Program-made: the position numbers and the translations under genes | Part shown: one piece after another, positions 1 through 64,000 of the stretch | Layout of the letters: each line of letters opens with the position of its first letter | How positions within the stretch are numbered: the first letter of the stretch is position 1 | The notes under the pieces: model-generated | Seen by the model: the letters and a program-made list of their open reading frames with translations, nothing else | Told to the model about the DNA's origin: nothing | The model's database searches: none | Source: a virus | Strand: one strand, 5' to 3' | DNA: 64,000 bases | Virus record (IMG/VR): IMGVR_UViG_3300032116_000122 | Location: 1-64,000 of that record

Positions 1-306
1 TGGTGCTTTCGCGCTGGTTGTCTTGATGTGCTACATCACGTCACATTACGATTTGGCCAGCACTACACGACAGTAACAGTGTTAGGATTACCTACCATAT
101 TGTAGGCCTGTTACTACGCTTGCCGTGATACTGCCCACGGCTGCAACCTGTGTAATATAGAAACGGGAAGCCATTACACGTGCTTTGGTTTATGAACCAC
201 TACCCTATGGGATACACCCAACACGTTTCTATTGCGTGCCTGCACACTTATGGTCCTGCAGAACCATGCACTTAGTGCCTAGGTCGGCTGTACATCACCG
301 CCCAGA
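1..306 (-). ncRNA. Large, densely structured non-coding RNA (GOLLD-like candidate), truncated by the window edge
   Basis: Paired segments: 11-17/57-63, 72-79/108-115, 122-127/136-141, 150-156/173-179, 250-256/261-267, plus a 9-bp pseudoknot 157-165/224-232. C-A mismatches on + become G-U pairs on -. No ORF over most of the span; lies downstream of a tRNA. Confidence 0.55.
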
Positions 307-308
307 TC

Positions 309-524
309 TCAGCCCTTGAAGTTGCGACGAATCGCTTCCGGATCACCGATCCAGAAGAAGCCGGTGCCACAACTCTTGGCAAGCCACTCGTCAAGGAGTT
401 TATGATAGAACTCCTTGTCGACCAGCGGGCTGGACTCTTTCTCCAGCTCACCACATTCGTGACACACGTCACTGTGCACAGGACCCTTGCGGGTCATGTA
501 CTCTATCTCACCACAAAAGCGCAT
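309..524 (-). CDS. Small hypothetical protein with CxxC
   Basis: 71 aa; purine-rich RBS (AGAAAGGGGG) upstream; CHEC motif. Confidence 0.6.
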   Translation of the reverse strand: MRFCGEIEYMTRKGPVHSDVCHECGELEKESSPLVDKEFYHKLLDEWLAKSCGTGFFWIGDPEAIRRNFKG

Positions 525-550
525 TTTGCGCCCCCTTTCTGTTAGTGGAG

Positions 551-623
551 TGGGGCGTGTAGGGATCGAACCTACGACCGAGGAATTATGAGTTCCCTGC
601 TCTAACCACTGAGCTAACGCCCC
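551..623 (-). tRNA. tRNA with CAU anticodon (probably Ile2, otherwise elongator Met)
   Basis: GGGGCGT-TAGCTCAGTGGTTAGAGC-A-GGGAA-CTCATAA-TTCCT-CGGTC-GTAGG-TTCGATC-CCTAC-ACGCCCC-A; canonical cloverleaf, paired 1:72 so not initiator, no encoded CCA. Confidence 0.95.
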
Positions 624-625
624 AA

Positions 626-766
626 GTGAGCATTTTTACGACATACTCAGGTCGGCGTGGTGCATAACGGATGCGGCTTATCCACGACTACCGCACCGGC
701 CCTCCGCATAATATTACCCGCAGAGGGGTGGGTTGAGCAGTATTGTTATGCCTTGCTCAGAGGCAT
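626..766 (-). ncRNA. Tandem H-type pseudoknots directly upstream of the tRNA
   Basis: ATGCCT-C-TGAGCA-AGGCAT-AACAATAC-TGCTCA (766-734) and CGAC-C-TGAGTA-T-GTCG-TAAAAA-TGCTCA (654-627) share architecture; hairpin and a third possible pseudoknot lie between them. Confidence 0.55.
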
Positions 767-834
767 CTGATTGACGGGTGGCAAGCCCCAGTTAGTCCCG
801 ACAGAAGGGGGAAGTCCTGTCTCGTGCCTTTTGA

Positions 835-1083
835 TCAGATCTTGTTGAGGCAAAGCCGAGGCTTCGCCACGTACTGACCGATTCCGATGTTTGCACCCCT
901 GTAGATGCACTGGAGGCGCTCAGCCACGGGCTGGTTCTCGGGCGTGACACGTGGCCCACTCGCTTGGGTCAGCCAAGTCAAAGCGGTCAGGGCGTCTGCC
1001 CTGAGCCTGAGCCACTCACCATGGCTTGAGGGGTTTTCCCCCTCCAAGAGGAGCGCCAACTCCTCAATTTCCTTGATGTTCAT
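835..1083 (-). CDS. Hypothetical protein
   Basis: ATG 1083 preceded by AGGAAGGG; 82 aa; GC-rich codons. Confidence 0.6.
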   Translation of the reverse strand: MNIKEIEELALLLEGENPSSHGEWLRLRADALTALTWLTQASGPRVTPENQPVAERLQCIYRGANIGIGQYVAKPRLCLNKI

Positions 1084-1157
1084 TATTTTTTGCCCTTCCT
1101 GATAATGCTCCACTCAATCATGGTGGAGTCAATGGTTGATACAGTCAATAAGATCTT

Positions 1158-1336
1158 GCCAGTGCATGGATCAGCCAGTCTCGCAAGGGGGTAAGACGGC
1201 GATCAACACACACTGGCTTATGCTATGTATACGCCTATGTGCTAATAGCAACTACAAACGGGGGGTGAGTAGTGCTAAAGCAGACGTTGCACTCAGATAA
1301 CGTTGTACAACGAAAGCATAGGCCCATACATAGGCA
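1158..1336. other. Structured intergenic segment (long stem-loop plus multibranch)
   Basis: GCCAGTG 1158-1164/CACTGGC 1211-1217 with nested pairs; TATGTAT 1224-1230/ATACATA 1326-1332; GCCTATG 1233-1239/CATAGGC 1317-1323. Confidence 0.35.
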
Positions 1337-1341
1337 CAAGT

Positions 1342-1416
1342 TGTGACATTTGTCACATGGTAGTGACAATTGCCACACGGTGAGACATTTGTCACATGGC
1401 TATGACAATTGTCACA
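1342..1416. promoter_or_regulatory. Four tandem 16-bp palindromic boxes matching the CRP/GlxR consensus TGTGA-N6-TCACA
   Basis: tgtgacatttgtcaca (1342), agtgacaattgccaca (1362), tgagacatttgtcaca (1381), tatgacaattgtcaca (1401); period 20/19/20. Confidence 0.7.
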
Positions 1417-1500
1417 CTAGGCACCTCGTACTGGACGGCGCGCCGTTTGCGACGCTATCCGGTCCAGCCAGACGCAGGGAGCAGAGATGCTCCACACACT

Positions 1501-1531
1501 ACGGTCGTGGCAGAAACACGGTCGTGGCAGA
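1501..1531. repeat. 14-bp direct repeat, two copies
   Basis: acggtcgtggcaga at 1501 and 1518. Confidence 0.8.
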
Positions 1532-1541
1532 GGCAAAGAAA

Positions 1542-1569
1542 TAATGCCCCCCATTTCTGGGGGGCATTA
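1542..1569 (-). terminator. Intrinsic terminator of 1582-2172
   Basis: 12-bp stem taatgcccccca/tggggggcatta followed by TTTCTTT on the - strand. Confidence 0.8.
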
Positions 1570-1581
1570 CTCCTCATCAGG

Positions 1582-2172
1582 TCAGGCGTTGACGCCCAAC
1601 TTGGCGGAGGCGAGATTGCTCATCGCCACGAGACGCTCAAGGAACTTGCGTCCCTCAGGAGTCAGGGTGTCGAGAGCACACACCTTGGCGGCATGGTCGA
1701 ACCACGTCTGAGACACCTTGTCCATCTGGACTTGGTACTGCTCATTGGTCAGTTCATCCTTGCTCTTGGTCTCCTTGCCAATCCGCTGAAGCAACGTGTA
1801 AGCGTTCTTCTGCGTCTTGGCAGTTGCCAATGCCAGTTCCACTTGGTCCACTTCCTTCTCCATCAGGAGTTGGAACGCACCGTAGTAGTTGGTGAATGGC
1901 TGAGAACCGGCGAGCGACGACACGGTGTTCGGGAGCGACGCGAACCGTCCGAATGCGACGATGAGTCGCCCGAATCCGTTCGGAGCCTTGCCGATGGTTT
2001 CCGTCCACGCCTTGGCGACTTCCGAGGTTTCGACCTTCTCCGGAGAGAGTTGAGCGATCTCGTTCGCCACCTTGGCGAGGTCCGCGAAGAATGTCTCCGC
2101 AGCCGCGCGAGCGGTCTGGAACGCACCGTGTCGGCGGATACCCTCCGCCAACCTGCTGATTAGTGTGGACAT
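1582..2172 (-). CDS. Hypothetical, probably helical protein (possible early gene)
   Basis: ATG 2172 with AGGAAGG RBS; strong GC3 bias; own terminator. Confidence 0.75.
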   Translation of the reverse strand: MSTLISRLAEGIRRHGAFQTARAAAETFFADLAKVANEIAQLSPEKVETSEVAKAWTETIGKAPNGFGRLIVAFGRFASLPNTVSSLAGSQPFTNYYGAFQLLMEKEVDQVELALATAKTQKNAYTLLQRIGKETKSKDELTNEQYQVQMDKVSQTWFDHAAKVCALDTLTPEGRKFLERLVAMSNLASAKLGVNA

Positions 2173-2454
2173 GAGTTGCCATACCTTCCTGCCCGTAGGC
2201 ATTATTCGGCTCGGGAATGAGCCTAAGTGGGGGCACGACCAAGCACTTGCGTGCTACGCGACTTGCGTCGCTAGGTGCGTGTTCCCTACCTACCACCATT
2301 ATGACGACGCCCACGATGCCTCCCCCGTAGGGCCCAGCCCCCAATGAGCACCCAACTACGCAATAGCCCTATTCTGCAACTTAACCGGTTACAACGTAAA
2401 GCCGCCCAACCGACAAGTGAGCTATAATAGACCTATTCTATTAGGAGGTAAACC

Positions 2455-3300
2455 ATGGCTGAATTACTGAGGAATAGTAAAGAAACCTGGGTTGATGCTG
2501 ATGACTTTGGGGGGTCATTTGATCGTAACAGAACTTTCCGTCTCGCTGACCCTGAAGCTCATATACGTAGACTAACCTCATTTACCTCTGGTATGGGGAA
2601 TGTTGCTTCTACTCACCCAGTATTTAGTAACAAACGAATGTATATTTCTCCAACTAGAGGGGAACAACACGTACCTAGCAATCTGATCAGGGTTGACGAA
2701 CATGATGAAGGGCTGATCCACACATCAGGTCACCTAGATGAGGCTAACACTGCAGCTTTACGTTTCGGCTACAAAGACGTAAACGACTACACCAACCGTG
2801 TTAGGTCGGGGAATGTAGATAAAGATGTCGAATCTGCCAGTACGCACTTAATATCTACTAGAATGCCATATACCCATCATATAGATATCATACCTGGAGA
2901 GCCTGGGTGGAGAAACGAACATGATGCGTTTACCGCAAAACTTATTGCTGCCGAGCACGACCCGCATTGGGGGTATACTGTGGAAGACGCAAAGTGGCAA
3001 GCATTTGGAGATGACACACAGAGTAGTAACTTTAGAGAGGCCATGGGCGAGTTAAGACACAGAGTACGGGGGGTTCTGCGCGACCCCAGTTCTCCAAGAG
3101 CTCGTGAAATAATGGAACACGCATTAGCAAACCCTGTACATCAGCCACAGCTGAGAGGTTGGGACCCAGAGAGGTTTAGTCCACAATTCCTTAAAATAAT
3201 ACAGCAATCTCGTAGAGGTCACGATGTTGCAGAAGACGTAGTTGACCTTAGCACTGGTACTTGGGCCAAGATCCACCCAGACGAATACTTCCCAACGTGA
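2455..3300 (+). CDS. Hypothetical protein
   Basis: 281 aa; AGGAGG RBS; TATAAT at 2423. Confidence 0.8.
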   Translation: MAELLRNSKETWVDADDFGGSFDRNRTFRLADPEAHIRRLTSFTSGMGNVASTHPVFSNKRMYISPTRGEQHVPSNLIRVDEHDEGLIHTSGHLDEANTAALRFGYKDVNDYTNRVRSGNVDKDVESASTHLISTRMPYTHHIDIIPGEPGWRNEHDAFTAKLIAAEHDPHWGYTVEDAKWQAFGDDTQSSNFREAMGELRHRVRGVLRDPSSPRAREIMEHALANPVHQPQLRGWDPERFSPQFLKIIQQSRRGHDVAEDVVDLSTGTWAKIHPDEYFPT

Positions 3301-3352
3301 GATTGAAGTATAGTTGGGGTAGTAAAAATTTGCGGGTTTGACTGAGGCGATT

Positions 3353-3709
3353 ATGGCTAAAATGAAAAAACTGTCTGATGAAGAAGTATTGAAGGCTGGG
3401 TACCGTGACGACCCGTATAAAGGTTATAACCCTAGTCGAATTAATGATATTACTGAACACAATCTAATTGGTAAGAAGCGTAAAGAGATAGCTGAGCATA
3501 ATAAACGCTATGAAGCATTGTCTAAGCCTGCAAATGACGCCAAACTGAATGCTGAGTGGTTCTACAGGACCAACCCTGATGTGGACCGCATGGACGATGA
3601 AGGTAACGTTATTAACAAACCTGACTGGAAAGCATGTTCTACTAACACCAGATACGGGAGCTTTTCTCACGGAAGCAACAACTGCGCGTGTAACGGCGGA
3701 AATTGCTAA
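3353..3709 (+). CDS. Hypothetical protein with Cys-containing C-terminus
   Basis: GAGG RBS before ATG 3353; ends HGSNNCACNGGNC. Confidence 0.7.
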   Translation: MAKMKKLSDEEVLKAGYRDDPYKGYNPSRINDITEHNLIGKKRKEIAEHNKRYEALSKPANDAKLNAEWFYRTNPDVDRMDDEGNVINKPDWKACSTNTRYGSFSHGSNNCACNGGNC

Positions 3710-3730
3710 TTATTGTATTAAGGATGAGCT

Positions 3731-4222
3731 ATGAACACAACATTTGACGACGACGAAGGTGACGACGAGCCAGATGAGTCTACTCCTCAGGAAGTGCGCA
3801 GGCGTAACCACCCGAGCATGAGTGGGCGTAAGAAGGTTTCTCCTCTAAACCCACGACAATTCTACGCTCAGGACATGCATTTTACGATGGTTAGAGACTT
3901 AACATCGGATGATGGGCAAAGAACACACCGAGAATACGCTATTGGTGAAGACTCACTAGATCAACCATCCGTAAAAACTCACATAACACCACTTTATGAG
4001 GGCTCATCTGACTGGCAAGTTAACATAATTGGGCCTAAAGGGCCTGTTAAATCACCATTTTGGGGTGTTTCATCTCGTAAAAGAGCCGAAATGGTCGAGC
4101 GCGGTATGGTAAGTCGACTAGCTGGACCCACTGGTGACATAACAAAGACAGCAGTTAGGCAGTATGATGACGTTCAAGAGGGTATAAAAGCCCTTGAACA
4201 GTCAGCAAACGAGGAAAAATAG
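3731..4222 (+). CDS. Hypothetical protein
   Basis: 163 aa; AAGGA RBS; acidic N-terminus. Confidence 0.75.
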   Translation: MNTTFDDDEGDDEPDESTPQEVRRRNHPSMSGRKKVSPLNPRQFYAQDMHFTMVRDLTSDDGQRTHREYAIGEDSLDQPSVKTHITPLYEGSSDWQVNIIGPKGPVKSPFWGVSSRKRAEMVERGMVSRLAGPTGDITKTAVRQYDDVQEGIKALEQSANEEK

Positions 4223-4287
4223 TGTAAATTAGGTGTTTTAGGCTAAAAATTGCTTAAAAATCATAAATAGTTAAACTAGGAGGCATA

Positions 4288-4974
4288 ATGATCGTAGTGG
4301 GTACCACTTTAACTGCTTTTGCAATGGACCAACAGCCACTTTGGGCAAGTTGGCTTACTAACCTTGAATTGCTTAAAGCCAGCCACAACGAAGAGGTTTG
4401 CTATTTTGCTGCTATTGAGGTAGATAAGCGCGGATTAGAGCCATTTAAGCCATTAATTGACTCTTTAAACCTAATAAACGGTCAATATTTCTCATATTCT
4501 TACGATGACACCAGGACTGAGGTTACTAGTGGCAATAGAATCCCGCATATATGCGCTGGAAGGAATATTGTGCAAGATTTTGCATTAGCAAGGCACGCCA
4601 GTCATATTTTGTTCCTAGACTCTGACACAACTCCTGATCAGCAGACTTTCCCCAAACTTCTTGAAATGAACCACGATTTAGTAGGTGGTGAAGTGGGCAC
4701 ATACTGCCTATCAGGGCCTGTTGTTGACAAATACCCATTTCCAGTACAAGAACATTGGAATACAGCTGGTTATTTACTTGCTTCAAAAAGGGTTTACTCA
4801 AGAATTCGCTGGAGATGGGATTGGTCTTTGAGCGACGACCCATGCTACGCTATGGACGCTAAGGAATTCTTAGGAGTCCCAACGTACGTAAGAAAAGACT
4901 GCATTGGTAGGCACTACCCAGAGTGTATTTCTCCTTTAGAAAACCGAGGGTACAACAGAACTGTAGTAATTTAA
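4288..4974 (+). CDS. Glycosyltransferase, GT-A fold (GT2-like)
   Basis: GRNIVQDFAL...HILFLDSD (DxD), SDDPCY; AGGAGG RBS. Confidence 0.75.
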   Translation: MIVVGTTLTAFAMDQQPLWASWLTNLELLKASHNEEVCYFAAIEVDKRGLEPFKPLIDSLNLINGQYFSYSYDDTRTEVTSGNRIPHICAGRNIVQDFALARHASHILFLDSDTTPDQQTFPKLLEMNHDLVGGEVGTYCLSGPVVDKYPFPVQEHWNTAGYLLASKRVYSRIRWRWDWSLSDDPCYAMDAKEFLGVPTYVRKDCIGRHYPECISPLENRGYNRTVVI

Positions 4975-5630
4975 TTATTAAATTTACTGTAGAACAGTTC
5001 TGCGTCATCTCCGGTCATAGCTAACAGTTCTGGATGAGCCGAAGCGGTAGTTGACGCGTAGTGAAGAACTGGAGCTCCTAAAGCTATACCGATTCTGTAA
5101 CCATGGCGAATTGTGTTTTCAAACAGCTCATCATCTCCGTACCATAGGTTATAACCTTCATCTATTGGCGGAACTACCCCCCATAGGTTACTTTTTACTA
5201 AAAATGCACAACCCCAAATTCCATATTTTCTATATGATCCATCACATTGTTTAAACCCAGCGGTAAAGTCTGATCCGTCAGACAAACTCCTATTGTAATT
5301 AAGACCAACAATACCCACAGTTGGATCATCCATCAAAACACGTTGGGCCACCTCTATTGAGTTTTCGTGAAGTTCTATGTCATCATTTAATAGAGTTACA
5401 GACTCATAACCATTTTCGTGGGCCTTTTTCCAGGCGTCGTTCCACATTCTGTAGAATTTCCAACCGTGGGCGTTGACTATTTCTCCCTGATGGTTGTTTA
5501 TGGCAGATACGCCTTCTTCAGAAGTGTGACCGTTGTCGTATATGACAACATCATAGTTTTTTAAAAAAGATAACAACGGAGATAACATTTGCCAATTTGA
5601 TCTAGTTGGAATTGCAATTAATGTTCCCAT
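4971..5630 (-). CDS. Glycosyltransferase family 2
   Basis: IAIPT, VIYDNG, LLNDDI, WGCAFLV, WYGDDEL motifs. Confidence 0.85.
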   Translation of the reverse strand: MGTLIAIPTRSNWQMLSPLLSFLKNYDVVIYDNGHTSEEGVSAINNHQGEIVNAHGWKFYRMWNDAWKKAHENGYESVTLLNDDIELHENSIEVAQRVLMDDPTVGIVGLNYNRSLSDGSDFTAGFKQCDGSYRKYGIWGCAFLVKSNLWGVVPPIDEGYNLWYGDDELFENTIRHGYRIGIALGAPVLHYASTTASAHPELLAMTGDDAELFYSKFNN

Positions 5631-5678
5631 ATTGACCCCTTTAGTACTATAATTGAGCTGACGTTAGAAAGGTTTACA

Positions 5679-6230
5679 ATGACAAGACTATGTGATTTTG
5701 CTAAAGATACCGACAAACTGTCGGCTCACCAGTATATACACGTGTATGAAGCCCTATTAGAACCAATACGAAACACCGCAAAGAATGTTCTTGAAATTGG
5801 TATTTATTGGGGCGGCTCAATACGCATGTGGAAATCCTACTTTCCAAACGCAACGATTCACTGCATGGACGTTCACGACAACTGCAACGGATTTAAAGGA
5901 GAAGACCGCATCTCTCCTGTATACCTAGACGCGTACTCTGAGGAGGCTCTAGGCAAAGTGTCACATATTAAGTTTGATTTTATGATAGATGACGGCCCTC
6001 ACACCCTTGAATCTCAACAGTATTTTGTTAATAAATATAGTTCGTTGTTATCACCAAATGGAATACTAGTAGTAGAGGATATACCCCACCCTGAATGGAT
6101 ACCAGCGCTTACTGAGGCAACCCCTGATTCGTTAAAACCATACAGCTATGGTATTGACCGCCGATGGGTTCCAGGACGCAATAGCATAAACGACGAACTA
6201 ATATTTGTTATAGACAAACGGTATGTATGA
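5679..6230 (+). CDS. Class I SAM-dependent (sugar O-) methyltransferase
   Basis: TDK..HQY, VLEIGIYWGGS, FDFMIDDGPH, GILVVEDI. Confidence 0.85.
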   Translation: MTRLCDFAKDTDKLSAHQYIHVYEALLEPIRNTAKNVLEIGIYWGGSIRMWKSYFPNATIHCMDVHDNCNGFKGEDRISPVYLDAYSEEALGKVSHIKFDFMIDDGPHTLESQQYFVNKYSSLLSPNGILVVEDIPHPEWIPALTEATPDSLKPYSYGIDRRWVPGRNSINDELIFVIDKRYV

Positions 6231-6982
6231 TTGTTGATAGCTTTTTATTTGGCTGGGAACTTGACATGCTTGAGTGCCGCCTAATTGAGCTCTACGATGT
6301 AGTTGACAAGTTTTATCTTATTGAATCTTCAGTAACTTTTCAAGGATCTTCAAAACCCCTAATATACAAAAATAACTTAGATCGGTTTAAAGAGTGGTCC
6401 GATAAAATTGTCTATATTGAAGCAGAACTCCCAATAACCGACAATCCATGGGAAAGGGAGTACGCCGCTAGGGATTCTTTAAAAACGTATTTACAAGAAC
6501 TTAGTGACGACACAATTATCCTACACGGTGACGTAGACGAAATACCGACTAGAGAGTTTATTACAAACTTACCTAACACCCTGCGTTATGGGGAAATAAT
6601 CGTGCTTGATCATGCGTTCTATTCTATGGCTGTTGATTGGGAACACCCAGAAACAATTACTGGAATTGTAGTTAGTCACAAAAAGACTTTAAATAACTTG
6701 AGTATAAGCGCGTGGAGGCGAATGCGCACGACTACTAGGTCGGTAGCCAACGGTTGGCACTTTACTTGGCTGGGTGGCGAAGAGTTTATAAAATTAAAAG
6801 CAGCTTCTTTTTCCCACACTGAAACACATATTCAAGAATATATTCGACAAATGGGTGGGAAGCTGTATACTGATGGGTATCATGTTCTTGGTGAAAAACT
6901 CATACCTGTTGACATTGACAATACGTACCCTGAGTATATAAAGACACGGCGCTGCCCGCAAACATGGTTGCGCCCCCGCTAG
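6227..6982 (+). CDS. Glycosyltransferase family 17 (MGAT3-like)
   Basis: ELDMLECRLIELYDVVDKFYLIESSVTFQG..KPL, WERE, GDVDEIP, GWHFTWLGG. Confidence 0.85.
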   Translation: MIVDSFLFGWELDMLECRLIELYDVVDKFYLIESSVTFQGSSKPLIYKNNLDRFKEWSDKIVYIEAELPITDNPWEREYAARDSLKTYLQELSDDTIILHGDVDEIPTREFITNLPNTLRYGEIIVLDHAFYSMAVDWEHPETITGIVVSHKKTLNNLSISAWRRMRTTTRSVANGWHFTWLGGEEFIKLKAASFSHTETHIQEYIRQMGGKLYTDGYHVLGEKLIPVDIDNTYPEYIKTRRCPQTWLRPR

Positions 6983-7055
6983 CCGGGTGATGCGTCCGGT
7001 TGACGCAAGGTGTCTTATAAACACCGGTAGACGGGTTCAACTCCCGTACCCGGCA
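6982..7055 (+). tRNA. tRNA-Ile(UAU) with non-canonical D arm
   Basis: GCCGGGT-GA-TGCGTC-CGGTT-GACGCA-A-GGTGT-CTTATAA-ACACC-GGTAG-ACGGG-TTCAACT-CCCGT-ACCCGGC-A; all four stems perfectly paired; anticodon TAT at 7016-7018. Confidence 0.85.
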
Positions 7056-7072
7056 CTGTTATAATTGATAAC

Positions 7073-7237
7073 ATGGTTGTTACTTACACTATCAGCACTC
7101 CAATGATGCACGATGCGCGTAGCATTGCTATGCGCCGTGCTACGGCAGAGGGTTGGGGTAGAGTGTCAGTAACTAACGTGAAGCAAGTTGGCGCACAAGC
7201 TTATGAAGTTACTTTGATAGTTTCTAAGTACTCATGA
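7073..7237 (+). CDS. Small hypothetical protein (54 aa, not in ORF track)
   Basis: MVVTYTISTPMMHDARS...; TATAAT 7060-7065 7 nt upstream; ATGA overlap with next gene. Confidence 0.65.
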   Translation: MVVTYTISTPMMHDARSIAMRRATAEGWGRVSVTNVKQVGAQAYEVTLIVSKYS

Positions 7238-7365
7238 GCGACGAAAAGCAGTGTGATACCTCTACACAGTGTGTTTACTGTGGTGGTCAGCTGGTTCCAG
7301 AACACGCACACTATAAGTGCAAAGACTGTGGTAGACGTGACGCATGCTGTGAAGGAGTATATTGA
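7234..7365 (+). CDS. Small zinc-finger protein (43 aa, not in ORF track)
   Basis: CVYCGGQLVPEHAHYKCKDCGRRDACC; coupled to both neighbours. Confidence 0.75.
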   Translation: MSDEKQCDTSTQCVYCGGQLVPEHAHYKCKDCGRRDACCEGVY

Positions 7366-8567
7366 TTAAAAAGCTATTTGGAAGAATCATAAGTATCTCA
7401 AAATGGTCTTTAATAGTTTTATCAATATTTCCAGTCAGCTCTGCTAAAGCAGAACTAGCCACTTACACCGTAACTGGGGCTAATGATCTGTGGTTTACGT
7501 ACACCGAACCTTCTGATTTTAAGGTACGTACTTACGCATGGGAGTACGGGATTGACTCCATGTTGTGGCTATACGACGCAAATGGTGTCTTACTCGCCCA
7601 GAACGACGATTTCTTTGGGCTGGATTCGTGGCTTGAAGTCGCCGTCCAACCGGGCTCATACAGGCTTCGCACAGGTGTGTGCTGTGGAAACCCCGACGCA
7701 TGGTATGGTACTAGCTATACTGTAGAACTAAACACTACCCCTACTAACATCCCAGAAACAACAACGACATGGCCGGAAACTACAACATCCACGACTTCAA
7801 CGACGACCAGTACTACCACTGCCCCAACAACGACTGTACCTGTCACGGAACCCCCAACTACCACGAGTACCTCGACAACTACGGAAGCACCGACTACTAC
7901 GACGACGGAACCTACAACTACGACTGTTACTGTGGCCCCGACTGTTACATCTGTTACCCCGGTACTACCCAGTGTTCCTGTGGAGCCCACTACGACAGCG
8001 CCCTCATTGCCGACTGTCCCTACTGTGACCCCCCCAACGCTTCCCCCTTCTACTACCACTACAACAACGGTCGCCTCAACGTCTACGAGCACCTCCATAC
8101 CGGAGTCAACCAGTTCGTCTACCAGCACGACCACACCGACAATTGTGCCTGTGGAGACTGGCCCTCTGGATTCTGAGGAAGAGATACTAAATCTCTCAGA
8201 CGAAGAACTCACTGATCTAGTAGAATCTATAGAAGTAAGTGAACTAACTGAGGAATCAATTGCCGCTGTATTCAGCGAAGAAGTACTTAATGAACTATCT
8301 GAAGAGCAGATAGTAGAACTAATTGACGCAATTGTCCCAGAAGAACTGTCTGACGAACAAGCATTAGTGCTTTCTGAAGCGTTGACTAACGCCCCAGACG
8401 ACGTAAAAGAAGAGTTTGAAGCTGAAGTGGACGTGTTTGGTGGCCAATTTGACACTTATGTACCAACAGGGTCTGCTGTGTCTGTAGGAGCACGAAGAGT
8501 GATAGTGGCTGCAGCTGCAGCCAGTTTTGCAATGCCAACCCCTACTAGCTCAAGGAAAGTTAGATGA
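7362..8567 (+). CDS. Secreted/surface protein: PPC-like domain, Thr/Pro/Ser mucin-like stalk, acidic repeats
   Basis: Signal peptide, IDSMLWLYDANGVLLAQNDD...LDS...PGSY, long T/P/S tract, (L)S/TEE repeats, hydrophobic plus basic tail. Confidence 0.8.
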   Translation: MIKKLFGRIISISKWSLIVLSIFPVSSAKAELATYTVTGANDLWFTYTEPSDFKVRTYAWEYGIDSMLWLYDANGVLLAQNDDFFGLDSWLEVAVQPGSYRLRTGVCCGNPDAWYGTSYTVELNTTPTNIPETTTTWPETTTSTTSTTTSTTTAPTTTVPVTEPPTTTSTSTTTEAPTTTTTEPTTTTVTVAPTVTSVTPVLPSVPVEPTTTAPSLPTVPTVTPPTLPPSTTTTTTVASTSTSTSIPESTSSSTSTTTPTIVPVETGPLDSEEEILNLSDEELTDLVESIEVSELTEESIAAVFSEEVLNELSEEQIVELIDAIVPEELSDEQALVLSEALTNAPDDVKEEFEAEVDVFGGQFDTYVPTGSAVSVGARRVIVAAAAASFAMPTPTSSRKVR

Positions 8568-8743
8568 TTAAGAAATTCTTTAAAGAAACGTCTTCGCTGT
8601 CATGGACATTGGGTGGAACAGCCCTAGTGTTAATTACATTAAGTGGTCCCACAAAAGCAATAGGTTTATGGATATCCGGTGTATCATTAATTATCCACTT
8701 TCTCGGTGTCTTTTTTACAAAAGAAACGGAGTCTGAGGAATGA
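8564..8743 (+). CDS. Small two-TM membrane protein (59 aa, not in ORF track)
   Basis: MIKKFFKETSSLSWTLGGTALVLITLSG...; ATGA overlaps at both ends. Confidence 0.75.
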   Translation: MIKKFFKETSSLSWTLGGTALVLITLSGPTKAIGLWISGVSLIIHFLGVFFTKETESEE

Positions 8744-8859
8744 AAAAAGCTGTACTATTATTAGCAACATTACTGGCTCTATCAGCCTGTTCGGACAGAT
8801 ATAGGAACCCTGCAGATGACCCAAGAAACCAATCAACGACAACTGTACCAGCCCCGTAA
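8740..8859 (+). CDS. Tiny lipoprotein (39 aa, not in ORF track)
   Basis: MKKAVLLLATLLALSA-CSDRYRNPADDPRN; LSAC lipobox. Confidence 0.75.
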   Translation: MKKAVLLLATLLALSACSDRYRNPADDPRNQSTTTVPAP

Positions 8860-9112
8860 GCGCTTATCGCCAGAAGATTTAGAGGCCAGAACCAGAGCAG
8901 TGGTGATTATGACCCTTGCTGGAGTTCTCCTTTTTAGCGTATGCGCTTTACTATATTCATTAATCTTTGTGTATCAACCTGCGGAGCAGAGTCCAAATGA
9001 TGCGGCATTTCTTAAAATACTTGAGCCTCTCATGTTTAGCATTGGCGGCGCCCTTACTGGCTTGGCTGCTGGGCGTGCTATGTCTTCTGGTAAAAAAGAG
9101 GATAGCGAGTAA
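8816..9112 (+). CDS. Two-TM membrane protein
   Basis: Two hydrophobic helices flanking QPAEQSPNDAAF. Confidence 0.8.
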   Translation: MTQETNQRQLYQPRKRLSPEDLEARTRAVVIMTLAGVLLFSVCALLYSLIFVYQPAEQSPNDAAFLKILEPLMFSIGGALTGLAAGRAMSSGKKEDSE

Positions 9113-9354
9113 TGGAGCCGGTGTACATACCAATTGTGGTCGCTTTGATAGGTGGACCCGTAATGTGGTTTCTACATCGCTTTGATAAGCGAAACACCGA
9201 ACAACACGGCCAAAACATGAAGGTCTTAGAGAGAATAGAGCATAAGCAAGACCGCATGGACGGTAAGGTAGACCGCCTTGATGAGAAGGTAGATCGACTA
9301 GATGGGCGGGTAACTAATCTAGAGGCAGCAAAAACACGAAAGAAAAGTGTATAA
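9112..9354 (+). CDS. Single-TM coiled-coil protein
   Basis: N-terminal TM, heptad repeats KVDRLD. Confidence 0.8.
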   Translation: MEPVYIPIVVALIGGPVMWFLHRFDKRNTEQHGQNMKVLERIEHKQDRMDGKVDRLDEKVDRLDGRVTNLEAAKTRKKSV

Positions 9355-9374
9355 TTATTAACACGGAGTCCGAT

Positions 9375-9406
9375 TGGGGTGGGCTATCTGAGGATGGCCC
9401 ACCCCA
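9375..9406 (+). terminator. GC-rich hairpin, probable terminator
   Basis: 14-bp stem tggggtgggctatc/gatggcccacccca. Confidence 0.65.
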
Positions 9407-9429
9407 CATTCTTAGGCTAGAATGGAACC

Positions 9430-10167
9430 ATGACTAATACAGTTAATTATTCCATATCTAAAGGGTTGCCGTGGGAGCGCTTGATCATAGTACGTGATCA
9501 ACGTACTCATAGAGTCATTTTCCCCACATCTGCACGCGGCAGCATCAAAACCAGCACTACTGGCCGCAAAGAATTTAATATTACTCTTACGGCAGAAGGG
9601 GGAATACTCCTTGGATTAACCGAGGAAGAGACCACAGACCTACCTACTGGTAACTTGGAATATGATGTATTGGCAACTTATCCAAGAAAGGCTCCATACT
9701 CAGGAGCTAGCGAAGAGGTAACCAGACCCGTTGCTCGGGGTACAATTACTGTTACAGGATTGGAGAACATTACTCCATTGGAGGATACACAGGCTATGGA
9801 AATCAGGTTTAAACAGCGTGTGGACTTCCGTAGAAACTTTACCTGGAGAGACAGCACAGGTGCAATCATCGCAGTACAAGATGCCTTTATGCAGGCAAAA
9901 GACTCTTCTGGGGCTACTGTACTTGACCTTAGATGGTACTCATCAACCCCATCCGAAGCAACAGTTATTGGGTTAGCTGGTAACAGACGTGGGTATATTG
10001 CACCAATAGCTGGTGCCACACTTGAACTACACGTTTCGGATAAAAATACAGTACCTGCAGGTCGTCATAACTTTGACATGTTTGTCAAAGACTCTGCTGG
10101 AGACTGGGACTGTTTGGCATCCGGTGTAGTAGTAGTAGAAGAAGCAATATCGGTACCCCCAACATGA
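9430..10167 (+). CDS. Virion protein with two related beta domains (BppU-like fibre adaptor)
   Basis: LPTGNLEYDVL...ARGTITV echoed by VPAGRHNFDMF...ASGVVVV. Confidence 0.6.
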   Translation: MTNTVNYSISKGLPWERLIIVRDQRTHRVIFPTSARGSIKTSTTGRKEFNITLTAEGGILLGLTEEETTDLPTGNLEYDVLATYPRKAPYSGASEEVTRPVARGTITVTGLENITPLEDTQAMEIRFKQRVDFRRNFTWRDSTGAIIAVQDAFMQAKDSSGATVLDLRWYSSTPSEATVIGLAGNRRGYIAPIAGATLELHVSDKNTVPAGRHNFDMFVKDSAGDWDCLASGVVVVEEAISVPPT

Positions 10168-10586
10168 GCACTGTAGAAGTATCTAAACCTTCAAATAGCT
10201 ACGTAACAGTTACTAAGACTAAAACTGTCTCTACAGTTGAAAAGCCAATTGAGCAAATTTTAGAAATACACGATCCGGGAGTAGCAGGACCACCAAACGC
10301 TTTAACAGTGGGAACTGTTTCTTCTGGCCCAGCGGCTGTAACTATAACTGGAACAGCCCCCAACCAAGTTCTTAACTTTGTTTTGCCAGTAGGCTCCTCA
10401 TACATACATAATCAAATAGTATCTTCTACAACATGGACTATAAACCACAATCTTGGGTTTTTCCCCGCTGTTTCAGTTGTAGACAGCGGCGGTAACTACG
10501 TCATAGGTGATGTAACATATGTATCACAAAACGTTGTAACCGTGTCATTCAGCTCTTCCTTTGGTGGAAAAGCCTACCTATCGTGA
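10164..10586 (+). CDS. Fibre-associated structural protein
   Basis: GTAPNQVLNFVLP, WTINHNLGFFPAVSVVD motifs. Confidence 0.7.
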   Translation: MSTVEVSKPSNSYVTVTKTKTVSTVEKPIEQILEIHDPGVAGPPNALTVGTVSSGPAAVTITGTAPNQVLNFVLPVGSSYIHNQIVSSTTWTINHNLGFFPAVSVVDSGGNYVIGDVTYVSQNVVTVSFSSSFGGKAYLS

Positions 10587-10592
10587 GGTTCC

Positions 10593-11849
10593 ATGTCTAA
10601 GTTTCTTACAAACATTGATCTAACTGGTAATGAGCTACAGAACGTTGTAATTCATAATGCCGGTACCGCTCCATCAGCCAGCGCAAAGCTGGGTGGTCTG
10701 TACTTTGACACCTCTAGCGGAGTTAACAAGCTTAAGTACTACAACGGAAGCGCCTGGGTAGAACTATCAGTTGGTCCCTCTGGTACTTGGCAACCAGTAG
10801 ACGCTGACCTTACGGCAATTGCCGCGCTTACAGGTACTTCTGGTTTTCTTAAAAAGACCGCTGCAGACACCTGGGCCCTAGACACCAACACATACTTAAC
10901 TTCCAGTACTGGTGTTGTCAGCGTAAACGGAAACAGTGGTGTAATTACTGACATAGCCGTAACCACTACTGGGTTAAGCCAGTTTGGTACAGGCACCACC
11001 ACTTCAGCGCAACTTGCCACGGTGCTGTCAGATGAGACTGGGTACTCAACTGGTGCTAAGGCAGTTTTCAGCATTTCCCCAGCTATTAGCACCAGTATTA
11101 CAACTGCGTCTACTTCGTTTGACCTTGTTAACACCACTGCTACCACCGTTAACTTCGCCGGTGCAGCCACTGCTGTAAACATTGGTGCTGCAAACAGCAC
11201 TACCACAATTGCCGGTGACCTAGTTGTAAACGGTACAACCACCACCATTAACAGCACCACCGTTACCGTAGACGATCTAAACATCGTTTTGGGGTCTGTA
11301 ACCACCCCAACTAACAGCACTGCAAACGGTGGAGGTATCACTGTTGCAGGTGGTGTAGATGGTGATAAGACATGGAACTGGGTATCGTCGACCAGCTCGT
11401 GGACATCCTCTGAGAACATCGACCTGGCTTCGGGCAAGGTTCTTAAGATTGCTGGTACCCAAGTGCTATCGGCAACGGAGTACACAGGTAACTCCTCGAC
11501 TGCTACTACCGCCACCAACGTCACTGGCGGTGCCGCTGGCTCATTGGTATACCAGAGTGGTGCGTCTACAACCACTACGTTAGGGCTTGGTACCTCAGGG
11601 TATGTTCTTACTGCAGGTGCAAGCGCCCCAGCGTGGACAAAGAAGAAGCACGCTGAGACTCTGGCTACCAGTGCTACTTCGTACGCCCTTACACACGGAC
11701 TTGGCACCGCTGACATTTCAGTAGCAGTGTACGACGTTTATACAGGTGAAGTTGTGTACGCCGACATCGTTAACACCAACACGACTACAACTGTTTATTT
11801 TGCTACAGCTCCTGATGCTAACAAGTATCGAGTTGTTATACTTGCATAA
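10593..11849 (+). CDS. Tail fibre-like protein
   Basis: T/S/G-rich; DADLTAIAAL, GDLVVNGTTTTINSTTVTVDD, THGLGT. Confidence 0.75.
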   Translation: MSKFLTNIDLTGNELQNVVIHNAGTAPSASAKLGGLYFDTSSGVNKLKYYNGSAWVELSVGPSGTWQPVDADLTAIAALTGTSGFLKKTAADTWALDTNTYLTSSTGVVSVNGNSGVITDIAVTTTGLSQFGTGTTTSAQLATVLSDETGYSTGAKAVFSISPAISTSITTASTSFDLVNTTATTVNFAGAATAVNIGAANSTTTIAGDLVVNGTTTTINSTTVTVDDLNIVLGSVTTPTNSTANGGGITVAGGVDGDKTWNWVSSTSSWTSSENIDLASGKVLKIAGTQVLSATEYTGNSSTATTATNVTGGAAGSLVYQSGASTTTTLGLGTSGYVLTAGASAPAWTKKKHAETLATSATSYALTHGLGTADISVAVYDVYTGEVVYADIVNTNTTTTVYFATAPDANKYRVVILA

Positions 11850-11871
11850 TAAGTCGTTTTAAAGGAGCCCT

Positions 11872-13056
11872 ATGGCTAACTTTTTAAAGTCCCTCTTTGT
11901 TAAGGGGGTTGAAATTGATACGGCAGGAGCCATTACTGGTGATGTCCTTAAATATGATGGTACAAAATTTGGTGCGGCCTCTGCGGGTGGTGGTTCCAGT
12001 GTTGGCGCATTGGACGATCTTTCCGACGTTGTAGTTACGGCTCCCGAGGAGTTTCAAGGGCTTTCATACAACGGCACATCGTGGGTAAATAGCCATATCC
12101 CTCTAGTTTCTTATGTGCGTAACGTTGAATCGACCACGATTACAACTGGTACTTGTGTCTACCTGTTTGGTGCTACTGGAGATCACGCAACTGTAAAGCG
12201 GGCAGACAATAACAGTGACACAACCTCATCTAAGACCATTGGTGTTGCTGGGGCAAACATTACTGCTAGTAACAATGGACCCATTGTTACCCGTGGATAT
12301 GTAGATGGTATTGACCTATCAACGGGGTATACCGCTGGAGATACCTTGTGGTTGGGAGAAAATGGTGCATTTACCACTACTAAGCCATCCGCCCCAGACC
12401 ACCTAGTATTCATAGGTGTAGTCGTTCGTGCAACTATTAACGGGATTATCTATGTTGCTACTCAAAACGGCTATGAACTCGATGAGTTGCACAACGTCAG
12501 CTTGCCATCGCCCAACTCTGGAGAGTTCCTTAAGTACAACGGATCATTGTGGGTGGCTGATACTGTTGATCTTGGTACTGATACCACAGGAAATTATGTT
12601 GCGGGAGTTACTGCTGGCACTGGTGTCACTGTTACTGGTTCAGGTTTTGAAGGAGCGACACCAACTGTTGCTATCGGCCAATCGGTTGCTACTTCTGCTA
12701 CACCACAATTTGCTGGGTTAACGTCTACGGGCACTACTGCAACCTCGGTGTTGACTGTTGACGGCATCGAGATTGACACGACCGGAGCGTCAGCCAATCA
12801 GGTACTTCAATACAACGGCACCAAGTTTGTGCCAGCCACAGTCAGCGGTGGCATCCCAGACACCATTTTCGATGCCAAAGGCGACTTGATCGCTGCCAGC
12901 GCACCTGACACTGCAGCCCGGCTGCCGGTCGGAACAAACGGCCAGTTCTTGGTTGCTAATTCGGTAACATCAACTGGCCTTGAATGGCAAACCATCTCGG
13001 TGATGCCAAACTTTGAAGACGACCAGAACATTCTTGCCAACCAGGTTTTTAGTTAG
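11872..13056 (+). CDS. Tail fibre-like protein
   Basis: LDDLSDV, NGYELDELHNV, DAKGDLIAASA...RLPVGTNGQ; N- and C-terminal EIDTxGA repeat. Confidence 0.75.
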   Translation: MANFLKSLFVKGVEIDTAGAITGDVLKYDGTKFGAASAGGGSSVGALDDLSDVVVTAPEEFQGLSYNGTSWVNSHIPLVSYVRNVESTTITTGTCVYLFGATGDHATVKRADNNSDTTSSKTIGVAGANITASNNGPIVTRGYVDGIDLSTGYTAGDTLWLGENGAFTTTKPSAPDHLVFIGVVVRATINGIIYVATQNGYELDELHNVSLPSPNSGEFLKYNGSLWVADTVDLGTDTTGNYVAGVTAGTGVTVTGSGFEGATPTVAIGQSVATSATPQFAGLTSTGTTATSVLTVDGIEIDTTGASANQVLQYNGTKFVPATVSGGIPDTIFDAKGDLIAASAPDTAARLPVGTNGQFLVANSVTSTGLEWQTISVMPNFEDDQNILANQVFS

Positions 13057-13064
13057 GAGCACCA

Positions 13065-13424
13065 GTGGCTACGTTCAGCAAAAAAATACTCAGCGGATCA
13101 ACCGATGGACGACCCATCTTGGTCGCCACCAACAGCTCGCCTGGCACCACCATTCACACTGGATCGAGCACCGCCACCACATTTCAGGAAATCTGGCTGT
13201 ATGCCAGCAACCCTGGAGGCGTTCAACGCACCGTGACCATTCAATGGGGTGGGACAACCAGCCCGAATGATTACATCACGTTCGCTTTGCCAGCGCAGAG
13301 CGGTCTTGTTGTTGTTGTCCCTGGCCTCATCTTGAAAGGAAACGCAACGCCACTCGTTGTCCGGGCGTTTGCTGATACTGCAAGCCAGGTAAACATCAGC
13401 GGATACGTCAACGAGATTGCCTAA
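13065..13424 (+). CDS. Fibre-associated beta-sandwich protein
   Basis: GTG start with AGGAG RBS; 119 aa; TAATG-coupled to next gene. Confidence 0.7.
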   Translation: MATFSKKILSGSTDGRPILVATNSSPGTTIHTGSSTATTFQEIWLYASNPGGVQRTVTIQWGGTTSPNDYITFALPAQSGLVVVVPGLILKGNATPLVVRAFADTASQVNISGYVNEIA

Positions 13425-15151
13425 TGTCAAGGTTTGCCCAACGCACTCAACGCACTGGTGTGGTCGATGACTTTCTGCCCAACGTCAGCCGACCCGAAAA
13501 ATACCTTCGCAACTCCGAGGGCATGCCTTGGGTTAGGCCATCAGATTGGCTAAATACCACTCCGGTTGCAGCGACAGAAATCTGTTTTCTGTACGCCGTT
13601 TATCAACCTGACTCAAACTTTCTTCAGTTCAGCGTTACGACATCATCCGGCAATTTTACGGTTGATTGGGGCAATGGCACAAGCAACTCGTATGCCTCAG
13701 GCACGTCGGTCGCCAAACAGTTCTTGTGGGCTAGTTATGGGAACTTGTCAGCAAGGGGTTATCGCCAAGCTCGAGTCCGAATTACTGGCAACATTACAGG
13801 GGTCAATTTCAACCTAAGGCATGCAAGTGTTATTACCCCCTCCGCTTCGTCGCAAATTGTTGAAATAAGCGCCCAGGGTTCATCTATCACATCTTTCACA
13901 ATGTCTGCATCGAGTGTGAACATTACTCACCTGAGCTTAGAAAACTTTGCTTTTATCGGCACCTGTTCGATAACCAGCATGGCCCGCATGTTCAGCAATT
14001 GTAATGCCTTGCAGTCAGTGTCTTTGCCGAACACGGCAGCCGTCACCAACATGAGCGTTATGTTCAACGCTTGTTACAGCTTGCAGTCAGTGTCTTTGCC
14101 GAACACGTCGAGCGTCACCAACATGAACAGCATGTTCAACAATTGTTCCAGCTTGCAGTCAGTGTCGCTGACAAACACGTCAGCCGTCACCGACATGGGC
14201 GGCATGTTCAACGCTTGTTACAGCTTGCAGTCAGTGTCGCTGACAAACACGTCAGCCGCCACCAACATGAACAGCATGTTTAGCGGTTGTTACAACTTGC
14301 AGTCAGTGTCGCTGCCAAACACGGCAGCCGTTACCGACATGATCCAGATGTTTAGCGGTTGTTACAGCTTGCAGTCGGTGTCTTTGCCGAACACGGCAGC
14401 CGTTACCGACATGAGCTTCATGTTCGACACTTGTGCCAGCTTGCAGTCGGTGTCGCTGCCAAACACGTCAGCCGCTACCAACATGAGCTTCATGTTTAGC
14501 GGTTGTTACAGCTTGCAGTCGGTGTCTTTGCCGAACACGGCAGCCGTTACCGACATGACCCAGATGTTTGGCAGTTGTTACAGCTTGCAGTCGGTGTCGC
14601 TAACGAACACGTCAGCCGTCACCAACATGAACAGCATGTTTAGCGGTTGTTCCAGCTTGCAGTCAGTGTCGCTGACAAACACGGCGGCCGTCACCGACAT
14701 GGGCGGCATGTTTAGCAGTTGTTCCAGCTTGCAGTCGGTGTCTTTGCCGAACACGGCGGCCGTCACCGACATGGGCGGCATGTTTAGCAGTTGTTACAAC
14801 TTGCAGTCGGTGTCGCTGGCGAACACGGCAGCCGTCTACAACATGGCTCAGATGTTCAACAATTGTTACGGCTTGCAGTCAGTGACAGGGCTAAGCGGCG
14901 CAAGCGCTTACGGCAGCGGCACCTACACCAGCATGTTCAACAATTGTCCCAGCCTGCAATCTATTTCAGCAACCAACATGAAATTCACTCACAGCATCCA
15001 ATACTGCAAACTAAGCGCAACTTACCTCAACGCTTACTACACAGCCCTCCCGACCGTCAGCGCCCAAACCTTGTCTGTCACCGGCAACTGGGGAACCGCC
15101 ACCGACAACCCCGCAATTGCAACTGCTAAAGGATGGACGGTCACAGGATGA
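13424..15151 (+). CDS. DUF285/BspA-like LRR repeat protein, putative adhesin or receptor-binding protein
   Basis: WVRPSDWL, VDWGNG, 12 x 24-aa LQSVSLxNTxxVTxMxxMFxxCx, C-terminal IATAKGWTVTG. Confidence 0.85.
   Translation: MSRFAQRTQRTGVVDDFLPNVSRPEKYLRNSEGMPWVRPSDWLNTTPVAATEICFLYAVYQPDSNFLQFSVTTSSGNFTVDWGNGTSNSYASGTSVAKQFLWASYGNLSARGYRQARVRITGNITGVNFNLRHASVITPSASSQIVEISAQGSSITSFTMSASSVNITHLSLENFAFIGTCSITSMARMFSNCNALQSVSLPNTAAVTNMSVMFNACYSLQSVSLPNTSSVTNMNSMFNNCSSLQSVSLTNTSAVTDMGGMFNACYSLQSVSLTNTSAATNMNSMFSGCYNLQSVSLPNTAAVTDMIQMFSGCYSLQSVSLPNTAAVTDMSFMFDTCASLQSVSLPNTSAATNMSFMFSGCYSLQSVSLPNTAAVTDMTQMFGSCYSLQSVSLTNTSAVTNMNSMFSGCSSLQSVSLTNTAAVTDMGGMFSSCSSLQSVSLPNTAAVTDMGGMFSSCYNLQSVSLANTAAVYNMAQMFNNCYGLQSVTGLSGASAYGSGTYTSMFNNCPSLQSISATNMKFTHSIQYCKLSATYLNAYYTALPTVSAQTLSVTGNWGTATDNPAIATAKGWTVTG
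13979..14884 (+). repeat. 72-bp coding tandem repeat, 12 full units
   Basis: ttgcagtc(a/g)gtg recurs at 14009, 14081 ... 14873. Confidence 0.95.
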
Positions 15152-15381
15152 ACCCCGGCTTCTACAAAAACGACGACGGCATTCTGCTATACGGCCCCAA
15201 CTTTGTGCTCAACAAGGATTACGAACTGCGCAAAGAAACAAAAGATGAACATACCTATCCTGTTGATGGTTGGTATTGGTTTGATACAGAAGAAGAAGCA
15301 CGGGCATACTTTGAGTTACCAATAGAAGTTGGGATACCCCATTTGCATGGGATGAGAATACCCTTTCATGGGTTAATATAA
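15148..15381 (+). CDS. Small fibre-associated protein
   Basis: GFYK...YPVDGWYWFDTEEEA; ATGA overlap. Confidence 0.75.
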   Translation: MNPGFYKNDDGILLYGPNFVLNKDYELRKETKDEHTYPVDGWYWFDTEEEARAYFELPIEVGIPHLHGMRIPFHGLI

Positions 15382-15412
15382 TTCCGCCAGACCTATCAAC
15401 AGGAGAAGAATA

Positions 15413-15568
15413 ATGTCCAATGTACAACTAGACGTCAACAAGATTGTTGAATCGCTCGTAAATCAGATTTCACAGCAGGCCCAGCGTATAGCAGTCCTAG
15501 AGGCTACAATTGATGCTATCCAAAAGGCCAAGCAGGAGGTCACTGATGTATCTGACAAAACAAAATAA
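15413..15568 (+). CDS. Small coiled-coil protein (51 aa, not in ORF track)
   Basis: AGGAG RBS; MSNVQLDVNKIVESLVNQI... Confidence 0.7.
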   Translation: MSNVQLDVNKIVESLVNQISQQAQRIAVLEATIDAIQKAKQEVTDVSDKTK

Positions 15569-15737
15569 AGCCCTAATTGCATCGTACGCACGTAGCGTAC
15601 TTGGCGCTGCCGTAGCTACCTACACCGCTACCCAAGACTGGAAGCTCACCCTTAATGCCCTCTGGGCCGCTGCCCTTCCTGTTGCTATGCGCTTCCTTAA
15701 CCCCAAGGACATTGCGTTCGGTAAGGGGTCTGAGTGA
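15546..15737 (+). CDS. Holin
   Basis: AGGAGG RBS; SYARSVLGAAVA...PVAMRFLNPKDIAFG; adjacent to endolysin. Confidence 0.75.
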   Translation: MYLTKQNKALIASYARSVLGAAVATYTATQDWKLTLNALWAAALPVAMRFLNPKDIAFGKGSE

Positions 15738-16549
15738 ATTACCCATACATCAAACTAGTACTTCCCTCAGCCCTAGCAAATCATAAGAACGGTCAGCTTC
15801 CGCAGGAGCTTCTTGCCAAGGTAAAAACCGGTGGTTTGATGTACGCACCTGCCGCTGAGCAGTTCAACAAGATGTACGATGCCGCCCTTGCCGCCGGTCA
15901 CAAGCTTAGGAATGTTGGCGACTACCGTTCTTTCCAGGGCCAGTTGAACATGTTCATGGACCGGTACACCACCACTGACCAGGGACGCAACCCTCAAGTT
16001 ACTCGTCAGTACGAGGGTAAAACCTGGTATCTCAAGCCTGGTAAGGCTCCCAGTGCTGCCCCAGATCCAACCGGCAAGAAGGGCTCTAACCACGGTTGGG
16101 GTCTTGCTATTGACCTCGGTTACGAAGCTGGTGGCAAGGTTCAGTCGATGGGTGGAGCTTGCTTTGAGTGGATGTGCGCCAACGCCCCTAAGTGGGGTTT
16201 CTACCTTCAGACCGGCGACAAGAACTCAAAGGAATTTGAGTCCTGGCACTGGCAGTACTGTCTTGGCGATAAGGCCCCAGATGGTTCTGTAGCGGCCCCT
16301 GTAGAGGCAATCAAGCCCTCAGGCGGGTCTCCAGAAGCTGGCCCCATGAAGTTTGACTACCCTGGTACCCCGGTTCAGCGTGGGTCTAAAGGGCCAGCTG
16401 CTGCTCTTGTACAAGCCATCATCGGAGCTACCGCTGACGGTGACTTTGGCCCCCGTTCAGAGCAAGCCCTAAAAGCTTGGCAAACAGCTAATGGTCTAAA
16501 AGCAGACGGCATCGTTGGTCCTGTAACATGGAAGAAGATGTTCGGCTGA
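15734..16549 (+). CDS. Endolysin: M15 (VanY-like) peptidase plus peptidoglycan-binding domain
   Basis: YRS..Q, SNHGWGLAID, ESWHW; DGDFGP, WQTANGLKADGIVGPVTW. Confidence 0.9.
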   Translation: MNYPYIKLVLPSALANHKNGQLPQELLAKVKTGGLMYAPAAEQFNKMYDAALAAGHKLRNVGDYRSFQGQLNMFMDRYTTTDQGRNPQVTRQYEGKTWYLKPGKAPSAAPDPTGKKGSNHGWGLAIDLGYEAGGKVQSMGGACFEWMCANAPKWGFYLQTGDKNSKEFESWHWQYCLGDKAPDGSVAAPVEAIKPSGGSPEAGPMKFDYPGTPVQRGSKGPAAALVQAIIGATADGDFGPRSEQALKAWQTANGLKADGIVGPVTWKKMFG

Positions 16550-16561
16550 TAGGAGCCTCAA

Positions 16562-17509
16562 ATGGCAGTTAGAATACAGATGCGACGTGGTACCACTCAA
16601 CAGTGGACTGACGCAGCAGGCACCACTAACGCTGTGTTGGCAGCTGGTGAGATTGGTGTAGACACTACATCAAAGCAACTAAAAGTTGGAGATGGTAGCA
16701 CTACATGGGCGTCCTTACCTTTTTTTAACTCAGGAACAATCACTGAGGTAATAGCTGGTACTGGGTTAACCGGTGGTGGAACTTCCGGGGTTGTTACACT
16801 CACTGTATCTACGTCCGGGTCTACTGGATTGATCACGCGAGGTACCCTAACAACCAAGGGCGACATCTTGGTTGCCTCAGCTGCAAACACACCAACAAAG
16901 TTGGCAGTTGGCACAGACGGTCAAATGTTAGCAGCTGATTCTTCTCAAGCTACTGGTTTAACTTGGGTTAACGGAGCAACAATTGCTGGATCGGAAACGC
17001 TAACAAACAAGACTTTAACAAGCCCCACTATTAACGGTGGCACAGTATCTACTGCCACGGTTACAAACCCAACTGTTACTACCGGTACATTTACATCGCC
17101 AACTTTAGTAACACCAATATTTACTGCCCCAATAGAATCATGGAACGTTGTTGGTTCAGCACCATCGTCTACCCAAAACATAGATGTTAAGACCTCATCT
17201 GCGTGGGTGTACACCAGCAACGCAACAACAAATACTGTACTCAACATACGAGGAAACGGCTCAACTACCCTTAACTCTATGCTCTCAAATAACCAAAGCA
17301 TTACAGTTGCGGTAGGTGTAACAAACGGGTCTACCCCGTATTACCCAACATCCATAACTATTGATGGCTCGGCAGTTACACCTAAATGGCAAGGCGGCAC
17401 AGCACCTACAGCTGGCAGCGCAAACAGCGTAGATATATACGCTTACACTATCATTAAAACCGCTACTAATACATACACGGTGTTTGCCTCACAGACTAAG
17501 TTTGCGTAA
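16562..17509 (+). CDS. Tail fibre with Mtd/hyaluronidase-type N-terminal domain
   Basis: RIQMRRGT..W...LAAGEIGVDT....KVGDG.TTWASLP. Confidence 0.8.
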   Translation: MAVRIQMRRGTTQQWTDAAGTTNAVLAAGEIGVDTTSKQLKVGDGSTTWASLPFFNSGTITEVIAGTGLTGGGTSGVVTLTVSTSGSTGLITRGTLTTKGDILVASAANTPTKLAVGTDGQMLAADSSQATGLTWVNGATIAGSETLTNKTLTSPTINGGTVSTATVTNPTVTTGTFTSPTLVTPIFTAPIESWNVVGSAPSSTQNIDVKTSSAWVYTSNATTNTVLNIRGNGSTTLNSMLSNNQSITVAVGVTNGSTPYYPTSITIDGSAVTPKWQGGTAPTAGSANSVDIYAYTIIKTATNTYTVFASQTKFA

Positions 17510-18936
17510 TGCCGTTAGTATCCACCTTTTCTTCTGGGTCTTCAAGATCCCTAGGTCTTGGCAGTGGTATCAGACCGGGCGCCCCAACAATAACGGGTAT
17601 TTCATACCTAAACGGTACTACCGGAGGTCGCCTAGAGGTGTCGTTTACTGCTGGTACGGTTGGCACAACTGCCACAACTGACTATCAGTACTCGTTAAAC
17701 AACGGTGCAACATGGACAACTCGATCTGGCACTGCGTCTCCAGTGGTCATCACTGGGCTAACAAATGGCACAAGCTACACAATAAGGCTACGTGCTGTTA
17801 ACTCAATTGGAGCCTCCGAACAATCCAACTCTACGGTTGGTCGCCCAATAGCTCTTCCTGGAGCACCATCAGTATCTGTGACGATGCACCCAACTGATCT
17901 TGGTAAGATCAACGTTGCTGTTACAGACGGAACTGCTGGTACAGACAGCCTAAACGGCACTACCCCGTACGAGTACAGTTTGAACTCTGGGTCAACCTGG
18001 ACAACTGTTTCATCTGCTAACTTTACAATCAGTGGATTAGCTAATGAAACTTCTTATACTGTAACCGTTAGAGCGATAACTACAAACAATGACAGGTCTA
18101 GTTCTGGGAGTGGAACTGGGTCTACTAGACCTGTTGCTCCCTACACAGCTAGACCCACAGCTACTAAGAATGGGTCGAGCTTTAACGTTACCTGGGGTGC
18201 TATCACTGACGTAGGTTCTGGTGTAGCCTCAGCTACAGTAATTCAAACGTTTATTGGGTCAAGCTCTGGGTATGTCAGTGGTAGCACCTACTCCATACCA
18301 TCTGGCTCATTTAGTGGTGGCACTGTAACTATGAGTGTTCCAAGTAACAGAAGAAACACACCTTCTGGTGAAACTTGGCAAGTTACATACCAAATATACG
18401 TTGTAGACAACGTGGGAACTACATTCACCAGTGAAGGTTCATTCTTTGAATGGACAAGACCACTTGGTACGTACAACATTGGTCTAACCGATGCTGATTC
18501 ATTTGGAACAAACTGGGCTAACCTTGCTGTGGCCGATGAGGCCGTCGTACGTAGGTCAACAACCTGGAGTTATGGTGCGTTTTTCTATGGGACACAACTA
18601 CCAGACACCTGCAAAGGGTTCGCTGCGGACAGCGGAACTATATTTGTAAAAAGAGCGGGGTCTACAGCTGCATTTAGAGGAAACACGGGCACATTCACAT
18701 TTAGAGTTCACGACAGAACTTCGGCTTCAGGGGCTGCGTCGTTTTCTGGAACTGAAGCAACAGCTTATCTATCAGGCGATAACGCATCAACGTATGTGTC
18801 AATGCCTAGTGATTGGTTGTCAGCATTCGCAAACAGTACAGCATATGGTGTTGCCCTAACTAACCACAGCAACCAACCAGGTGGGTTGCGTGGTTTATCT
18901 GATTTCTCAGGTCTAATTACACTAGTATTCAACTAA
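17509..18936 (+). CDS. Fibronectin type III domain virion protein
   Basis: YQYSLNNG.TW...ITGLTNGTSYTIRLRAVN, two copies. Confidence 0.8.
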   Translation: MPLVSTFSSGSSRSLGLGSGIRPGAPTITGISYLNGTTGGRLEVSFTAGTVGTTATTDYQYSLNNGATWTTRSGTASPVVITGLTNGTSYTIRLRAVNSIGASEQSNSTVGRPIALPGAPSVSVTMHPTDLGKINVAVTDGTAGTDSLNGTTPYEYSLNSGSTWTTVSSANFTISGLANETSYTVTVRAITTNNDRSSSGSGTGSTRPVAPYTARPTATKNGSSFNVTWGAITDVGSGVASATVIQTFIGSSSGYVSGSTYSIPSGSFSGGTVTMSVPSNRRNTPSGETWQVTYQIYVVDNVGTTFTSEGSFFEWTRPLGTYNIGLTDADSFGTNWANLAVADEAVVRRSTTWSYGAFFYGTQLPDTCKGFAADSGTIFVKRAGSTAAFRGNTGTFTFRVHDRTSASGAASFSGTEATAYLSGDNASTYVSMPSDWLSAFANSTAYGVALTNHSNQPGGLRGLSDFSGLITLVFN

Positions 18937-18946
18937 GGAGCACCTC

Positions 18947-19510
18947 ATGGCCAATGAGCCCATGGACCCGGAGACAAAACAGCGACTTGATGCTTTAAAG
19001 AAAAGAAAAAGACTAGGGACTGGTCTAGGAGAGATTCTTGAGCAAAGTGAGGCGTCTGAGGGTCTTGGTAAAACTTTGTTTGCAGACACTGGTAGTACTG
19101 CAGAGAGAGCCGCTAGCGGACCAGATGTAGTTGACGACAGTGAAACTGAGGAAGATCCAGACGCGGTATTAACCTTAGAATGGGATAAGTTAAACCCACA
19201 AATATTTACAATGGTTAATATTGTTGAAACCGATGTCTACTACCAGGGCCCTAACCGCAGCAGTAGAGTAAGGAGGTTTAACTTTTCTACAGAAGAACCT
19301 GTTACGATCAATAATCAAAAAGCTTTGGAAAATGGCACTCTTGAAGGATACGTAACTGTTGAGTTTATAAAAAGAGCTTACAATAAGCCGTCCAATAGAT
19401 GCAAATATGGTCCAATGCCCGTTAAAGATTTTATTGAGTTTAAAGAGTCGGTGAGCCTTGGGCAAGCTATAGTTGACGTACTTGAACCACACACTTTTGT
19501 ATACGTATGA
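18947..19510 (+). CDS. Hypothetical protein, possible C-terminal KTSC-like domain
   Basis: SSRV...VTVEF...KYGPMP...F.E..SLGQ.I pattern. Confidence 0.5.
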   Translation: MANEPMDPETKQRLDALKKRKRLGTGLGEILEQSEASEGLGKTLFADTGSTAERAASGPDVVDDSETEEDPDAVLTLEWDKLNPQIFTMVNIVETDVYYQGPNRSSRVRRFNFSTEEPVTINNQKALENGTLEGYVTVEFIKRAYNKPSNRCKYGPMPVKDFIEFKESVSLGQAIVDVLEPHTFVYV

Positions 19511-19525
19511 GAATAAGGTTAACAA

Positions 19526-19858
19526 ATGATACTAACTGTTGTATGTTTAACAATAATAAGCTTATCTCTATATTTCCTATTTAGAGACACGCTAAACAGA
19601 CTTCAATATATAGGCCCTATTTATTGGATAACACGTGATAACACGCCTAAAGGAACACCATTGTTGTCTATTGGGTTTATGCGTCAGACTAGCTTTCCTT
19701 GGAAAGTAGGTAAGGGTTTACAGGTGAGCATTAGTAGGTATTCTTTTCAATTTGGCATTTGTAAGAAATCAAAACATTCTGACGAAACTGAGGGTATCCT
19801 AGGCGCTCTAGGTGGCAGATACCTAGATACTTCAACGAGCGACATACGGGAGTGGTGA
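19526..19858 (+). CDS. Membrane-anchored hypothetical protein
   Basis: N-terminal TM; 110 aa. Confidence 0.7.
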   Translation: MILTVVCLTIISLSLYFLFRDTLNRLQYIGPIYWITRDNTPKGTPLLSIGFMRQTSFPWKVGKGLQVSISRYSFQFGICKKSKHSDETEGILGALGGRYLDTSTSDIREW

Positions 19859-20094
19859 TGTTTTTTAAACGAGAACAAAAGCCCCAGACACACAAAAAGT
19901 TAGCCCGGATTGAAAAAATGGATACTCCATCAATAGTTAATTGGATGGATATTACGATCATGAATCTTGGGCAAACATTTGACAGCTGGAGGTACAACGA
20001 CCTTCCAGAGGAAGAAGTTGCGCAGCATTTAGACATTATTAATGCTCTTTGGGATGAACTTTTGACTAGAAAAGCTAGTTTGAACAACAATTAG
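19858..20094 (+). CDS. Hypothetical protein
   Basis: TGATG coupling with upstream gene. Confidence 0.7.
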   Translation: MFFKREQKPQTHKKLARIEKMDTPSIVNWMDITIMNLGQTFDSWRYNDLPEEEVAQHLDIINALWDELLTRKASLNNN

Positions 20095-20123
20095 TGTATT
20101 ATTGAGCGTACAGGAGACAACTA

Positions 20124-20423
20124 ATGGTAAATTTAAACAGAAAAACAGACAAGGAAAATCCTCACCCTAACCGTAAAGCTTTGCTTCGCGGTAACGGGCA
20201 AGATCGTGAGTACCTGCATGAGTTGGTTAACAGCATTAACCACCTTGGTTACGACTTCGGTGCTGTGTCACCAATAATTTCTGGTGAACGGGAAGACTAC
20301 GGGTACTTAGTGAGCTTGCCAGATCTGTTTTATTTGATTGACAGAATTGCTGAATCCATTGGAATGCCAAAGAAACCACTAGATATTCCAAACCAAGGAA
20401 TACTCTATACAGAAGAAGTATAA
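20124..20423 (+). CDS. Hypothetical protein
   Basis: AGGAG RBS; 99 aa. Confidence 0.7.
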   Translation: MVNLNRKTDKENPHPNRKALLRGNGQDREYLHELVNSINHLGYDFGAVSPIISGEREDYGYLVSLPDLFYLIDRIAESIGMPKKPLDIPNQGILYTEEV

Positions 20424-20430
20424 TTAGTTT

Positions 20431-21990
20431 ATGCAACAAGTGGCAGAAGAAGGTTCGATACCAGAGGACATCGAGGCGATTGAGCTCGATGAAACATCCC
20501 AGGAATTCATTGATCAGTTAGTTATGAAACTCATCCTCTTTACAGAGGAATTTTGTAACGTAACGTTTTTCCCATACCAAATACCAATTGCGTATCGAAT
20601 GATTGAGTCAATTGTTATTGGTGACGGTGAAGAGATTACACTTGTTGCTACCCGCCAGTCTGGAAAATCAGAAGTACTATCAAACGTGCTCGCATCTATG
20701 ATGGTTATTCTTCCTAAGTTGTCAAAAGTCTATCCAACCTGGCTTGGAAAGTTTGATAAAGGATTCTGGTGTGGGGTGTTTGCTCCAGTAGAAGACCAGG
20801 CTGATACGGTATTTAGCCGTATTGTAAATAAACTTACTAGCGATCACGCTATGGATTTTCTCCTTGACCCAGAAATCGATGACAAAGCCACATCTGGTGG
20901 GTCTCGTGGTAAGGGAAGGATCATAAGCCTTAAGCATTCAGGGTCTTTGTGCCGTATGCAAACCTGTAACCCTAAGGCAAAGATTGAATCTAAAACCTAC
21001 CATTTTGTGCTAGTAGACGAGGCTCAGGAAGCCGACGAGTTTATGATCACTAAATCAATCAAACCCATGTTGGCGTTCAACAACGGGAGTATTGCCCTTA
21101 CTGGAACCGCAACTCGTAACAAATCCTATTTTTACAAAATGATCCAGTTCAACAAACGCCGTGATGTCAACTCTCGCCGTAATCACCGTCAGTGCCATTT
21201 TGAGTACGACTGGAAGACAGCCGCAAAGTACAATGACAACTACGCAAAATTCATATCTAAGGAAAAAATAAGAATCGGAGAAGATTCTGACGAGTTCCAA
21301 ATGTCCTATTGCAATAAATGGATTCTTGAAAAGGGAATGTTTGTTTCAGATGAACGTCTATCACGCATGTACGACCAGTCAATGGGCCTCGTAAAGCAGT
21401 GGTGGAGAACACCAGTTGTCGTTGGAATTGACGTAGCAAGATCTAATGACTCGACAGTAGTAACGGTTTGTTGGGTTGATTGGGATCATCCTGATGGCTT
21501 TGGGTTCTATGAACATAGAGTCCTAAACTGGTTGGAGATTAACAATGAAGAATGGGAATCCCAGTATTTTGAGATTATTGACTTTCTTCGCAATTATAAT
21601 GTGTACAGAATTGGTGTTGATGCCCAGGGTGTTGGCGGTGCTGTAGCAGAGCGGTTGCAAATTTTGCTTCCAAAAATTGAGGTCCTTGCTGTTACCTCAG
21701 ACGCCAAAAACCAAAATGAACGTTGGGTTCATCTAACTGAACTTATACAGCGTGACCAACTCATCATCCCTGGTCACTCAAAAGCACGTCGTACACGATC
21801 ATGGAAACGCTTTAATCAGCAAATGTCAGACCTAGAGAAGGTGTACAGAGGACCCTATTTATTGGCCTCAGCACCAGAAGAAAAGGGCGCTTTTGACGAC
21901 TACCCAGATTCCTTGGCTATCGCATGCGCTATGTCTGTCGCTGACACCATGCCAATGGTGACCGTATCTGAGAGTCCGTTTTTCAGATAA
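20431..21990 (+). CDS. terL: Terminase large subunit
   Basis: RQSGKS Walker A, VLVDEAQ Walker B, LTGT, VGIDVA, DDYPDS. Confidence 0.95.
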   Translation: MQQVAEEGSIPEDIEAIELDETSQEFIDQLVMKLILFTEEFCNVTFFPYQIPIAYRMIESIVIGDGEEITLVATRQSGKSEVLSNVLASMMVILPKLSKVYPTWLGKFDKGFWCGVFAPVEDQADTVFSRIVNKLTSDHAMDFLLDPEIDDKATSGGSRGKGRIISLKHSGSLCRMQTCNPKAKIESKTYHFVLVDEAQEADEFMITKSIKPMLAFNNGSIALTGTATRNKSYFYKMIQFNKRRDVNSRRNHRQCHFEYDWKTAAKYNDNYAKFISKEKIRIGEDSDEFQMSYCNKWILEKGMFVSDERLSRMYDQSMGLVKQWWRTPVVVGIDVARSNDSTVVTVCWVDWDHPDGFGFYEHRVLNWLEINNEEWESQYFEIIDFLRNYNVYRIGVDAQGVGGAVAERLQILLPKIEVLAVTSDAKNQNERWVHLTELIQRDQLIIPGHSKARRTRSWKRFNQQMSDLEKVYRGPYLLASAPEEKGAFDDYPDSLAIACAMSVADTMPMVTVSESPFFR

Positions 21991-22049
21991 GAGCATCAAA
22001 ACGTGGTAATCTACATATATACACGTCCATTCCAACAGGAGGATAACCT

Positions 22050-22451
22050 ATGGCTGTAGCCCCCGCCCCAATGTTCCCAGAAAAGGGTGACCCACAATTT
22101 GAGCGCTCACTTGCTCCCAGCATTCCCATGAACCGTGGTCCACTCCGCTTTGAGGAAGGCGTAGCAACTGACACCGACGTTCCCATGGACTTCAGCATTG
22201 GCGCCTACCAGGACACTGCTCCTTCGCCAATGCGGGTGAACCATAACAACCCCGAGATGTTCTACAAGTACCCTGAGGAGACCATGCGTGAGCGTGCTCA
22301 CGTTGGCTCAGCTACCTGGATTGAAGCCCCTGACCACCTCCAAGAGTTCGTCATGGGTTCAATGTCAGGCGACGGCATGCCTCAGTTTGAGTACTCCTAT
22401 AACACAGGTGGGCACATGAATCTTCCCAACAAGACGGTTGTTTCTGGCTGA
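22050..22451 (+). CDS. Probable virion protein
   Basis: AGGAGG RBS; high-expression codon bias; located in head gene block. Confidence 0.7.
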   Translation: MAVAPAPMFPEKGDPQFERSLAPSIPMNRGPLRFEEGVATDTDVPMDFSIGAYQDTAPSPMRVNHNNPEMFYKYPEETMRERAHVGSATWIEAPDHLQEFVMGSMSGDGMPQFEYSYNTGGHMNLPNKTVVSG

Positions 22452-22490
22452 GATCTGATACAGTAAGTGCTCCACCAAAAAGGAGCACTT

Positions 22491-22652
22491 ATGAATATCC
22501 TGCAGATTGCAGCAGCACTCAAATACCTTCAGCGTGTAACAGCTCGTGGAGTTGAAGAAGAGCAGGAACTCTACGCACTAATACAAGCACTTTCAAATGC
22601 GTTGCATAACGCAAAACCTGTGTATACTACGAGTGGCACAACTGCCGCATAA
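22491..22652 (+). CDS. Small hypothetical protein
   Basis: AAGGAG RBS sequestered in a 10-bp hairpin 22464-22491. Confidence 0.65.
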   Translation: MNILQIAAALKYLQRVTARGVEEEQELYALIQALSNALHNAKPVYTTSGTTAA

Positions 22653-22691
22653 ACACACTCTCAATCAGAGTGGTATCACAAGGAGTATTAG

Positions 22692-22967
22692 ATGTCAGAT
22701 TCCAACGGTCTTATCAAAGACTTAATGGAGCGTCACACGGGCTCTATGAAACAAAAGTGCTCGTACACGCGCATCAAAGAAAACCTTCCAGCTGATGAAG
22801 CTGGGGCTGTAGAAAACGCAGAAAAGGCAATAAAGACTGACTCTGGTAACGGTAGAGCAAAGATCTACTCTTGCACTTGGTTGTCTGAAATCCTAACCAA
22901 GAACGGTTACCCAGTTAGCTCAAGCACCATTTCTCGTCATATGAACGGGCGGTGTGGCTGTGAGTGA
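22692..22967 (+). CDS. Small HTH/zinc-binding protein
   Basis: LSEILTKNGYPVSSSTISRH..G.CGC. Confidence 0.7.
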   Translation: MSDSNGLIKDLMERHTGSMKQKCSYTRIKENLPADEAGAVENAEKAIKTDSGNGRAKIYSCTWLSEILTKNGYPVSSSTISRHMNGRCGCE

Positions 22968-23940
22968 TCTTGTTAAAGCGTTGACCGTTGCACCTGAATG
23001 GCCTGTAGTACAGCCAGGACCATCTGTACGAATGCCGAAACTGACGGCAAAAGCATCATCTAACAAAGATGGGTATGAAACCTGTGTGGTTCTACCAGAC
23101 ATGCAGATTGGTTACTTTAGAGCTCGTTCTGGTGAGCTAGAGCCAACACACGACGAAGAAGCAATCGATATTGCATTTTCGATAGTTAAGAATCTAAACC
23201 CAGATCTAGTGGTTTTGGTTGGAGATAACTTGGACTTTCCTGAATTTGGAAAGTACAGATTAAGCAGTGCGTATGCATTGACGACGCAAGCGTCCATAGA
23301 CCGGGCTACAGTACTTTGTGCTCAATTACGCACGGTTGCCCCAAACGCTAGAATAGTTTGGTTAGCTGGTAACCACGAAGAAAGATTGGTGAACTTTGTC
23401 CTCGACAATGCGAAAGCAGCATTCGGCATCAAGCGTGGTAACACCCCTGACTCTTGGCCTGTTCTGTCTATCCCTTATCTCTGCCGTTTCGATGATTATG
23501 GGGTGGATTATGTACCGGGCTATCCAGCGGGACAATTTTGGATCAACCAAAGACTCCGGGTCATCCACGGCACAAAAGTACGCAGTAACGGGTCTACAGC
23601 GCATGCCTACCTCAACACAGAGAAATCCTCTGTACTATACGGGCACATCCACCGCCGCGAATGGGCGGAGCGTTCACGCGACGATTTCGATGGACCCAAG
23701 ACTATCATGGCCGCATCCCCTGGTACGTTGGCAAGATGCGACGGGACCGTACCCTCCACTAAAGGGTCCATCGACTTGGATGGACGGCCAATGACCATTG
23801 TTGAAGATTGGCAACAGGGTATTGGTGTTGTGACTTACCAACCCGGTGAGGGAAACTTTTTCTACGAGCAAATACCGTTTCATAACGGAACAGCATTCTT
23901 TAGAGGGAAGTTTTACAATGCACAAAGCCAAAAAGTCTAA
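22954..23940 (+). CDS. Calcineurin-like metallophosphoesterase
   Basis: PDMQ, GDNLD, GNHE, HG, GHIHR. Confidence 0.9.
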   Translation: MAVSDLVKALTVAPEWPVVQPGPSVRMPKLTAKASSNKDGYETCVVLPDMQIGYFRARSGELEPTHDEEAIDIAFSIVKNLNPDLVVLVGDNLDFPEFGKYRLSSAYALTTQASIDRATVLCAQLRTVAPNARIVWLAGNHEERLVNFVLDNAKAAFGIKRGNTPDSWPVLSIPYLCRFDDYGVDYVPGYPAGQFWINQRLRVIHGTKVRSNGSTAHAYLNTEKSSVLYGHIHRREWAERSRDDFDGPKTIMAASPGTLARCDGTVPSTKGSIDLDGRPMTIVEDWQQGIGVVTYQPGEGNFFYEQIPFHNGTAFFRGKFYNAQSQKV

Positions 23941-24268
23941 GAAACCTACTATTCCAAAGCTTGCTTTAATTACATGGCTTGACGCCTTTGATGGCCCTAC
24001 TGGGTGGGTGGACCCCACAGAATACAAGCCCCACCCAGTTCGGCCAATCTCAATTGGTTGGGTAGTAGAAGACTTTTTGAAAGACCACATTACGTTAGTT
24101 GGTACGTGGTTAGCAGACCGTAACGAGTTAGATAGTAAGGTTTATTACAGCAATCCTTCTCATATCCCGTTAGGGATGGTACAATCAATAACATACATTG
24201 ACGTTCCAAGTTCTATAGAACAACTAATCATTAATGATCTAAACACCAGGGGATTTAATGCCGATTGA
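23918..24268 (+). CDS. Conserved phage hypothetical protein
   Basis: ITWLDA...GW...SIGW...IPLGMV. Confidence 0.75.
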   Translation: MHKAKKSKKPTIPKLALITWLDAFDGPTGWVDPTEYKPHPVRPISIGWVVEDFLKDHITLVGTWLADRNELDSKVYYSNPSHIPLGMVQSITYIDVPSSIEQLIINDLNTRGFNAD

Positions 24269-25952
24269 TTTCTGGTCACCGAGTTACAGAGCTTCTTCTA
24301 GTGACTTAACTGTTGCTATATCCCCTCTTGGTCTGGTTGAGCTTGCTGACGAAGAGTTTGAAGTACATGGACCTCGCTTAAACCGCTATAGTGCATGTTG
24401 GGCATGGTACCTTGGTCACCACTGGTCATATCGTCGTGAGCAGGGCGAACAAAACATCACCCTAAACTACACTAGAACTTTTGCCGATTACATTACAAAC
24501 TTTTGTTTTGGTAAGGGCGTTCAATGGAAAGTTCCAGAGCAAAACGCTGCAATTATTCCCCACCTACTCCACAAAGTTTGGGAAGTAGACAACTCTAAGC
24601 ACAACGTTCTATGGGAAATGGGGCAGCTTGCTGGAGTAACAGGTGACTGCTTTGTCAAGGTTGCTTACGAAGAACCCTTTATTGATCCTCTAGGGATTAT
24701 GAACGAAGGGCGAATCAGAGTAATCCCATTAAACCCTGCCCACTGCTTCCCTGAGTACCACCCACATGATCGTGATCGTCTTCTGAGGTTTAAGCTCAAG
24801 TATCGATTCTGGGGGACTTCTCCAGAAGGTACACGGCAGGTATACACCTTTACTGAAATCCTTACTGATGACAGTATTGAGCAATACATCAATGATGAAC
24901 TAGTGGATCAGTACCCTAACCCAATTGGCCGTGTGCCAGTAGTACATATTCCAAATATGACTATCTCGTCGTCACCTTGGGGTCAATCTGACATTTGGGA
25001 CATAATCCCACTTAACCGCGAACTAAACGAAAAGATGACCGAAATATCGGACATCATTAACTACCATGCTGCTCCCGTGACAATCATTATTGGTGCTAAG
25101 GCAAGCCAGCTAGAGCGTGGACCAAAGAAGGTTTGGGCTGGGTTGCCAAAGGATGCGTCAGTTACAAACCTAGAGTCACGTGGTGACATGGCTGGAGCTC
25201 TTCAATACATTCAGTTCCTAAAGCGTGTTATGCACGAAATAACTGGAGTACCAGAGACCGCCCTCGGCCAGTTCCAACCAGTGTCTAACACTTCTGGTGT
25301 AGCTTTGTCAATCCAATATCAGCCGTTGATGAATCGCTACAACATGAAGAGAATCCATTTTACAAAAGGTCTGGAAAAGATTAACGAAATAATAATCCGA
25401 ACTGCTGCAATTTTCCAACCTGAGCTTCTTATTTACGACCCCTCTAAAGCCGAAGCACCAGAGGGTGATCAATTGCCACAACTTGACCCATCTGATCCTT
25501 TGACATACAAGACTCAAATACACTGGCCAGAACCACTACCAGTTGATGTGCTTATTAAACTTAACGAAGCTCAGGCCAAGATGGCGATGGGGCTTGAGTC
25601 CAAAGAAGGCGCTATGCGTATGTTGGGTGAAGAGTTCCCACGTGAAAAACTTGCTGAGATATTTGAAGAATTGCGAGATGATGCTATTGATCAAGGAGCG
25701 CTTGACATGCTTCGCGCACAGATCAACCAAGCGGTCATGCTTGCCACAGGCTTGCTACCTGGCCCCGAGGGTACCAGCACGGTACCCGCTGGAGGTGCTA
25801 ATGTAACAAGTGCAGGTTCTCCTGCCCAACCTGGAGGTACCTTACCGGGAACCCAGGCGGTAGGCGGTCCTGTAGAAGGAATGGTAAACAATATAGTTGC
25901 AAAGGCATACGGAGCTAGGTTTGCCCAGCGTCGTGTTCCTGACGAAGAATAA
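24258..25952 (+). CDS. Portal protein (SPP1 gp6-like)
   Basis: GVTGDCFVK, NPIGRVPVVHIPN, WGQSDI, SGVAL; position. Confidence 0.9.
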   Translation: MPIDFWSPSYRASSSDLTVAISPLGLVELADEEFEVHGPRLNRYSACWAWYLGHHWSYRREQGEQNITLNYTRTFADYITNFCFGKGVQWKVPEQNAAIIPHLLHKVWEVDNSKHNVLWEMGQLAGVTGDCFVKVAYEEPFIDPLGIMNEGRIRVIPLNPAHCFPEYHPHDRDRLLRFKLKYRFWGTSPEGTRQVYTFTEILTDDSIEQYINDELVDQYPNPIGRVPVVHIPNMTISSSPWGQSDIWDIIPLNRELNEKMTEISDIINYHAAPVTIIIGAKASQLERGPKKVWAGLPKDASVTNLESRGDMAGALQYIQFLKRVMHEITGVPETALGQFQPVSNTSGVALSIQYQPLMNRYNMKRIHFTKGLEKINEIIIRTAAIFQPELLIYDPSKAEAPEGDQLPQLDPSDPLTYKTQIHWPEPLPVDVLIKLNEAQAKMAMGLESKEGAMRMLGEEFPREKLAEIFEELRDDAIDQGALDMLRAQINQAVMLATGLLPGPEGTSTVPAGGANVTSAGSPAQPGGTLPGTQAVGGPVEGMVNNIVAKAYGARFAQRRVPDEE

Positions 25953-26002
25953 ATAGTTGTTTTAAATCAGTCATTATCAGCCCAACTAAAAGAGGTTAAC
26001 TT

Positions 26003-26776
26003 ATGTCAAAGTTTGAAGATGGTATTCAGGTTCCCGTAGATCCGGAAGAAGCTCCGGCTCCAAAGGTTCAGGAAGAAAAGTACTTCTCTGAAGAGGACAT
26101 CCAAAAGGTGCGCCAGCAGGAGAAGGAGAAGATGTATAAGCGTCTAGAGGACGCTGATCATCGTGTCAAGTCAATGGAAGAGCAGTTAAACCTGCTTAGT
26201 AGCGAACGTGAAAAGGCCATTAAAGAGGCCGCAGATCGCGCTAAGAAGGAAGCTGAGCTCATTCGTCAACGTGAGCTTGAAGAGCTAAGTTCCAAGGAAC
26301 TCCTCATGAAGAAAGAGGACGAGTGGAACCAGCGAATCAACCAGGTCGAGAACGAATGGGGCCAGAAGTTTGCCGAGCTTGAAAAGCAGCGGCAGGCTCA
26401 GGATGCCATGCTTGAAAAGGAGCGCTATCTCCAGCAACTAGAGGCTTACCGCCAGAGACGTATTCAGGCGGAGTCAGAAACCATCATTCCAGAGCTGCGC
26501 GATCTTATTTCAGGTAATACTGAAGAGGAGATTGAACACAGCATTACCGTACTTCGTGATAGAAGTACTGCTATAATTGAATCAATCCAGCAAGCGAGTC
26601 CCCCTCGCTTGAAGGGGGCTCCGGTAACGGCTCCTCCGTCTGGGCCACTGGACAACCAAATGGAATACCAAACGGTTAGCGCGGAGGATATCCGCAATAT
26701 GCCGATGGATCAATATGTAAAAATGCGTGAAAAGTTACTGTCAGCAACACGGTCTCAGCAACGGGGCCGCTACTAA
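26003..26776 (+). CDS. Capsid scaffolding protein
   Basis: Charged coiled coil between portal and capsid; MPMDQYVKMR tail. Confidence 0.85.
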   Translation: MSKFEDGIQVPVDPEEAPAPKVQEEKYFSEEDIQKVRQQEKEKMYKRLEDADHRVKSMEEQLNLLSSEREKAIKEAADRAKKEAELIRQRELEELSSKELLMKKEDEWNQRINQVENEWGQKFAELEKQRQAQDAMLEKERYLQQLEAYRQRRIQAESETIIPELRDLISGNTEEEIEHSITVLRDRSTAIIESIQQASPPRLKGAPVTAPPSGPLDNQMEYQTVSAEDIRNMPMDQYVKMREKLLSATRSQQRGRY

Positions 26777-26811
26777 ACCCAAACTAACCCTATCCATCGG
26801 AGGATATTAAC

Positions 26812-27918
26812 ATGGCATTACCCGCACCAGCAGGTGGAGCAATTACAGGTACAGCTACCGGTTCAGTGACCGGTTATACTGACGGTAGTTCCGCTCTATC
26901 TCCCGCAATCCAGCAAATTTGGTCAAAGGAAATCCTATTCCAGGCCATGCCCGTGCTTCGCTTTGAGCAGTTCGCTGTTAAGAAGACTGAACTCGGTGTC
27001 ATGCCCGGTTTGACCATCAACTTCATGCGTTACAACAACCTGTCAGTTGATGAGTCAGCAGGAGCAACCCTTAGCGAAGGTACCCGTATGGAGCCCGTCG
27101 CTTTGTCCGCAAGCCAAATTCAGATCACCGTAAGCGAGCATGGTAAGGCTGTTGCCGTTACCGAGTTGCTGCTCAACGCATCATTCGATGACGTTATGGC
27201 ATCAGCTTCTCGTCTACTTGGTCGTCACATGGCCCAGAGCATGGACATCCAGGCTCGCAACACCCTCTACAAGAACGGTGTACCGTTCGGTGGCGGATCA
27301 GCTGTTCCTCCAAGCGTTGTGTTTGGTCGTAATGCTGCTACCACCCGTGGAGCCATCAGCCCCTACGACGCTGGCACCCTAGGTTCAGCTTCTGCCCCCG
27401 GTTACCTCAGCCCCGCCTCCATCAAGGACGCAGTTGAAGTTCTCGCCGGTCAGAACATCCCCCGTTTGGGCGACACCTACGTCTGCTTCGTACACCCAAG
27501 CCAGAGCCGTTCACTCCGTGACTGGCCTGAGTTCATCGAAGTCACCAAGTACGCTGCCCCCGGCAACTTCATGCTTGGTGAAATCGGTCGTCTGTACGAC
27601 GTAGTGTTCATCGAAACCACTCAGGTTAAGAAGGGCTTGGACGCCACTGCTGCTTCCGCTCCTCTGTACGGAATGGGTTCAACACTAGACACCAGCGCTA
27701 CCTCTGGCTTCCAGGAAAACGCCGAGGCTTACAACGCCATCATGATCGGTGACAACGCTTTCGGTCACGCAATCAGCCTCCCGGTTGAGCTCCGTGACGG
27801 CGGTGTCATTGACTTCGGTCGTGAGCACGGTCTTGCCTGGTACGCCATCTGGGGATTCGGTGTAATCACCCACGAAAGCCGAGTAATTCTCAACACACTC
27901 GGTGGCGCAATTTCCTGA
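26812..27918 (+). CDS. Major capsid protein (N4 gp56-like)
   Basis: LSEG, EHGKAV, YVCFVHP, GEIGRLYDVVFIET; strong codon bias. Confidence 0.93.
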   Translation: MALPAPAGGAITGTATGSVTGYTDGSSALSPAIQQIWSKEILFQAMPVLRFEQFAVKKTELGVMPGLTINFMRYNNLSVDESAGATLSEGTRMEPVALSASQIQITVSEHGKAVAVTELLLNASFDDVMASASRLLGRHMAQSMDIQARNTLYKNGVPFGGGSAVPPSVVFGRNAATTRGAISPYDAGTLGSASAPGYLSPASIKDAVEVLAGQNIPRLGDTYVCFVHPSQSRSLRDWPEFIEVTKYAAPGNFMLGEIGRLYDVVFIETTQVKKGLDATAASAPLYGMGSTLDTSATSGFQENAEAYNAIMIGDNAFGHAISLPVELRDGGVIDFGREHGLAWYAIWGFGVITHESRVILNTLGGAIS

Positions 27919-27936
27919 ACTTAACGTTCAGATGAT

Positions 27937-27972
27937 GTAGTATGGTGGGGGGTAATTCCCCCACCATATTGC
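27937..27972 (+). terminator. Terminator after capsid gene
   Basis: gtagtatggtggggg/cccccaccatattgc stem then TTTAT. Confidence 0.8.
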
Positions 27973-28002
27973 TTTATATGGTAAAACTAAAAGGAGAACA
28001 CA

Positions 28003-28254
28003 ATGCCTCGTAAAATTACAACAACAACAAATTGGGCAGAACCCGCTGAAGAGCAGGATGAAGTAGTAATCGAAGAGCCCGTTACCGTCTCTAGCACGGA
28101 CGGGGACTTTGTTAAGGCCCGAGTAAAGGGAACCTGGCTCATGATCTGGGGACTAACAAGATTTGACTTCAAGGACGGCAAGACCTACAAGCTTCCAAAG
28201 GATCTTTTTAACTACCTTCGTGCAAACGGAAACATTTACGACACTATGGCTTGA
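28003..28254 (+). CDS. Small head-associated protein
   Basis: AAGGAG RBS; follows capsid gene. Confidence 0.7.
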   Translation: MPRKITTTTNWAEPAEEQDEVVIEEPVTVSSTDGDFVKARVKGTWLMIWGLTRFDFKDGKTYKLPKDLFNYLRANGNIYDTMA

Positions 28255-28261
28255 GGTGTAA

Positions 28262-29710
28262 ATGCCTTACATAATCCCTAACGCAACTGACGTTGACGGT
28301 ACTAAATTTATTGCCCTGGATCAAGCTGAACCAGACTCACTTGATTTTCAAATTTTGGGTGATAGATCTACTGGTGTATTGTCTGGGTGCGCAGTAACTT
28401 CCTCAACGTCATCTGGCTTAATTGCCATCGCTAGTGGATTTGTAGCCCTCAGAGGAGTAGTGTACGAAGTTTCTGGAGATGCTGGTAAGGCACTAAGCGC
28501 CGGTCCATCATCTGGATATAGGTTTGATGCTGTTGTTGTTAGGTGCACACCGGCAACAAACACTGCGACTATCACAATTATTGATGGTGTTCAAAGTGTT
28601 ACAAACCCAACTTATCCTAAGTCAGCAGCACGTCTGCTAACTACCACTGGGGTTAGCACATCTACGTACATCACAGAAGACGATGTTGTTTTGGCTATGG
28701 TGTTCCGTCAGGGAGCAACCTCTCCTTCAAACGCCAACATCGTTGACAAGCGTGTAAACGTCCCATCTACCACAAGCCTCCGTGGGAATGCAGTGCCGTC
28801 AAACGGTATTGGTTCAAACGGCGATTTTTACTATAAAAACGCTGTAGGCGCTAGTTCATCAGGTGTGTACGTTAAGCGTGATGGGGCATGGATTGAGCTC
28901 CTACTAAGTGAGGACTCTGGGTCAGTAACACCTATTGGGTCAATTATTATGTGGCCAAGTAACGCTACGAGCCCAAACCCTGCTGGTAAAACGTTTTGGC
29001 TAGAGTGTAATGGTCAGATGGTCTCAAAAGAGTCGTACGCTGCGTTGTACGGGCTTATAGGTGACGATTATGGATCAGAAACAACCACCCAATTTGCACT
29101 TCCAAATATGTACTCTTCGACATCAAAGTTTGTTACTGGTAACTCTACGGCGGGAATCGTTAGTGGAAGTTCAACAATATCCATTAGTGAGAACAACTTG
29201 CCCAGCCACACCCACAGTCTTGGGGCGCACACTCACACAATTGGTGATCACACACATAGTATTGCCCATGGTCATGGTTCTGGCAACACTGTCAATGGTG
29301 GGCAACACAGCCACCAACCCTTGGGTGGTCAAGACGAAACGCCGTCAGAAGGTATTGGGTTTGTTACTAGGCTTGGACAAGCAATTGCTGGAGTTCTATA
29401 CCCTAATACCTTAGGGTGGCTCAAAGGGTATGTAATACCTGGGTCAGCTACCGCTGATTTAGTTGCAGATGGGCTAACAGGTATTGTTGGTCAAGGAATG
29501 CAGGCACACTACACTCTCAATACCACTGAGCACTCCGGGCACACCCACGTGTTTGTTACTCCTGAACACTCAGGAACAAGTGGTTCCGTTGTAAACCAAG
29601 CATCCTCAACTGGGCCGTCAACCGGTGACACAGGTTCAACTGGTGGTTCAACCCCAATAACCCATGTGCAACCAAACATCAGTATGCGCTGGTTTATAAG
29701 AGCAAAATGA
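28262..29710 (+). CDS. Fibre protein with tail-collar domain
   Basis: PIGSIIMW, WLECNG, YAALYGLIG, FALPN, LPSHTH and HxH repeats. Confidence 0.85.
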   Translation: MPYIIPNATDVDGTKFIALDQAEPDSLDFQILGDRSTGVLSGCAVTSSTSSGLIAIASGFVALRGVVYEVSGDAGKALSAGPSSGYRFDAVVVRCTPATNTATITIIDGVQSVTNPTYPKSAARLLTTTGVSTSTYITEDDVVLAMVFRQGATSPSNANIVDKRVNVPSTTSLRGNAVPSNGIGSNGDFYYKNAVGASSSGVYVKRDGAWIELLLSEDSGSVTPIGSIIMWPSNATSPNPAGKTFWLECNGQMVSKESYAALYGLIGDDYGSETTTQFALPNMYSSTSKFVTGNSTAGIVSGSSTISISENNLPSHTHSLGAHTHTIGDHTHSIAHGHGSGNTVNGGQHSHQPLGGQDETPSEGIGFVTRLGQAIAGVLYPNTLGWLKGYVIPGSATADLVADGLTGIVGQGMQAHYTLNTTEHSGHTHVFVTPEHSGTSGSVVNQASSTGPSTGDTGSTGGSTPITHVQPNISMRWFIRAK

Positions 29711-29862
29711 CAGAAAAACTGCCTAAGCCATCTGGCACTGCCGACCAGATCAAGTTAAGGAAGGTAACCGCTGCTACGTCTATGCGTATAGAGCAGCCTG
29801 CGTTAAACCAACCTACACAAAAAACCGTCCCAGGCAAGGACTCAGCAGACACTCCGTCATAA
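29707..29862 (+). CDS. Small hypothetical protein (51 aa, not in ORF track)
   Basis: ATGA overlap; fills the intergenic gap. Confidence 0.55.
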   Translation: MTEKLPKPSGTADQIKLRKVTAATSMRIEQPALNQPTQKTVPGKDSADTPS

Positions 29863-29876
29863 GGTAAACTTATACC

Positions 29877-30677
29877 ATGGCAACATTAACAGACATTGAG
29901 AATATCGCAAGAACCTACCTCAGGGATTTCCCTAAGTTCTTTCAAACATCTTTTGATGTTGTCGGAAGAACCTATGATTTAAGCCATATCAATGTCGATT
30001 CAGAATCCTTATGGGTTGCCGTCTACACCACTGGATCTGGGTCTGCTTCTGCATTAAGTGCCTCTCAGTACTCTCTTGATGAGCGCAACGGAATACTGCG
30101 TTTAGCTAACACATATGCGTCAGGGACAAAAGTGCTGGTAGAAGGCTATTACTACGAGTGGGTTACGCCCACTGACCTTTCTTTCTACACCCAAAGGGCC
30201 CTAGAAAAGCACCTACATACCATCAACCTCTCTGTTGATCAGTTAGCTGATGTTGTAATTAATGCTATCGGTATAGCTGCAATTTGTGAGTGTCTGTGGG
30301 CTCTGATGACTGAGTACAGTCGAGACATTGACGTCATTACTTCTGAGTCAGTTCATATACCAGCAAGCCAGAGATTTAGAATGGTACAAGGTCTTCTAGC
30401 TCAGTGGGAAAAGGAATACGAACGACACGCAGCAAACCTAAACATTGGTTTTGACCGTCTTGAAGTTATGAACTTGCGAAGAGTGTCTAGAACAACCAAC
30501 AGGCTTGTCCCCTTGTACAAGCAGAAAGAGCTTGGCGACTTCTCCCCGATGGAACGACTATGGCCAGAAATTGACGATGGTATTGTTACCCCTGAGACTA
30601 AGGGTGACCGCCTTCGTGAAGATGTTTACATTGATACAACCCCGCCGTCAGGCGCTACTACTAACGCTTTCTACTGA
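29877..30677 (+). CDS. Head-tail adaptor
   Basis: Position; IDVITSESVHIPASQRF. Confidence 0.65.
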   Translation: MATLTDIENIARTYLRDFPKFFQTSFDVVGRTYDLSHINVDSESLWVAVYTTGSGSASALSASQYSLDERNGILRLANTYASGTKVLVEGYYYEWVTPTDLSFYTQRALEKHLHTINLSVDQLADVVINAIGIAAICECLWALMTEYSRDIDVITSESVHIPASQRFRMVQGLLAQWEKEYERHAANLNIGFDRLEVMNLRRVSRTTNRLVPLYKQKELGDFSPMERLWPEIDDGIVTPETKGDRLREDVYIDTTPPSGATTNAFY

Positions 30678-31219
30678 TGAATCTTCATACCGAACTTTCG
30701 TTAATAAATAAACACTTTAACAAACGCCACAAGGAGTCTGGGGAAGAGTTTATTGTCTGGTACGAGTTTGTTCCTCTAGGAACCTCTGCAACACTAAACA
30801 GTGTTTATGATGACGTGTACGATGAGTCACCATCAGGTTTAGGTGGCCGTAAATACAAGCCTGGTGTTGTCTTGCCGGTGCTCCTAGTCTCAGAGGCTGA
30901 GGATCAGCGTAGAGCTATTCCTGAGGGCCGGTTAACTCTAGAGACTATTGACGCTTTTATACCCATAAAAGCTATGCGAGATGCTGGTCTATCAAATGTC
31001 TGGGAATACAGAGAGCATCTAAATGATGTGTTTTCCTACGACGGTAGATTCTACTCAGTCTTTGATTACCGGGTTAGAGGTCGTCTAAAAGAGGAAGTGT
31101 TTGTGCTCTTACAAGGGCAAGAATTATACGTTGACCAGGAGTTTGTCAACGACGACACATTCCCAACACTTAGCAGTAACAACCTTCCATGGCCTACATC
31201 CTTACCTCAAATAGGGTAA
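30677..31219 (+). CDS. Head closure/stopper protein
   Basis: Position; YDDVYDE, DVFSYDGRFYSV. Confidence 0.6.
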   Translation: MNLHTELSLINKHFNKRHKESGEEFIVWYEFVPLGTSATLNSVYDDVYDESPSGLGGRKYKPGVVLPVLLVSEAEDQRRAIPEGRLTLETIDAFIPIKAMRDAGLSNVWEYREHLNDVFSYDGRFYSVFDYRVRGRLKEEVFVLLQGQELYVDQEFVNDDTFPTLSSNNLPWPTSLPQIG

Positions 31220-31279
31220 AATTAAGATAGTTATGGCGAGCGCCATAGCATCCAACGCCTAGAACTGTAAGGAGACCCA

Positions 31280-31693
31280 ATGATTGGGAATTCTAAATCT
31301 GTGTCTTCTGATTTCAGTTCTGACGCTCAAGTATCTAAACCAAAGCCCAGAATGCCGTGGGCTGTTCATAGTTTTATTTCTAAACTAGGCGAATTCCATA
31401 ATGCTGTGGATAGAGCCGTTGCCGAGTATCAGAAGGAAGTACGCCAAGATGCTTCTGCCGACTGGGGTGACGTAGCCAACACAATAATTGTTGAATTTGA
31501 TAAAGAAAAAATGATGGTTAGTATCTACTCGCCCCACCCTGACGCAACATTGTTGGAGTACGGTACACCAGAACTACCACCAGCACCTGTTATACGTATG
31601 GCTTCTATCCGGGCTCAGGAAAAGTTAGTTCCACTAATTAAAGAAGAACTTTCTAAATTAGGGTTATCGAGGGGTAGTGGGCATGCCAAATAA
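31280..31693 (+). CDS. Neck/tail completion protein (HK97 gp10-like)
   Basis: LEYGT...PPAPVIR. Confidence 0.6.
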   Translation: MIGNSKSVSSDFSSDAQVSKPKPRMPWAVHSFISKLGEFHNAVDRAVAEYQKEVRQDASADWGDVANTIIVEFDKEKMMVSIYSPHPDATLLEYGTPELPPAPVIRMASIRAQEKLVPLIKEELSKLGLSRGSGHAK

Positions 31694-32381
31694 AGGGTTC
31701 TTGCTCGCAGAAGATGCTGCGGTTAAAAACCGATTCAGCAACCTAACTGTGTCTGATGACAGAGATGCCAGCCGAGCAGTTCAGGTGTTCTTTAGATACC
31801 CAGAGGGCGAAACCGAAAAGGCATACCCTTTTATAACTGTTGAAATGGTGGGCATGTCTCATGACACCCGTAGACAGCTATCTGAAACGACGATGTATTA
31901 CAGCAATAGTGCTTCGGCATCAAGTAAGCCTAATTACATTAATTATTATCCATCAGAACTGACCGAATCTGAGATGTCTTCTATGGTTACTAACTCTAAT
32001 GTTTTAGCTGTACACTCGTTTATACCAGTTAACCTGGTATACCAAATAACTACTCACACCAGAAGTGCTCTACACGACAGACAACTTTCAAGTAAAATAC
32101 TACGCAGAGTAGTGCCCTTTAGGCAGGGCTTTATAGAAATACCTGAAGATGGTACTATTAGAAGGTTTGATTTACTGTCGTGGTCTACCGCAGACCTTTT
32201 GGACAGAGAATCTGGTTATAGAAAACGCATATTTAGAAAGATGTTTACAATTCAAATGAACGCTGAGATAGCTGCAACAGACCTGACATCTGTCAAGAAG
32301 GTAGCATCTGTAGTTGGTAATATATATGATAACGATACGGCAATTCACACCCTAACACCCCAAATTTCAGAGGAGTTTTAA
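31683..32381 (+). CDS. Tail terminator/sheath stabiliser
   Basis: YPFITVE; immediately upstream of sheath. Confidence 0.65.
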   Translation: MPNKGFLLAEDAAVKNRFSNLTVSDDRDASRAVQVFFRYPEGETEKAYPFITVEMVGMSHDTRRQLSETTMYYSNSASASSKPNYINYYPSELTESEMSSMVTNSNVLAVHSFIPVNLVYQITTHTRSALHDRQLSSKILRRVVPFRQGFIEIPEDGTIRRFDLLSWSTADLLDRESGYRKRIFRKMFTIQMNAEIAATDLTSVKKVASVVGNIYDNDTAIHTLTPQISEEF

Positions 32382-33902
32382 ATGCCTGAATATAAGAATC
32401 CAGGAGTATACGTATCCGAATCGGCATTCTTGCCGAAGGTTCGTAGAGGAGTAACCTCAAGATCAGCAGCTGCTTTCTTTGGTGAAGCATCGCGAGGACC
32501 CTCAGCCGCAACCCTAGTACAGTCATGGTCTGAGTACAAGACACTCTATGGTGATCTTTCACAAACCTCTGACCTTGGATTTGGTGTTTACCATTACTTT
32601 GCAAACGGTGGTAGAGACGCATGGATCACCAGAGTTATCGGTAGCACTGCTGTAACAGCAACAGCTACAGTTGCTTACTACCCCAATGGTTCTGGTCAAG
32701 CATCCGCCACCTTGTTTACTGCTTCTGCAAAGAGTAAGGGTGCCTGGGGTAACAGCCTTACCCTAGAGTTTTCAAACGGAAACACCGCCGCCTCGTCAAC
32801 GGTTATGCCCACCTTTAACTTGGTAATCAAGCTGAGCGGCGAAGAAGTAGAACGATGGAACGACTTGTCTCCAGACATTGCCAGTAGCCGGTATTTTGTT
32901 ACTATCCTTAATAACTACTCAAGCTACATCACAAGTGTTGCTGCCGGTGCAGGAATTGTAGCCAACTCTAGCTGGGTGTATAACTCAGTAGCAACCACAT
33001 TTACAAGTGGTTCAAACGGAAGCGCAGTGCAGGACTCAGACTACGTGACGGCCCTTAGTCAGCTAGATTCAGTAGAAGGTGTGTTGCTACTTAACGCCGT
33101 TAATAAAACTTCAGCAACTGTTATTAACCAGTTTCTTGCAAAGGCAGAATCACGAGGAAACTCCTTTGTAATTATCGACCCAGACATGACCGCTGTTGAT
33201 GTATCCACCATTGGTGGTTCAGTAGTAGGAAGCTACACTAGTTCAAACTACGGGGCTGTGTACTACCCGCATCTAACCATGGTTGACCCATCCAAGACTG
33301 GGCCAGGAGCAGTTAGAGCCACTGCACCAGGTGGTGCAATCGCTGGAGTATATGTTCGCACCGAGATTGAACGCAACGTTGCTAAGAGCCCAGCTGGCTA
33401 CAACGTTACTGTTCGTAACTCACTGGGTCTTGGTACTTCATTTACCGAAGCTCAAACAGGTACGCTCTACTCAACATACAACGTTAACGTGTTGAAGGCT
33501 GTTCCTGGTGGTGGGATCATTATCAACGGAGCCCGCACTCTAGACAAATCAGCTCCTGGTAAGTTCATCTCTGCACGTAGAACCCTAAACTACTTGAAGC
33601 AAGTGCTTAAAGAAGGCACTGAGTCTGCTGTGTTTGAGCCAAACGACGCTCGACTTTGGGACCAACTCACTGGATCTGTCTCCGCACTACTTGGAGAGTT
33701 CTGGCGCCAAGGTGGTCTTAAGGGCAAGAATGCCTCAGAGGCTTACTACGTAATTTGTGATGAGTCAAACAACACGGCTGTAACCGTTGATAATGGTGAA
33801 GTACATATCGAGGTTGGTGTTGCTCTGCAGTATCCAGCCGAATTTGTGGTAATAAACCTGTCCCAATGGACCGGTGGTTCAAACGCAACAGAGACACTCT
33901 GA
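32382..33902 (+). CDS. Tail sheath protein
   Basis: PGVYVSE, YFANGG, AVYYP, RRTL, VFEPND, PAEFVVI. Confidence 0.95.
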   Translation: MPEYKNPGVYVSESAFLPKVRRGVTSRSAAAFFGEASRGPSAATLVQSWSEYKTLYGDLSQTSDLGFGVYHYFANGGRDAWITRVIGSTAVTATATVAYYPNGSGQASATLFTASAKSKGAWGNSLTLEFSNGNTAASSTVMPTFNLVIKLSGEEVERWNDLSPDIASSRYFVTILNNYSSYITSVAAGAGIVANSSWVYNSVATTFTSGSNGSAVQDSDYVTALSQLDSVEGVLLLNAVNKTSATVINQFLAKAESRGNSFVIIDPDMTAVDVSTIGGSVVGSYTSSNYGAVYYPHLTMVDPSKTGPGAVRATAPGGAIAGVYVRTEIERNVAKSPAGYNVTVRNSLGLGTSFTEAQTGTLYSTYNVNVLKAVPGGGIIINGARTLDKSAPGKFISARRTLNYLKQVLKEGTESAVFEPNDARLWDQLTGSVSALLGEFWRQGGLKGKNASEAYYVICDESNNTAVTVDNGEVHIEVGVALQYPAEFVVINLSQWTGGSNATETL

Positions 33903-33919
33903 TAAGGAGAGATGATTAA

Positions 33920-34537
33920 ATGGCACGTTCAGCGAGCACAGATCCGGTAAGGAACTTTAAGTTCCAAGTCCAAATTCAACCAACTAGTAACACACGACTT
34001 GCTACTGTCCTTAGCGGCATTGGAGATCTCGGGTTTGCTGCTATGACTGGTGTTTCAGTCCAGCACCAAATGGTTGGTTACCGTGAGGGTGGTATGAACA
34101 CCCACACCCATAAGCTAGTCGGACAATCCGACTTTGGACCAGTAACATTCAGTCGTGGTGTAATTGCTGAGCAAAGCCACCTCTGGAAGTGGTCTGAGTT
34201 TATCCACTCTTGGAACCAGGCCGCTGGTAACTCGGGTTCAGACTCAACTGTTGCCAACGGTAATGACTACCGGTGTCACATTCTAGTGCGGGTTTTTGAC
34301 CACCCACACTCAGTAGGAAACTACCAGGAATCTGGCGTTGTTTCTTCAGCAGCAACCAACCTTGGTAAAGCTCGGCTTGGAATTAAGCTGTTCAACTGCT
34401 GGCCAGGAGCCTACACACTAAGTGATCTCTCAGCTGGTGACTCAGGCATCGTTGTACAACAATTGACTGTTCACCACGAGGGATTTAAACTTGCATGGAC
34501 AGAGACTGATATTACTGCTCTAGCAAGCGTTAACTGA
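33920..34537 (+). CDS. Tail tube protein (T4 gp19-like)
   Basis: DPVRNFKFQV, YREGG, GPVTFSRGV, NCWP, LTVHHEG. Confidence 0.92.
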   Translation: MARSASTDPVRNFKFQVQIQPTSNTRLATVLSGIGDLGFAAMTGVSVQHQMVGYREGGMNTHTHKLVGQSDFGPVTFSRGVIAEQSHLWKWSEFIHSWNQAAGNSGSDSTVANGNDYRCHILVRVFDHPHSVGNYQESGVVSSAATNLGKARLGIKLFNCWPGAYTLSDLSAGDSGIVVQQLTVHHEGFKLAWTETDITALASVN

Positions 34538-34560
34538 TTTAACTAAATAAGGAGAACAAA

Positions 34561-35355
34561 TTGGAAAAGTCAATAGAAGTTGAGTCGTTAGACCACGCGT
34601 TTAAAGACCCCGCTCCATCAATAGCCACACCAGAGACAGTTATCGTTGAACTTCATAGGGGTTTGCTAAACCCAAACACCGGGCAATGGCAAACAACGGC
34701 AGAGGTGCGCGAGCTAACTGGCAAGGATGAGGAGTTCTTAGCTTCTCTTGAAAGCAACAAAACTATAACGTACGCAATGTACGTCAATCAGTTGGTCAGT
34801 AGAGCTACTGTGAGAATTGGTGACACCTTGATCCAAGGCCACAAGGCGTTGATTGAAGACCTAATTACCGGCGACAGAGACACCCTTTTGTTGGGGATTA
34901 TCAAAGCCACCTATGGTCCTGAGCGTACATTTAACTACCCGTGTAACGCTTGTAGAACACCAAACTCGATAACTATCGAACTTGATAAAGACTTCCCAAT
35001 TCAAGAATCCGAAGAGAATTTAAGAGAGCCATTTGAAGTAACATTCAAAAATGGCACCAAGGTAAAGTTTAAGTACCCAGTTGGCTCCGACAACATTGCT
35101 ATGGGCAAAGCTGAAACTACAGCTCAACAGAGTACAATTTTAATTTCTCGTTGTGTTGTTTGGCCGGAGCACAGAGATTCTCTGTACAACGAAGAGTGGG
35201 CCAAGAACCTATCTATGAACGATAGAAACCTAGTATTAAGAGCCCTCCTTTCACCAAAGGTTGGGCCTAAGCTTGGGGAGGTGAATACCCAGTGCGCACA
35301 TTGTGGCGCTGATATAAACATCAATATCGACTGGGTATCCCTTCTACTCGCCTAA
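34561..35355 (+). CDS. Tail assembly chaperone / T4 gp26-like hub assembly protein
   Basis: VRELTGKDEE, GDRD.LL..I...TYG, two CxxC; TTG start with AAGGAG. Confidence 0.8.
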   Translation: MEKSIEVESLDHAFKDPAPSIATPETVIVELHRGLLNPNTGQWQTTAEVRELTGKDEEFLASLESNKTITYAMYVNQLVSRATVRIGDTLIQGHKALIEDLITGDRDTLLLGIIKATYGPERTFNYPCNACRTPNSITIELDKDFPIQESEENLREPFEVTFKNGTKVKFKYPVGSDNIAMGKAETTAQQSTILISRCVVWPEHRDSLYNEEWAKNLSMNDRNLVLRALLSPKVGPKLGEVNTQCAHCGADININIDWVSLLLA

Positions 35356-35503
35356 TCTAAAAAGTATATACTGGGAATACGAAGGCGTGGCCTCTGTCTA
35401 CAAAGGGTTTAGTTTAAACGACATACGGGACATGAGTGTCCGACAAAGAGATTTTTGGTTTCGTATGGCTAAGTGGCGACTAACGGATGGAGGTGGTGGT
35501 TAA
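35318..35503 (+). CDS. +1-frame extension of the chaperone (probable frameshift product)
   Basis: Open +1 frame PFYSPNLKSIYWEYEGVASVYKGFSLNDIRDMSVRQRDFWFRMAKWRLTDGGGG with no early start or RBS; stop overlaps tape-measure ATG. Confidence 0.65.
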   Translation, partial: TSISTGYPFYSPNLKSIYWEYEGVASVYKGFSLNDIRDMSVRQRDFWFRMAKWRLTDGGGG

Positions 35504-38500
35504 TGGCAAATGATGATGAAATCCAGAAAATGGTTTCAAAAGAAACTCAGTCTATGGCTAAGGCTGAAGTTGGCATTAACGCTGACACCACTGATTTACG
35601 GAACATCACAGAGGCCCTTAAAAAAGCGTCTGAGGAAGGTAAACGCCTAGCGACAAGCCTTGGTCAGGCTGTAAAAGCCATGCGACAACTAAAGGAGATG
35701 GGCCTCGTACAAGTGTACGACCAATCCGCGCATTGGAGTGGAGGTCAAGGTGGAGGTGGGGGAGGTGCTGCTGGTGGTGGGCAGCTAAGCGTCGGCAGCA
35801 CCCCAGTAGCGGGCTCTAAACCCAGTCACCCAGCACCTATAACACCAGCACCAAACGCTGTTGCTGCCGCAGGAGGAGCACCACCTGGAGTTGCTGGACT
35901 ACAGGGAGTACCAGGATCATTTTTTAGAGGAGCTAATCCTGGAACATTTGCAGGCGTTCCGGGAGTACTCGGTTCCGGTGGAAGTGGAGCAATAGGTGGA
36001 TCGGCTCAGTTAGGAGCCGGTGGTTTTGGTGCAGGAAACATAGCATCAATAATTGGAAGTCTTGGTTCACAAATTGTTAGTGCAATTGACAAGCGTGTTG
36101 ATGCTGGTAGAGGATACTCACTAGCCGCAGATAAAAGCACACTAGTGATGCAACAGCTCACAGGCATGAGCCAAACCGGAGTAATGAATAACCTAAGAAT
36201 GCCATTAACCCAGTATAAGCTTGGAGTTAATGGTATTAACGAAATGATGGATCTACAGGCAAGAACTGGTATAAGTGCCGCAGGTCAGGCCCGAAGCGTT
36301 GAAATGATGAGAACTCTTAGTGGGTTTACCATGGACGCTGCTGGGGCTACTGGAATTATTGAAAGTATGGCTGACCCAGAAACAGTGAACAAGATGTTCA
36401 TGATGACTGGTATGAGCTTAATTGGGCCTGGTGGTAAACAAAGATCAGCTCAATCTTTGATTGAAAGTATGGCTAAGAGAGCTGGACTAATGGACCCCAA
36501 GCTTGCCGCATCGGCTATGGCTCCAGGTTCTGTATCTCGTGCAACACTATCTCAAATGGGTGTTACTGGCGACATGCAGGAACAGGTTCTTAGATTTGCA
36601 CAATCAAACGCAGCGTTTCGTAAGCGCGGTGGAAAAGGCACGTACGATCCAACAAATGAAGAAGATCGCAAGCTTATGGGTATCGATGACACATTTGCTA
36701 TGGAAGCTGAGGAAACTCAGCGTCGTCGTGGAAAGCGCGAAGAGCAGTTTTATAGGGACCAGGCAGATGCGTACGCAAAATTAGAACGGCAGACACAACG
36801 CCTTACCGACGTGATGGCTAAGTTTGAGCATGCAATGGAAGGCATAATTGGCGCAAGAACCGGTGGAAGAGTTGGTCAAAAGATTCTTGGTGGTATGGCA
36901 GGAGCTGCTGGAATCGGAATGTTGGGGTTAGGTGTCGCTACCGGTGGAATTGGGTTGTTGGCTGGTGGAGCCATTCTCGGTGGTTTAGGCAAAATACTAG
37001 GCGACCCAAATACCAGTGATGATTTTGCGTCCTCAATATGGACCCCACGTAGTTCTAGTACACCAGTTACTGGGAGTAGCATGGCTACTGTACCAGCTGG
37101 TACACCTGCTGGTCCACCTCCTGCTCCTCCCCCACCAGCCATAATAGTACCACCTCCAGTAGAGGTTTGGTCTCCTGGCCAATTTGATCAATTTAAAACC
37201 GGCCTTAAAGCTACGTATACTGATAGTTTTCTCCAAACTCAATACAGTGGTAATCCTGAGTACACAATTAAAAACACTGGTGAATTTAACGAACTGAACG
37301 GAGCACTAAGAAAAGCCATAAACAGCATGGCAGACAGAGCAATGGCAGAGGCTGGACTAGACATTAACCTAGTCAGTGGTAGACGATCTACTGATGAACA
37401 AGTAAAACTTTTCTTAGAGCGGTATCAAGTAGCGCCTAACGGTGTAAAAGAGTACAGAGACGCTTACGACGGAAAAACTTATAAAGTTAAACGATACTAT
37501 GGCGCTAACTGGATGAAAAAGCCATCTAACAGTGACCCCCCAGTTGCGGTACCAGGTAGTTCGCTGCACGAAATTGGTATGGCGGCAGACATTGACATGT
37601 CTGATCCGCGTGTCGCAGCATGGGTACGTAACAACAAATGGAGATTCAACCTGGTTTCAGGTGAGGGGGAAGAGCACCACTTACAGCTTGCTTGGACAAA
37701 AGACATGTCACTAAGTAAGTTCTTGGGCACCACCGGTTTAAGTATGGAGCAAGCAAATACTAATACCCATGTAGCCATGGGTGGAAACTCCCGTTATACA
37801 AATTCATTTAGACCTGGTTTTGGTGTTGACATTAATAAATTTTCAGAGGCGCTCCTTAGAAGGTGGGGTTACACCATAACCCCTGAAAAAATCATGTTAC
37901 TTAGATCATGGTCCGACAAAGAAGGTACTGGTGGATCATACAACCCAATGAACGTAGTCTCTGGCAACAACCGTGTTGATCCGGCTACAGGATACGAACG
38001 AGCCGAAACAAACTACAACGTTAACGGTGGTGGCTTGTTCCCTGTGCAAAACTTTGACAGCTTTTCACAAGGTGTTGAATACACCGCGCTGCACCTAGGT
38101 ACAAACAACTCCGCATTAATGAGCGTTTTGTCAAAACCCAACCCAACGGTTGACGAAATAAGAGGAGTACTATCCGCAGTTGGTAGAAAAACAATGCTAG
38201 GAATATTCAATGGTTACGTTGAAAAATCACAAGCTTCTGGATATGATATAAACGCTGCGTTTAACATGACCGGAACATCTGGAGTTCAAAAGATGATATC
38301 TGGTATGGACGTTGGTAAAAAAATGGCTGGATTTGCCGGTGATCCTCAGATGCCAGGTAGTGGTTCAACTTCTCCAGTATCACTTCCAAGTATTATGCCG
38401 GTGTCCCAATCGTCTGGAACTTCTTCAGTTGTTCATCAAGGGAGTACAGTTACTATATCACCAGTAATAAACTTGCAGACAACTGGTACTGCAGGGAATA

Positions 38501-38589
38501 TAAGTGAGTATGATTTAAGATTAATGGCAAAGAGGATTGCAAAGTTAATCGAACAAGAAACAAACCTTGATAAGATCAGGAGAGCGTAA
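35503..38589 (+). CDS. Tape measure protein with M15 peptidase and lysozyme-like domains
   Basis: GGAGG RBS; helical G/A/M-rich body; SGRRS..EQ, PGSSLHEIGMAADI, EEHH; WSDKEG...YNPMN...VQNFDS. Confidence 0.85.
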   Translation: MANDDEIQKMVSKETQSMAKAEVGINADTTDLRNITEALKKASEEGKRLATSLGQAVKAMRQLKEMGLVQVYDQSAHWSGGQGGGGGGAAGGGQLSVGSTPVAGSKPSHPAPITPAPNAVAAAGGAPPGVAGLQGVPGSFFRGANPGTFAGVPGVLGSGGSGAIGGSAQLGAGGFGAGNIASIIGSLGSQIVSAIDKRVDAGRGYSLAADKSTLVMQQLTGMSQTGVMNNLRMPLTQYKLGVNGINEMMDLQARTGISAAGQARSVEMMRTLSGFTMDAAGATGIIESMADPETVNKMFMMTGMSLIGPGGKQRSAQSLIESMAKRAGLMDPKLAASAMAPGSVSRATLSQMGVTGDMQEQVLRFAQSNAAFRKRGGKGTYDPTNEEDRKLMGIDDTFAMEAEETQRRRGKREEQFYRDQADAYAKLERQTQRLTDVMAKFEHAMEGIIGARTGGRVGQKILGGMAGAAGIGMLGLGVATGGIGLLAGGAILGGLGKILGDPNTSDDFASSIWTPRSSSTPVTGSSMATVPAGTPAGPPPAPPPPAIIVPPPVEVWSPGQFDQFKTGLKATYTDSFLQTQYSGNPEYTIKNTGEFNELNGALRKAINSMADRAMAEAGLDINLVSGRRSTDEQVKLFLERYQVAPNGVKEYRDAYDGKTYKVKRYYGANWMKKPSNSDPPVAVPGSSLHEIGMAADIDMSDPRVAAWVRNNKWRFNLVSGEGEEHHLQLAWTKDMSLSKFLGTTGLSMEQANTNTHVAMGGNSRYTNSFRPGFGVDINKFSEALLRRWGYTITPEKIMLLRSWSDKEGTGGSYNPMNVVSGNNRVDPATGYERAETNYNVNGGGLFPVQNFDSFSQGVEYTALHLGTNNSALMSVLSKPNPTVDEIRGVLSAVGRKTMLGIFNGYVEKSQASGYDINAAFNMTGTSGVQKMISGMDVGKKMAGFAGDPQMPGSGSTSPVSLPSIMPVSQSSGTSSVVHQGSTVTISPVINLQTTGTAGNISEYDLRLMAKRIAKLIEQETNLDKIRRA

Positions 38590-38591
38590 GT

Positions 38592-40874
38592 ATGTCTTAT
38601 AAGACAAGCAGGGACTCACTATTTCAGCAACTACCCCCCGGTGTTAGGCAGGGTGAGGTAACCAACGATCTAACCGTTGAAAACCAACCATTTTCGTATC
38701 CAACAAATATTGCTAGAGTTTCTGATTTTAGTGGACTTGGGCAAGGCTCCCTATCTAACGCCAATAACCAAAGTGTTACGCTAACGCGTGGGTTTATGAG
38801 AAACCTAATGACAGACCTAGGAGAAAACCAACCAAAATTCCCAGATGTTAGGTGTTTCTTTCAGTTTAACCCTCAAGACATTGAACATGTCATTGAAGCT
38901 AGAAAAGACATGTATTTGCCTATTCTTCAAGATCCAAACCAGCTACGCCAACCAATGGCTGGCAATGCAATGTTCAACTTTGAGCTAATTTTTGACAGAA
39001 CAATGGAAGTTAACTCAGCCGTGTACAGCACTGTTTCTCAGGGTGGAGAACCAATTCCTAACACTAAGTCTCCAGGAACCGTGGGGGTGTTTCATGATTT
39101 ACGTGTTCTGTATTCAATCATAGGTCAAGGTTTAAGTGAAGAGTTGCTTGAAGCACAGCAGGCAAAACTAAAGAATGACGTTAGACAATTTGCTATAAAA
39201 AACTACAACTCTTTAAACCTGCAATACAACTCAGAGACTACCGAGTTTAAGGCAAACCAAACTCTATTAGACCCGTCAGAAGACACCTATGGTGACGACC
39301 CCAATGCGGCAGCAACGGCCAACTTCTTAAATAGCATTGTGTCTAACCCCGAATCGTCATCTATAAATACATTCATGGCAGACTTCAACGTAGGGAACTC
39401 AGCTTTCTTAATTCCTCAACCATGTCGTGTTGTATTTTCACCAGTGTTTATGGTTGATGGATTTGTTATGGGTACAAAAGTTTTGTTTACTAAATTTAGT
39501 ACAAAAATGATCCCTACTCAGTGTAAAGTTTACATAACTATGCAAGCTACTTATCTTGGATTTGCTAGAGCAAAAACATTTATAACTGAGCAACTTGATG
39601 AAACTGCAAGACAAAACACAGAAAACGATAGAATTGCTGTGAGTGAGTTAGGGTCTGTTGGGTTTGAGCTGTCTGGAGCTGTTTCCGACATTACGGTTGG
39701 GTTCTCCAGTGACCCTAGAGTAATAACCAAACCTGGCGATTCCGCACAGGGTCAGTACTCTACTGAGATTTATGATTCTATATTAAATGACATTCCAACT
39801 ACAGTTGGATACGCTTACCAACCTTTTTGGTTATACGCTACCAAGGGGTTTTGGTACACTCGTCCATCGATTCCAAACTACGCTGGAGCACCAATTGGAA
39901 CTGGTTCCAAATCAAATATCGCCGTTGATGGTGGTAGTGAGGATTACGACCCACTATATATGCTTCAAAGCCCATTAACAGACAGAACACCACACTTTCA
40001 ACCACAGTTGTCTGTGCGAATTTCTCCTAGCGAAGAAAGCAAAAAAAGAATAAAAGAAGATGTGTTTGAAAAACTGCAGTCATCTAACCCAAAACTTACT
40101 TTTGAAGTAAAAGCACACATATTTGGCCCGTTTGCAACGCAAAACGATGCAGACACATTTAACGCAACCAAGATTGGAAAAACCCCTTTCTCTACTTTAT
40201 CTACTGCTGTTACAGGCTCTGGTCTGTACGTTGGTAAGTATTCTGTTCGTAAGGAAATTGCCACAGCAGATAAGTGGGATGACTACGCTAAAGATCCGCA
40301 AAACTGGACTATGGACATGAAGGCCACCAATGATGACTCAAACAGTCTAAATACTGCTCCTGACCCAATAACCCCCAGTACTAAAAATGCCCAAAATAAA
40401 TCTGTAGCAGATGAAGCAGACGCCAGAGTTGCAGCAGCTTATTCTGGCGCGTTGATCGACTTTCCTAGTAAAACACCTGAAATAAACACAGCTATAGAAA
40501 ACACACAAAGGCTTTATTACGACGGGCTATCATCAAAAGTTGAAAAAATTAATCCAGACTGGAGCGGTCCGGATATAAACTTTAGAGGGTTAGTTGGAAT
40601 GCCACAAGAGGTATATCAAATAACAGTAGAGAATGGTGGAGATAGATTAGACTCTCTACTACAGTTAGTAGACAATGTACACGGACTAAGCTCCAAGTAT
40701 TTCTCTATAGTAGTTGATGCAGTAATTGTGTATGAAATTGAAACGGCAGCTGGTGTATATAAGAAGGCTTCTCCAGGAGGGGTTAGAAGCACCGCTGTTA
40801 AATTAGGTAGTGACTTTGGTTTTACAACTTCATTGAACTTGGGATGGGGGTCGTTGGCTGTTCTGCCAATTTAA
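38592..40874 (+). CDS. Baseplate/tube-initiator protein with long C-terminal extension
   Basis: FQFNP, FELIFDRT, V.FTKFS..MIP..C.V.I. Confidence 0.7.
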   Translation: MSYKTSRDSLFQQLPPGVRQGEVTNDLTVENQPFSYPTNIARVSDFSGLGQGSLSNANNQSVTLTRGFMRNLMTDLGENQPKFPDVRCFFQFNPQDIEHVIEARKDMYLPILQDPNQLRQPMAGNAMFNFELIFDRTMEVNSAVYSTVSQGGEPIPNTKSPGTVGVFHDLRVLYSIIGQGLSEELLEAQQAKLKNDVRQFAIKNYNSLNLQYNSETTEFKANQTLLDPSEDTYGDDPNAAATANFLNSIVSNPESSSINTFMADFNVGNSAFLIPQPCRVVFSPVFMVDGFVMGTKVLFTKFSTKMIPTQCKVYITMQATYLGFARAKTFITEQLDETARQNTENDRIAVSELGSVGFELSGAVSDITVGFSSDPRVITKPGDSAQGQYSTEIYDSILNDIPTTVGYAYQPFWLYATKGFWYTRPSIPNYAGAPIGTGSKSNIAVDGGSEDYDPLYMLQSPLTDRTPHFQPQLSVRISPSEESKKRIKEDVFEKLQSSNPKLTFEVKAHIFGPFATQNDADTFNATKIGKTPFSTLSTAVTGSGLYVGKYSVRKEIATADKWDDYAKDPQNWTMDMKATNDDSNSLNTAPDPITPSTKNAQNKSVADEADARVAAAYSGALIDFPSKTPEINTAIENTQRLYYDGLSSKVEKINPDWSGPDINFRGLVGMPQEVYQITVENGGDRLDSLLQLVDNVHGLSSKYFSIVVDAVIVYEIETAAGVYKKASPGGVRSTAVKLGSDFGFTTSLNLGWGSLAVLPI

Positions 40875-40877
40875 ACT

Positions 40878-41123
40878 ATGAAGACAAAATACTTTTCTAC
40901 TGATAGATACTCTTTAGACAGTTCTGGTCAAACTGCTTCAAGAACTAGGTTTGTTGCAAGTGGGTACTCTGTGTACACATCAGTCACCGGAGATACCTTT
41001 ATGTCCTTAAGTATCAGATTTTTAGGGGATCAATCTCGTTATTGGGAAATCGCAGACATTAATCCTCAAGTTGAATGGCCCGATAGAATACCAATTGGTA
41101 CAACACTTAGGATTCCAATATGA
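40878..41123 (+). CDS. LysM/tail X-like baseplate protein
   Basis: GDTF..LS.RFLGD...YWEIADINP...IPIGTTLRIP. Confidence 0.88.
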   Translation: MKTKYFSTDRYSLDSSGQTASRTRFVASGYSVYTSVTGDTFMSLSIRFLGDQSRYWEIADINPQVEWPDRIPIGTTLRIPI

Positions 41124-42283
41124 TTGGCCCTTCTATAAACAAGTTTTCTGCAAGCTGCAGATTCCAAATACACGGAGTACCATTAGACCACACGACTATT
41201 ATTGAATACGAACTTTCGTTGTCCGAGAACAAACACGACTTATTAATCGTAACTATGGCTGGCGTTCCAGCAGCCGCAGTAACTGATTACATAGGAGTAC
41301 CCGTAACTTTTTCCCTTGGAGAGGGTGTGGGGACATCACAACAGTTTGTTGGGTATGTTTCGTATGTTGAACCAATGCATAACGCAAAAGACGGGCTGAT
41401 CAACAAAAGCCCAATACAGCTAGCAAAGGTGTACTGCATTGGGGCATCAATGGTCATGAAAGAAGTAAGATCAAAAGTATGGGAAACCCCTACACTTACA
41501 GAGATCGTTACTTTTATATCAGACACTCATGGATTTAGCGTTGATTACCCTAAGGACTCCTATAAGCCTGTCCGTCTAGTTCAGTCAAACGAAAGCGACT
41601 GGTCGTTTTTAAATAGAGTCTGCAAGAAGTTTGGTTTGTCATTTTCTCTACACGGAACACACCTTCATCTGTGGGACAGAAACAAATTTACTGGCAGAGC
41701 ATCGTCTTACCATAGAGCTTTAACTAGCAATAGGACTCAAGAAAACAGGCCATTCTATGTGCTTAATTTTGAAGCAACCCTAGGAAAGATCTCGTCTTCG
41801 GGAGACCGCAGTCGAAATGTGGTTACTGTTTTGGATTCACAAAATAACATACATGTAGTAGTAGACGAAACCTCTGAGTACTTTCCCGGATCGACTGATT
41901 CGCCTAAGTTATTTAAAAAACCTCTTACGCTATCTCTGAACTCTTTAGAAGAGGGTGTTAGAACTATAGATTCATACGACAAGTACAACTCAATTTACAA
42001 TGCAAAACTTAACGTAATGTATGGCGGAGGAGCTGTGCCTGGTGGCATACTTTATCTTGATGGGTTTGACTCAAAGTTCGATGGGTTCTGGTATATATCT
42101 GACGTAACTCATTTTGTTAAATCAGAGAACTATGTAACAGAGTTAATCCTGGCAAAATCAGATGAGTTTAACCAGGTTGTTGATACTTCCAATGTCACTA
42201 CATTTCAAATACCACCGGAGTACAAGATGAGTTTTAATGAAGAATGGATTGCTAGCACAGCTAGGGTGTTGGAATATGCCTAG
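41120..42283 (+). CDS. Baseplate hub (P2 gpD / T4 gp27-like)
   Basis: QSNESDWSFL, DGFWYISDVTH. Confidence 0.85.
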   Translation: MIGPSINKFSASCRFQIHGVPLDHTTIIEYELSLSENKHDLLIVTMAGVPAAAVTDYIGVPVTFSLGEGVGTSQQFVGYVSYVEPMHNAKDGLINKSPIQLAKVYCIGASMVMKEVRSKVWETPTLTEIVTFISDTHGFSVDYPKDSYKPVRLVQSNESDWSFLNRVCKKFGLSFSLHGTHLHLWDRNKFTGRASSYHRALTSNRTQENRPFYVLNFEATLGKISSSGDRSRNVVTVLDSQNNIHVVVDETSEYFPGSTDSPKLFKKPLTLSLNSLEEGVRTIDSYDKYNSIYNAKLNVMYGGGAVPGGILYLDGFDSKFDGFWYISDVTHFVKSENYVTELILAKSDEFNQVVDTSNVTTFQIPPEYKMSFNEEWIASTARVLEYA

Positions 42284-42509
42284 CTCAGATATAACACTGC
42301 ACAGGGCCCTTGTGGTTAGGGTATCTGGGGATGAAGTATACGTAAAGATCCCAAGCGTACTTGGGGCAAATGAGTCAATAGCGTTACACACCCCCAAGAC
42401 CCCGGCAGTTAGCTGGCCCCCTGTTGATGGTAACCAGTTAATTGTTGCAGTTGAAGGTGAGAACTTTAATAAAGTTTACGCTATAGCAAATATTGACACT
42501 GGTATATAG
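42276..42509 (+). CDS. Short baseplate spike (gpV OB-fold only)
   Basis: HRALVV...VKIPSVLG...PP..G.Q..VA.EG; between hub and gp25. Confidence 0.7.
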   Translation: MPSSDITLHRALVVRVSGDEVYVKIPSVLGANESIALHTPKTPAVSWPPVDGNQLIVAVEGENFNKVYAIANIDTGI

Positions 42510-42521
42510 TTTGGAGTAACC

Positions 42522-42920
42522 ATGAAGTCTATAAAGATACCGTTTTCGTTCGTAGGTGGGAAGATAAACTCCACAACGGACGAGGGTACTATCGCCAACC
42601 AAAAAATAGAGGCTGTGTTAACCACAATGCGTGGAGAACGTATTTTAAACCAAACGTTCGGCAGCGACATGAAACTACTTGTAAATGATACACCTAATGA
42701 AATTATTTTAGCTGATGCTAAAATAGAAGCTATATATGACTTAAAGGGTCAGGTGTCGGGTGCTCAAATAATTGATATGAATTTTGACCTTGATTCACTG
42801 ACTAGCGATGACCCAACTTTAAATGTATATGTTACATACAAACTACCACTAGGAAACTATAGGACTGGGAGAGTTAAACTGGCTGTTCCTGGGTTAATTA
42901 CAGAAGATACGATTGTGTAG
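42522..42920 (+). CDS. Baseplate wedge gp25/GPW
   Basis: IKIPF, LTTMRGERILNQTFGS. Confidence 0.9.
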   Translation: MKSIKIPFSFVGGKINSTTDEGTIANQKIEAVLTTMRGERILNQTFGSDMKLLVNDTPNEIILADAKIEAIYDLKGQVSGAQIIDMNFDLDSLTSDDPTLNVYVTYKLPLGNYRTGRVKLAVPGLITEDTIV

Positions 42921-42927
42921 GTAACTA

Positions 42928-44400
42928 ATGACATCTGACCAAACATTTAATTACGCAAGTAGGACCTACGGTACTATCCGCCAGGACTTACTTGCTAGAG
43001 CTTCTACAGTAGCCCCAGAATGGACTGACAGAGACGCGTCTGATTTTGGTATGTTATTTGTAGACCTATGGTCGTATATCGGGGACATAGTTCACTATTA
43101 CATTGACCGCACCGGTAGGGAATCCTTTATCTCCACAGCAACACAAAGAGAGAGCTTGTTGGCCTATGCCAACATGTTTGGGTACAAGCCAAGCGGTCGT
43201 GAATCTGCAAGAGGTTCTGTATATATAGCAAACTCTTCCAGTGCTTCTGCGTATACGCTACCTATTAACTCTCAACTTCGCGCAAACTTTGACAATGTTA
43301 ACTACAATTTTTACACCACAAACGCTATAACCATAGCCCCAGGAACGGTAGAAGAAGTTGAAGTCGTTGAAGGAAAGCTAGTCACCAACGACGTATTAAC
43401 TACCTCATCCTCCGGTTCTCCCAACCAGTCGTACATCCTAACTACTACTGATCCAGCGATATCTTCAATAGAGATAACCGTAACAGAAGACGGTGTAGAT
43501 GTCCCATACCTACAGTACGCTGACATATCAGACATGTCTAGTGGGTCTAGAGGGTTTATAGTTAAACTAACGTCCGCTGGAACAGTTCAGGTTAGTTTTG
43601 GTAACCGTATTAACGGGTTTGTTCCACCAGCTGGATCTAAGATAACAGCTTCCTACACTAGAAGCTCCGGGGTTAATGGCAACTTAGGAGCTAACCTAAT
43701 TTCTTCTTTTGTGGAAAACCACCCAAGTTACATTACGATCTCATCATCGACAGCTACCACCAGCGGTACAAACGGTGAGACTGCGGAAAGCTTAAAGTCA
43801 AATATCATTTCATCAATACGCACACAGGATAGAGCTGTGACCCTACAGGACTACGCGGACATTGCTAAAACGGTTTCTGGGGTATACAAAGCTATCTCTT
43901 CGTATACACCATCTGCCCTGGGCAGCTCAGCTGGGGCATCGGTAACAATCTACGCACTACCGTTTGTCAGTGACTTCCTGACTACCACTAGCTATTCAAT
44001 AACCGTTCCAACAACTTTAAAAAATGACGTTATAGAAAAGTTGACCCCAAGAAGTATGATTGGCGTAACACCCGTAGCAGCTAGTACTGTGACTTTAAGA
44101 CGATTAGACATAACTGCGTCTATACAAGTTTCCGAAGGGTTCGTTAGTAGCTGGGTCGAAGCAAATGTTAGAAACGCCATTGATGGGCTATTTACATTTG
44201 ATAATGCAGACTTTGGAAAAGAGATTCGTAGGGGAGAGGTATACAAATTGTTGATGAATCTTACAGGGGTTGACTACATCGAAATATCTGACTTTTCGAT
44301 AGAAGATGGTTCTAATACAGTAAACGCAGTGCTTGACCCTACACATATTCTCAGAAAGGGCAATATAACATTGACGTTTGCTGGAGGGATGGGTAGCTAA
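42928..44400 (+). CDS. Baseplate J-like protein
   Basis: PEWTD...DFG, FGYKP, V.FGN..NG..P, DRAVTLQDY. Confidence 0.92.
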   Translation: MTSDQTFNYASRTYGTIRQDLLARASTVAPEWTDRDASDFGMLFVDLWSYIGDIVHYYIDRTGRESFISTATQRESLLAYANMFGYKPSGRESARGSVYIANSSSASAYTLPINSQLRANFDNVNYNFYTTNAITIAPGTVEEVEVVEGKLVTNDVLTTSSSGSPNQSYILTTTDPAISSIEITVTEDGVDVPYLQYADISDMSSGSRGFIVKLTSAGTVQVSFGNRINGFVPPAGSKITASYTRSSGVNGNLGANLISSFVENHPSYITISSSTATTSGTNGETAESLKSNIISSIRTQDRAVTLQDYADIAKTVSGVYKAISSYTPSALGSSAGASVTIYALPFVSDFLTTTSYSITVPTTLKNDVIEKLTPRSMIGVTPVAASTVTLRRLDITASIQVSEGFVSSWVEANVRNAIDGLFTFDNADFGKEIRRGEVYKLLMNLTGVDYIEISDFSIEDGSNTVNAVLDPTHILRKGNITLTFAGGMGS

Positions 44401-44403
44401 CTA

Positions 44404-46200
44404 ATGGCCCGCAAATCTTTCGTAGTACGCAGCTCTGCACCAAGTGGTGGTTCTTATCTACAGTATTATCCAGGTGGTGTTGGGGCATCACTGGGGTCTG
44501 CTAGCGCTACGGGTTCTGCTTCAGCAGCGTACATACGTGGTGACGGAGTTCAAGCTAGACCAACACTTGGTACAGCTGTACCTGTTGGTAATGTTCTTTA
44601 TAACGCAGCGTACTTTGAAGCAGTGGCGTCTAGCTACCAAGAAACCACTCTTACATGGGATCTTACCTTGTACGACACAGACCCATCAAACCCAGGTTTG
44701 GTAAAACCGTATTCGGTTTTAATTGTGTACTCTAATTATGGGTGCCCAGATACTATCTCAGAGGGATTTGTTCTAGTTGAAACTAGAGATTCAAAAAAGC
44801 ATGTGCATACACCAGTATTAGGTAGCTGGGCGTACTACTCAATGTTCATTAGGTACCGCTCACACGATGGTGATGACTACTACGAAATCGTGTCAAAGAT
44901 CCCAGTGCTGCTACCGGTTGACCAAGATTCTTTGGAAGATCTTTACTCAAAAATTCCTGAGCACTATCGAGCCTTGGATGAGAATAGTTCTGGGGATCTT
45001 CGTAAGTTCCTGTCTATATTTAGTTGGGACTTAGACAAAATAAAGTCAACACTTAGACATTCCCTATCGATGCGCGACCCGTTAGTAGCGGATGAAGAAT
45101 TACTAAACTATGTCGCTCAGGATCTAGGAGTTACCCTACAAACTAATGACGTTGGATCTCAGAGACTTAGAGACTACTTAGTTAACTTCTCTAGACTAAA
45201 GAAGAGAGCGGGGTCTAAGTCTTCGATAGAAGCACACCTAGAAGCTCTGTGTGGGGCTGACGTTGAGATAAACGATACCTTAAAGACTATAAGTGTTTAC
45301 CCGCAAAGAGTTAACCTTCTCTATGATCCAGCATTTGTAAATGGGGTTGCGTCGGGTATCGATGGTGGTGAGCCCACTGTTAGTAACAGCGCAATCTCGT
45401 ATGATTCTGGTGTATTAGGTGAAGCCCAAACTATTTTTTATGACGGTGGAGACACGCCCACAACTACTCTGAGTTCGGGAACAGCCACGACAGAGCGATG
45501 GGTAAGCTTTCCAGACCCTACCAATGCCCTCTACTCTTATTTAGAGACAGCTTCTACCGCTTCTCCGGGAAGCCCCAAGTACGTAAAAGTAACAGGTGGG
45601 GACATCCTATACTTCTCAATCTCAGTACCAACAGAAAGCGACGTTGCTGACTACGTAGAAGATTCTATTCAGTCAGTATCGTTCTACTACGCTGGAGGAG
45701 CATCAGGTGGGTCAGCCAACTTGATAACCACAGACATCACTGCTCAAGAGTATGCTGGGAAGAAGTACTGGAGATTAGAAGTTCCAAGCAGTGTTACTAC
45801 CTACACAAACGCAGTTCTTAGTATTAAGTTTGCAAACAGCGTTGGTAGCTTTTCCATATCATACGCTGACTTTAAATACGCCCTTCTTGAAAGAAACACA
45901 ATTGGTGAATACTTTGATGGTAACACCGTACGGGGCGGATGGTTGATTGGTTCTACTGGGTCGATATCTGACTACAGGTGGAAGGGCACCCCAAATGATT
46001 CTCAGTCAGTATTCTCGTCAAACTGGGCAAAAACACAGAACGTTATAGACAGACTTCTGCAGTATATTATTCCTGTTACAGAGTCCATATCGTCTGGAAC
46101 ACTGTATAGTAACGGGTACTATAAGACTACCGGTGGTTCTATAACAAAACTACCAACTTACAAGTACACTTTTACATACGACAAAATACCGGGAGAATAA
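44404..46200 (+). CDS. Baseplate wedge (P2 gpI-like) protein
   Basis: LYSKIPEHYR..D...L.KFL, L.YVAQDLG; YFDG...YRWKGTPNDS. Confidence 0.75.
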   Translation: MARKSFVVRSSAPSGGSYLQYYPGGVGASLGSASATGSASAAYIRGDGVQARPTLGTAVPVGNVLYNAAYFEAVASSYQETTLTWDLTLYDTDPSNPGLVKPYSVLIVYSNYGCPDTISEGFVLVETRDSKKHVHTPVLGSWAYYSMFIRYRSHDGDDYYEIVSKIPVLLPVDQDSLEDLYSKIPEHYRALDENSSGDLRKFLSIFSWDLDKIKSTLRHSLSMRDPLVADEELLNYVAQDLGVTLQTNDVGSQRLRDYLVNFSRLKKRAGSKSSIEAHLEALCGADVEINDTLKTISVYPQRVNLLYDPAFVNGVASGIDGGEPTVSNSAISYDSGVLGEAQTIFYDGGDTPTTTLSSGTATTERWVSFPDPTNALYSYLETASTASPGSPKYVKVTGGDILYFSISVPTESDVADYVEDSIQSVSFYYAGGASGGSANLITTDITAQEYAGKKYWRLEVPSSVTTYTNAVLSIKFANSVGSFSISYADFKYALLERNTIGEYFDGNTVRGGWLIGSTGSISDYRWKGTPNDSQSVFSSNWAKTQNVIDRLLQYIIPVTESISSGTLYSNGYYKTTGGSITKLPTYKYTFTYDKIPGE

Positions 46201-46201
46201 G

Positions 46202-46456
46202 ATGGAGCTACTCATAGCTAGTTTAGCTGTGTACAAGATATTGCAGTTTATTGATTCTCTGCTTCCCAAAGAGGCAATGCCATGGGTGAAGCTCCTAGCC
46301 TCTCTAGTGCTTTCATACGGTGTATGTGTGGTTATGAAGGTAGAGAATATTTTTGTAAGTGGTGCTGCAGTAGCTGCCATATCTGGTACAGTTCACTCAG
46401 TTCTCCGATTACTAACGCTTCTTGGAGACTCCGCTTACAGAAAAAACATTAGATAG
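46202..46456 (+). CDS. Small multi-TM membrane protein
   Basis: Two to three hydrophobic helices. Confidence 0.7.
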   Translation: MELLIASLAVYKILQFIDSLLPKEAMPWVKLLASLVLSYGVCVVMKVENIFVSGAAVAAISGTVHSVLRLLTLLGDSAYRKNIR

Positions 46457-46464
46457 GAGCTAAC

Positions 46465-47265
46465 TTGAGTAAGAGTTCGACTTACGGGATTCTAGGAACG
46501 TCAGATGTGCCTAGAGAAGTCATTGTGGCGTCACTGTCCGATAGTGGTAACGCACAGTACATCATTCCTTGGTACGGCACCAAAAAGATATCACCAGCTC
46601 TTGAGTATGTGTATGACTGGCTCATTGACAATGAGATCAACTACCAAGTAGTTGAGTCTACGGAAGGACGCCCATTACCAAATGCAATTAAAAAGCTGGC
46701 CACGGAAGTAACCCAAGCCGATGCAGTAGACATAGAGATCATGATGTGCCTCAAAAAGCATGAGGACAGCGCTGCGTTGATCATGTGGGATGAGGAGAAC
46801 CCTCAGAGATCATTGTTCCTTGCCTCAACAGCAATTAGCATGGGCATCCAATCATTGGAGCTTACAAACGGGTTGGTTCCCATCATTGTTGAGGACTCTG
46901 ACTTGATTGTGTCTTCAAACAACGACGACACATCAAAAATGCAGATTGTTGCAAAGAGCAATGCAGAAGCGCACATTGACACTCTTCTAGATCTAGACAC
47001 GAGCAGCTTTGACAGAGAAACTTTAGAAGTGATGCCAGCAGTGTCGGTTAAGCGTATGGCAGCAAATGCTGGGTTTGATGTGAAGACTAAGGAAGAAGCC
47101 ATCAACGCCCTAACAGGTGGTGTTGCTGAGGAACCAAAATCAAAGTTTGATGTTGGCACGGTTCTACTGATGTTCAACGATGGTACAGAACTTGGGTTCT
47201 CGATGAATAAGGATCTTCTACAGAAGATCATGGATGTAGTCTTAGAGTATCAATCAAACTTGTAA
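46465..47265 (+). CDS. Hypothetical protein
   Basis: 266 aa; AGGAG RBS; TTG start. Confidence 0.75.
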   Translation: MSKSSTYGILGTSDVPREVIVASLSDSGNAQYIIPWYGTKKISPALEYVYDWLIDNEINYQVVESTEGRPLPNAIKKLATEVTQADAVDIEIMMCLKKHEDSAALIMWDEENPQRSLFLASTAISMGIQSLELTNGLVPIIVEDSDLIVSSNNDDTSKMQIVAKSNAEAHIDTLLDLDTSSFDRETLEVMPAVSVKRMAANAGFDVKTKEEAINALTGGVAEEPKSKFDVGTVLLMFNDGTELGFSMNKDLLQKIMDVVLEYQSNL

Positions 47266-47287
47266 GAGTTTCTGACACAAAGAGAAA

Positions 47288-47310
47288 AGCCCCAGGAAAA
47301 TCCTGGGGCT
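47288..47310. terminator. Bidirectional terminator between convergent genes
   Basis: agccccagga-aaa-tcctggggct with A-rich left flank and T-rich right flank. Confidence 0.8.
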
Positions 47311-47346
47311 ATTTCTTGTACCTACAACTGTAGGTAACTAGTGAGT

Positions 47347-47463
47347 TCACTTCTTCTTGGGAGCTGCCTTCTTGGCAGGTGCTGACTTCTTGCCCTTGGC
47401 GGGACCCTTGCCATAGCCGGGGTCCTTCTTGTCCTTAAGGCCACATCCACATGATGCACACAT
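47347..47463 (-). CDS. Tiny Cys/Lys-rich protein (38 aa, not in ORF track)
   Basis: MCASCGCGLKDKKDPGYGKGPAKGKKSAPAKKAAPKKK; GGAGG RBS. Confidence 0.75.
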   Translation of the reverse strand: MCASCGCGLKDKKDPGYGKGPAKGKKSAPAKKAAPKKK

Positions 47464-47464
47464 A

Positions 47465-47713
47465 CTAGTTACCTCCCTTCCGGTACTTGCTTGTCTTCTT
47501 TGCAATCTTATCGGGTTGTTTCACAAATTGCTTGCCTTCGGCATTACCTTTTGCTTTTGCCCGATTGGTGGCAGCTTTTTCTGATGGGGATAGAGAGTCC
47601 CATGCCTTGTCTGGTAGGTAGCGCTTCTTGCCTTTGGATTCGGAGCCGTCAGAGGTGCGCCATTTCTCATTAGTCCACTTATCAAGATCCTTTTGCGGCT
47701 TAGCTTTAGCCAT
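47465..47713 (-). CDS. Small basic protein (DUF5872-like, C-terminal half)
   Basis: KWTNEKWRT.DG...RYLP.KAW..LS..EK.ATNR.K...GKQFV. Confidence 0.75.
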   Translation of the reverse strand: MAKAKPQKDLDKWTNEKWRTSDGSESKGKKRYLPDKAWDSLSPSEKAATNRAKAKGNAEGKQFVKQPDKIAKKTSKYRKGGN

Positions 47714-47715
47714 GG

Positions 47716-47907
47716 TCAGTCCTTGTACCCGCCGCCAGCTTCCTTGTAGCGCTTAGCCAGAAGCTGGGCTTTGCGGGCAGACCACTCACCTGGGTCGCCG
47801 CCCTTGGTGCCAGCTTTGATTTCATTGAACAGGCGCTTGCGCAGAGCAGGCTTGGTGTAGTTACCAGCCTCATTGACCTTTGATTCGGCCTTCTTTTTAG
47901 CAGCCAT
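47716..47907 (-). CDS. Small basic protein (DUF5872-like, N-terminal half)
   Basis: YTKP.LR......AG.KGG.PG.WSARKAQLLA..YK.AGGGY. Confidence 0.75.
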   Translation of the reverse strand: MAAKKKAESKVNEAGNYTKPALRKRLFNEIKAGTKGGDPGEWSARKAQLLAKRYKEAGGGYKD

Positions 47908-48176
47908 CAGCAATCCCACTTACGAAGTGACTTGTTGATGCGTGAGTCGGGGTCGTTTGCGGTCTTCTTTGAAGTGTTCTTTTTCTTCATACCCTCCATG
48001 CGGGCACAGAAAGACTCACGACGAGCAGCATCCTTCTTGGACCTTGCTGCGCCTTCTTTGGACACGGGGGGCTTTAAGTTATGACCCTCTTTCTTTGCAG
48101 AAGCACGACCCTTAGCGTTTAGCCCGCCCTCGGGATCTTTACCTTCTTTACGTTGCCATGCTGGACTTTTTGCCAT
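47907..48176 (-). CDS. Small basic protein (DUF6321-like)
   Basis: PAWQRKEGK...GGLNAKGRAS, RRESFCARM, SRINKSLRKWDC. Confidence 0.8.
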   Translation of the reverse strand: MAKSPAWQRKEGKDPEGGLNAKGRASAKKEGHNLKPPVSKEGAARSKKDAARRESFCARMEGMKKKNTSKKTANDPDSRINKSLRKWDC

Positions 48177-48183
48177 AAATACC

Positions 48184-48618
48184 TCACTTAGTCGAGGCGC
48201 GGAGTTGCCACGCCCATTTTTGGTGCATATCAATACGACCGGAAATAAAATCAGCTATGCCCTGCTGGTCTGCTTTGGTAGCCTTTTTAAAAACATCGTT
48301 TAGAGTTTTAATGACTGACTCATTTGCGGTGAGCAAAGCTTTGGCCATGGCCTTTGGAGTAGGTTCTACATCTTTAAACGTTACAGTGGTAAGTTCATTA
48401 AACTTCTTTAGGCTAAATGGCGCGTAGTCATCCAGCTTTCTAACGTTCTCAGCAATGGGGTCGATTGAACCGTAAGCATCCTCATAAATGTCGGCAAACA
48501 GCCCGTGGTACTGACTGAAGTCTTGCCCCTCCACGTTCCAGTGATACCCATGAGCCATGAAGTAGAATGTAACCACGTCAGACATGAGTACTTTTAAAGC
48601 TTTAATTAATTCTTCCAT
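48184..48618 (-). CDS. dps: Dps family DNA-protecting mini-ferritin
   Basis: HWNVEG.DF..YH.LF...YE, D.IAE, HQKWAWQLRAS; AGGAG RBS. Confidence 0.92.
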   Translation of the reverse strand: MEELIKALKVLMSDVVTFYFMAHGYHWNVEGQDFSQYHGLFADIYEDAYGSIDPIAENVRKLDDYAPFSLKKFNELTTVTFKDVEPTPKAMAKALLTANESVIKTLNDVFKKATKADQQGIADFISGRIDMHQKWAWQLRASTK

Positions 48619-48667
48619 TGTGCTCCTAGTCAAACGGTCACCCCAAATAATACCACCTCAACAATCG

Positions 48668-48696
48668 TTGCGGATTGCAAATCCGCCCGCTACGCT
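48668..48696 (+). promoter_or_regulatory. Sigma70-type promoter with overlapping palindrome
   Basis: TTGCGG-N17-TACGCT; GCGGATT-GCA-AATCCGC at 48670-48686. Confidence 0.55.
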
Positions 48697-48706
48697 TCCG
48701 AGTCCA

Positions 48707-49960
48707 ATGGGAACTAGCAACGTATTTGGTGGGCGATTTATAGCCGTGCCCGAGTGGGCCTTGGCCTACATAAACGAGCATGGGCAACCACGCGACCTAC
48801 AGATTCTGACTTGCCTTGTGTCAATGATAAACTTGCACGATAAGTCGGTAACTGTGTCTGTGGTAGACCTAGCGAAAGTCGCCCGCACTTCAAAAGAAAC
48901 TGTAAAGAGATCACTCAAGTGGTTGTCCGATAACTTTGTAATTGGTGTTACGGTTGGCAAAAAGCCAAGCCCAAACACCTACACGGTACACTACACACAG
49001 CAAGTAATAGGGTCATCAGTGACCCCATATAGGGTCATGGATGACCCATTGATAGGCACACCAGTGACCCCATTCGGGGTAGGGGGTGGGGTCACACATG
49101 ACCCTATCAAAACGATTGAAATCCCAGCGTGCGATGGGTTTTCTGAAACCCCTAGAGTATTACTACTATTGAATAGAGAAAATACAGAATCTATAAAGAG
49201 GGCCGATGGCCAGGATGGTATGGTTGTAGACATGATTTTAGGTGCAGACCCAAACGAAATCTCTAAGGTTGAAGAACCGGTAAAACGCAAACCGCGTCCA
49301 GAGGTAAACAACCTAGTAAACTACTTCGTATATCACCCACGATCAGTGATGAGTTGCTCCTACACTTTCCAAGAAACTCAAATACTGAGAAGAACCATGC
49401 GGTTGTTGCTTGACTCAGGATTGACACGGGCATCCATTGCAAAAATGATTGATAAGTTCTTCAGCACAGACCGTATGCGGTCAGCAGATTCACCAGTACA
49501 TATGTTCTCTAGCAAAGCTGTACAGCAGTCATTGATGGAAAAGGTTGAAACTGAGCTGGATAGTGACACCAGCCCGGTGCTCACGTTGATGCTTAACGAT
49601 TTCAACAGAGACAACGTACAACTACCGTGGGACTCATCGTCAGACAAACACCTGCGCAACACCGTGATTATGACTGCAATAGACGCGTGCTATCGCTACC
49701 CAGAAGTAGTTGCTAGAGTTATTGAATCAACTGCGGACTTCTCAGTTCCAGAGTTTAGAAATAAACTTTCAGCCCTTAACTCGCTGGTTAAGTGGCATCT
49801 CAATACAGAGGATTGCGATAGAGATGAGCTCCTTAGCACCCTCTCCGATATCACACTTCCAAAAGAATTGCTTGCTAAAACACGCTCATCCTTGAGACCC
49901 GCTGCTGATACGATTGTGTCAGCAATTTACAATTACAGAAGAGGTTCTCATGGGGTATGA
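48707..49960 (+). CDS. Replication initiator (N-terminal winged HTH)
   Basis: FIAVP, SV.DLAK....S.ETVKRSL..L, NTY; internal iterons; upstream of DnaC-like gene. Confidence 0.75.
   Translation: MGTSNVFGGRFIAVPEWALAYINEHGQPRDLQILTCLVSMINLHDKSVTVSVVDLAKVARTSKETVKRSLKWLSDNFVIGVTVGKKPSPNTYTVHYTQQVIGSSVTPYRVMDDPLIGTPVTPFGVGGGVTHDPIKTIEIPACDGFSETPRVLLLLNRENTESIKRADGQDGMVVDMILGADPNEISKVEEPVKRKPRPEVNNLVNYFVYHPRSVMSCSYTFQETQILRRTMRLLLDSGLTRASIAKMIDKFFSTDRMRSADSPVHMFSSKAVQQSLMEKVETELDSDTSPVLTLMLNDFNRDNVQLPWDSSSDKHLRNTVIMTAIDACYRYPEVVARVIESTADFSVPEFRNKLSALNSLVKWHLNTEDCDRDELLSTLSDITLPKELLAKTRSSLRPAADTIVSAIYNYRRGSHGV
49010..49199. repeat. Probable replication origin: four GGGTCA-N4-TGACCC iterons plus AT-rich tract
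   Basis: Copies at 49010, 49032, 49055 (degenerate) and 49089; AT-rich ~49152-49199. Confidence 0.8.
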
Positions 49961-50165
49961 CGGTGTGTTTGCATTCGCAAGTTTTGAAGACCTTGTTCAC
50001 TTTGTGAATTGGGTCACATCATCATTTGATGACCCACAAGAGTTCAAAGACTGGATAGAGTCACGGACTCTCGACTTTGCAGAAATCGACAACCAATTTT
50101 GGAGCATAATTGAAAATGGCTATTATTCGGAAAGCAACGGCTCAGACCTTCCCAGTTCCGACTGA
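49950..50165 (+). CDS. Small acidic hypothetical protein
   Basis: GAGG RBS; overlaps neighbours. Confidence 0.65.
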   Translation: MGYDGVFAFASFEDLVHFVNWVTSSFDDPQEFKDWIESRTLDFAEIDNQFWSIIENGYYSESNGSDLPSSD

Positions 50166-50745
50166 TTGGAAATCAGAAAAATGGTGGCGCAATCGTTCAA
50201 CTGACGAGCGCCTGTTTCACACCCGCATACCCACTAGGTGGTTGTCGTTTACTCTAGACAACCTAGAAGTCAGCGATTCAACAAAGTCTGACGTTTCAGA
50301 GTGGATTGCAAACTACCAACCAGGAGACAGTCTGTTCTTGCATGGCAAGTCTGGTTGTGGCAAGAGCGTTGTTGCTCAAGCCGTTCTTGCTCAGCTAGTC
50401 GCAAACAATGAACTGTCTGGGAGATTTGTTAGCAGTGATCGGTACATCGACATGCTGAAAGACACCTTTGAGCAGGACGGTGGGTTGCTCCCAGAGATGT
50501 ACTCCATGCCCTACCTACTAAAATACATTCAGGGTGTGTTTGACATTGTGATGCTTGATGGTGTTGGGCAGGAACGAGAGACAGACTTTTCAACACATGA
50601 GATAGGTAGCTTGATTAGACGCAGATACGAAGACACTAGATCCATGATCATTACAACAACCATGGGAGTCATGGACTTCAATCGTCGGTACGGTGATCGT
50701 GTAAAGGTAGCGACAACGGAGATGACCGAGATTAGGGTTTCATAA
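50116..50745 (+). CDS. DnaC/IstB-like helicase loader ATPase
   Basis: LFLHGKSGCGKS, VMLDGVGQE, LIRRRY, IITT. Confidence 0.88.
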   Translation: MAIIRKATAQTFPVPTDWKSEKWWRNRSTDERLFHTRIPTRWLSFTLDNLEVSDSTKSDVSEWIANYQPGDSLFLHGKSGCGKSVVAQAVLAQLVANNELSGRFVSSDRYIDMLKDTFEQDGGLLPEMYSMPYLLKYIQGVFDIVMLDGVGQERETDFSTHEIGSLIRRRYEDTRSMIITTTMGVMDFNRRYGDRVKVATTEMTEIRVS

Positions 50746-51188
50746 TGGAGCGTGGGGATATATCCGATTACACGACGATTGCCCAATCGTGTATATGGGA
50801 AGGGGTTTTGGCAAACCCACCTGAAGGATTTACTTCAAAAACTCGTTATCGTCTGTACGAGAGAGCCAACAATTGGGAGTCAGCTATACCAATGTGGAAG
50901 CCGAACGACCTATCGGTTCGTTCAATTGCAGACTGTACAAACAGGCTTCACATCGGTACTGACGTAATCACGTTTCTTTCACAGGACGCCGTAGACCCTA
51001 TATACAACTGGCTCCTTCGGAAAGGAATTACCACAACCGTGTTGTATTACCCGTCAGCCAAAGAGTATGCTCTCGACCTGCGTTACAACCGGGGAATAAA
51101 AACTGTCTACGTTGCCAACGACGATGATGCTTTCACGATAGGCTTACGAGCTCACGTCGTTCAACCAAACACTGCTTGGAGAATTTGA
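50745..51188 (+). CDS. Hypothetical protein
   Basis: 147 aa; translationally coupled. Confidence 0.75.
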   Translation: MERGDISDYTTIAQSCIWEGVLANPPEGFTSKTRYRLYERANNWESAIPMWKPNDLSVRSIADCTNRLHIGTDVITFLSQDAVDPIYNWLLRKGITTTVLYYPSAKEYALDLRYNRGIKTVYVANDDDAFTIGLRAHVVQPNTAWRI

Positions 51189-52441
51189 TGGCTTCCAGTG
51201 AGCTGTATCTCGTTTCAAAAATCATTCAAGAAAAAGACATGACGACGCCAGTGCGAGCAGGACTAAAGCCTGATCACTTCACTGGGTCGTGGGTAGAGGT
51301 GTGGTCTTGGCTACTTGACTTTCAAAGAACACACGGAGCAGTACCGACTGAGCGGGTATTCTCACAAGAGTTTGGTGACATTCATTTGGAGGATGCATCA
51401 GGCGAAACATTCTCCAGATTGATCGATGAGGTTCTGTCTGCTTATCGGCAGAGAACCATCATGGATTCTTTGTCTCACGCCATACCTGCAATCAACAACA
51501 ATGATATTGACGACGCAATGGCCGCTCTTGCGGCTGGTCTACAGAAAGCGTCAGTTGAATCGTCAAGACTTCGTGACATTGATATCATTCAAAACTGGGA
51601 AAACCGCATGTCTCGTTACGAAGAGATGCGCAACACACCAAACGCTTTGCGTGGTATACCAACAGGGTTTCATGGTCTTGACAGAATCACTCACGGACTA
51701 CGCCCACAACAGTTTATTGTCTTTGCTGGAGAGCCCAAGCGAGGAAAGTCATTGTTTGCTTTGATCTTGGCTAACTCAGCACACATCCACGGCAAGAGAC
51801 CATTGTTTGTTTCGTTTGAGATGAGTATTGAGGAACAGGAAGCTCGGTACGACTCACTTATTTCCAGAGTTCCTTACACACGGATACTTTCAGGAGATTT
51901 GTCAAATGCGGACATGGCAAAAATCAAGCGTGCATTGAGTCTCCGAAAGAACATGCAACCGTTTGTGTTTAGCGAAGACACATCTTCTCTAACTACTGTC
52001 ACAGCTCTGGCTGGCAAAGTACAGGAGTATCAACCGGACTTGCTTGTTGTCGACGGTGTGTACTTGATGGACGATGAAGAGGGTGAAGCCAAGGGTTCCC
52101 CACAAGCACTGACCAACATCACTAGAGCACTAAAGCGACTTGCCCAACGGTTTGACATTCCTGTCGTAGCCACTACTCAGGTTCTCTCTTGGAAGCTACA
52201 GAACAGAAAGACAAGAGCAGTTACAGCTGACGCAATTGGTTACACCTCGTCGTTTGCACAGGACGCTGACTTGATCCTTGGTGTAGAGCGCAACCCAGAC
52301 GTTGATGATCAAGCAATTATCAGAGTTGTCCTAGCAAGAACTGCACCAACTGGAGAAGTGCATGTAAAGTGGGACTGGTCTACTATGGAGTTTGAGGAAG
52401 TAAACGACTATGACGACTACATCAACCCCTCATTCGATTAA
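51188..52441 (+). CDS. dnaB: DnaB-like replicative helicase
   Basis: GIPTGF..LD, GEPKRGKS, SFEMS, VVDGVYL, QDADLIL. Confidence 0.93.
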   Translation: MASSELYLVSKIIQEKDMTTPVRAGLKPDHFTGSWVEVWSWLLDFQRTHGAVPTERVFSQEFGDIHLEDASGETFSRLIDEVLSAYRQRTIMDSLSHAIPAINNNDIDDAMAALAAGLQKASVESSRLRDIDIIQNWENRMSRYEEMRNTPNALRGIPTGFHGLDRITHGLRPQQFIVFAGEPKRGKSLFALILANSAHIHGKRPLFVSFEMSIEEQEARYDSLISRVPYTRILSGDLSNADMAKIKRALSLRKNMQPFVFSEDTSSLTTVTALAGKVQEYQPDLLVVDGVYLMDDEEGEAKGSPQALTNITRALKRLAQRFDIPVVATTQVLSWKLQNRKTRAVTADAIGYTSSFAQDADLILGVERNPDVDDQAIIRVVLARTAPTGEVHVKWDWSTMEFEEVNDYDDYINPSFD

Positions 52442-53327
52442 CATCGCTCAAGTCCTAGAGTCAGTGGGCGTAGAGATCAAGCGAGTTGGTGAACGAGAGA
52501 TCACCGGTAAATGCCCTGTTCACATTAGGACGGTTGGGCGACATGACAACTCCCCGTCATGGAGCATGAATGCCAACACCGGACTATGGATTTGCTTTTC
52601 CTGCGGAGCCAGAGGGTCTTTGTCCTCACTTCTGTACGAACTGACTGGTGGAGCCAACTCTCTTGACATACAGAAGATGTTGGTTGAGTCTTCTTTTGAA
52701 GCCCTAAAAGCACCAAAGATCGTACAAGAAGAAACCTACGTAGATCGAGATGTGTTCTTTGGGTTCGCAAGAGTACCAGAAGCTTTGTGTGAGTCAAGAA
52801 ACCTTGACCCAGAGCTAACGCACAAGCATGGCGTTAGGTGGAACAAAGATCACAGAGCCTGGGCCATACCGATAATGTCGCCAACAGGTCGCTTAGAGGG
52901 TTGGCAAGAGAAGAAGCATGGTAGTGTGCTGAACTACCCAAACGGAGTAAAAAAGTCCAAGACTCTATTTGGCATAGAACGCTTTAGAAGCACTACAGCT
53001 GTACTTGTTGAATCGCCATTGGACGTAGTTCGGTTTGCATCTCTTGGGTTAGATGCTCAGGCATTAGGTACCTTCGGTGCGTATGTATCTGATGAACAAC
53101 TAAGATTAACTTTGTATGTCGCTGATAGAATTGTTGTAGCTATGGACAACGATGACGCTGGGATTGCTTCTAGTAAAAAGATTTACAAAGCAATAGGTAC
53201 ACCAAGAGCAGGGCTTTTGTGGTGGAACTACAGTGGTTCAGACTGCAAGGACATAGGTGACATGGAAGACGAGGAAATTAAGGTAGGATTAGATACCGCA
53301 ACTGTCCTACCACCTTGGATTACCTAA
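52410..53327 (+). CDS. dnaG: DNA primase (CHC2 zinc finger plus TOPRIM)
   Basis: CPVH...CFSCG, LVESPLD, MDNDDAG, KDIGD. Confidence 0.92.
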   Translation: MTTTSTPHSINIAQVLESVGVEIKRVGEREITGKCPVHIRTVGRHDNSPSWSMNANTGLWICFSCGARGSLSSLLYELTGGANSLDIQKMLVESSFEALKAPKIVQEETYVDRDVFFGFARVPEALCESRNLDPELTHKHGVRWNKDHRAWAIPIMSPTGRLEGWQEKKHGSVLNYPNGVKKSKTLFGIERFRSTTAVLVESPLDVVRFASLGLDAQALGTFGAYVSDEQLRLTLYVADRIVVAMDNDDAGIASSKKIYKAIGTPRAGLLWWNYSGSDCKDIGDMEDEEIKVGLDTATVLPPWIT

Positions 53328-53328
53328 C

Positions 53329-54876
53329 ATGTTTACAGGATCTCTATACCCATACCAAGAAGAGTCTGTCGAAAAAATGCTCGACAGAGGCCAAGTGCTA
53401 CTCGGGCTTGTGATGGGCGCCGGTAAAACCGTAACAACTATTGCCGCCATAGAATCCCTTTTTGAGAGTAACGAAGTAGATCGTTGTTTAGTTGTTACCC
53501 CAGCGTCACTGAAGTACCAGTGGAAGCGTGAGATTGAAAGGTTTACAAACTCACGTGTAGTTGTAATTGACGGTACTGTCAAAGCACGCGAACGCTGTTG
53601 GAAATCAGCTTTATCAGCTCGCTTCATCATCGTAAACCCTGAGTGTTTATTGCGAGACCTCACCTTATTTAAAAAGGTAGATTGTCAGGCAATCGTGGTT
53701 GACGAAGCAACTATGCTTAAATCGCGGGTTAGCAAGAGATCAAAGTTAGTTAAAAAGATTGCCAAGCCGATGCTGTACCGGTATGCACTTACAGGACAGC
53801 CTATTGAGAATAAACCTGAAGAACTGTTTTCAATAATGGAATTCGTAGACCCAACGGTTCTTGGCCCGTTCACAGACTTTGACCGCACATTCATTGTGCG
53901 TGATCACTGGGGTAAGCCCTTAAGGTACAGAAACTTAATGGAGCTGCACAACTCCTTGTCACACTGCATGATCAGAAAGACTCGTGAAGACATCGCTGAT
54001 CAACTTCCTGAGATTATTCACCAAGTAATCCCTGTACCATTTGATGAGGCTGGGGCTTCCCTCTATAGGTCAATCGCAAAAGACTTGTTGTACCATCTAC
54101 AACAGGCTATGTCTAAACATGGTGGGTCTTTTAACCTATGGAAGCACTACAACGATCCTGAGTCTAACGAAGCCCAGGGACAGATTATGTCCAGGTTAAC
54201 GGTGCTAAGGATGCTGTGTGATAACCCACAACTAGTGGTTAGATCCTCAGAAATTTACGCCGATCCAAAGAGGCCTGATGAAGGCAGCGCTTATGCTCAT
54301 GATATCTATTCTAGAGGACTCATGTCTAAGGTTACGGCGTCTCCAAAATTAGATGCAGTGGTCGAGTATATCGAGGAAGTTCTCTCCGCCGATCCCAAAA
54401 ACAAAGTAGTTTTGTTTTCCTTCTTTAAGGAGAACCTAAGACTGATTCAACAAGCAACTTCAAAGTTAACGAACAGCGTTCTGTTCATGGGTGGTATGAG
54501 CGCTGAGGAAAAAGACAAGGCAAAACAGCTATTTGGAAACGATCCAGACACACGTCTGTTCTTATCTTCTGATGCTGGGGGATACGGAGTAGACTTGCCG
54601 ATGGCAAACTACCTGATATCCTATGACCTCCCGTGGAGTAGCGGTAAGCTAGAACAAAGAGAAGCGCGAATAATCCGGTTATCTTCACAATTTCCCCATG
54701 TAACTATTGCAACTTTTGTTATGCAGGGTAGTATTGAAGAGAGACAGTATGAGATGCTGCAACAAAAGCGTTCAATTAACGAAGCGTTTGTCGATGGGAA
54801 ACACCACGACCACAAGGGTGGGTTTGACATTACATTGGGTAGCCTCTCAAACTTCTTAAAACAATCACACGTATAG
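53329..54876 (+). CDS. SNF2-family helicase
   Basis: LYPYQ, MGAGKT, DEAT, LTGQP.EN, GGYGVDL, QREARI.R. Confidence 0.92.
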   Translation: MFTGSLYPYQEESVEKMLDRGQVLLGLVMGAGKTVTTIAAIESLFESNEVDRCLVVTPASLKYQWKREIERFTNSRVVVIDGTVKARERCWKSALSARFIIVNPECLLRDLTLFKKVDCQAIVVDEATMLKSRVSKRSKLVKKIAKPMLYRYALTGQPIENKPEELFSIMEFVDPTVLGPFTDFDRTFIVRDHWGKPLRYRNLMELHNSLSHCMIRKTREDIADQLPEIIHQVIPVPFDEAGASLYRSIAKDLLYHLQQAMSKHGGSFNLWKHYNDPESNEAQGQIMSRLTVLRMLCDNPQLVVRSSEIYADPKRPDEGSAYAHDIYSRGLMSKVTASPKLDAVVEYIEEVLSADPKNKVVLFSFFKENLRLIQQATSKLTNSVLFMGGMSAEEKDKAKQLFGNDPDTRLFLSSDAGGYGVDLPMANYLISYDLPWSSGKLEQREARIIRLSSQFPHVTIATFVMQGSIEERQYEMLQQKRSINEAFVDGKHHDHKGGFDITLGSLSNFLKQSHV

Positions 54877-54883
54877 GAGAGAC

Positions 54884-55324
54884 ATGGAAAAGGTTGTTAA
54901 GATTATCCGTAGATACCCTGCTCAGGAGTTAGCCCTGATCAGCAAGGAATACAGTGACCTTAAGAGCTTAATTGATAAGTACCAGGTCAGACTAGATCAA
55001 CTAAAGAAAGAGCTAAATGACCAAGCAGACACCTTTGGTGACGAGGATGACAAAGGACATAAGTGGCTGAGAGCTGGAGACTTCCAGATCAAAAGAGAGC
55101 GTCGTGTTTCGGTTAACCTAGATTCTAGGGAGGCTGAGTCATGGGCCAAGGAGAACAACATTTGGGATGATGTGTCTGAGGTAGTTAGAGTACTGGATGA
55201 AGATAAGCTTCTTGGTAAGGTATGGGAAAACCCAGAGCTAAAGCCAGCCCTAGACAACTTGTATGTAAAGAAAGAGACGTGGGCTTTCAAGTTCTCAGAA
55301 AGCAAGAGTTATGACGACGAGTGA
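54884..55324 (+). CDS. Hypothetical protein
   Basis: 146 aa; AGGAG RBS. Confidence 0.75.
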   Translation: MEKVVKIIRRYPAQELALISKEYSDLKSLIDKYQVRLDQLKKELNDQADTFGDEDDKGHKWLRAGDFQIKRERRVSVNLDSREAESWAKENNIWDDVSEVVRVLDEDKLLGKVWENPELKPALDNLYVKKETWAFKFSESKSYDDE

Positions 55325-55493
55325 AATTTACGAATGGTTAAAAGCACACGCTGTTGTGCATACTGCAACTGGTGGAACTTACGACGTAGTACGCTTTAAA
55401 CAGGCAGTGTCCTTGATTGAGTTTTTGATGGAAGAACGTGACTACTGGAAGAACGCCTACATGGAGGCAACAAGTGCCACGCGATCCTCTTGA
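55311..55493 (+). CDS. Small hypothetical protein
   Basis: 60 aa; overlaps neighbours. Confidence 0.6.
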   Translation: MTTSEIYEWLKAHAVVHTATGGTYDVVRFKQAVSLIEFLMEERDYWKNAYMEATSATRSS

Positions 55494-55908
55494 CTTTTTC
55501 AATGATCTACCAGACTTCCCTGGAAAGACCCCACCAAAGAATCGTTCTTCAAAGAAGTCTGACAACCGACTTGACGACCGTTTCAACGGAGCAAAAGGTA
55601 AAGTCTTTAGAATTAGTGGTGAAGAGCGGGTGTTCTACACAGTAGGAGAACTTGCAAAATGCTTGAATCGTAAGCCAGTTACGATTAGGATGTGGGAGCA
55701 ACAGGGGTGGATACCCAAAGCCACCTACAGAACACCCACGCCAAGGGGCGAACAAATTCCTGGAAAAACTTTGAAAGGTCGTAGACTTTACAGTTTGGAG
55801 CAGGTAGAGTTCTTGATGGATGCTCTTGAGCATTTCAAGATAGACGATCCCAACAAGGCCAATTGGGATGGTTTCAGAAAACACATAAAAAACAAGTGGC
55901 CCAACTAA
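55474..55908 (+). CDS. MerR-type HTH DNA-binding protein
   Basis: YTVGELAKCLNR...TIRMWEQQGWIP...RRLYS; GGAGG before GTG. Confidence 0.85.
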   Translation: MPRDPLDFFNDLPDFPGKTPPKNRSSKKSDNRLDDRFNGAKGKVFRISGEERVFYTVGELAKCLNRKPVTIRMWEQQGWIPKATYRTPTPRGEQIPGKTLKGRRLYSLEQVEFLMDALEHFKIDDPNKANWDGFRKHIKNKWPN

Positions 55909-55927
55909 CAAGAGAAAAGAGAAAAAC

Positions 55928-56617
55928 ATGTCAAGATACGACGACGACGATACCGAAGTGATGGAAGAAGAAGCTCCTGTACGCCGACAGACAAAGGTAG
56001 TAGAGGACGACGACGCGGCACCTGTTAGTGCCGCGAGTGCCATCCGCCGTGGATGGGGAGCAGTAGAGCAGGCAAAGTCCGCAGACTCACCGTACGCCCA
56101 ACGCCTTCGTGTTAGCGAAGAACCAATCATCATCAAGTTCCTTGAAGATGAGCCTTACGCTACCTACAGACAGCACTGGGTTGAGCGCTCAGGACAGAAG
56201 TCATTCACCTGCATTGCCGACCTCGACCCCAAGGGTTGCCCACTGTGCGATGCCGGTAGCCGTCCGTCAACACGGTTTGCGTTCAACGTTGTCTTGCTGT
56301 CTCCTGATTCAGAGCCAGTCCTGAAGTCCTACGAGGTTGGTCCTAGAGTCATTGACCAACTCAAGAACTTCCACGTTGACCCACGGCAAGGACCTTTGTC
56401 TAAGCACTTCTGGGCCGTAAGCCGTTCGGGTAAGGGTGCTACCTCCGCAACCAACCACCAGCTGGTCAAGGAGCGAGACCTAGAAGAGTGGAACATCGAT
56501 ACCCTGACTGAAGCAGACTTCAAGGTCATGAACAAGTCTGTGTACACCGCCGATATCATTCAGATCCCGTCCCGCAAGGACCTCATCCAGATTGCATTGG
56601 AAGATTTGTCTGACTGA
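55928..56617 (+). CDS. Single-stranded DNA-binding protein (gp32-like)
   Basis: IIKFL, QHW, C..CPLC, FNVV; strong codon bias; between helicases and polymerase. Confidence 0.75.
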   Translation: MSRYDDDDTEVMEEEAPVRRQTKVVEDDDAAPVSAASAIRRGWGAVEQAKSADSPYAQRLRVSEEPIIIKFLEDEPYATYRQHWVERSGQKSFTCIADLDPKGCPLCDAGSRPSTRFAFNVVLLSPDSEPVLKSYEVGPRVIDQLKNFHVDPRQGPLSKHFWAVSRSGKGATSATNHQLVKERDLEEWNIDTLTEADFKVMNKSVYTADIIQIPSRKDLIQIALEDLSD

Positions 56618-56618
56618 T

Positions 56619-58706
56619 ATGTCACAACTCAACAACCACGTGGGGGGCCTCATGGCCCCCCACGTAGTATCTTCAATTGAAGAGCTTCACAAAATTGTCC
56701 AACACATCCAGAGTGTTGGCGCTTTTGCTTTTGACGTAGAAACACGCGGCAACGTAGAACGTCACAGTGATGTTCTTGCGTGGATTGAACAAGAGTGGAA
56801 GCAGCACGAAAGCACTCTGAAAACAACATCTGAGGATGTGTTGGCTAGATCTAAAGAGGCCATCATCACTAGGTGGCAAAACACTTTGGCCCTAGATCCA
56901 ATGAGAAACGAAGTCTTTTGGATTGGCTTAGCAACAGAGGGTAAGTCCTGGGCCGTACCCATGGGCCACCCAAATGGTGAGATACTCGTACCAGAAGAAC
57001 GGGGTGACGGTACAACCACACCACCTCTTGGTTACCGCAAAGTCTTAGCAAATGGCAAAGAGTCCATGGCAAAGGCTAGGTACTACATACCGGCTGAGTA
57101 CTCAGCAGCTCCTGAGCAACTTTCACGTACTGACGTGTTCAAAGTTTTGGAACCAATCTTCTTTAGTGATGTTGTCAAGGTTGGCCACAACGTCAAGTTT
57201 GACGCCAGATCGATCCGCAAGTATTACAACGACCGCTTACCCGATGGGCCGTTCATCGACACGATGATTATCCAGCACATTCTCAATGAGAATCTTTCTG
57301 AGTACAGCCTTGACAAACTGATTGCCCACAATTTTGGGGGCTTTAACCCCTATCACATGGACGGCAAGATTGGTGCAATAATCACTCAGGTGCCATTCTC
57401 CAAAGCAGTTAGGTACGTGCACCTAGACGTAAAGTGGACATGGCATCTATACAAAGTCCTGTGGCAAAAGATCCAAAATAAAGAGCAGTTGCTTTCCTGC
57501 CTTCGGCAAGACATGGAGGTTATCCGTGTGTTGATGGACATGGAAGACAACGGGATACCCGTAGACCATCGCTCCATGACTAGGCTTGGCAAAGAGTTAG
57601 ACACTCATCTAAATGAACTCTTGCTTGGGATGATGGATTACGCACCTCCTGGGTTTAACCCAGACAGCCCTAAGCACAAACAACAACTGTTGTTTAGCAA
57701 GAAAAGCGAGGGTGGTCTTGGGCTAAAGCCCACCAAGTACACCGACAAGGGTTCGGCATCGGTTGATGAAGAAGCTCTTCGCAATCTTGAAAGCAAACAC
57801 CCTGTAGTACCGCTGCTTATAGACTGGGCAGAAACTAAAAAGATCAAGTCAACCTATGTTGATGGGTTACTTACCAAACTACACAAAGGTTCTCTGCACC
57901 CGTCGTTCCACCTGCATAGAACAGCTACTGGAAGACTTTCCTCCAGCAACCCCAATCTGCAAAACATCCCAAGAGACAGTAGCGTCCGTGGTTTATTCGT
58001 AGCTAACCCCGGCCATGTATTGCTAGTCGCTGACTACGACCAGATCGAGCTTCGTGTTATGTGCATGTTCTCCGGAGACAAAAAGATGAGCGAGTTTTTC
58101 TTGAACAACGAGGACATCCACGCGGGTGCTGCCGCTCTTATCCTAGGTAAGGATGTGTCTGAGGTTACCCCAGAAGAACGCCAGCTTGGTAAAGGTGTTA
58201 ACTTTCTCACGGCTTATGGTGGTGGCCCTCAAAAGTTGGCAAGAACCACAGGAGTTGACGTAGAACACGCACGCTCCGTCATCGATCAGTACTACAAGCA
58301 GTTCTCTGGCATCACTAAATGGAAAAAGAGTGTTATTGAAGCAGGTATCAAGAATGGGTACGTTGAGACCATCTCAGGAAGACGGCGTAGACTGCCAGAT
58401 CTGCGCTCGGATGACAGCATGTTAAAGTCCAGAGCAGAGAGACAGGCAGTCAACGCGGTGGTACAGGGTTCTGCTGCTGACATATGTAAGAAAGCCATGA
58501 TTGATGTAAACAATGTACTAACTGGGACAGGATCAAAGATCTTAGTCCAGGTGCATGACGAACTAGTAGCCATGGTCCCAGAGCAGATAGTTGACGAGTT
58601 ACAGCAAAAGTTTGTATTAGCTATGGGAGATGGTAACATTATTAATGGTATTCCGTTAAAAGTTTCATGCCACTCAGCGTATAATTGGTCGGAGGCGAAA
58701 GGGTGA
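56619..58706 (+). CDS. polA: DNA polymerase family A with 3'-5' exonuclease
   Basis: FDVET, GHNVKFD, TGRLSSSNPNLQNIP, ADYDQIELR, KGVNF..AYG, VHDE. Confidence 0.96.
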   Translation: MSQLNNHVGGLMAPHVVSSIEELHKIVQHIQSVGAFAFDVETRGNVERHSDVLAWIEQEWKQHESTLKTTSEDVLARSKEAIITRWQNTLALDPMRNEVFWIGLATEGKSWAVPMGHPNGEILVPEERGDGTTTPPLGYRKVLANGKESMAKARYYIPAEYSAAPEQLSRTDVFKVLEPIFFSDVVKVGHNVKFDARSIRKYYNDRLPDGPFIDTMIIQHILNENLSEYSLDKLIAHNFGGFNPYHMDGKIGAIITQVPFSKAVRYVHLDVKWTWHLYKVLWQKIQNKEQLLSCLRQDMEVIRVLMDMEDNGIPVDHRSMTRLGKELDTHLNELLLGMMDYAPPGFNPDSPKHKQQLLFSKKSEGGLGLKPTKYTDKGSASVDEEALRNLESKHPVVPLLIDWAETKKIKSTYVDGLLTKLHKGSLHPSFHLHRTATGRLSSSNPNLQNIPRDSSVRGLFVANPGHVLLVADYDQIELRVMCMFSGDKKMSEFFLNNEDIHAGAAALILGKDVSEVTPEERQLGKGVNFLTAYGGGPQKLARTTGVDVEHARSVIDQYYKQFSGITKWKKSVIEAGIKNGYVETISGRRRRLPDLRSDDSMLKSRAERQAVNAVVQGSAADICKKAMIDVNNVLTGTGSKILVQVHDELVAMVPEQIVDELQQKFVLAMGDGNIINGIPLKVSCHSAYNWSEAKG
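56638..56665 (+). promoter_or_regulatory. Perfect 12-bp hairpin at the polA 5' end
   Basis: acgtggggggcc-tcat-ggccccccacgt. Confidence 0.6.
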
Positions 58707-59161
58707 TGATGGCGTCAAGTCCAGTCGAAGAGCGTAACTTTTACCTCACCCTTTCTATACTTGAAGGGCAGAAGTTAGCGCATGCTGCAGGGTTCTCTGT
58801 TCCCTCTGCAGAAGTTCAAGAACACGAAATCATGGACATAATGCAAAAATGGTTTACTTTATCTCACGCAGGTATCCTAGACAGCGTAAAAGAATGCGCA
58901 AACTGGATGGTAAACATCCTGCGTGATACTAGCGATCTAGACGAGGACACCATTGTCTCTACAGAGAACATTATTACAGCCTTTGGTATAGCAGCCATAG
59001 CTCACCTAATTGACCAAGAGATGCTGAACATTGTCGAACCTGAGAAGTATGACCCATCATTAGTTGAAACTAATATTGTGTCACTGCTAGGATTCATGTT
59101 ATCATCAGCACTATCAGATGACGATTACGACTTAGAGGAGGATGACGAGGATGAGCAGTGA
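58706..59161 (+). CDS. Hypothetical acidic protein
   Basis: Coupled to polA stop codon. Confidence 0.75.
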   Translation: MMASSPVEERNFYLTLSILEGQKLAHAAGFSVPSAEVQEHEIMDIMQKWFTLSHAGILDSVKECANWMVNILRDTSDLDEDTIVSTENIITAFGIAAIAHLIDQEMLNIVEPEKYDPSLVETNIVSLLGFMLSSALSDDDYDLEEDDEDEQ

Positions 59162-59561
59162 TTGGTGGTCTAAGAAACTTAGTGGTAATCCAACCACTTC
59201 TTCTAGACCCACAACTTCATCTATGCCACCGACTACAATCCCTATACGCCTACCGTCTGGGCTGACTCACTCTAATCCTCAGCCATACAGAGACACTCCA
59301 CTACCTCAACAACCTGTATCAAACGAACCCATTACCATGGGTGAAGCCCTAAGACAACCGCATCTATGGGAAGGTCGAGGAGAAGCTGCTAAGAAGCAGG
59401 GGAATCTAACCTGCCCAGAGTGTGGTAGTGGTAACGTATTTGTGCGTACAGCTAAAGGTGGAAACACAACAATCAACGGTAACAGCCCAGCACCGCGATG
59501 CTTTGAATGCGGTTGGAATGGTATGTACGACCAAGCCTCCCAAGCTTCTTGGGGAGTATAA
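59151..59561 (+). CDS. Pro-rich zinc-ribbon protein
   Basis: CPECGSGN...RCFECGW. Confidence 0.8.
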   Translation: MSSDWWSKKLSGNPTTSSRPTTSSMPPTTIPIRLPSGLTHSNPQPYRDTPLPQQPVSNEPITMGEALRQPHLWEGRGEAAKKQGNLTCPECGSGNVFVRTAKGGNTTINGNSPAPRCFECGWNGMYDQASQASWGV

Positions 59562-59575
59562 CAACAAGGAAAACA

Positions 59576-60595
59576 ATGAAAAGTGAAACTGGCCGTGAGA
59601 GCCTTGAATCCATTATTTCTTCTATTAACAAGAAATATGGAGATCAAGTTATTGTACAAGGAAACCAGGTAAAAGAAGAAGTGCCCCGTATTACAACAGG
59701 AGTACTAGCTTTTGATCTTATGCTTGGCGGCGGGTGGCCTATGAACCAATGGTCTGAGATCATTGGTGATGAGTCATCAGGGAAGACAGCTTTGGCTTAC
59801 AAGACCATTGCTGCTAACCAAGCTGCTGACCCGGAGTGGGTGGCTATGTGGATTGCCGCCGAAGAATTTGTTCCAGACTATGCAAAAGCTATCGGCGTTG
59901 ATCTAGACCGCCTGTGGGTAGTTGAGACTAACGTAATGGAGCAAGTCTACGATCTTATTATTCGCGCAATGGAGAATAGGGCAGTTGACTGCATTGTTCT
60001 AGATTCACTTCCGGCACTAGTCCCCGGTGATGAAGCTGAGAAGATGATGGATGAGTTCTCCATGGGTCTAGGAGCTAGACTGACTGGAAAGTTTTTCCGT
60101 AAGAGCAGCAAGGCGCAAAAGCGGTCGTTGATTAACGAGGATCGCGGGTGCACTGGTTTGATCATCAACCAATGGCGCGAGAAGATTGGCGTGATGTATG
60201 GAGACCCACGCACCACACCAGGTGGTAAAGCCAAGAACTTTCATTACTTTGTAAGACTAGAAGTAAAACGAGATGAGTGGTTGAAGTTTAAAGATGAGCC
60301 AGTAGGTCAGACCATTAAAGCCAGAACTCTAAAGAACAAGACGTACAGACCGCAACAGGTTGCTGTTGTTGACTTCTACTTTGCTGACTGCCAATCATTC
60401 AAACTAGGTGACTTTGATGTGATCAAAGACATTGTTAACATCTGTATTGCAACAGACATAATCACAAGAGCTGGAGCGTACTACAACTACAAAGACCAAA
60501 AGTGGCAAGGAAAAGATGCCCTATTGCTTGGAGTTCGCGAGGACTTGGGGCTACAATCTGAACTCAAAGAGAAAGCAAAGGAGTATTTCCTATGA
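59576..60595 (+). CDS. recA: RecA-like recombinase
   Basis: TTG...D..LGGG.P, GDESSGKT, LDS, INQ.REKIGVMYGDP.TTPGG. Confidence 0.95.
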   Translation: MKSETGRESLESIISSINKKYGDQVIVQGNQVKEEVPRITTGVLAFDLMLGGGWPMNQWSEIIGDESSGKTALAYKTIAANQAADPEWVAMWIAAEEFVPDYAKAIGVDLDRLWVVETNVMEQVYDLIIRAMENRAVDCIVLDSLPALVPGDEAEKMMDEFSMGLGARLTGKFFRKSSKAQKRSLINEDRGCTGLIINQWREKIGVMYGDPRTTPGGKAKNFHYFVRLEVKRDEWLKFKDEPVGQTIKARTLKNKTYRPQQVAVVDFYFADCQSFKLGDFDVIKDIVNICIATDIITRAGAYYNYKDQKWQGKDALLLGVREDLGLQSELKEKAKEYFL

Positions 60596-60945
60596 TATTC
60601 GGTAGAGAAGACAGAGCAGATCAGCAACGTGAGATTATGAGAGCTTCCAAGAAGCAGGAGAAGCGTTCTGCCAAGATGTACAAAGGCAGTAGGAACGCAG
60701 GATCTGGGTCTGGTTGGCTTAGAAAGAACGACGTGCGCACTCACGAGCTTCTTATTGAGAACAAGCTCACAAACAATCTAAAGTCCTACTCAATTAAGGC
60801 TAGTGAGTTGGCTGATCTTACTCAGCGCGGTGTCCTTGAAGACCGTCTTCCAGTGCTTCAGTTTGACCTTGGGGGCAGACACTACGTAATTCTTAACGAG
60901 GCTGACTTCCAAATGTTGGTAGGAGTAGACGGGGATCGTCTGTGA
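60592..60945 (+). CDS. PD-(D/E)XK nuclease, Holliday-junction resolvase-like
   Basis: QEKR.A, GSGSG...K.DV.....IENK. Confidence 0.75.
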   Translation: MIFGREDRADQQREIMRASKKQEKRSAKMYKGSRNAGSGSGWLRKNDVRTHELLIENKLTNNLKSYSIKASELADLTQRGVLEDRLPVLQFDLGGRHYVILNEADFQMLVGVDGDRL

Positions 60946-61811
60946 CAGAGACACCTTGGTACGCCAAGACTTACAAAGAATCAATAAAGTCAAAAGGTCG
61001 TATACTACCAGTAATACAAGAGCGGCTTGTGGTAAACAACCGTGAGAGAAACCAACACAGAGACACTGACCACTTGCATCCCTCTGAGCTTTCAAAGAAA
61101 GACTGGTGTGCTAGAGCCGCATGGTATAAAATTAACAAGTATCCTGCCTCAGATGAGTCATATAATATGACTAGATTAAATGTGTTTGAGGAGGGCCATG
61201 CGATTCATGCAAAGTGGCAGAAGTGGATGCACCAAGCTGGCATCCTTGGTGGCAAATGGGAATGTGCGTCGTGCTCTGAAGTATGGTACGGGGTTTCTCC
61301 TAGCTCTTGCCACCAGTGCAATTCTAGTAATGTCCTTTATCGCGAGGTACCTGTACGTGACGATGGGTTTCGCATACTCGGTCACGCGGATGGAGAATTG
61401 GTTGATGGGGAAGGCAAAGCCCTTATTGAAATAAAGAGCGTTGGCCTTGGCACCGTGCGGTGGGATCACCCAAACTTGTACAAAGCATACTCAAGTGGTG
61501 AACTAACCCTAGACGGCCTTTGGAAAAACATAAAAAAGCCATTTGCGTCCCACGTCCGTCAGGGCCACATCTACATGCACTGCACAGGCCACGACAAAAT
61601 AGTGTTCATCTATGAGTGGAAGCCCACCCAAGAGGTAAAGGAATTTACTGTTACCTTTCAAGAAGAAATAATGCAGCCAATTCTTAACAACTGCAGCAAA
61701 GTTATTGCACACTTAGAGGACAACACAGAACCAGAGCGCCCAGTTTGGGCATCTGATAGTAAGGCTAACGGTTGTAAATACTGCCCCTACAAGAAAGTTT
61801 GTTGGAATTGA
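60942..61811 (+). CDS. Cas4-like PD-(D/E)XK exonuclease
   Basis: HPSE...WC.R, G..IH, GHADG, IEIKS, Q..IY, C-terminal CKYCPYKKVC. Confidence 0.88.
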   Translation: MTETPWYAKTYKESIKSKGRILPVIQERLVVNNRERNQHRDTDHLHPSELSKKDWCARAAWYKINKYPASDESYNMTRLNVFEEGHAIHAKWQKWMHQAGILGGKWECASCSEVWYGVSPSSCHQCNSSNVLYREVPVRDDGFRILGHADGELVDGEGKALIEIKSVGLGTVRWDHPNLYKAYSSGELTLDGLWKNIKKPFASHVRQGHIYMHCTGHDKIVFIYEWKPTQEVKEFTVTFQEEIMQPILNNCSKVIAHLEDNTEPERPVWASDSKANGCKYCPYKKVCWN

Positions 61812-62302
61812 GAGTAATACCAAAAGATGATGGAGACCCTGCTCTCTCCAAATTTAAGAGTAAGTTCTCCCTGCCTACTAGGCCGTCAGACAACCCACCA
61901 GAACTACCAGACCACCTAGACGACCTAGACGACAGTGACCTAATGGATTTGTATACAGAGTTCATGTCTTGGGTATCTTACACAAAGGGCCAGTTAGTGC
62001 AAGCTGAAATTGATGAAGATAGGGATGGCAACCTATGTAGAATCACAGAAGCAAAAGTATTGATTGAGCAGTGGGGGTCTGATGTTAAGGGTGACCGGGT
62101 AACCATTGCTAAGGCACGTCGAGACACCGACCATAGGGTTGTTGCTCAGCAAGAGAAGTATCAAGTTTCTAGAGCTTATCGTAAACTCGTTGAAGCTGTA
62201 TTTGAATCCTGTGAACGCGGGGCCCAGTTGCTTTCGCGAGAGCTAAGTCGTAGAATTGGTTTAAGTAGTAAAGACAGCAGAACATCAAGATTCGGAGCAT
62301 GA
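61808..62302 (+). CDS. Helical hypothetical protein (possible recombination mediator)
   Basis: Coiled coil ending LSRELSRR; follows recA and exonuclease. Confidence 0.65.
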   Translation: MRVIPKDDGDPALSKFKSKFSLPTRPSDNPPELPDHLDDLDDSDLMDLYTEFMSWVSYTKGQLVQAEIDEDRDGNLCRITEAKVLIEQWGSDVKGDRVTIAKARRDTDHRVVAQQEKYQVSRAYRKLVEAVFESCERGAQLLSRELSRRIGLSSKDSRTSRFGA

Positions 62303-62303
62303 T

Positions 62304-62471
62304 ATGTCAGATCCCTACGGATACGCCGCAGCAAAAGAAGCAAACGCCCGACTTAAGCGGCAGCAAGATACCTACCGGTATACAACCGAGCCACTTAACA
62401 GACTCAATGATACCCTGCAGGATATCCTAAATGAACTTCGTAAGATCAACGACAAGCTACACAATGACTGA
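62304..62471 (+). CDS. Small coiled-coil protein (55 aa, not in ORF track)
   Basis: GGAG RBS; MSDPYGYAAAKE... Confidence 0.6.
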   Translation: MSDPYGYAAAKEANARLKRQQDTYRYTTEPLNRLNDTLQDILNELRKINDKLHND

Positions 62472-62676
62472 CGACATTGTTACCCGGCTAGAAAACTGGG
62501 ATGATCAGCAGCCACCATTCTCAGTAATGCAGGAAGCCGCAGATGAGCTTAAACGGCTGCGAGCCGCACTTGAAGACTGTGAGAGAGATTTCCACGCACT
62601 CAAGGTGATGTTTGATAAAATGAGAATTGGCCGGAACTACTGGCGCAAGTATGCAGAGCAGAACTATGGCAAATAG
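62464..62676 (+). CDS. Small hypothetical protein
   Basis: MTDDIVTRL...EAADELKRLR. Confidence 0.7.
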   Translation: MTDDIVTRLENWDDQQPPFSVMQEAADELKRLRAALEDCERDFHALKVMFDKMRIGRNYWRKYAEQNYGK

Positions 62677-63031
62677 AGCTAAACAAAAAGGCACATCGTT
62701 TGAAACGTCTATTAAACGTTATCTAAACGCTAATGGTTTTCTAAAAGCCGCCCGTACTGTCCTCAAAGGTAGTGAAGACACAGGAGATATCAACGGAATC
62801 AGAAACAATCTTGCCGAAAGAGAGCTTGCTATACAGTGTAAAAACCAACGTAAGCTAAACCTAAGTGGTTGGTTAGACGCAACTGTTGAGCAAGCATCCA
62901 AACTGGGCAAGTCGATGCCAGCTTTAGTTGTTAAGCGGGCTGGTAAAGGTGAAAAAGCATTAGGTGATACCTACGTTGTGATGCGGTTAGATGACTTTGT
63001 TACTCTGCTGAAAGAGGGCGGTTACTCGTAA
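62666..63031 (+). CDS. Holliday junction resolvase (Hjc-type)
   Basis: KQKGTSFE, D.GDI, IQCKN, LVVKR, YVVMRL. Confidence 0.85.
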   Translation: MANRAKQKGTSFETSIKRYLNANGFLKAARTVLKGSEDTGDINGIRNNLAERELAIQCKNQRKLNLSGWLDATVEQASKLGKSMPALVVKRAGKGEKALGDTYVVMRLDDFVTLLKEGGYS

Positions 63032-63075
63032 AATTATAGGGTTGATAACAACCTTTTAAACATACGGAGTAAACT

Positions 63076-63357
63076 ATGTCCCAAGAACCAGTAGATGATA
63101 TTGTAAAAGTATCAGGTGGAAGCAATCCACAAAGCGTAGGGTCGATTGTAGCCAGGTCAGTAATCGCTGGACAGTCCCCTAAAATGCGAGCAATAGGCGC
63201 CAGTGCTGTTAACCAAGCAGTTAAGGCATGCGCTATTGCCAGAGGCTTCGTAGCACCAAGAGGGGTCGACCTATGCTTTATCATAGGGTTTGACGACATT
63301 CCAGGAGACAACGGAGAAACGATTTCCGCTATCTCTTTTAAGCCTGTTACACGTTAA
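63076..63357 (+). CDS. spoVS: SpoVS family protein
   Basis: KVS..SNP.SV, RAIGA.AVNQAVKA.AIARGFVAP.G.DL, ISAI.F. Confidence 0.92.
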   Translation: MSQEPVDDIVKVSGGSNPQSVGSIVARSVIAGQSPKMRAIGASAVNQAVKACAIARGFVAPRGVDLCFIIGFDDIPGDNGETISAISFKPVTR

Positions 63358-63417
63358 CCATAACCCAAATAACTGGTATTATATTAAGTAACGCGTGCTT
63401 TTCTCATGGAGTAACCA

Positions 63418-64000
63418 ATGGCCAAAGACCCAAACGAAGACACATCCAACCTCAGTGGGTTATCAGCTGAAGATGCCGCTCAGCTTAAAAAGCTAATCGA
63501 CGCTTCAGGTGGTTTTTACGCTGCTAAAGATGGCAAAGTTGTAGACGTTTCCAACACACCAGAGTTCAAAGCACTGTTTAAGTCGTCTAGCGCAGATGTA
63601 CGTGCTAAATTAAGTGGTTTAAAGAAAGCAGCAAAATCAAAAGTATCTAAAGAGGTAAAAGCTGATAAAGAAGACCCAGAAAGAAAGCGTAGACTTGGAT
63701 CTTCAAAAACAGAAACCACTAGAAACGTAGCAGCTTCACAAGTTAAAAAACTTGGTACTGCTCAAGAACGTGCTGATGTAATCTCTGCACGACAAGCTCG
63801 TGTTGAAAAATTCCCAACCACTGAAAAGATTGCCGACGTTAAAGAAGCTCTGTCGCTTAAACAGCGTGGGCAAGCTAAGGTAACTGACCCAGACACTGGG
63901 GTTACCACGGTAGTTCCAGACCCAAAGGGAGTCCCCCAACTTGAAGGTACTGGTGCAATACCACGTATTCAAGGAGGAACATCACAGCTAGGTACTCCCC
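63418..64000 (+). CDS. Hypothetical protein, truncated by window end
   Basis: GGAG RBS; open frame MAKDPNEDTS... to the end of the window. Confidence 0.75.
   Translation, partial: MAKDPNEDTSNLSGLSAEDAAQLKKLIDASGGFYAAKDGKVVDVSNTPEFKALFKSSSADVRAKLSGLKKAAKSKVSKEVKADKEDPERKRRLGSSKTETTRNVAASQVKKLGTAQERADVISARQARVEKFPTTEKIADVKEALSLKQRGQAKVTDPDTGVTTVVPDPKGVPQLEGTGAIPRIQGGTSQLGTP

What the first reader, a model, noticed from the sequence alone, without database searches (positions are those of the whole stretch)
1..306. 5' part of a large ornate phage RNA (GOLLD-like) behind a tRNA
Seen: about 300 nt almost fully accounted for by helices (11-17/57-63, 72-79/108-115 with an inner cctac/gtagg hairpin, 122-127/136-141, 150-156/173-179, 250-256/261-267) and a 9-bp loop pairing 157-165/224-232. 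Mismatches resolve as G-U only on the minus strand, the same strand as the tRNA. Known: GOLLD RNAs are very large, pseudoknotted, tRNA-adjacent RNAs of unknown function from lake metagenomes and phages. Inference: this is GOLLD or an unnamed giant RNA that continues beyond position 1.
Basis: partly seen in the sequence, partly recalled or inferred. Interest (0 to 1): 0.8.

Follow-up and report, generated by a model that had tools for sequence, protein, structure and literature searches.

The report
New large structured phage RNA
The first 300 bases of the window are the front three-fifths of a roughly 520-base, intricately folded, non-coding RNA of an uncultured freshwater phage; it sits between two tRNA genes, turns up in lake RNA samples, and matches no described RNA family, GOLLD and ROOL included.

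Summary
The window starts at a contig end. A metagenome contig (L008), identical to window 1-2295, supplies the missing DNA. The non-coding element is 533 nt (window -224..309) and abuts a tRNA-Arg(UCU) gene. Two diverged variants exist in related phage contigs (L004, L030). Across the three variants, 27 of 99 modelled base pairs change on both sides and stay paired. The full-length fold gives z = -2.9 on the minus strand and -1.0 on the plus strand. In four freshwater metatranscriptome studies, whole assembled contigs lie inside the element while flanking genes have no cover. No Rfam family matches at E<=10, and the GOLLD (RF02032) and ROOL (RF03087) models find nothing. I read it as a new family of the same kind as GOLLD and ROOL: a large, ornate, tRNA-linked phage RNA, probably released from a tRNA-containing transcript by RNase P. 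Its function is unknown. The scan had noted this stretch only on this same genome.

The parts
1..309 (-). In-window part (RNA nt 3-311) of a 533-nt non-coding element, called RNA-A here. The remaining 225 nt lie beyond position 1 (L008:1817-2041) and end at tRNA-Arg(UCU), L008:1743-1816.
   Evidence: L008:2042-4336 equals window 1-2295 at 100%. Homologues are L004:7195-7800 and L030:1174-1712. Model R1 hits: window 121-302 at 225 bits, L030 at 140 bits.
304..309 (-). AGAUCU. Conservation among the three variants starts here. Upstream of it, the three contexts are unrelated.
   Evidence: Alignment A5; palindrome scan.
296..300 (-). 5' strand of P1 (CGGUG). Its proposed partner CACCG lies outside the window at L008:1824-1828, 7 nt before tRNA-Arg.
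   Evidence: Both strands are invariant in all three variants while their surroundings diverge. There is no covariation, so the pairing is inferred.
241..294 (-). P2 (289-294 with 241-246), enclosing hairpins H1 (268-278) and H2 (250-267).
   Evidence: H1 has 2 of 5 pairs changed on both sides and H2 has 4 of 7. The UGCA loop is invariant. Two linked substitutions in the X9 RNA contig (L008 2295/2296) keep two H2 pairs.
208..239 (-). Hairpins H3 (235-239 with 221-225) and H4 (217-220 with 208-211).
   Evidence: H3 has 2 of 5 pairs changed on both sides and H4 has one U-A to U-G change.
186..199 (-). Hairpin H5 (UGGUU/AACCA), invariant stem.
   Evidence: No variation, so it is not informative.
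143..183 (-). Three-pair helix (181-183 with 143-145) around hairpin H6 (174-179 with 150-155), which has an 18-nt loop.
   Evidence: H6 has 2 of 6 pairs changed on both sides.
226..232 (-). Kissing-loop strand in the H3 loop (AUAGAAA). It pairs with 157-163.
   Evidence: in L030 the pairing becomes CAAGGGA with UUCCUUG. Two pairs change on both sides and one changes to G-U.
157..163 (-). Kissing-loop strand in the H6 loop (UUUCUAU).
122..141 (-). Hairpin H7, 7 bp, loop GCAGUA.
   Evidence: one G-C to G-U change. The stem is otherwise invariant, apart from one gap cell in L030 (its stem is one pair shorter). This hairpin served as the search probe.
67..119 (-). Domain H8a (117-119 with 67-69), H8 (108-115 with 72-79) and tip hairpin H8b (102-107 with 90-95).
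   Evidence: H8 has 3 pairs changed on both sides. The tip hairpin is replaced by unrelated hairpins, 21 nt longer in L004.
11..63 (-). Domain H9 (57-63 with 11-17) and inner hairpin H9b (42-46 with 26-30).
   Evidence: between window and L004, one pair changes on both sides in each helix. In L030 this domain is rebuilt and the equivalent helix is weak.
309..524 (-). 71-codon ORF with CxxC motifs, lying between tRNA-Met and RNA-A. Its stop codon overlaps the start of the conserved RNA.
   Evidence: No Pfam or PHROG hit. Absent in L004 and replaced by an unrelated ORF in L030.
550..623 (-). tRNA-Met(CAU), upstream of RNA-A on the same strand.

Best explanation
Window 1-309 (minus strand) is the 5' three-fifths of a stand-alone structured RNA of about 520 nt, called RNA-A here. 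It is encoded by an uncultured freshwater myovirus whose nearest cultured relatives are actinophages.

The RNA lies in a leftward unit: small ORF, a second structured RNA, tRNA-Met, small ORF, RNA-A, tRNA-Arg(UCU), a third structured element. About 17 helices were modelled, with a 7-bp kissing loop between two hairpin loops and hairpin tips of variable length. A 5-bp terminal helix probably brings the two ends together.

Shown: the helices and their covariation; the minus-strand sense, from G-U pairs and the energy asymmetry; its presence as discrete assembled molecules in RNA libraries; and no match to any Rfam family.

Inferred: the RNA is cut out of a longer tRNA-containing transcript. RNase P, cutting at the 5' end of tRNA-Arg, would make its 3' end 7 nt after the terminal helix. 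It then persists because it is compactly folded while the neighbouring mRNA decays. It would act in trans as a structural RNA during infection, as is supposed for GOLLD and ROOL. I treat it as a new family of that same kind, large ornate tRNA-linked phage RNAs, and not as a member of either. Its biochemical role is not known. My best guess, at low confidence, is a scaffold or container linked to tRNA or translation.
For: Structure:
- 5' domain: 48 pairs, 98.6% of cells paired, 10 pairs changed on both sides. Controls with partners slid by 1-3 columns gave 0-2 such pairs, and 0 of 500 shuffles reached the observed value.
- Remaining helices plus the kissing loop: 51 pairs, 17 changed on both sides, 6 of 152 cells unpaired.
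- Hairpin tips are replaced by unrelated hairpins.

Strand:
- Many G-U pairs occur on the minus strand only.
- z = -2.86 on the minus strand against -1.04 on the plus strand.

Expression:
- Whole contigs from four RNA libraries of four studies map to L008 1855-2308, 1834-2220, 1944-2308 and 1895-2339, all inside the 1817-2352 gap.
- ORF71 and the genes beyond tRNA-Arg have no cover in any of the four.
- 15 runs on record as RNA hold part of the stretch; all holders together come from 10 studies.
- The 7 differences in the X9 contig keep the pairs they touch: H2 and one H11 pair, G-U to G-C.

Boundaries:
- Conservation begins at AGAUCU in three unrelated upstream contexts and runs into tRNA-Arg.

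Not a known family:
-.

Context:
- GOLLD and ROOL are phage or prophage RNAs found near tRNA islands (bioRxiv 10.1101/2024.12.08.627333; PMC5737381; PMC12990946).
Against: - Only three distinct sequences, plus one near-identical RNA contig, all from one phage lineage (tail sheath 93-96% identical). Covariation counts on three related sequences are not a formal test.
- The structure was derived from these same sequences, and the 3'-half helices were aligned by hand.
- Contigs cannot show strand, ends or abundance.
- P1 and several long-range pairs never vary, so they are unproven.
- No promoter or terminator was recognised.
- RNase P processing and any trans function are inferred.
- Near-complete relatives with 72% sheath identity lack this RNA.
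Confidence: 0.75

Rival explanations
1. It is a highly diverged GOLLD or ROOL, homologous but beyond the reach of the Rfam models.
For: It shares their genomic niche: a phage, flanked by tRNAs. GOLLD env-38 lies downstream of a tRNA-Met (bioRxiv 10.1101/2024.12.08.627333). GOLLD occurs in Mycolicibacterium (PMC12990946). At about 520 nt it is near ROOL's 581-nt average (PMC5737381).
Against: No hit, even a partial one, at E<=10 to RF02032 (416 positions) or RF03087 (574 positions) with permissive filters, on the complete loci of all three variants. It is much shorter than GOLLD.
Confidence: 0.08
2. It is a cis-acting leader of tRNA-Arg(UCU): a long structured 5' extension that controls, delays or protects maturation of the adjoining tRNA. 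On this reading it is not a free-standing trans-acting RNA.
For: The RNA abuts the tRNA with no spacer, and the terminal helix ends 7 nt before it. Relatives keep a different structured RNA of 420-480 nt in exactly this slot before the same tRNA. An 'inhibited storage' idea has been raised for tRNAs embedded in GOLLD (PMC12990946).
Against: About 500 nt with a kissing loop is far more than any known tRNA leader. The RNA contigs stop before the tRNA and persist as a separate species, although tRNAs assemble poorly in any case.
Confidence: 0.12
3. It is an untranslated regulatory region of an mRNA: a 3' UTR or stabiliser of ORF71, or a leader or attenuator for downstream genes.
For: It lies within a run of same-strand genes. 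The ORF71 stop codon overlaps its first bases.
Against: In L004 there is no upstream ORF, and in L030 the upstream ORF is unrelated, yet the RNA is kept. RNA contigs cover the element and not the ORF. A tRNA, not a coding gene, follows it.
Confidence: 0.04
4. It is a DNA-level element (replication origin, packaging site or recombination hotspot) whose hairpins form in DNA, or the helices are due to chance.
For: Three assemblies break in this neighbourhood. The in-window part alone gives z of only about -1.8, similar on both strands.
Against: There are 27 pairs changed on both sides, G-U pairs on one strand only, and an energy asymmetry between strands. It is present in RNA libraries while flanking DNA is absent.
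Confidence: 0.01

Closest known systems
ROOL RNA (Rfam RF03087)
   Same: A large, elaborately folded RNA of phages and prophages, commonly near tRNA genes. The size is similar (581 nt on average, against about 520 nt here). ROOL also has pseudoknots or kissing loops, and no protein partner or function is known (PMC5737381; bioRxiv 10.1101/2024.12.08.627333).
   Different: No similarity detectable with the ROOL covariance model at E<=10. The host range differs: ROOL comes from rumen samples and Firmicutes, this RNA from a freshwater actinophage-like myovirus. Multimer formation is untested here.
GOLLD RNA (Rfam RF02032)
   Same: Phage-encoded, ornate, next to tRNAs (env-38 lies downstream of a tRNA-Met) and found in lake metagenomes. 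One part is better conserved and another more variable.
   Different: No hit to the GOLLD model at E<=10. It is about 520 nt, against often more than 800 nt. Here the 5' domain is the conserved part (74-84% identity, against 37-60% in the rest), whereas in GOLLD the 3' region is the conserved one.
tRNA precursor leaders and spacers processed by RNase P
   Same: It directly abuts the 5' end of a tRNA on the same strand, so its 3' end is probably set by RNase P.
   Different: It is ten or more times longer than usual leaders, has its own conserved and covarying architecture, and is recovered as a separate molecule in RNA libraries.

Membership tests
GOLLD (RF02032) | Match to the family covariance model (gathering score 150 bits) | tested here: not met
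   No GOLLD hit at gathering score in the window. None at E<=10 in window 1-1500, L004 6500-8400 or L008 1-2900, and none at E<=1 in L030, L037 or L038. A direct RF02032 search of four whole records gave 0 matches at E<=10, with 27 first-look candidates scored.
GOLLD (RF02032) | Size, with many members above 800 nt, and a universally conserved 3' region with a variable 5' region | tested here: not met
   The non-coding gap is 533 nt in the window type, about 605 nt in L004 and about 530 nt in L030. The 5' domain is the conserved part.
GOLLD (RF02032) | Encoded in a phage or prophage, near tRNA genes | tested here: met
   A myovirus contig with terminase, portal, sheath and baseplate genes. tRNA-Met lies upstream and tRNA-Arg abuts the RNA.
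GOLLD (RF02032) | Self-assembly into a 14-mer RNA-only cage | not testable with these tools
   Needs in vitro transcription followed by native gel or cryo-EM.
ROOL (RF03087) | Match to the family covariance model (gathering score 99.1 bits) | tested here: not met
   No hit in any cmscan. A direct RF03087 search of four records gave 0 matches at E<=10. That search also rang in none of the control genomes, so its power was not demonstrated here.
ROOL (RF03087) | About 580 nt, multistem junctions and pseudoknots, phage and tRNA context | tested here: inconclusive
   Size, context and one kissing loop are comparable. The helix topology could not be compared with the ROOL consensus using these tools.
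tmRNA, RNase P RNA, group I or II introns, tRNA-like arrays | Match to the Rfam models or an ARAGORN call | tested here: not met
   ARAGORN finds only the tRNAs. No such Rfam hit at E<=10 within the element.
Structured non-coding RNA in general | Base pairs kept through compensatory changes, strand-specific G-U pairs, transcript present | tested here: met
   27 pairs changed on both sides; strand asymmetry; RNA-library contigs confined to the element.

The most novel reading that the evidence does not exclude
This is a third, unrelated class of giant ornate phage RNA alongside GOLLD and ROOL. It would be the first from freshwater actinophage-like myoviruses. Like those two, it might assemble into an RNA-only multimer or otherwise hold or shield the tRNAs it is transcribed with. 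Three palindromic hexamers sit at equivalent places in all three variants: AGAUCU at the 5' edge, UGUACA (the 5' strand of P2), and CUGCAG (the invariant H2 loop with its closing pair). They could mediate self-association. Related phages carry a different structured RNA in the same slot before tRNA-Arg, which suggests a general niche for interchangeable large RNAs in phage tRNA islands.
Probability: 0.15. Interest if true: 0.9.

Novelty: new variant of a known kind. Interest (0 to 1): 0.72.

Why it matters
Bacterial and phage RNAs above 500 nt with conserved, intricate folds are very rare. Apart from rRNA and group II introns, the examples are essentially OLE, GOLLD, ROOL and HEARO. GOLLD and ROOL were recently shown to form RNA-only cages of unknown purpose. 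A further, sequence-unrelated RNA with the same genomic habit (a phage, wedged among tRNAs), already seen in lake RNA samples from several studies, gives an independent case for asking what such RNAs do. Two questions follow: is the link to tRNAs functional, and is self-assembly a general property? The swap for a different structured RNA in the same slot in related phages offers a natural comparative experiment.

Tried and rejected
- ORF71 and the 206-aa neighbour have no relatives in viral contigs.
- blastn of window 1-900 against 50,697 cultured phage records hit only the tRNA.
- Exact-pattern scans found only the known contigs in viral contigs: the 20-mer only L004's contig, the 18-mer L004's and L030's.
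- Two patterns found nothing in 185,579 species genomes.
- The single metagenome scan found three contigs: two of the L004 type, and L008.
- Model R1 over 19 related phage records hit only one, which gave L030. It found nothing in the 72%-sheath relatives at E<=10.
- The downstream 133-aa protein led only to a contig that starts short of the RNA.
- The sigma-70 promoter and terminator scan gave nothing useful on the minus strand.
- The contig's two ends share no 14-mer, in either orientation, between its first 400 and last 5,000 bases, so it cannot be closed into a circle to recover the missing part.
- I first recalled the wrong accession for GOLLD. RF01998 is group-II-D1D4-1. I corrected it to RF02032.
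- A single-sequence MFE of the whole RNA, tested on the other variant, gave many broken long-range pairs. Only local helices, and the few long-range ones that covary, are claimed.
- The H9 domain could not be matched convincingly in L030.
- PMC10690425 lists more than 8,000 IMG/VR RNA motifs, but all are 29-151 nt. Whether any overlaps part of this RNA was not checked.
- RNA contigs gave no cover on ORF71, the tRNAs or the element after tRNA-Arg. This says nothing firm about those parts.

Full report
Where the window lies. The window is bases 1-64000 of a 75,482-bp linear IMG/VR phage fragment that CheckV rates about 83% complete, so position 1 is a contig end. The phage is a myovirus with terminase, portal, sheath and baseplate genes. 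Its sheath is closest, at about 35% identity, to Streptomyces and Gordonia phages among cultured phages. An actinobacterial host is therefore an inference.

The observation. Window 1-306 holds no ORF of 45 aa or more. With RNA nt n = window 312-n, they are H9 (57-63 with 11-17), H8 (108-115 with 72-79) with tip hairpin H8b, H7 (135-141 with 122-128), H6 (174-179 with 150-155), H2 (261-267 with 250-256), and a loop-loop pairing 226-232 with 157-163. Several pairs are G-U on the minus strand only. On its own, the 306-nt piece folds only slightly better than shuffled sequence: z = -1.84 on the minus strand and -1.60 on the plus strand. Energy alone would not have settled the matter.

Recovering the rest. 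A relative, L004 (IMGVR_UViG_3300021093_000062), was reached through the neighbouring 281-aa protein. It carries a 76%-identical copy of window 7-316. A pattern from an invariant hairpin, scanned over JGI metagenomes, returned L008 (Ga0315900_10051524). L008:2042-4336 is 100% identical to window 1-2295 and extends 2,041 bases beyond position 1. In L008 the non-coding gap runs from the ORF71 stop to a tRNA-Arg(UCU) gene: L008 1817-2349, 533 nt, equal to window -224..308. A third and more diverged variant, L030 (IMGVR_UViG_3300047551_001325), was found by searching the whole records of phages that share the sheath protein. All three variants keep the order: variable upstream context, RNA, tRNA-Arg. 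In the window type and L030, a tRNA-Met and a small ORF precede the RNA, and the two ORFs are unrelated to each other. In L004 the block equivalent to window 317-1092 is missing, and a 90%-conserved region (window 1093-1501) abuts the RNA directly.

Structure and covariation. The complete 536-nt sequence folds with z = -2.86 on the minus strand (0 of 100 shuffles as good) and z = -1.04 on the plus strand. I built a covariance model of the 5' domain (R1: 187 positions, 48 pairs) from the window type and L004. It aligns L030 at 140 bits. On that alignment, 98.6% of cells are paired and 10 pairs change on both sides. No shuffle out of 500 reaches this, and sliding the partners by 1-3 columns gives 0-2 such pairs and 25-47% pairing. 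For the kissing loop and seven further helices, laid out by coordinates in each variant, 17 of 51 pairs change on both sides and 6 of 152 cells are unpaired, mostly at helix ends. Hairpin tips are replaced by unrelated hairpins, such as H8b and a 40-nt insertion hairpin in the L004 3' domain. The two ends carry invariant CGGUG and CACCG, which could form a closing helix 7 nt before the tRNA. This pairing is inferred, because neither strand varies. Caveats apply. There are only three sequences from closely related phages (sheath 93-96% identical). The structure was derived from those sequences, and the 3'-half correspondences were set by hand. The H9 domain is not convincingly kept in L030.

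Expression. Fifteen runs on record as RNA hold part of L008:1700-2700; all holders together come from 10 studies. I laid contigs from four runs of four studies on L008:1400-3000. Each run has one contig lying wholly inside the element: 1855-2308, 1834-2220, 1944-2308 and 1895-2339, which together span RNA nt 14-519. No run covers ORF71, the genes beyond tRNA-Arg or the far flanks. The X9 contig differs at 7 positions. Two adjacent changes turn U-A and U-G in H2 into U-G and U-A, and one turns a G-U in H11 into G-C. The others fall in segments I model as unpaired. Contigs show neither strand nor ends. Even so, cover restricted to the structured element in an RNA library is what a stable, processed RNA would give, and it is not what DNA carry-over would give.

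What it is not. Rfam 15 scans at gathering score and at E<=10 or E<=1 over the window, L004, L008, L030 and the slots of more distant relatives return only the tRNAs and chance matches. Direct searches of four whole records with GOLLD (RF02032) and ROOL (RF03087) give nothing at E<=10. ARAGORN calls no tmRNA or extra tRNA. Cultured phages and 185,579 species genomes hold no copy.

What it most likely is. It is a new family of large, ornate, phage-encoded RNA that shares the habit of GOLLD and ROOL. Those are phage or prophage RNAs found near tRNA islands, with extensive structure including kissing loops and no known partner (bioRxiv 10.1101/2024.12.08.627333; PMC5737381; PMC12990946). The likely life cycle is inferred as follows. 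The RNA is transcribed leftward within a unit that also carries tRNA-Met and tRNA-Arg. RNase P cleavage at the tRNA-Arg 5' end releases its 3' end. It then persists as a compact fold while the mRNA parts decay. The function is open. A tRNA- or translation-linked scaffold or container is my low-confidence guess. A cis role in tRNA-Arg maturation is the main rival.

Distribution. Near-complete relatives with 72% sheath identity (G002, G003) keep the slot: tRNA-Met, two ORFs, 420-480 nt of non-coding DNA, then tRNA-Arg. They fill it with a sequence unrelated to RNA-A that itself looks structured, with 5 compensatory pairs between the two relatives. The RNA described here is thus confined, as far as these collections show, to one freshwater phage lineage.

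Noticed in passing
window 648-830: A second discrete RNA lies between the ORF at 835-1083(-) and tRNA-Met. Whole metatranscriptome contigs lie on it in two studies: 183 nt at depth 27 in X1, and 165 nt in X2. It is absent from L004, and its body is absent from L030. This is the stretch another first-stage note calls a pseudoknot array.
   Followed up: partly
L008:1600-1742 (outside the window, directly after tRNA-Arg on the minus strand); L004:6990-7120; L030:985-1099: A third structured element of about 125 nt, closed by a 12-bp helix in which 3 pairs change on both sides among the three variants. No RNA contig covered it in the four runs laid.
   Followed up: partly
L037:1069-1547 (-) and L038:4232-4653 (+): Phages with 72% sheath identity have, in the same slot before tRNA-Arg(UCU), a different conserved non-coding region of 420-480 nt. 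It has a nearly invariant core, 5 compensatory pairs and a covarying hairpin just before the tRNA. It has no Rfam hit and no similarity to the RNA studied here.
   Followed up: partly
window 317-1092: The block of ORF71, tRNA-Met, the second RNA and the ORF at 835-1083 is an insertion or deletion relative to L004. One junction falls inside the last codons of ORF71.
   Followed up: partly
window 1093-1501: This non-coding stretch holds the four TGTGA-N6-TCACA-like boxes at 1342-1416. It is about 90% identical in L003, L004 and L006, while the neighbouring 281-aa protein is only 55% identical. It may hold the promoter or operator of the leftward unit. The sigma-70 scan found nothing on the minus strand.
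   Followed up: no
window 1; L003 position 1 (about window 1228); L009 position 1 (about L008 1161): Three independent assemblies break within about 2.5 kb of this locus. One possible cause, not tested, is strain-level cassette variation confusing the assemblers.
   Followed up: no

What the first reader, a model, noticed from the sequence alone, without database searches (positions are those of the whole stretch)
1..1083. Mixed RNA/protein operon: ORF, pseudoknots, tRNA, CxxC ORF, giant RNA
Seen: all elements lie on the minus strand, tightly packed, with no clear intrinsic terminator between them. Inference: one transcript processed into several RNAs. The 71-aa CxxC protein between the tRNA and the giant RNA is a candidate partner for an RNP, possibly countering host tRNA-cleaving defences.
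Basis: inference. Interest (0 to 1): 0.7.

Follow-up and report, generated by a model that had tools for sequence, protein, structure and literature searches.

The report
Phage tRNA operon with structured RNAs
A freshwater phage packs two small protein genes, two tRNAs and two expressed, structured non-coding RNAs (one about 500 bases long and in no RNA family library) into one co-oriented gene block, but the small cysteine-rich protein is an exchangeable passenger, not a partner of the RNAs.

Summary
The layout is real. On the minus strand lie an 82-aa ORF, a 211-nt spacer, tRNA-Met(CAU), a 71-aa ORF and a spacer cut by the contig end, with no terminator between them. An identical metagenome contig (L008) shows the rest. 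The "giant RNA" is at most 533 nt and ends exactly at a tRNA-Arg(UCU). Two small ORFs follow, and then the first strong terminator.

Both spacers appear as perfectly matching contigs in four freshwater RNA libraries from three studies.

The long spacer (RNA-2) has homologues in only two other phage lineages. The three sequences support about 20 helices: 36 pairs show compensatory changes, against 14.5±2.9 in shuffles. It matches no Rfam family, GOLLD and ROOL included.

The short spacer holds two copies of an H-type pseudoknot. This motif is widespread in viral contigs (at least 119 hits), has flawless covariation, and usually sits 5-14 nt behind a stop codon.

The proposed ribonucleoprotein partnership fails its own refutation test. 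One RNA-2 phage lacks the ORF82-to-ORF71 cassette, and another has an unrelated ORF in that slot. Homologues of the 71-aa protein occur elsewhere without tRNAs or RNA-2.

The tRNAs match the phage's heavy use of AGA and AUA codons.

Verdict: a real mixed operon with new RNA elements; the partner hypothesis is not supported.

The parts
1..305 (-). 5' 305 nt of RNA-2, a structured non-coding RNA of about 495-535 nt. It continues off the contig end and stops at tRNA-Arg(UCU) in the identical contig L008 (L008 1991-2520). RNA-library contigs begin at window 267.
   Evidence: L008 extension. Homologues in G001 and G027, with 128 consensus pairs of which 36 show both-side changes. No codon periodicity and 10-17 stops per forward frame. 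RNA contigs at L008 2029-2482, 2117-2503 and 2029-2393 twice. No Rfam match.
309..524 (-). 71-aa ORF ('ORF71'), a small probable metal-binding protein of unknown function. It is an exchangeable cargo gene.
   Evidence: Conserved family with invariant C4, H17, C21, C24, H41, LDEW and G-G-FW. No Pfam or PHROG family. AF2 pLDDT 65, and the only look-alikes are uncharacterised phage proteins. Absent from G001, G002, G003 and G027.
550..623 (-). tRNA with anticodon CAU (Met, or Ile2 if lysidine-modified). G1-C72 pairs, so it is not a bacterial initiator.
   Evidence: ARAGORN; Rfam RF00005, 71.1 bits. The type beyond the CAU anticodon was read from the sequence and not tested.
627..654 (-). Pseudoknot B: CGAC-C-UGAGUA-U-GUCG-UAAAAA-UGCUCA. 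It ends 3 nt before the tRNA 5' end.
   Evidence: Copies in G013 (S1 CGUC/GACG) and G009 (S2 GGG/CCC) carry compensatory changes. The motif is virus-wide with perfect covariation.
734..766 (-). Pseudoknot A: AUGCCU-C-UGAGCA-AGGCAU-AACAAUAC-UGCUCA. It has the same architecture with a different S1.
   Evidence: Motif search with a pairing test. It lies inside the RNA-library contigs.
624..834 (-). Spacer 1 / RNA-1: a 211-nt non-coding segment made of hairpins and pseudoknot modules. RNA-library contigs cover window 648-830.
   Evidence: No ORF. RNA contigs at L008 1466-1648, 1471-1635 and 1470-1630. Apart from the pseudoknot modules, no homologue was found in related phages. The third pseudoknot proposed at 656-696 has no comparator and is untested.
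835..1083 (-). 82-aa ORF ('ORF82'), a conserved small phage protein of unknown function and the first gene of the unit.
   Evidence: Homologues in G027 (44% identity, E 4e-23) and G009. No Pfam or PHROG family.
1093..1501 (-). Conserved regulatory block upstream of the unit, holding four TGTGACA..TGTCACA palindromes at 1342-1416. It is the likely operator/promoter region. The promoter itself was not pinpointed.
   Evidence: 90% identical to G001, where it abuts RNA-2 directly. Palindromes. Similar palindromes are present in G002 and G027.
1537..1574 (-). Intrinsic terminator of the upstream 206-aa ORF. It marks the upstream boundary of the unit.
   Evidence: G+C-rich hairpin followed by a U-rich tail (GCAUUAUUUCU).

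Best explanation
The stretch is the promoter-proximal half of one leftward, operator-controlled transcription unit of a freshwater myovirus.

The order of the unit is: operator/promoter block, ORF82, RNA-1 (about 185-210 nt, built from pseudoknot modules), tRNA-Met(CAU), ORF71, RNA-2 (about 495-535 nt, about 20 helices), tRNA-Arg(UCU), a zinc-ribbon-like ORF, a membrane ORF, terminator.

The tRNAs supply AGA and AUA/AUG decoding for a phage that uses these codons heavily. Their maturation by host RNase P and RNase Z would at the same time cut the polycistronic RNA. That would free RNA-1 and RNA-2 as stable structured RNAs. The 3' end of RNA-2 would be the RNase P cut at tRNA-Arg.

RNA-2 is a lineage-restricted large structured RNA. 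In context it is analogous to GOLLD and ROOL, which are phage-encoded and lie next to tRNAs, but it is not a member of either family.

The pseudoknots are copies of a virus-wide intergenic module. Most likely it acts as a transcript-boundary element, giving end protection or serving as a processing signal.

ORF71 is a mobile cargo gene that happens to occupy the variable slot between tRNA-Met and RNA-2.

Shown here: the layout, the structure and covariation, the presence in RNA libraries, and the lack of co-occurrence between ORF71 and RNA-2. Inferred: co-transcription, the processing route, and what the RNAs do.
For: Layout and boundaries.

Link between the regulatory block and RNA-2: the 410-bp upstream block is 90% identical in G001. 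There it is joined directly to RNA-2, which shows that this region drives RNA-2 and tRNA-Arg.

RNA-2 structure:
- The three homologues are 74-77% identical, with hairpin-sized indels.
- 94.8% of cells are paired.
- 36 pairs carry both-side changes, against 14.5±2.9 in shuffles (0 of 500 reach it) and 1-11 in slid controls.
- Conserved G-U pairs fit this strand only.

RNA-2 is non-coding: mismatches by codon position are 34/44/44, against 27/18/56 and 13/4/27 in flanking ORFs. There are 88 gap columns and 10-17 stops per forward frame.

RNA-2 abuts tRNA-Arg in all three lineages.

Expression: perfectly matching contigs from four metatranscriptome runs of three studies lie on both spacers. Contigs of three studies begin at the same base, L008 2029, which is a weak hint of an RNA end.

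Pseudoknot:
- 71 distinct cores have S1 pairs 1-3 Watson-Crick in 71 of 71, with 3-4 pair types each.
- S2 R..Y is 42 A..U plus 29 G..C and 0 mismatched.
- At least 119 viral hits against about 2 expected by chance (my own estimate from motif degeneracy and an assumed database size, not a tool output). In 596 Gb of cellular genomes there are 21 hits, about the number expected by chance (same kind of estimate).
- It lies 5-14 nt behind a stop codon in 53 of 85 contexts.

Codon use: AGA is 33% of Arg codons and AUA is 26% of Ile codons.

ORF71 independence.
Against: - No RNA contig bridges two elements, so co-transcription is not shown.
- Contigs cannot give strand, true ends or abundance, and DNA carry-over in RNA libraries cannot be excluded.
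- The promoter was not located. The sigma-70 scan found none on the minus strand upstream of ORF82, and the host and its promoter type are unknown.
- RNA-2 covariation rests on three sequences, and the tested structure was derived from them.
- The most conserved block of RNA-2 (window 275-305) lies upstream of the point where the RNA contigs start. It shows no compensatory change, so it may serve a DNA-level or processing role instead.
- RNA-1 contigs end 24-42 nt short of the tRNA, which simple RNase P release does not predict.
Confidence: 0.6

Rival explanations
1. First reader's model. ORF71 is the protein partner of RNA-2 and/or the pseudoknot RNA. The complex counters host tRNA-cleaving defences.
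For: Adjacency in this one phage. ORF71 has conserved Cys and His residues compatible with a small nucleic-acid-binding zinc module.
Against: - Of the three RNA-2 lineages, only this one has ORF71.
- ORF71 homologues in at least eight other contexts have no tRNA and no RNA-2 nearby. This was tested by BLAST, nhmmer and a covariance model.
- The slot between tRNA-Met and the long spacer holds unrelated ORFs in G027 and G002.
- ORF71 has no recognisable RNA-binding fold or family.
Confidence: 0.05
2. There are several independent transcription units. Internal promoters drive the tRNAs and RNA-2 separately, and the mixed operon is only apparent.
For: The block is a mosaic of exchangeable cassettes. 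Many copies of the pseudoknot elsewhere are followed by sigma-70-like promoters. The invariant 29-nt block just upstream of the RNA contig start at L008 2029 could be a promoter-like DNA signal.
Against: - No promoter-like or terminator-like site was found on this strand inside the block.
- The invariant block occurs once in 64 kb, so it is not a reiterated phage promoter.
- Helix 2 inside the upstream segment shows two compensatory pairs, which indicates that the segment is transcribed and folded.
- In G001 the upstream regulatory block is fused directly to RNA-2.
Confidence: 0.22
3. RNA-2 has no function of its own. It is just a long, structured 5' leader that controls or buffers maturation of tRNA-Arg, acting in cis.
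For: RNA-2 ends at the first base of tRNA-Arg in all three lineages, and the last 10 nt (CCACCGAUGR) are conserved. Many other phages carrying this tRNA-Arg have ORF-free leaders of 300-400 nt with unrelated sequence.
Against: About 20 conserved helices over 500 nt is far more than known pre-tRNA leaders need. RNA-2 pieces are recovered in RNA libraries as contigs of 365-454 nt, with depths like or above the neighbouring mRNA pieces.
Confidence: 0.13

Closest known systems
GOLLD RNA (Rfam RF01998)
   Same: Both are large structured RNAs encoded by phages next to tRNA genes. GOLLD env-38 lies downstream of a Met-tRNA, and tRNAs can sit inside GOLLD linkers (PMC12286853). RNA-2 lies downstream of tRNA-Met and is fused to tRNA-Arg.
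   Different: No match to the GOLLD model even at E <= 10 on the full-length RNA. RNA-2 is 495-535 nt, whereas GOLLD is often over 800 nt. The universally conserved GOLLD 3' domain is absent. Oligomerisation was not tested.
ROOL RNA (Rfam RF03087)
   Same: Similar size class (several hundred nt), multi-helix architecture, phage or prophage origin, location near tRNA islands, and high RNA abundance in the literature (PMC12286853).
   Different: No match to any Rfam model, ROOL included, in this phage or in 12 related loci. RNA-2 is known from only three phage lineages.
Classical H-type pseudoknots of phage and viral RNAs (T4 gene 32 leader, retroviral read-through pseudoknots, preQ1-I riboswitch)
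   Same: Two stems with a 1-nt loop 1 and an A-rich loop 3. The motif lies close behind a stop codon, like read-through stimulators, or in a leader, like the gene 32 operator.
   Different: - No sequence or model match.
- Downstream genes are diverse, which argues against a ligand-specific riboswitch or an autogenous operator.
- The next in-frame stop follows after a median of 9 codons, which argues against read-through.
Phage tRNA gene clusters that supply rare codons
   Same: tRNA-Arg(UCU), tRNA-Ile(UAU) and a CAU tRNA match the phage's heavy use of AGA and AUA.
   Different: Here the tRNAs are interleaved with protein genes and long structured spacers, not packed into a compact tRNA array.

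Membership tests
GOLLD RNA (RF01998) | Match to the family covariance model, including the universally conserved 3' domain | tested here: not met
   cmscan of the window, of 1-2500 and of full-length L008 at E <= 10 gives no GOLLD hit.
GOLLD RNA (RF01998) | Length often over 800 nt | tested here: not met
   The spacer is bounded at 533 nt by the ORF71 stop and tRNA-Arg. Homologues are 535-609 nt.
GOLLD / ROOL (context feature) | Phage-encoded and adjacent to tRNA genes | tested here: met
   A myovirus contig. RNA-2 lies between tRNA-Met and tRNA-Arg. Literature context in PMC12286853.
ROOL RNA (RF03087) | Match to the family covariance model | tested here: not met
   No hit at E <= 10. None at gathering score in 12 related loci.
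GOLLD / ROOL | Homo-oligomeric nanocage assembly | not testable with these tools
   Needs native gel, SEC-MALS or cryo-EM of transcribed RNA-2.
tRNA (RF00005) | Cloverleaf covariance model above gathering score | tested here: met
   71.1 bits against a cut-off of 29 for window 551-623. 71.4 bits for tRNA-Arg in L008.
H-type pseudoknot | Two crossing stems, each supported by compensatory change | tested here: met
   S1 pairs 1-3 are Watson-Crick in 71 of 71 distinct copies, with 3-4 pair types each. S2 R..Y is 42 A..U plus 29 G..C and 0 mismatched. Within related phages: CGAC/GUCG against CGUC/GACG, and GAG/CUC against GGG/CCC.
preQ1-I riboswitch (RF00522) or other pseudoknot riboswitches | Model match and association with one functional class of downstream genes | tested here: not met
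   No Rfam hit on a 56-nt query at E <= 10. Downstream genes include a DNA polymerase, a scaffold protein, a kinase, a DNA-binding protein (phrog_3636; Dps-like by my reading), zinc-ribbon ORFs and tRNAs.
Type III toxin-antitoxin antitoxin RNA (ToxI-like) or phage pseudo-ToxI decoy | Tandem array of near-identical repeats of about 34-36 nt | tested here: not met
   No such direct-repeat family in 624-834. The two pseudoknots are 110 nt apart and share only the S2 and loop consensus. No search for a toxin gene was made.
Small zinc-binding (CxxC-type) protein | Four conserved metal ligands in a knuckle or ribbon arrangement | tested here: inconclusive
   C4, H17, C21, C24 and H41 are invariant in six homologues. 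There is no Pfam or PHROG match, and the AF2 model reaches only pLDDT 65.

The most novel reading that the evidence does not exclude
RNA-2 is a new class of large phage RNA that is made covalently joined to tRNA-Arg. Like GOLLD and ROOL, it would act as an RNA-only assembly or scaffold in tRNA biology, for example by shielding, delivering or decoying phage tRNA against host anticodon nucleases. The pseudoknot would be a previously unnamed, virus-wide RNA module that marks or protects transcript ends just behind stop codons.
Probability: 0.2. Interest if true: 0.85.

Novelty: new variant of a known kind. Interest (0 to 1): 0.62.

Why it matters
Large structured phage RNAs next to tRNAs (GOLLD, ROOL) are abundant, form striking nanocages and still have no known function. 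A third, unrelated RNA in the same genomic niche, here fused base-to-base to a tRNA and recoverable from lake metatranscriptomes, would suggest that the link to tRNAs is functional rather than accidental. It would also offer a smaller, simpler case to study.

The pseudoknot is short, has flawless covariation, and is common in viral contigs. In cellular genomes its hits are close to the number I estimate from chance. Its fixed position 5-14 nt behind stop codons points to a general mechanism of phage mRNA handling that can be tested in vitro.

The negative result also matters. Adjacency of a small Cys-rich ORF to an RNA in one phage is not evidence of a ribonucleoprotein.

Tried and rejected
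The contexts of the two closest ORF71 relatives (P0002 at 84%, P0003 at 59%) could therefore not be examined.
- Single-protein scans of viral contigs for ORF71, ORF82 and the 206-aa ORF found nothing.
- A GenBank phage DNA search of window 1-2400 matched only the tRNA.
- Single-sequence folding z-scores (-1.7 to -2.1) were too weak to decide anything.
- nhmmer, a 20-mer scan of IMG/VR and the covariance model R1 found no RNA-2 beyond the three lineages. The other long leaders upstream of the same tRNA-Arg (clusters, G002) are not detectably related.
- In the laid RNA runs, no contig covered ORF82, ORF71, the tRNAs or the downstream ORFs. The two low-identity pieces on the tRNAs in run X18 carry loose ends and belong to other organisms.
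- The ESM Atlas gave no usable lead for ORF71. Foldseek against PDB gave nothing below E = 1.
- The idea that the invariant 5' block of RNA-2 is a reiterated phage promoter was rejected, because it occurs once in the window.
- Read-through stimulation by the pseudoknot was rejected, because the next in-frame stop follows after a median of 9 codons.
- A ligand riboswitch was rejected on the diversity of downstream genes.
Full report
**What the window is.** The window is bases 1-64000 of a 75,482-bp linear IMG/VR virus contig, 83% complete. Position 1 is therefore an assembly end. The contig encodes a terminase, an SPP1-type portal, a capsid protein, a tail sheath, baseplate J and a family A DNA polymerase, all on the plus strand. 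This makes it a myovirus. Sequencing runs that hold it are lake and freshwater metagenomes. The finding concerns a small minus-strand module at the contig end.

**Checking the observation.**
- ARAGORN and Rfam confirm a tRNA with anticodon CAU at 550-623 on the minus strand, at 71 bits.
- The 71-aa ORF (309-524) and the 82-aa ORF (835-1083) are open, have Shine-Dalgarno-like sequences and belong to conserved families. ORF71 has relatives of 45-84% identity with invariant C4, H17, C21, C24 and H41. ORF82 has relatives in two related phages (44% identity, E 4e-23).
- Neither ORF has a Pfam or PHROG family.
- Stretches 624-834 and 1-308 have no credible ORF.
- No terminator-like site lies on the minus strand within 1-1100. 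A strong terminator at 1537-1574 closes the upstream 206-aa ORF.
- Rfam finds nothing but the tRNA, even at E <= 10.

**Getting past the contig end.** A scan of metagenome contigs with an ORF71 alignment returned L008, a 4,336-bp contig. Over the overlap, L008 is identical to the reverse complement of the window, with window position = 2296 minus L008 position. L008 runs 2,040 bp further. Its layout is as follows:

| Element | L008 coordinates |
|---|---|
| 206-aa ORF | 94-714 |
| Terminator | - |
| Block with four TGTGACA..TGTCACA palindromes | - |
| ORF82 | 1213-1461 |
| Spacer 1 (211 nt) | 1462-1672 |
| tRNA-Met | 1673-1746 |
| ORF71 | 1772-1987 |
| Spacer 2 (533 nt) | 1988-2520 |
| tRNA-Arg(UCU) | 2521-2594 |
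| Cys-rich ORF | about 2737-2906 |
| 56-aa membrane ORF | 2903-3073 |
| Interrupted 18-bp hairpin with a U-run (z = -5.1) | 3103-3155 |

Full-length L008 still matches no Rfam family other than tRNA.

**Are the spacers made as RNA?** I laid four freshwater RNA libraries from three studies on L008.
- Perfectly matching contigs lie on spacer 1 at 1466-1648, 1471-1635 and 1470-1630.
- Perfectly matching contigs lie on spacer 2 at 2029-2482, 2117-2503 and 2029-2393 (twice).
- Two short pieces lie inside the 206-aa ORF.
- Contigs of three studies start at the same base, 2029. The tool rates this as a weak hint of a real RNA end.

Contigs cannot give strand, true ends or level, and DNA carry-over cannot be excluded. 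I therefore take this only as evidence that both spacers recur in RNA libraries.

**Is RNA-2 a structured RNA?**
- Related phages were collected through the terminase (378 relatives) and through the tRNA-Arg sequence (43 loci).
- BLAST, nhmmer, a 20-mer scan of all IMG/VR and a covariance model of the 5' domain agree on the distribution. Spacer 2 has homologues in only two other lineages, G001 and G027.
- The three sequences are 74-77% identical, with hairpin-sized insertions.
- RNAalifold gives 128 pairs in 20 helices, with 94.8% of cells paired.
- 36 pairs carry changes on both sides. Shuffles give 14.5±2.9 (0 of 500 reach the observed value), and slid controls give 1-11. The caveat is that the structure was derived from these same three sequences.
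- Conserved G-U pairs fit this strand only.
- Substitutions show no codon periodicity (34/44/44), whereas the flanking ORFs do (27/18/56 and 13/4/27). There are 88 gap columns and 10-17 stops per forward frame.
- In all three lineages RNA-2 ends at the first base of tRNA-Arg, behind a conserved CCACCGAUGR. RNase P cleavage would therefore define its 3' end. This step is inferred.

**The pseudoknots.** Spacer 1 contains two units of the form S1-C-UGAGYA-(U)-S1'-A-rich loop-UGCUCA.
- In related phages the same unit recurs with compensatory changes: S1 CGAC/GUCG against CGUC/GACG in G013, and S2 GAG/CUC against GGG/CCC in G009.
About 2 would be expected by chance (my own estimate from motif degeneracy and an assumed database size, not a tool output).
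- In 596 Gb of prokaryote genomes there are only 21 hits, roughly the number expected by chance (same kind of estimate). About 13 of these look genuine, mostly from Saccharibacteria MAGs or probably mis-binned phage contigs.
- Among 71 distinct viral copies, S1 pairs 1-3 are Watson-Crick in 71 of 71, with three or four pair types each. The variable S2 pair is 42 A-U plus 29 G-C and never mismatched.
- The motif has no Rfam match.
- It typically lies 5-14 nt behind the stop codon of the upstream gene (53 of 85 contexts). The next start codon follows a median 32 nt later.
- Downstream genes are diverse. In five cases the next gene is a tRNA.
- The next in-frame stop follows after a median of 9 codons. 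Together with the gene diversity, this argues against read-through and against a ligand riboswitch.
- I read it as a general transcript-boundary module for end protection or processing. This reading is inference.

**The operon and the partner hypothesis.**
- The 410-bp block upstream of ORF82 is 90% identical in G001. There it is joined almost directly to RNA-2. G001 lacks the whole 776-bp cassette ORF82-RNA-1-tRNA-Met-ORF71.
- In G027 the order is ORF82 homologue, a 132-nt spacer, tRNA-Met, an unrelated 81-aa ORF, RNA-2, tRNA-Arg.
- In G002 two other ORFs and an unrelated 415-nt spacer fill the interval.
- The ORF71 family is absent from the whole records of G001, G002, G003 and G027.
- Conversely, ORF71 homologues in six IMG/VR loci, in G013 and in Phage NCTB sit among ordinary small ORFs. 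They have no tRNA within 8 kb, no Rfam family nearby and no RNA-2 in their records.
ORF71 is an exchangeable cargo gene in a variable slot.
- Its predicted fold (pLDDT 65) resembles only uncharacterised phage proteins.
- The phage uses AGA for 33% of Arg codons and AUA for 26% of Ile codons. Codon supply is therefore a sufficient reason for the tRNAs.

**Comparison with what is known.** GOLLD and ROOL are large phage-encoded RNAs near tRNA islands. GOLLD env-38 lies downstream of a Met-tRNA, and both assemble into RNA-only cages (PMC12286853). RNA-2 shares the niche and the size class, but it fails the covariance-model test for both families and lacks the GOLLD size. It is a distinct, narrowly distributed family. 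A catalogue of 10,006 candidate structured RNAs from IMG/VR exists (PMC10690425). I could not check whether RNA-2 or the pseudoknot is listed there, so the claim of novelty is relative to Rfam 15 only.

**Verdict.**
- The reading as one processed transcript is plausible but not shown.
- The RNP and anti-defence reading is not supported.
- The worthwhile results are a new structured phage RNA of about 500 nt fused to tRNA-Arg, present in RNA libraries, and a virus-wide stop-codon-proximal pseudoknot.

Noticed in passing
In cellular genomes it is near the level I estimate from chance. It lies 5-14 nt behind stop codons. Some copies are followed by TTGACA..TATAAT-like promoters, T-runs or tRNAs.
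   Followed up: partly
L269, L271, L272, L277, L278, L282, L285, L286 (Saccharibacteria MAG contigs): Eight of the 21 cellular hits to the pseudoknot pattern are in Saccharibacteria/Nanosynbacteraceae MAGs, with intact S1 pairing. Whether they are prophages or the organism's own elements is unknown.
   Followed up: no
window 1342-1416: Four phased TGTGACA..TGTCACA palindromes lie in the block upstream of ORF82. The block is 90% conserved in G001, and similar palindromes are present in G002 and G027. This is a likely repressor operator array controlling the unit.
   Followed up: partly
L008 2597-2725 (beyond the window end): Directly after tRNA-Arg, GGUUGUAGCAGC and GCUGCUACAGCCAACC could form a long-range stem enclosing about 100 nt, ahead of the Cys-rich ORF. 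It could be a processing or regulatory hairpin.
   Followed up: no
window 1582-2202 (L008 398-600): The 206-aa ORF of unknown function has its own terminator and homologues in G002 and G027. It also appears as short perfectly matching contigs in two RNA libraries.
   Followed up: no
L102 2550-2970 (record G009): A 465-nt non-coding region holds a tRNA-like gene with anticodon UCA (ARAGORN calls it 'SeC'), three CTAATCATTAG palindromes and a pseudoknot copy about 30 nt before the ORF82 homologue.
   Followed up: no
L098 3639-4053 and clusters of L103-L145: Many phages that carry the same tRNA-Arg(UCU) have ORF-free leaders of 300-415 nt directly upstream. These fall into several sequence clusters unrelated to RNA-2, so this position may be a hot spot for different long RNAs.
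   Followed up: partly
L118 5264-5519: A group I intron (Rfam 83.6 bits) lies in a 103-kb phage record that also carries the tRNA-Arg.
   Followed up: no
L002 6100-7950: A short DNA motif recurs in several intergenic gaps between small ORFs. It shows up as repeated 'DCIII'-like translations. It may be a reiterated early promoter or operator.
   Followed up: no
window, all plus-strand ORFs of 200 aa or more: AGA is the commonest Arg codon (33%) and AUA makes up 26% of Ile codons. This matches the phage's tRNA-Arg(UCU), tRNA-Ile(UAU) at 6982-7056, and the CAU tRNA.
   Followed up: partly

Follow-up and report, generated by a model that had tools for sequence, protein, structure and literature searches.

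The window analysed here, a stretch of 64,000 nt, belongs to the 75.5-kb record of a myovirus from lake metagenomes that carries terminase, portal and sheath genes. Read along the minus strand, the locus of interest begins with a small ORF (ORF92, stop codon at 835) and continues through an RNA structure that we call unit 1, a hairpin, a candidate third pseudoknot and a second structure, unit 2. Unit 2 ends at 627, and 3 nt separate it from a tRNA-Met (CAU) whose 5’ end ARAGORN places at 623 – in agreement with an earlier first-pass annotation of the sequence, which had put the last unit about 3 nt before the tRNA. The tRNA is followed by a 71-aa Cys-rich ORF (ORF71). The two units are of unequal length and are spaced 107 nt apart. 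The features are listed in order along the minus strand, where R1 is a covariance model of the motif family described below and G009 and G006 are related phage records.

835-1083, minus strand: upstream small ORF (ORF92), start probably the ATG at 1083; no family match
648-830, listed as minus strand: stretch under RNA-library contigs, which themselves show no strand
734-766, minus strand: unit 1, a variant of the fold that differs in length, recognised by sequence reading and a match to the shared-frame pattern
766-761/753-748, minus strand: P1 of unit 1, 6 bp
C760-U759, minus strand: L1 of unit 1; U759 can also be drawn as the first base of P2
759-754/739-734, minus strand: P2 of unit 1, identical in sequence to the family P2
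747-740, minus strand: L3 of unit 1, 8 nt (AACAAUAC); L2 is absent
700-727, minus strand: hairpin of 9 bp with a 10-nt loop, -14.6 kcal/mol, z -2.2
656-697, minus strand: candidate third pseudoknot, 7 bp crossing 5 bp, its strings present in the sequence
627-654, minus strand: unit 2, a canonical mini-pseudoknot, with an R1 score of 38.5 bits and compensatory changes in G009 and G006
654-651/642-639, minus strand: P1 of unit 2, CGAC/GUCG, 4 bp
C650-U649, minus strand: L1 of unit 2; U649-A627 can extend P2
648-644/632-628, plus U649-A627, minus strand: P2 of unit 2, with one U-G pair
U643 and 638-633, minus strand: L2 and L3 (UAAAAA) of unit 2
550-623, minus strand: tRNA-Met (CAU), called by ARAGORN; Rfam tRNA, 71.1 bits
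309-524, minus strand: downstream 71-aa Cys-rich ORF (ORF71), last gene of an inserted cassette

Terminase relatives of the record are plentiful, and the region was compared at the DNA level with 27 of the longer related records. In the closest of them, G001 (98% terminase identity), both flanks are kept and window positions ~317-1092 are missing, with ~35 bp in their place. Thus, the block of ORF, RNA, tRNA and ORF is an inserted cassette, and by comparison of the sequences it reads as an accessory cassette with borders at gene ends. No relatives of ORF92 or ORF71 were found in viral contigs and neither ORF had a Pfam match; a homologue of ORF92 follows the knot motif in G006. When an 800-nt region was compared with cultured phages by BLAST, the tRNA alone matched. 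Upstream of the minus-strand cassette, at 1340-1420, lie four close palindromic boxes (TGTGACA-N-TGTCACA) with an operator-like look.

The first-pass annotation had read both units as compact H-type pseudoknots with different P1 sequences that nevertheless pair, a conserved P2 and an A-rich L3. All unit strings that it quoted are found on the minus strand, both units can be drawn exactly as it wrote them, and covariation across the family backs the fold. The frame shared by the two units, CTGAGYA-N8-20-TGCTCA, occurs twice in the 64-kb window and likewise twice in the whole record, where shuffled sequences lead one to expect 0.04 occurrences. Pairing in P1 and P2 is furthermore kept in homologues through compensatory double changes: G009, which has unit 2 alone, carries the P1 CGTC/GACG where the window has CGAC/GTCG, and the G006 homologue of unit 2 carries the P2 TGGGTA/TGCCCA where the window has TGAGTA/TGCTCA. 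R1 gave one full match each in G004, G006 and G009 and none in most relatives. A second, variant unit in G006 (L115, 1325-1355; R1 E-value 0.21) has a 12-nt L3 and ends 1 nt before another tRNA. Patterns tying the P2 frame to a tRNA 5’ end returned chance matches or nothing. In G009, a non-coding stretch downstream of the knot (L113, ~1310-1500) ends in a tRNA-like T-arm (GGGTTCGACTCCC) at which ARAGORN calls no tRNA.

Far more copies came from a pattern search of viral contigs in which P1 was left free. This pattern had at least 120 matches, compared to about 5 expected by chance, as estimated from the yield of another pattern search. The consensus is an H-type pseudoknot of ~28 nt, with a P1 of 3-6 covarying pairs, an L1 of CU, a P2 of GAGCA/UGCUC, an L2 of 1 nt and an L3 ending in AAAC; the P2 strands are 11 nt, or sometimes 13-15 nt, apart. 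Positions that had been free in the pattern are constrained: among the matches listed, the base before L1 is C in 117/120 copies, its partner is G in 117/120, and the final base of L3 is C in 117/120.

To score the fold, 120 distinct copies from viral contigs were aligned (alignment A1) and the ten pairs of the two-stem structure were evaluated. Paired cells amounted to 98.6%, compared to 82.8% in shuffles and 27-38% when the partners were slid. P1 pairs 2 and 3 are Watson-Crick in 100% of copies and are built from three and four pair types, respectively, while P2 pair 3 is AU in 103 copies, GC in 15, GU in two and AC in none. At P2 pair 5, CG occurs in 90 copies and UG in 30; since the U-G pairs of these 30/120 copies would be A-C mismatches on the opposite strand, the fold belongs to the sense strand. 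A structure-based scan in which only AAAC and the pairing geometry were fixed gave 212 matches, compared to 16 in reversed-sequence controls, and L1 was CU in 199 of the 212. The scan also returned the further P2 variants AAGCA, AGGUA and GAACA, all of them paired by construction of the scan. A copy from a crAss-like gut phage has the P2 UAGGCA/UGCCUA, again a double compensatory change, and some family members keep the same frame with an L3 of 8-13 nt. Conservation ends at position +26 of the motif. Covariation across these copies shows the predicted fold.

The motif extends to bacterial and archaeal assemblies, in which ~47 of 120 pattern matches had a perfect P1 (~1.5 expected); these come from many phyla and include one archaeal MAG. 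As far as sequence can tell, the mini-knot is widespread and is carried by hundreds of unrelated phages. Canonical copies matched no Rfam 15 family at any threshold, lenient E-values included, and a literature search by sequence strings and keywords found no description of the motif. The fold type is already known; neither the family nor its distribution among phages and siting at gene boundaries appears to have been described. Two single copies merit mention in their own right. In the crAss-like phage cr7_1 (L277, NC_055895.1), a stretch at 1374-1730 annotated as tmRNA, doubtfully in our view, has a knot at 1503-1530, between a tRNA-like T-arm and a tRNA-Cys. In a second phage (L271, from G033, ~1480-1500), the 3’ strand of P2 has an alternative partner, a ATGAGCAG further downstream, with which it can make an 8-bp hairpin, possibly as a switch between two folds.

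We next placed the window’s own structures within this family. L1 is CU and the family P2 is present in both units. Unit 2 is the sole full match of R1 in the window (38.5 bits, E 1.3e-9); all its lengths are those of the family, and its only departure is the last base of L3, which is A and not C (AAAA vs AAAC). The same L3 ending occurs in the G009 homologue and in one copy of the strict set (L144). In unit 1, only the 3’ half was matched by R1: its L1 and P2 agree exactly with the consensus, whereas P1 has 6 bp, L2 is missing and the 8-nt L3 ends in AUAC. Its sequence reads as that of a divergent paralogue, similar to the long-L3 variant of G006. Units 2 and 1 are thus almost certainly a canonical and a variant copy, respectively, of one phage gene-boundary motif. 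The hairpin that the first-pass annotation had placed between the units is present, as the 9-bp helix listed above. The third pseudoknot that it proposed can be drawn as described (697-656, GGTGCGG/CCGCATC crossing CGTGG/CCACG), but a nested alternative fold competes with it, and knots equally large number 21 in the 128 kb formed by both strands of the window, or ~1 per 6 kb. Homologues of the inter-unit RNA, sought as a test of the third knot, were absent from viral contigs, and metagenome contigs yielded one identical copy and chance matches.

The positions of the copies relative to genes were then examined. The motif is intergenic, with an open frame over only 5/129 copies, and the upstream gene is co-oriented with it in 183/188 cases. 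The upstream stop codon always lies at least 9 nt from the C of L1, and the mode of this distance is 9-10 nt, accounting for 29% of copies (9 nt, n=34; 10 nt, n=29). A terminating ribosome keeps the mRNA unwound only a short way past the stop codon, and with a P1 of 4-5 bp the first pair would sit approximately where this unwinding ends. Unit 1, 69 nt past its ORF stop, is atypical of the family in this respect. On the downstream side, a start codon is typically found 19-48 nt past the knot, the genes there are mutually unrelated, and the stretch directly after the knot is G-poor and C/A-rich.

A link to tRNAs, which the first-pass annotation had suggested searching for with a covariance model, is seen in motif-bearing loci, where a knot lies 3-13 nt upstream of 37/61 first-of-cluster tRNAs, most commonly at 3 nt as in the window. 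In the strict set, no tRNA lies within 150 nt upstream of the motif. Changes of coding strand were counted 22 times after the motif and 4 times before it; these strand-switch counts, like those for tRNAs, are drawn from loci selected for carrying the motif and from crude ORF calls. In two related contigs (L179, 1662-1720, minus strand, and L122), a type III hammerhead ribozyme begins 5 nt after a canonical knot. Its score of 34.2 bits is below the Rfam cut-off (E 5.7e-6), its core is intact, and a ribosome-binding site and start codon follow. When the window, its relatives and the canonical copies were searched against Rfam at gathering and lenient E-value thresholds, only tRNA and this one hammerhead scored. 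Loci carry 2-7 copies, clustered among small genes, with some arrays of two or three ~70 nt apart; otherwise the copies mostly stand alone, scattered behind ordinary genes. In one GC-rich phage (L270, from G037), three tandem knots ~70 nt apart, one with a 4-nt L2, fill 455-625 between two ORFs.

Location at gene ends raises the question of an element acting as DNA. Much as attC sites mark the ends of integron gene cassettes, the motif could fold as single-stranded DNA for cassette recombination or replication, an idea that the insertion of ~317-1092 relative to the closest relative might suggest. DnaA-box-like strings (TTATCCACA) also occur ~20-40 nt past the knot in L127, L168, L172, L208 and L235, where the motif may border a replication origin region. 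However, the orientation of the motif follows transcription, U-G pairs are common, the region is represented in RNA libraries, and the fixed placement relative to stop codons, tRNA 5’ ends and a ribozyme belongs to the RNA level. We therefore regard a DNA-level role as highly improbable.

The architecture has close parallels among RNA viruses. The -1 frameshift knots of luteoviruses (BWYV, PLRV) are ~28 nt long and have an S1 of 4-5 bp, a short L1 beginning with C, one junction nucleotide and an A-rich L3 of 6-7 nt (PMC10321173). The phage motif shares this compact H-type plan and size and may share the triplex contacts; its near-invariant loops – the CU of L1, the single nucleotide of L2 and the AAAC end of L3 – would fit a triplex-stabilised knot of the luteovirus type. 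It differs in being intergenic in DNA phages, in the absence of a slippery site, and in an S2 of 5-6 bp with conserved sequence. Stop distances of 9 and 10 nt are about equally frequent, hence there is no preferred frame relative to the stop codon, and recoding by frameshifting or readthrough was ruled out, including a luteoviral frameshift signal, which requires overlapping reading frames and a slippery heptamer 5-9 nt upstream of the knot.

A second parallel is coremin (xrRNA-C), in which a hairpin of 3-4 bp bears a YGAD or YGNNAD loop, a spacer of 10 nt is conserved and a second hairpin is indispensable (PMC6546385). Coremin and its Watson-Crick variant occur in plant and other RNA viruses and block 5’-to-3’ exonuclease (PMC6546385, PMC10321173). 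Both the phage motif and coremin have a short first hairpin, after which comes a conserved, A-rich spacer with C and a pairing segment at its end, and a proposed loop-spacer pseudoknot, and both are sited after coding regions, where coremin acts as a mechanical block. In contrast, the phage motif has an 8-nt loop (CUGAGCAW) and a 5-6-bp Watson-Crick S2, and because it is unconserved past +26, a second hairpin is not conserved. The loop and the missing hairpin led us to reject coremin identity; the window’s RNA contigs, which start upstream of unit 1 and not at it, indirectly misfit 5’-to-3’ protection as well (see below). For the luteoviral and coremin plan, mechanical toughness through triple contacts is the hallmark (PMC10321173, PMC6546385).

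Several other identities were considered and set aside. PreQ1-I riboswitches have a short P2 and a multi-nucleotide L2 with a ligand-pairing C, and lie upstream of queuosine genes; the phage motif has an L2 of 1 nt, is followed by mutually unrelated genes and, in the window and canonical copies, had no Rfam match to this family even at lenient thresholds. A riboswitch in general was rejected, and the small ligand binder that the first-pass annotation had entertained is unlikely, as copies precede tRNAs as well as unrelated genes and no riboswitch family matches. HDV-like ribozymes form a nested double pseudoknot of P1, P1.1, P2 and P3, with or without P4, but the motif has a single nucleotide where P3 would be and no Rfam match to HDV-like or theta ribozymes. 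As for promoters, no -35/-10 elements lie at a fixed distance from the motif and separate sigma-70-like promoters are found elsewhere, while a CRISPR repeat or anti-CRISPR RNA is at odds with the different P1 sequences among copies of one genome. The leader knot of the T4/T2 gene 32 mRNA, which serves gp32 autoregulation, is likewise a compact H-type knot with a very short L1. It has no Rfam model (PMC10690425). Like the phage motif it is followed by unstructured sequence and a ribosome-binding site; however, it is bound to one gene and one protein, whereas very diverse phages have the motif in front of unrelated genes and tRNAs.

In size and topology, the units had also been likened to ToxI, the antitoxin RNA of type III toxin-antitoxin systems. 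ToxI consists of repeats of ~34-36 nt, nearly identical and in tandem beside toxN, and is processed by ToxN; phages can carry mimics of it. Small pseudoknotted units of about 30-36 nt with A-rich segments are common to both, but the phage copies are dispersed and their P1 varies. The analogy fails: Tandem Repeats Finder detected no tandem repeats in 400-1200, the Rfam ToxI model had no match in the window at E up to 10, and ToxN (PF13958) had no match in the 75-kb genome, the last being weak since control genomes were equally silent. More generally, an RNA-binding regulator of phage or host origin might bind the motif, or the motif might be, as the first-pass annotation had it, an antitoxin-like or nuclease decoy. 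Loop and P2 sequences are indeed near-invariant, more so than pairing alone would require, and several copies per genome, clustered in small-gene regions and at times in arrays of 2-3 units, would suit a protein target. However, the motif is spread over phages whose hosts differ widely, and over assemblies of many bacterial phyla plus one archaeal MAG, which makes one specific protein partner unlikely; moreover, it has no constant gene neighbour, the genes that follow it are mutually unrelated, and neither identical tandem repeats nor a ToxN match, for what that silent search is worth, turned up. We give a protein site or decoy only a small chance.

To see which parts of the locus are represented as RNA, we considered RNA contigs aligned to window 1-1500, which stem from four RNA libraries of three freshwater metatranscriptome studies and show neither strand nor true ends. 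They cover two parts of this interval only, 648-830 (with further contigs at 661-825, 666-826 and 674-904) and 1-267. No contig covers 268-647, including the tRNA and ORF71, or 905-1500, and we infer nothing from these gaps. The contigs at the knots start ~5 nt past the ORF92 stop and end at 648-674, in or just before unit 2, and ORF92 is reached at its 3’ end only (to 904, 70 nt in, by one contig). What they show is a stable RNA of at least about 180 nt, with unit 1, the hairpin and the candidate third knot inside it, that is represented much more strongly than either the ORFs or the tRNA. The deepest contig ends at 648, inside unit 2 and 24 nt short of the tRNA 5’ end; this may reflect loss of coverage at a structured end or a real cut, and the pattern fits an RNA fragment with its 3’ boundary at unit 2. 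These data lend substance to part of the small-RNA cassette that had been proposed for the locus, as 648-830 is represented in RNA libraries, but unit 2 is no local oddity and belongs to a very widespread motif.

The second covered part, 1-267 (minus strand, non-coding), is matched by RNA contigs of 365-454 nt from two studies that extend past the record end. Its counterpart in G001 (20518-20850) is 76% identical and has a tRNA-Arg ~270 nt further downstream on the same strand. Neither 1-267 nor this counterpart matched any Rfam family; 1-267 is a large, abundant, unnamed RNA.

The end at 648 bears on a further reading, in which P2 stacked on P1 imitates the acceptor stem and T-arm of a tRNA, so that RNase P would cut L1 between its invariant U and the first G of P2, or an enzyme that reads tRNA ends, or a defence nuclease, would be engaged or decoyed. 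Pseudoknotted, tRNA-like ends are known from plant-virus RNAs. An invariant U stands directly before the first pair of P2, which is G-C; A follows P2 in 81% of copies, the two positions after that are C in ~50% with G almost absent, and the motif accompanies tRNAs. The deepest contig ends no more than 1-2 nt from where L1 meets P2 in unit 2, which is a weak hint. On the other hand, a full CCA follows the knot in only 21/199 copies, the stacked helix has ~10 layers rather than 12, a T-loop is absent, and triplex contacts explain the invariant C, U and AAAC equally well. Furthermore, the P1 fold, which is under selection as covariation shows, would be lost on cleavage in L1. There is a slim chance that the motif is such a mimic, and a similarly slim one that acceptor mimics, planted at gene boundaries by phages of nearly all bacterial groups, recruit RNase P as a host-independent nuclease for mRNA ‘punctuation’, or soak up defence enzymes that attack tRNA 3’ ends.

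If the knot is instead a mechanical barrier, the contigs speak to which side it protects. Acting on its 5’ side, it would block 5’-to-3’ movers such as RNase J, scanning RNase E or lingering ribosomes, and so shield or uncouple the tRNA or mRNA downstream, in the manner of coremin and other xrRNAs, at which Xrn1 and scanning ribosomes stall. This accords with an architecture shared with luteoviral frameshift knots and similar to the knot proposed for coremin, which both withstand 5’-to-3’ motors (PMC10321173, PMC6546385), with a P1 that would start at about the first position that the terminating ribosome leaves paired, and with copies placed 19-48 nt before start codons across a G-poor leader. 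However, a fragment protected from a 5’ exonuclease would begin at the knot, whereas the window’s RNA has its start ~60 nt before unit 1 and its end at unit 2, the opposite arrangement. Coremin’s defining features are also missing from the phage motif, the motif never occurs within 150 nt after a tRNA in the strict set, and Xrn1 is not stalled by BWYV-type knots in vitro (PMC10321173). A 5’-side barrier or insulator is, in our estimation, unlikely.

The reading that we favour, tentatively and at somewhat less than an even chance, is that the knot is a compact roadblock capping the 3’ end left by a cleavage just downstream. It is favoured by the combination of a knot hugging the stop codon, independent cutters just downstream of it, and a window RNA that fits a boundary at unit 2. 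The knot would stay folded just outside the reach of the terminating ribosome, and a cut would fall a few nucleotides downstream: by RNase P at the tRNA-Met 5’ end in the window, and elsewhere at other tRNAs, by the hammerhead ribozyme, or in the G-poor single-stranded spacer. The knot would then mechanically halt 3’-to-5’ exonucleases and thereby spare the upstream RNA, which in the window would be the ~200-nt structured RNA with unit 1, the hairpin and the candidate third knot.

A vertebrate precedent exists at the 3’ end of MALAT1 and MEN-beta, where a triple helix is followed by a tRNA-like RNA that RNase P cuts. There, as would be the case for the phage motif, a compact triplex-type structure lies directly upstream of an RNase P site and the cut yields a protected 3’ end. 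The folds themselves are unrelated, a U-rich clamp on an A-rich tail as opposed to an H-type knot in the phages. Several observations nevertheless weigh against a 3’-end cap. The best RNA contig stops inside unit 2, so that the knot could equally be cut or not retained, and unit 1 lies mid-RNA, 69 nt from the stop codon and not at any end. Furthermore, nearness to the upstream stop could merely reflect genome compaction, and both window units deviate at the 3’ end of L3 (AAAA and AUAC vs AAAC).

To our knowledge, how long phage transcripts are cut and which pieces survive is known for few model phages only; the RNase III sites of T7 are an example of such processing. Here, lake phages, crAss-like phages of the gut and assemblies from many bacterial phyla share a covarying element of 28 nt, which sits at gene ends, directly before tRNA 5’ ends and before a self-cleaving ribozyme. 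Its job would most likely be the sealing of the cut end of the upstream RNA, and the ‘processing signal’ that the first-pass annotation had listed among its readings of the knots remains live. If the knot does block exonucleases or motors, it would be among the smallest natural roadblocks and a compact part with which to stabilise or insulate synthetic operons. Altogether, these data suggest that the motif is a general RNA punctuation device of phages that depends little on the host.
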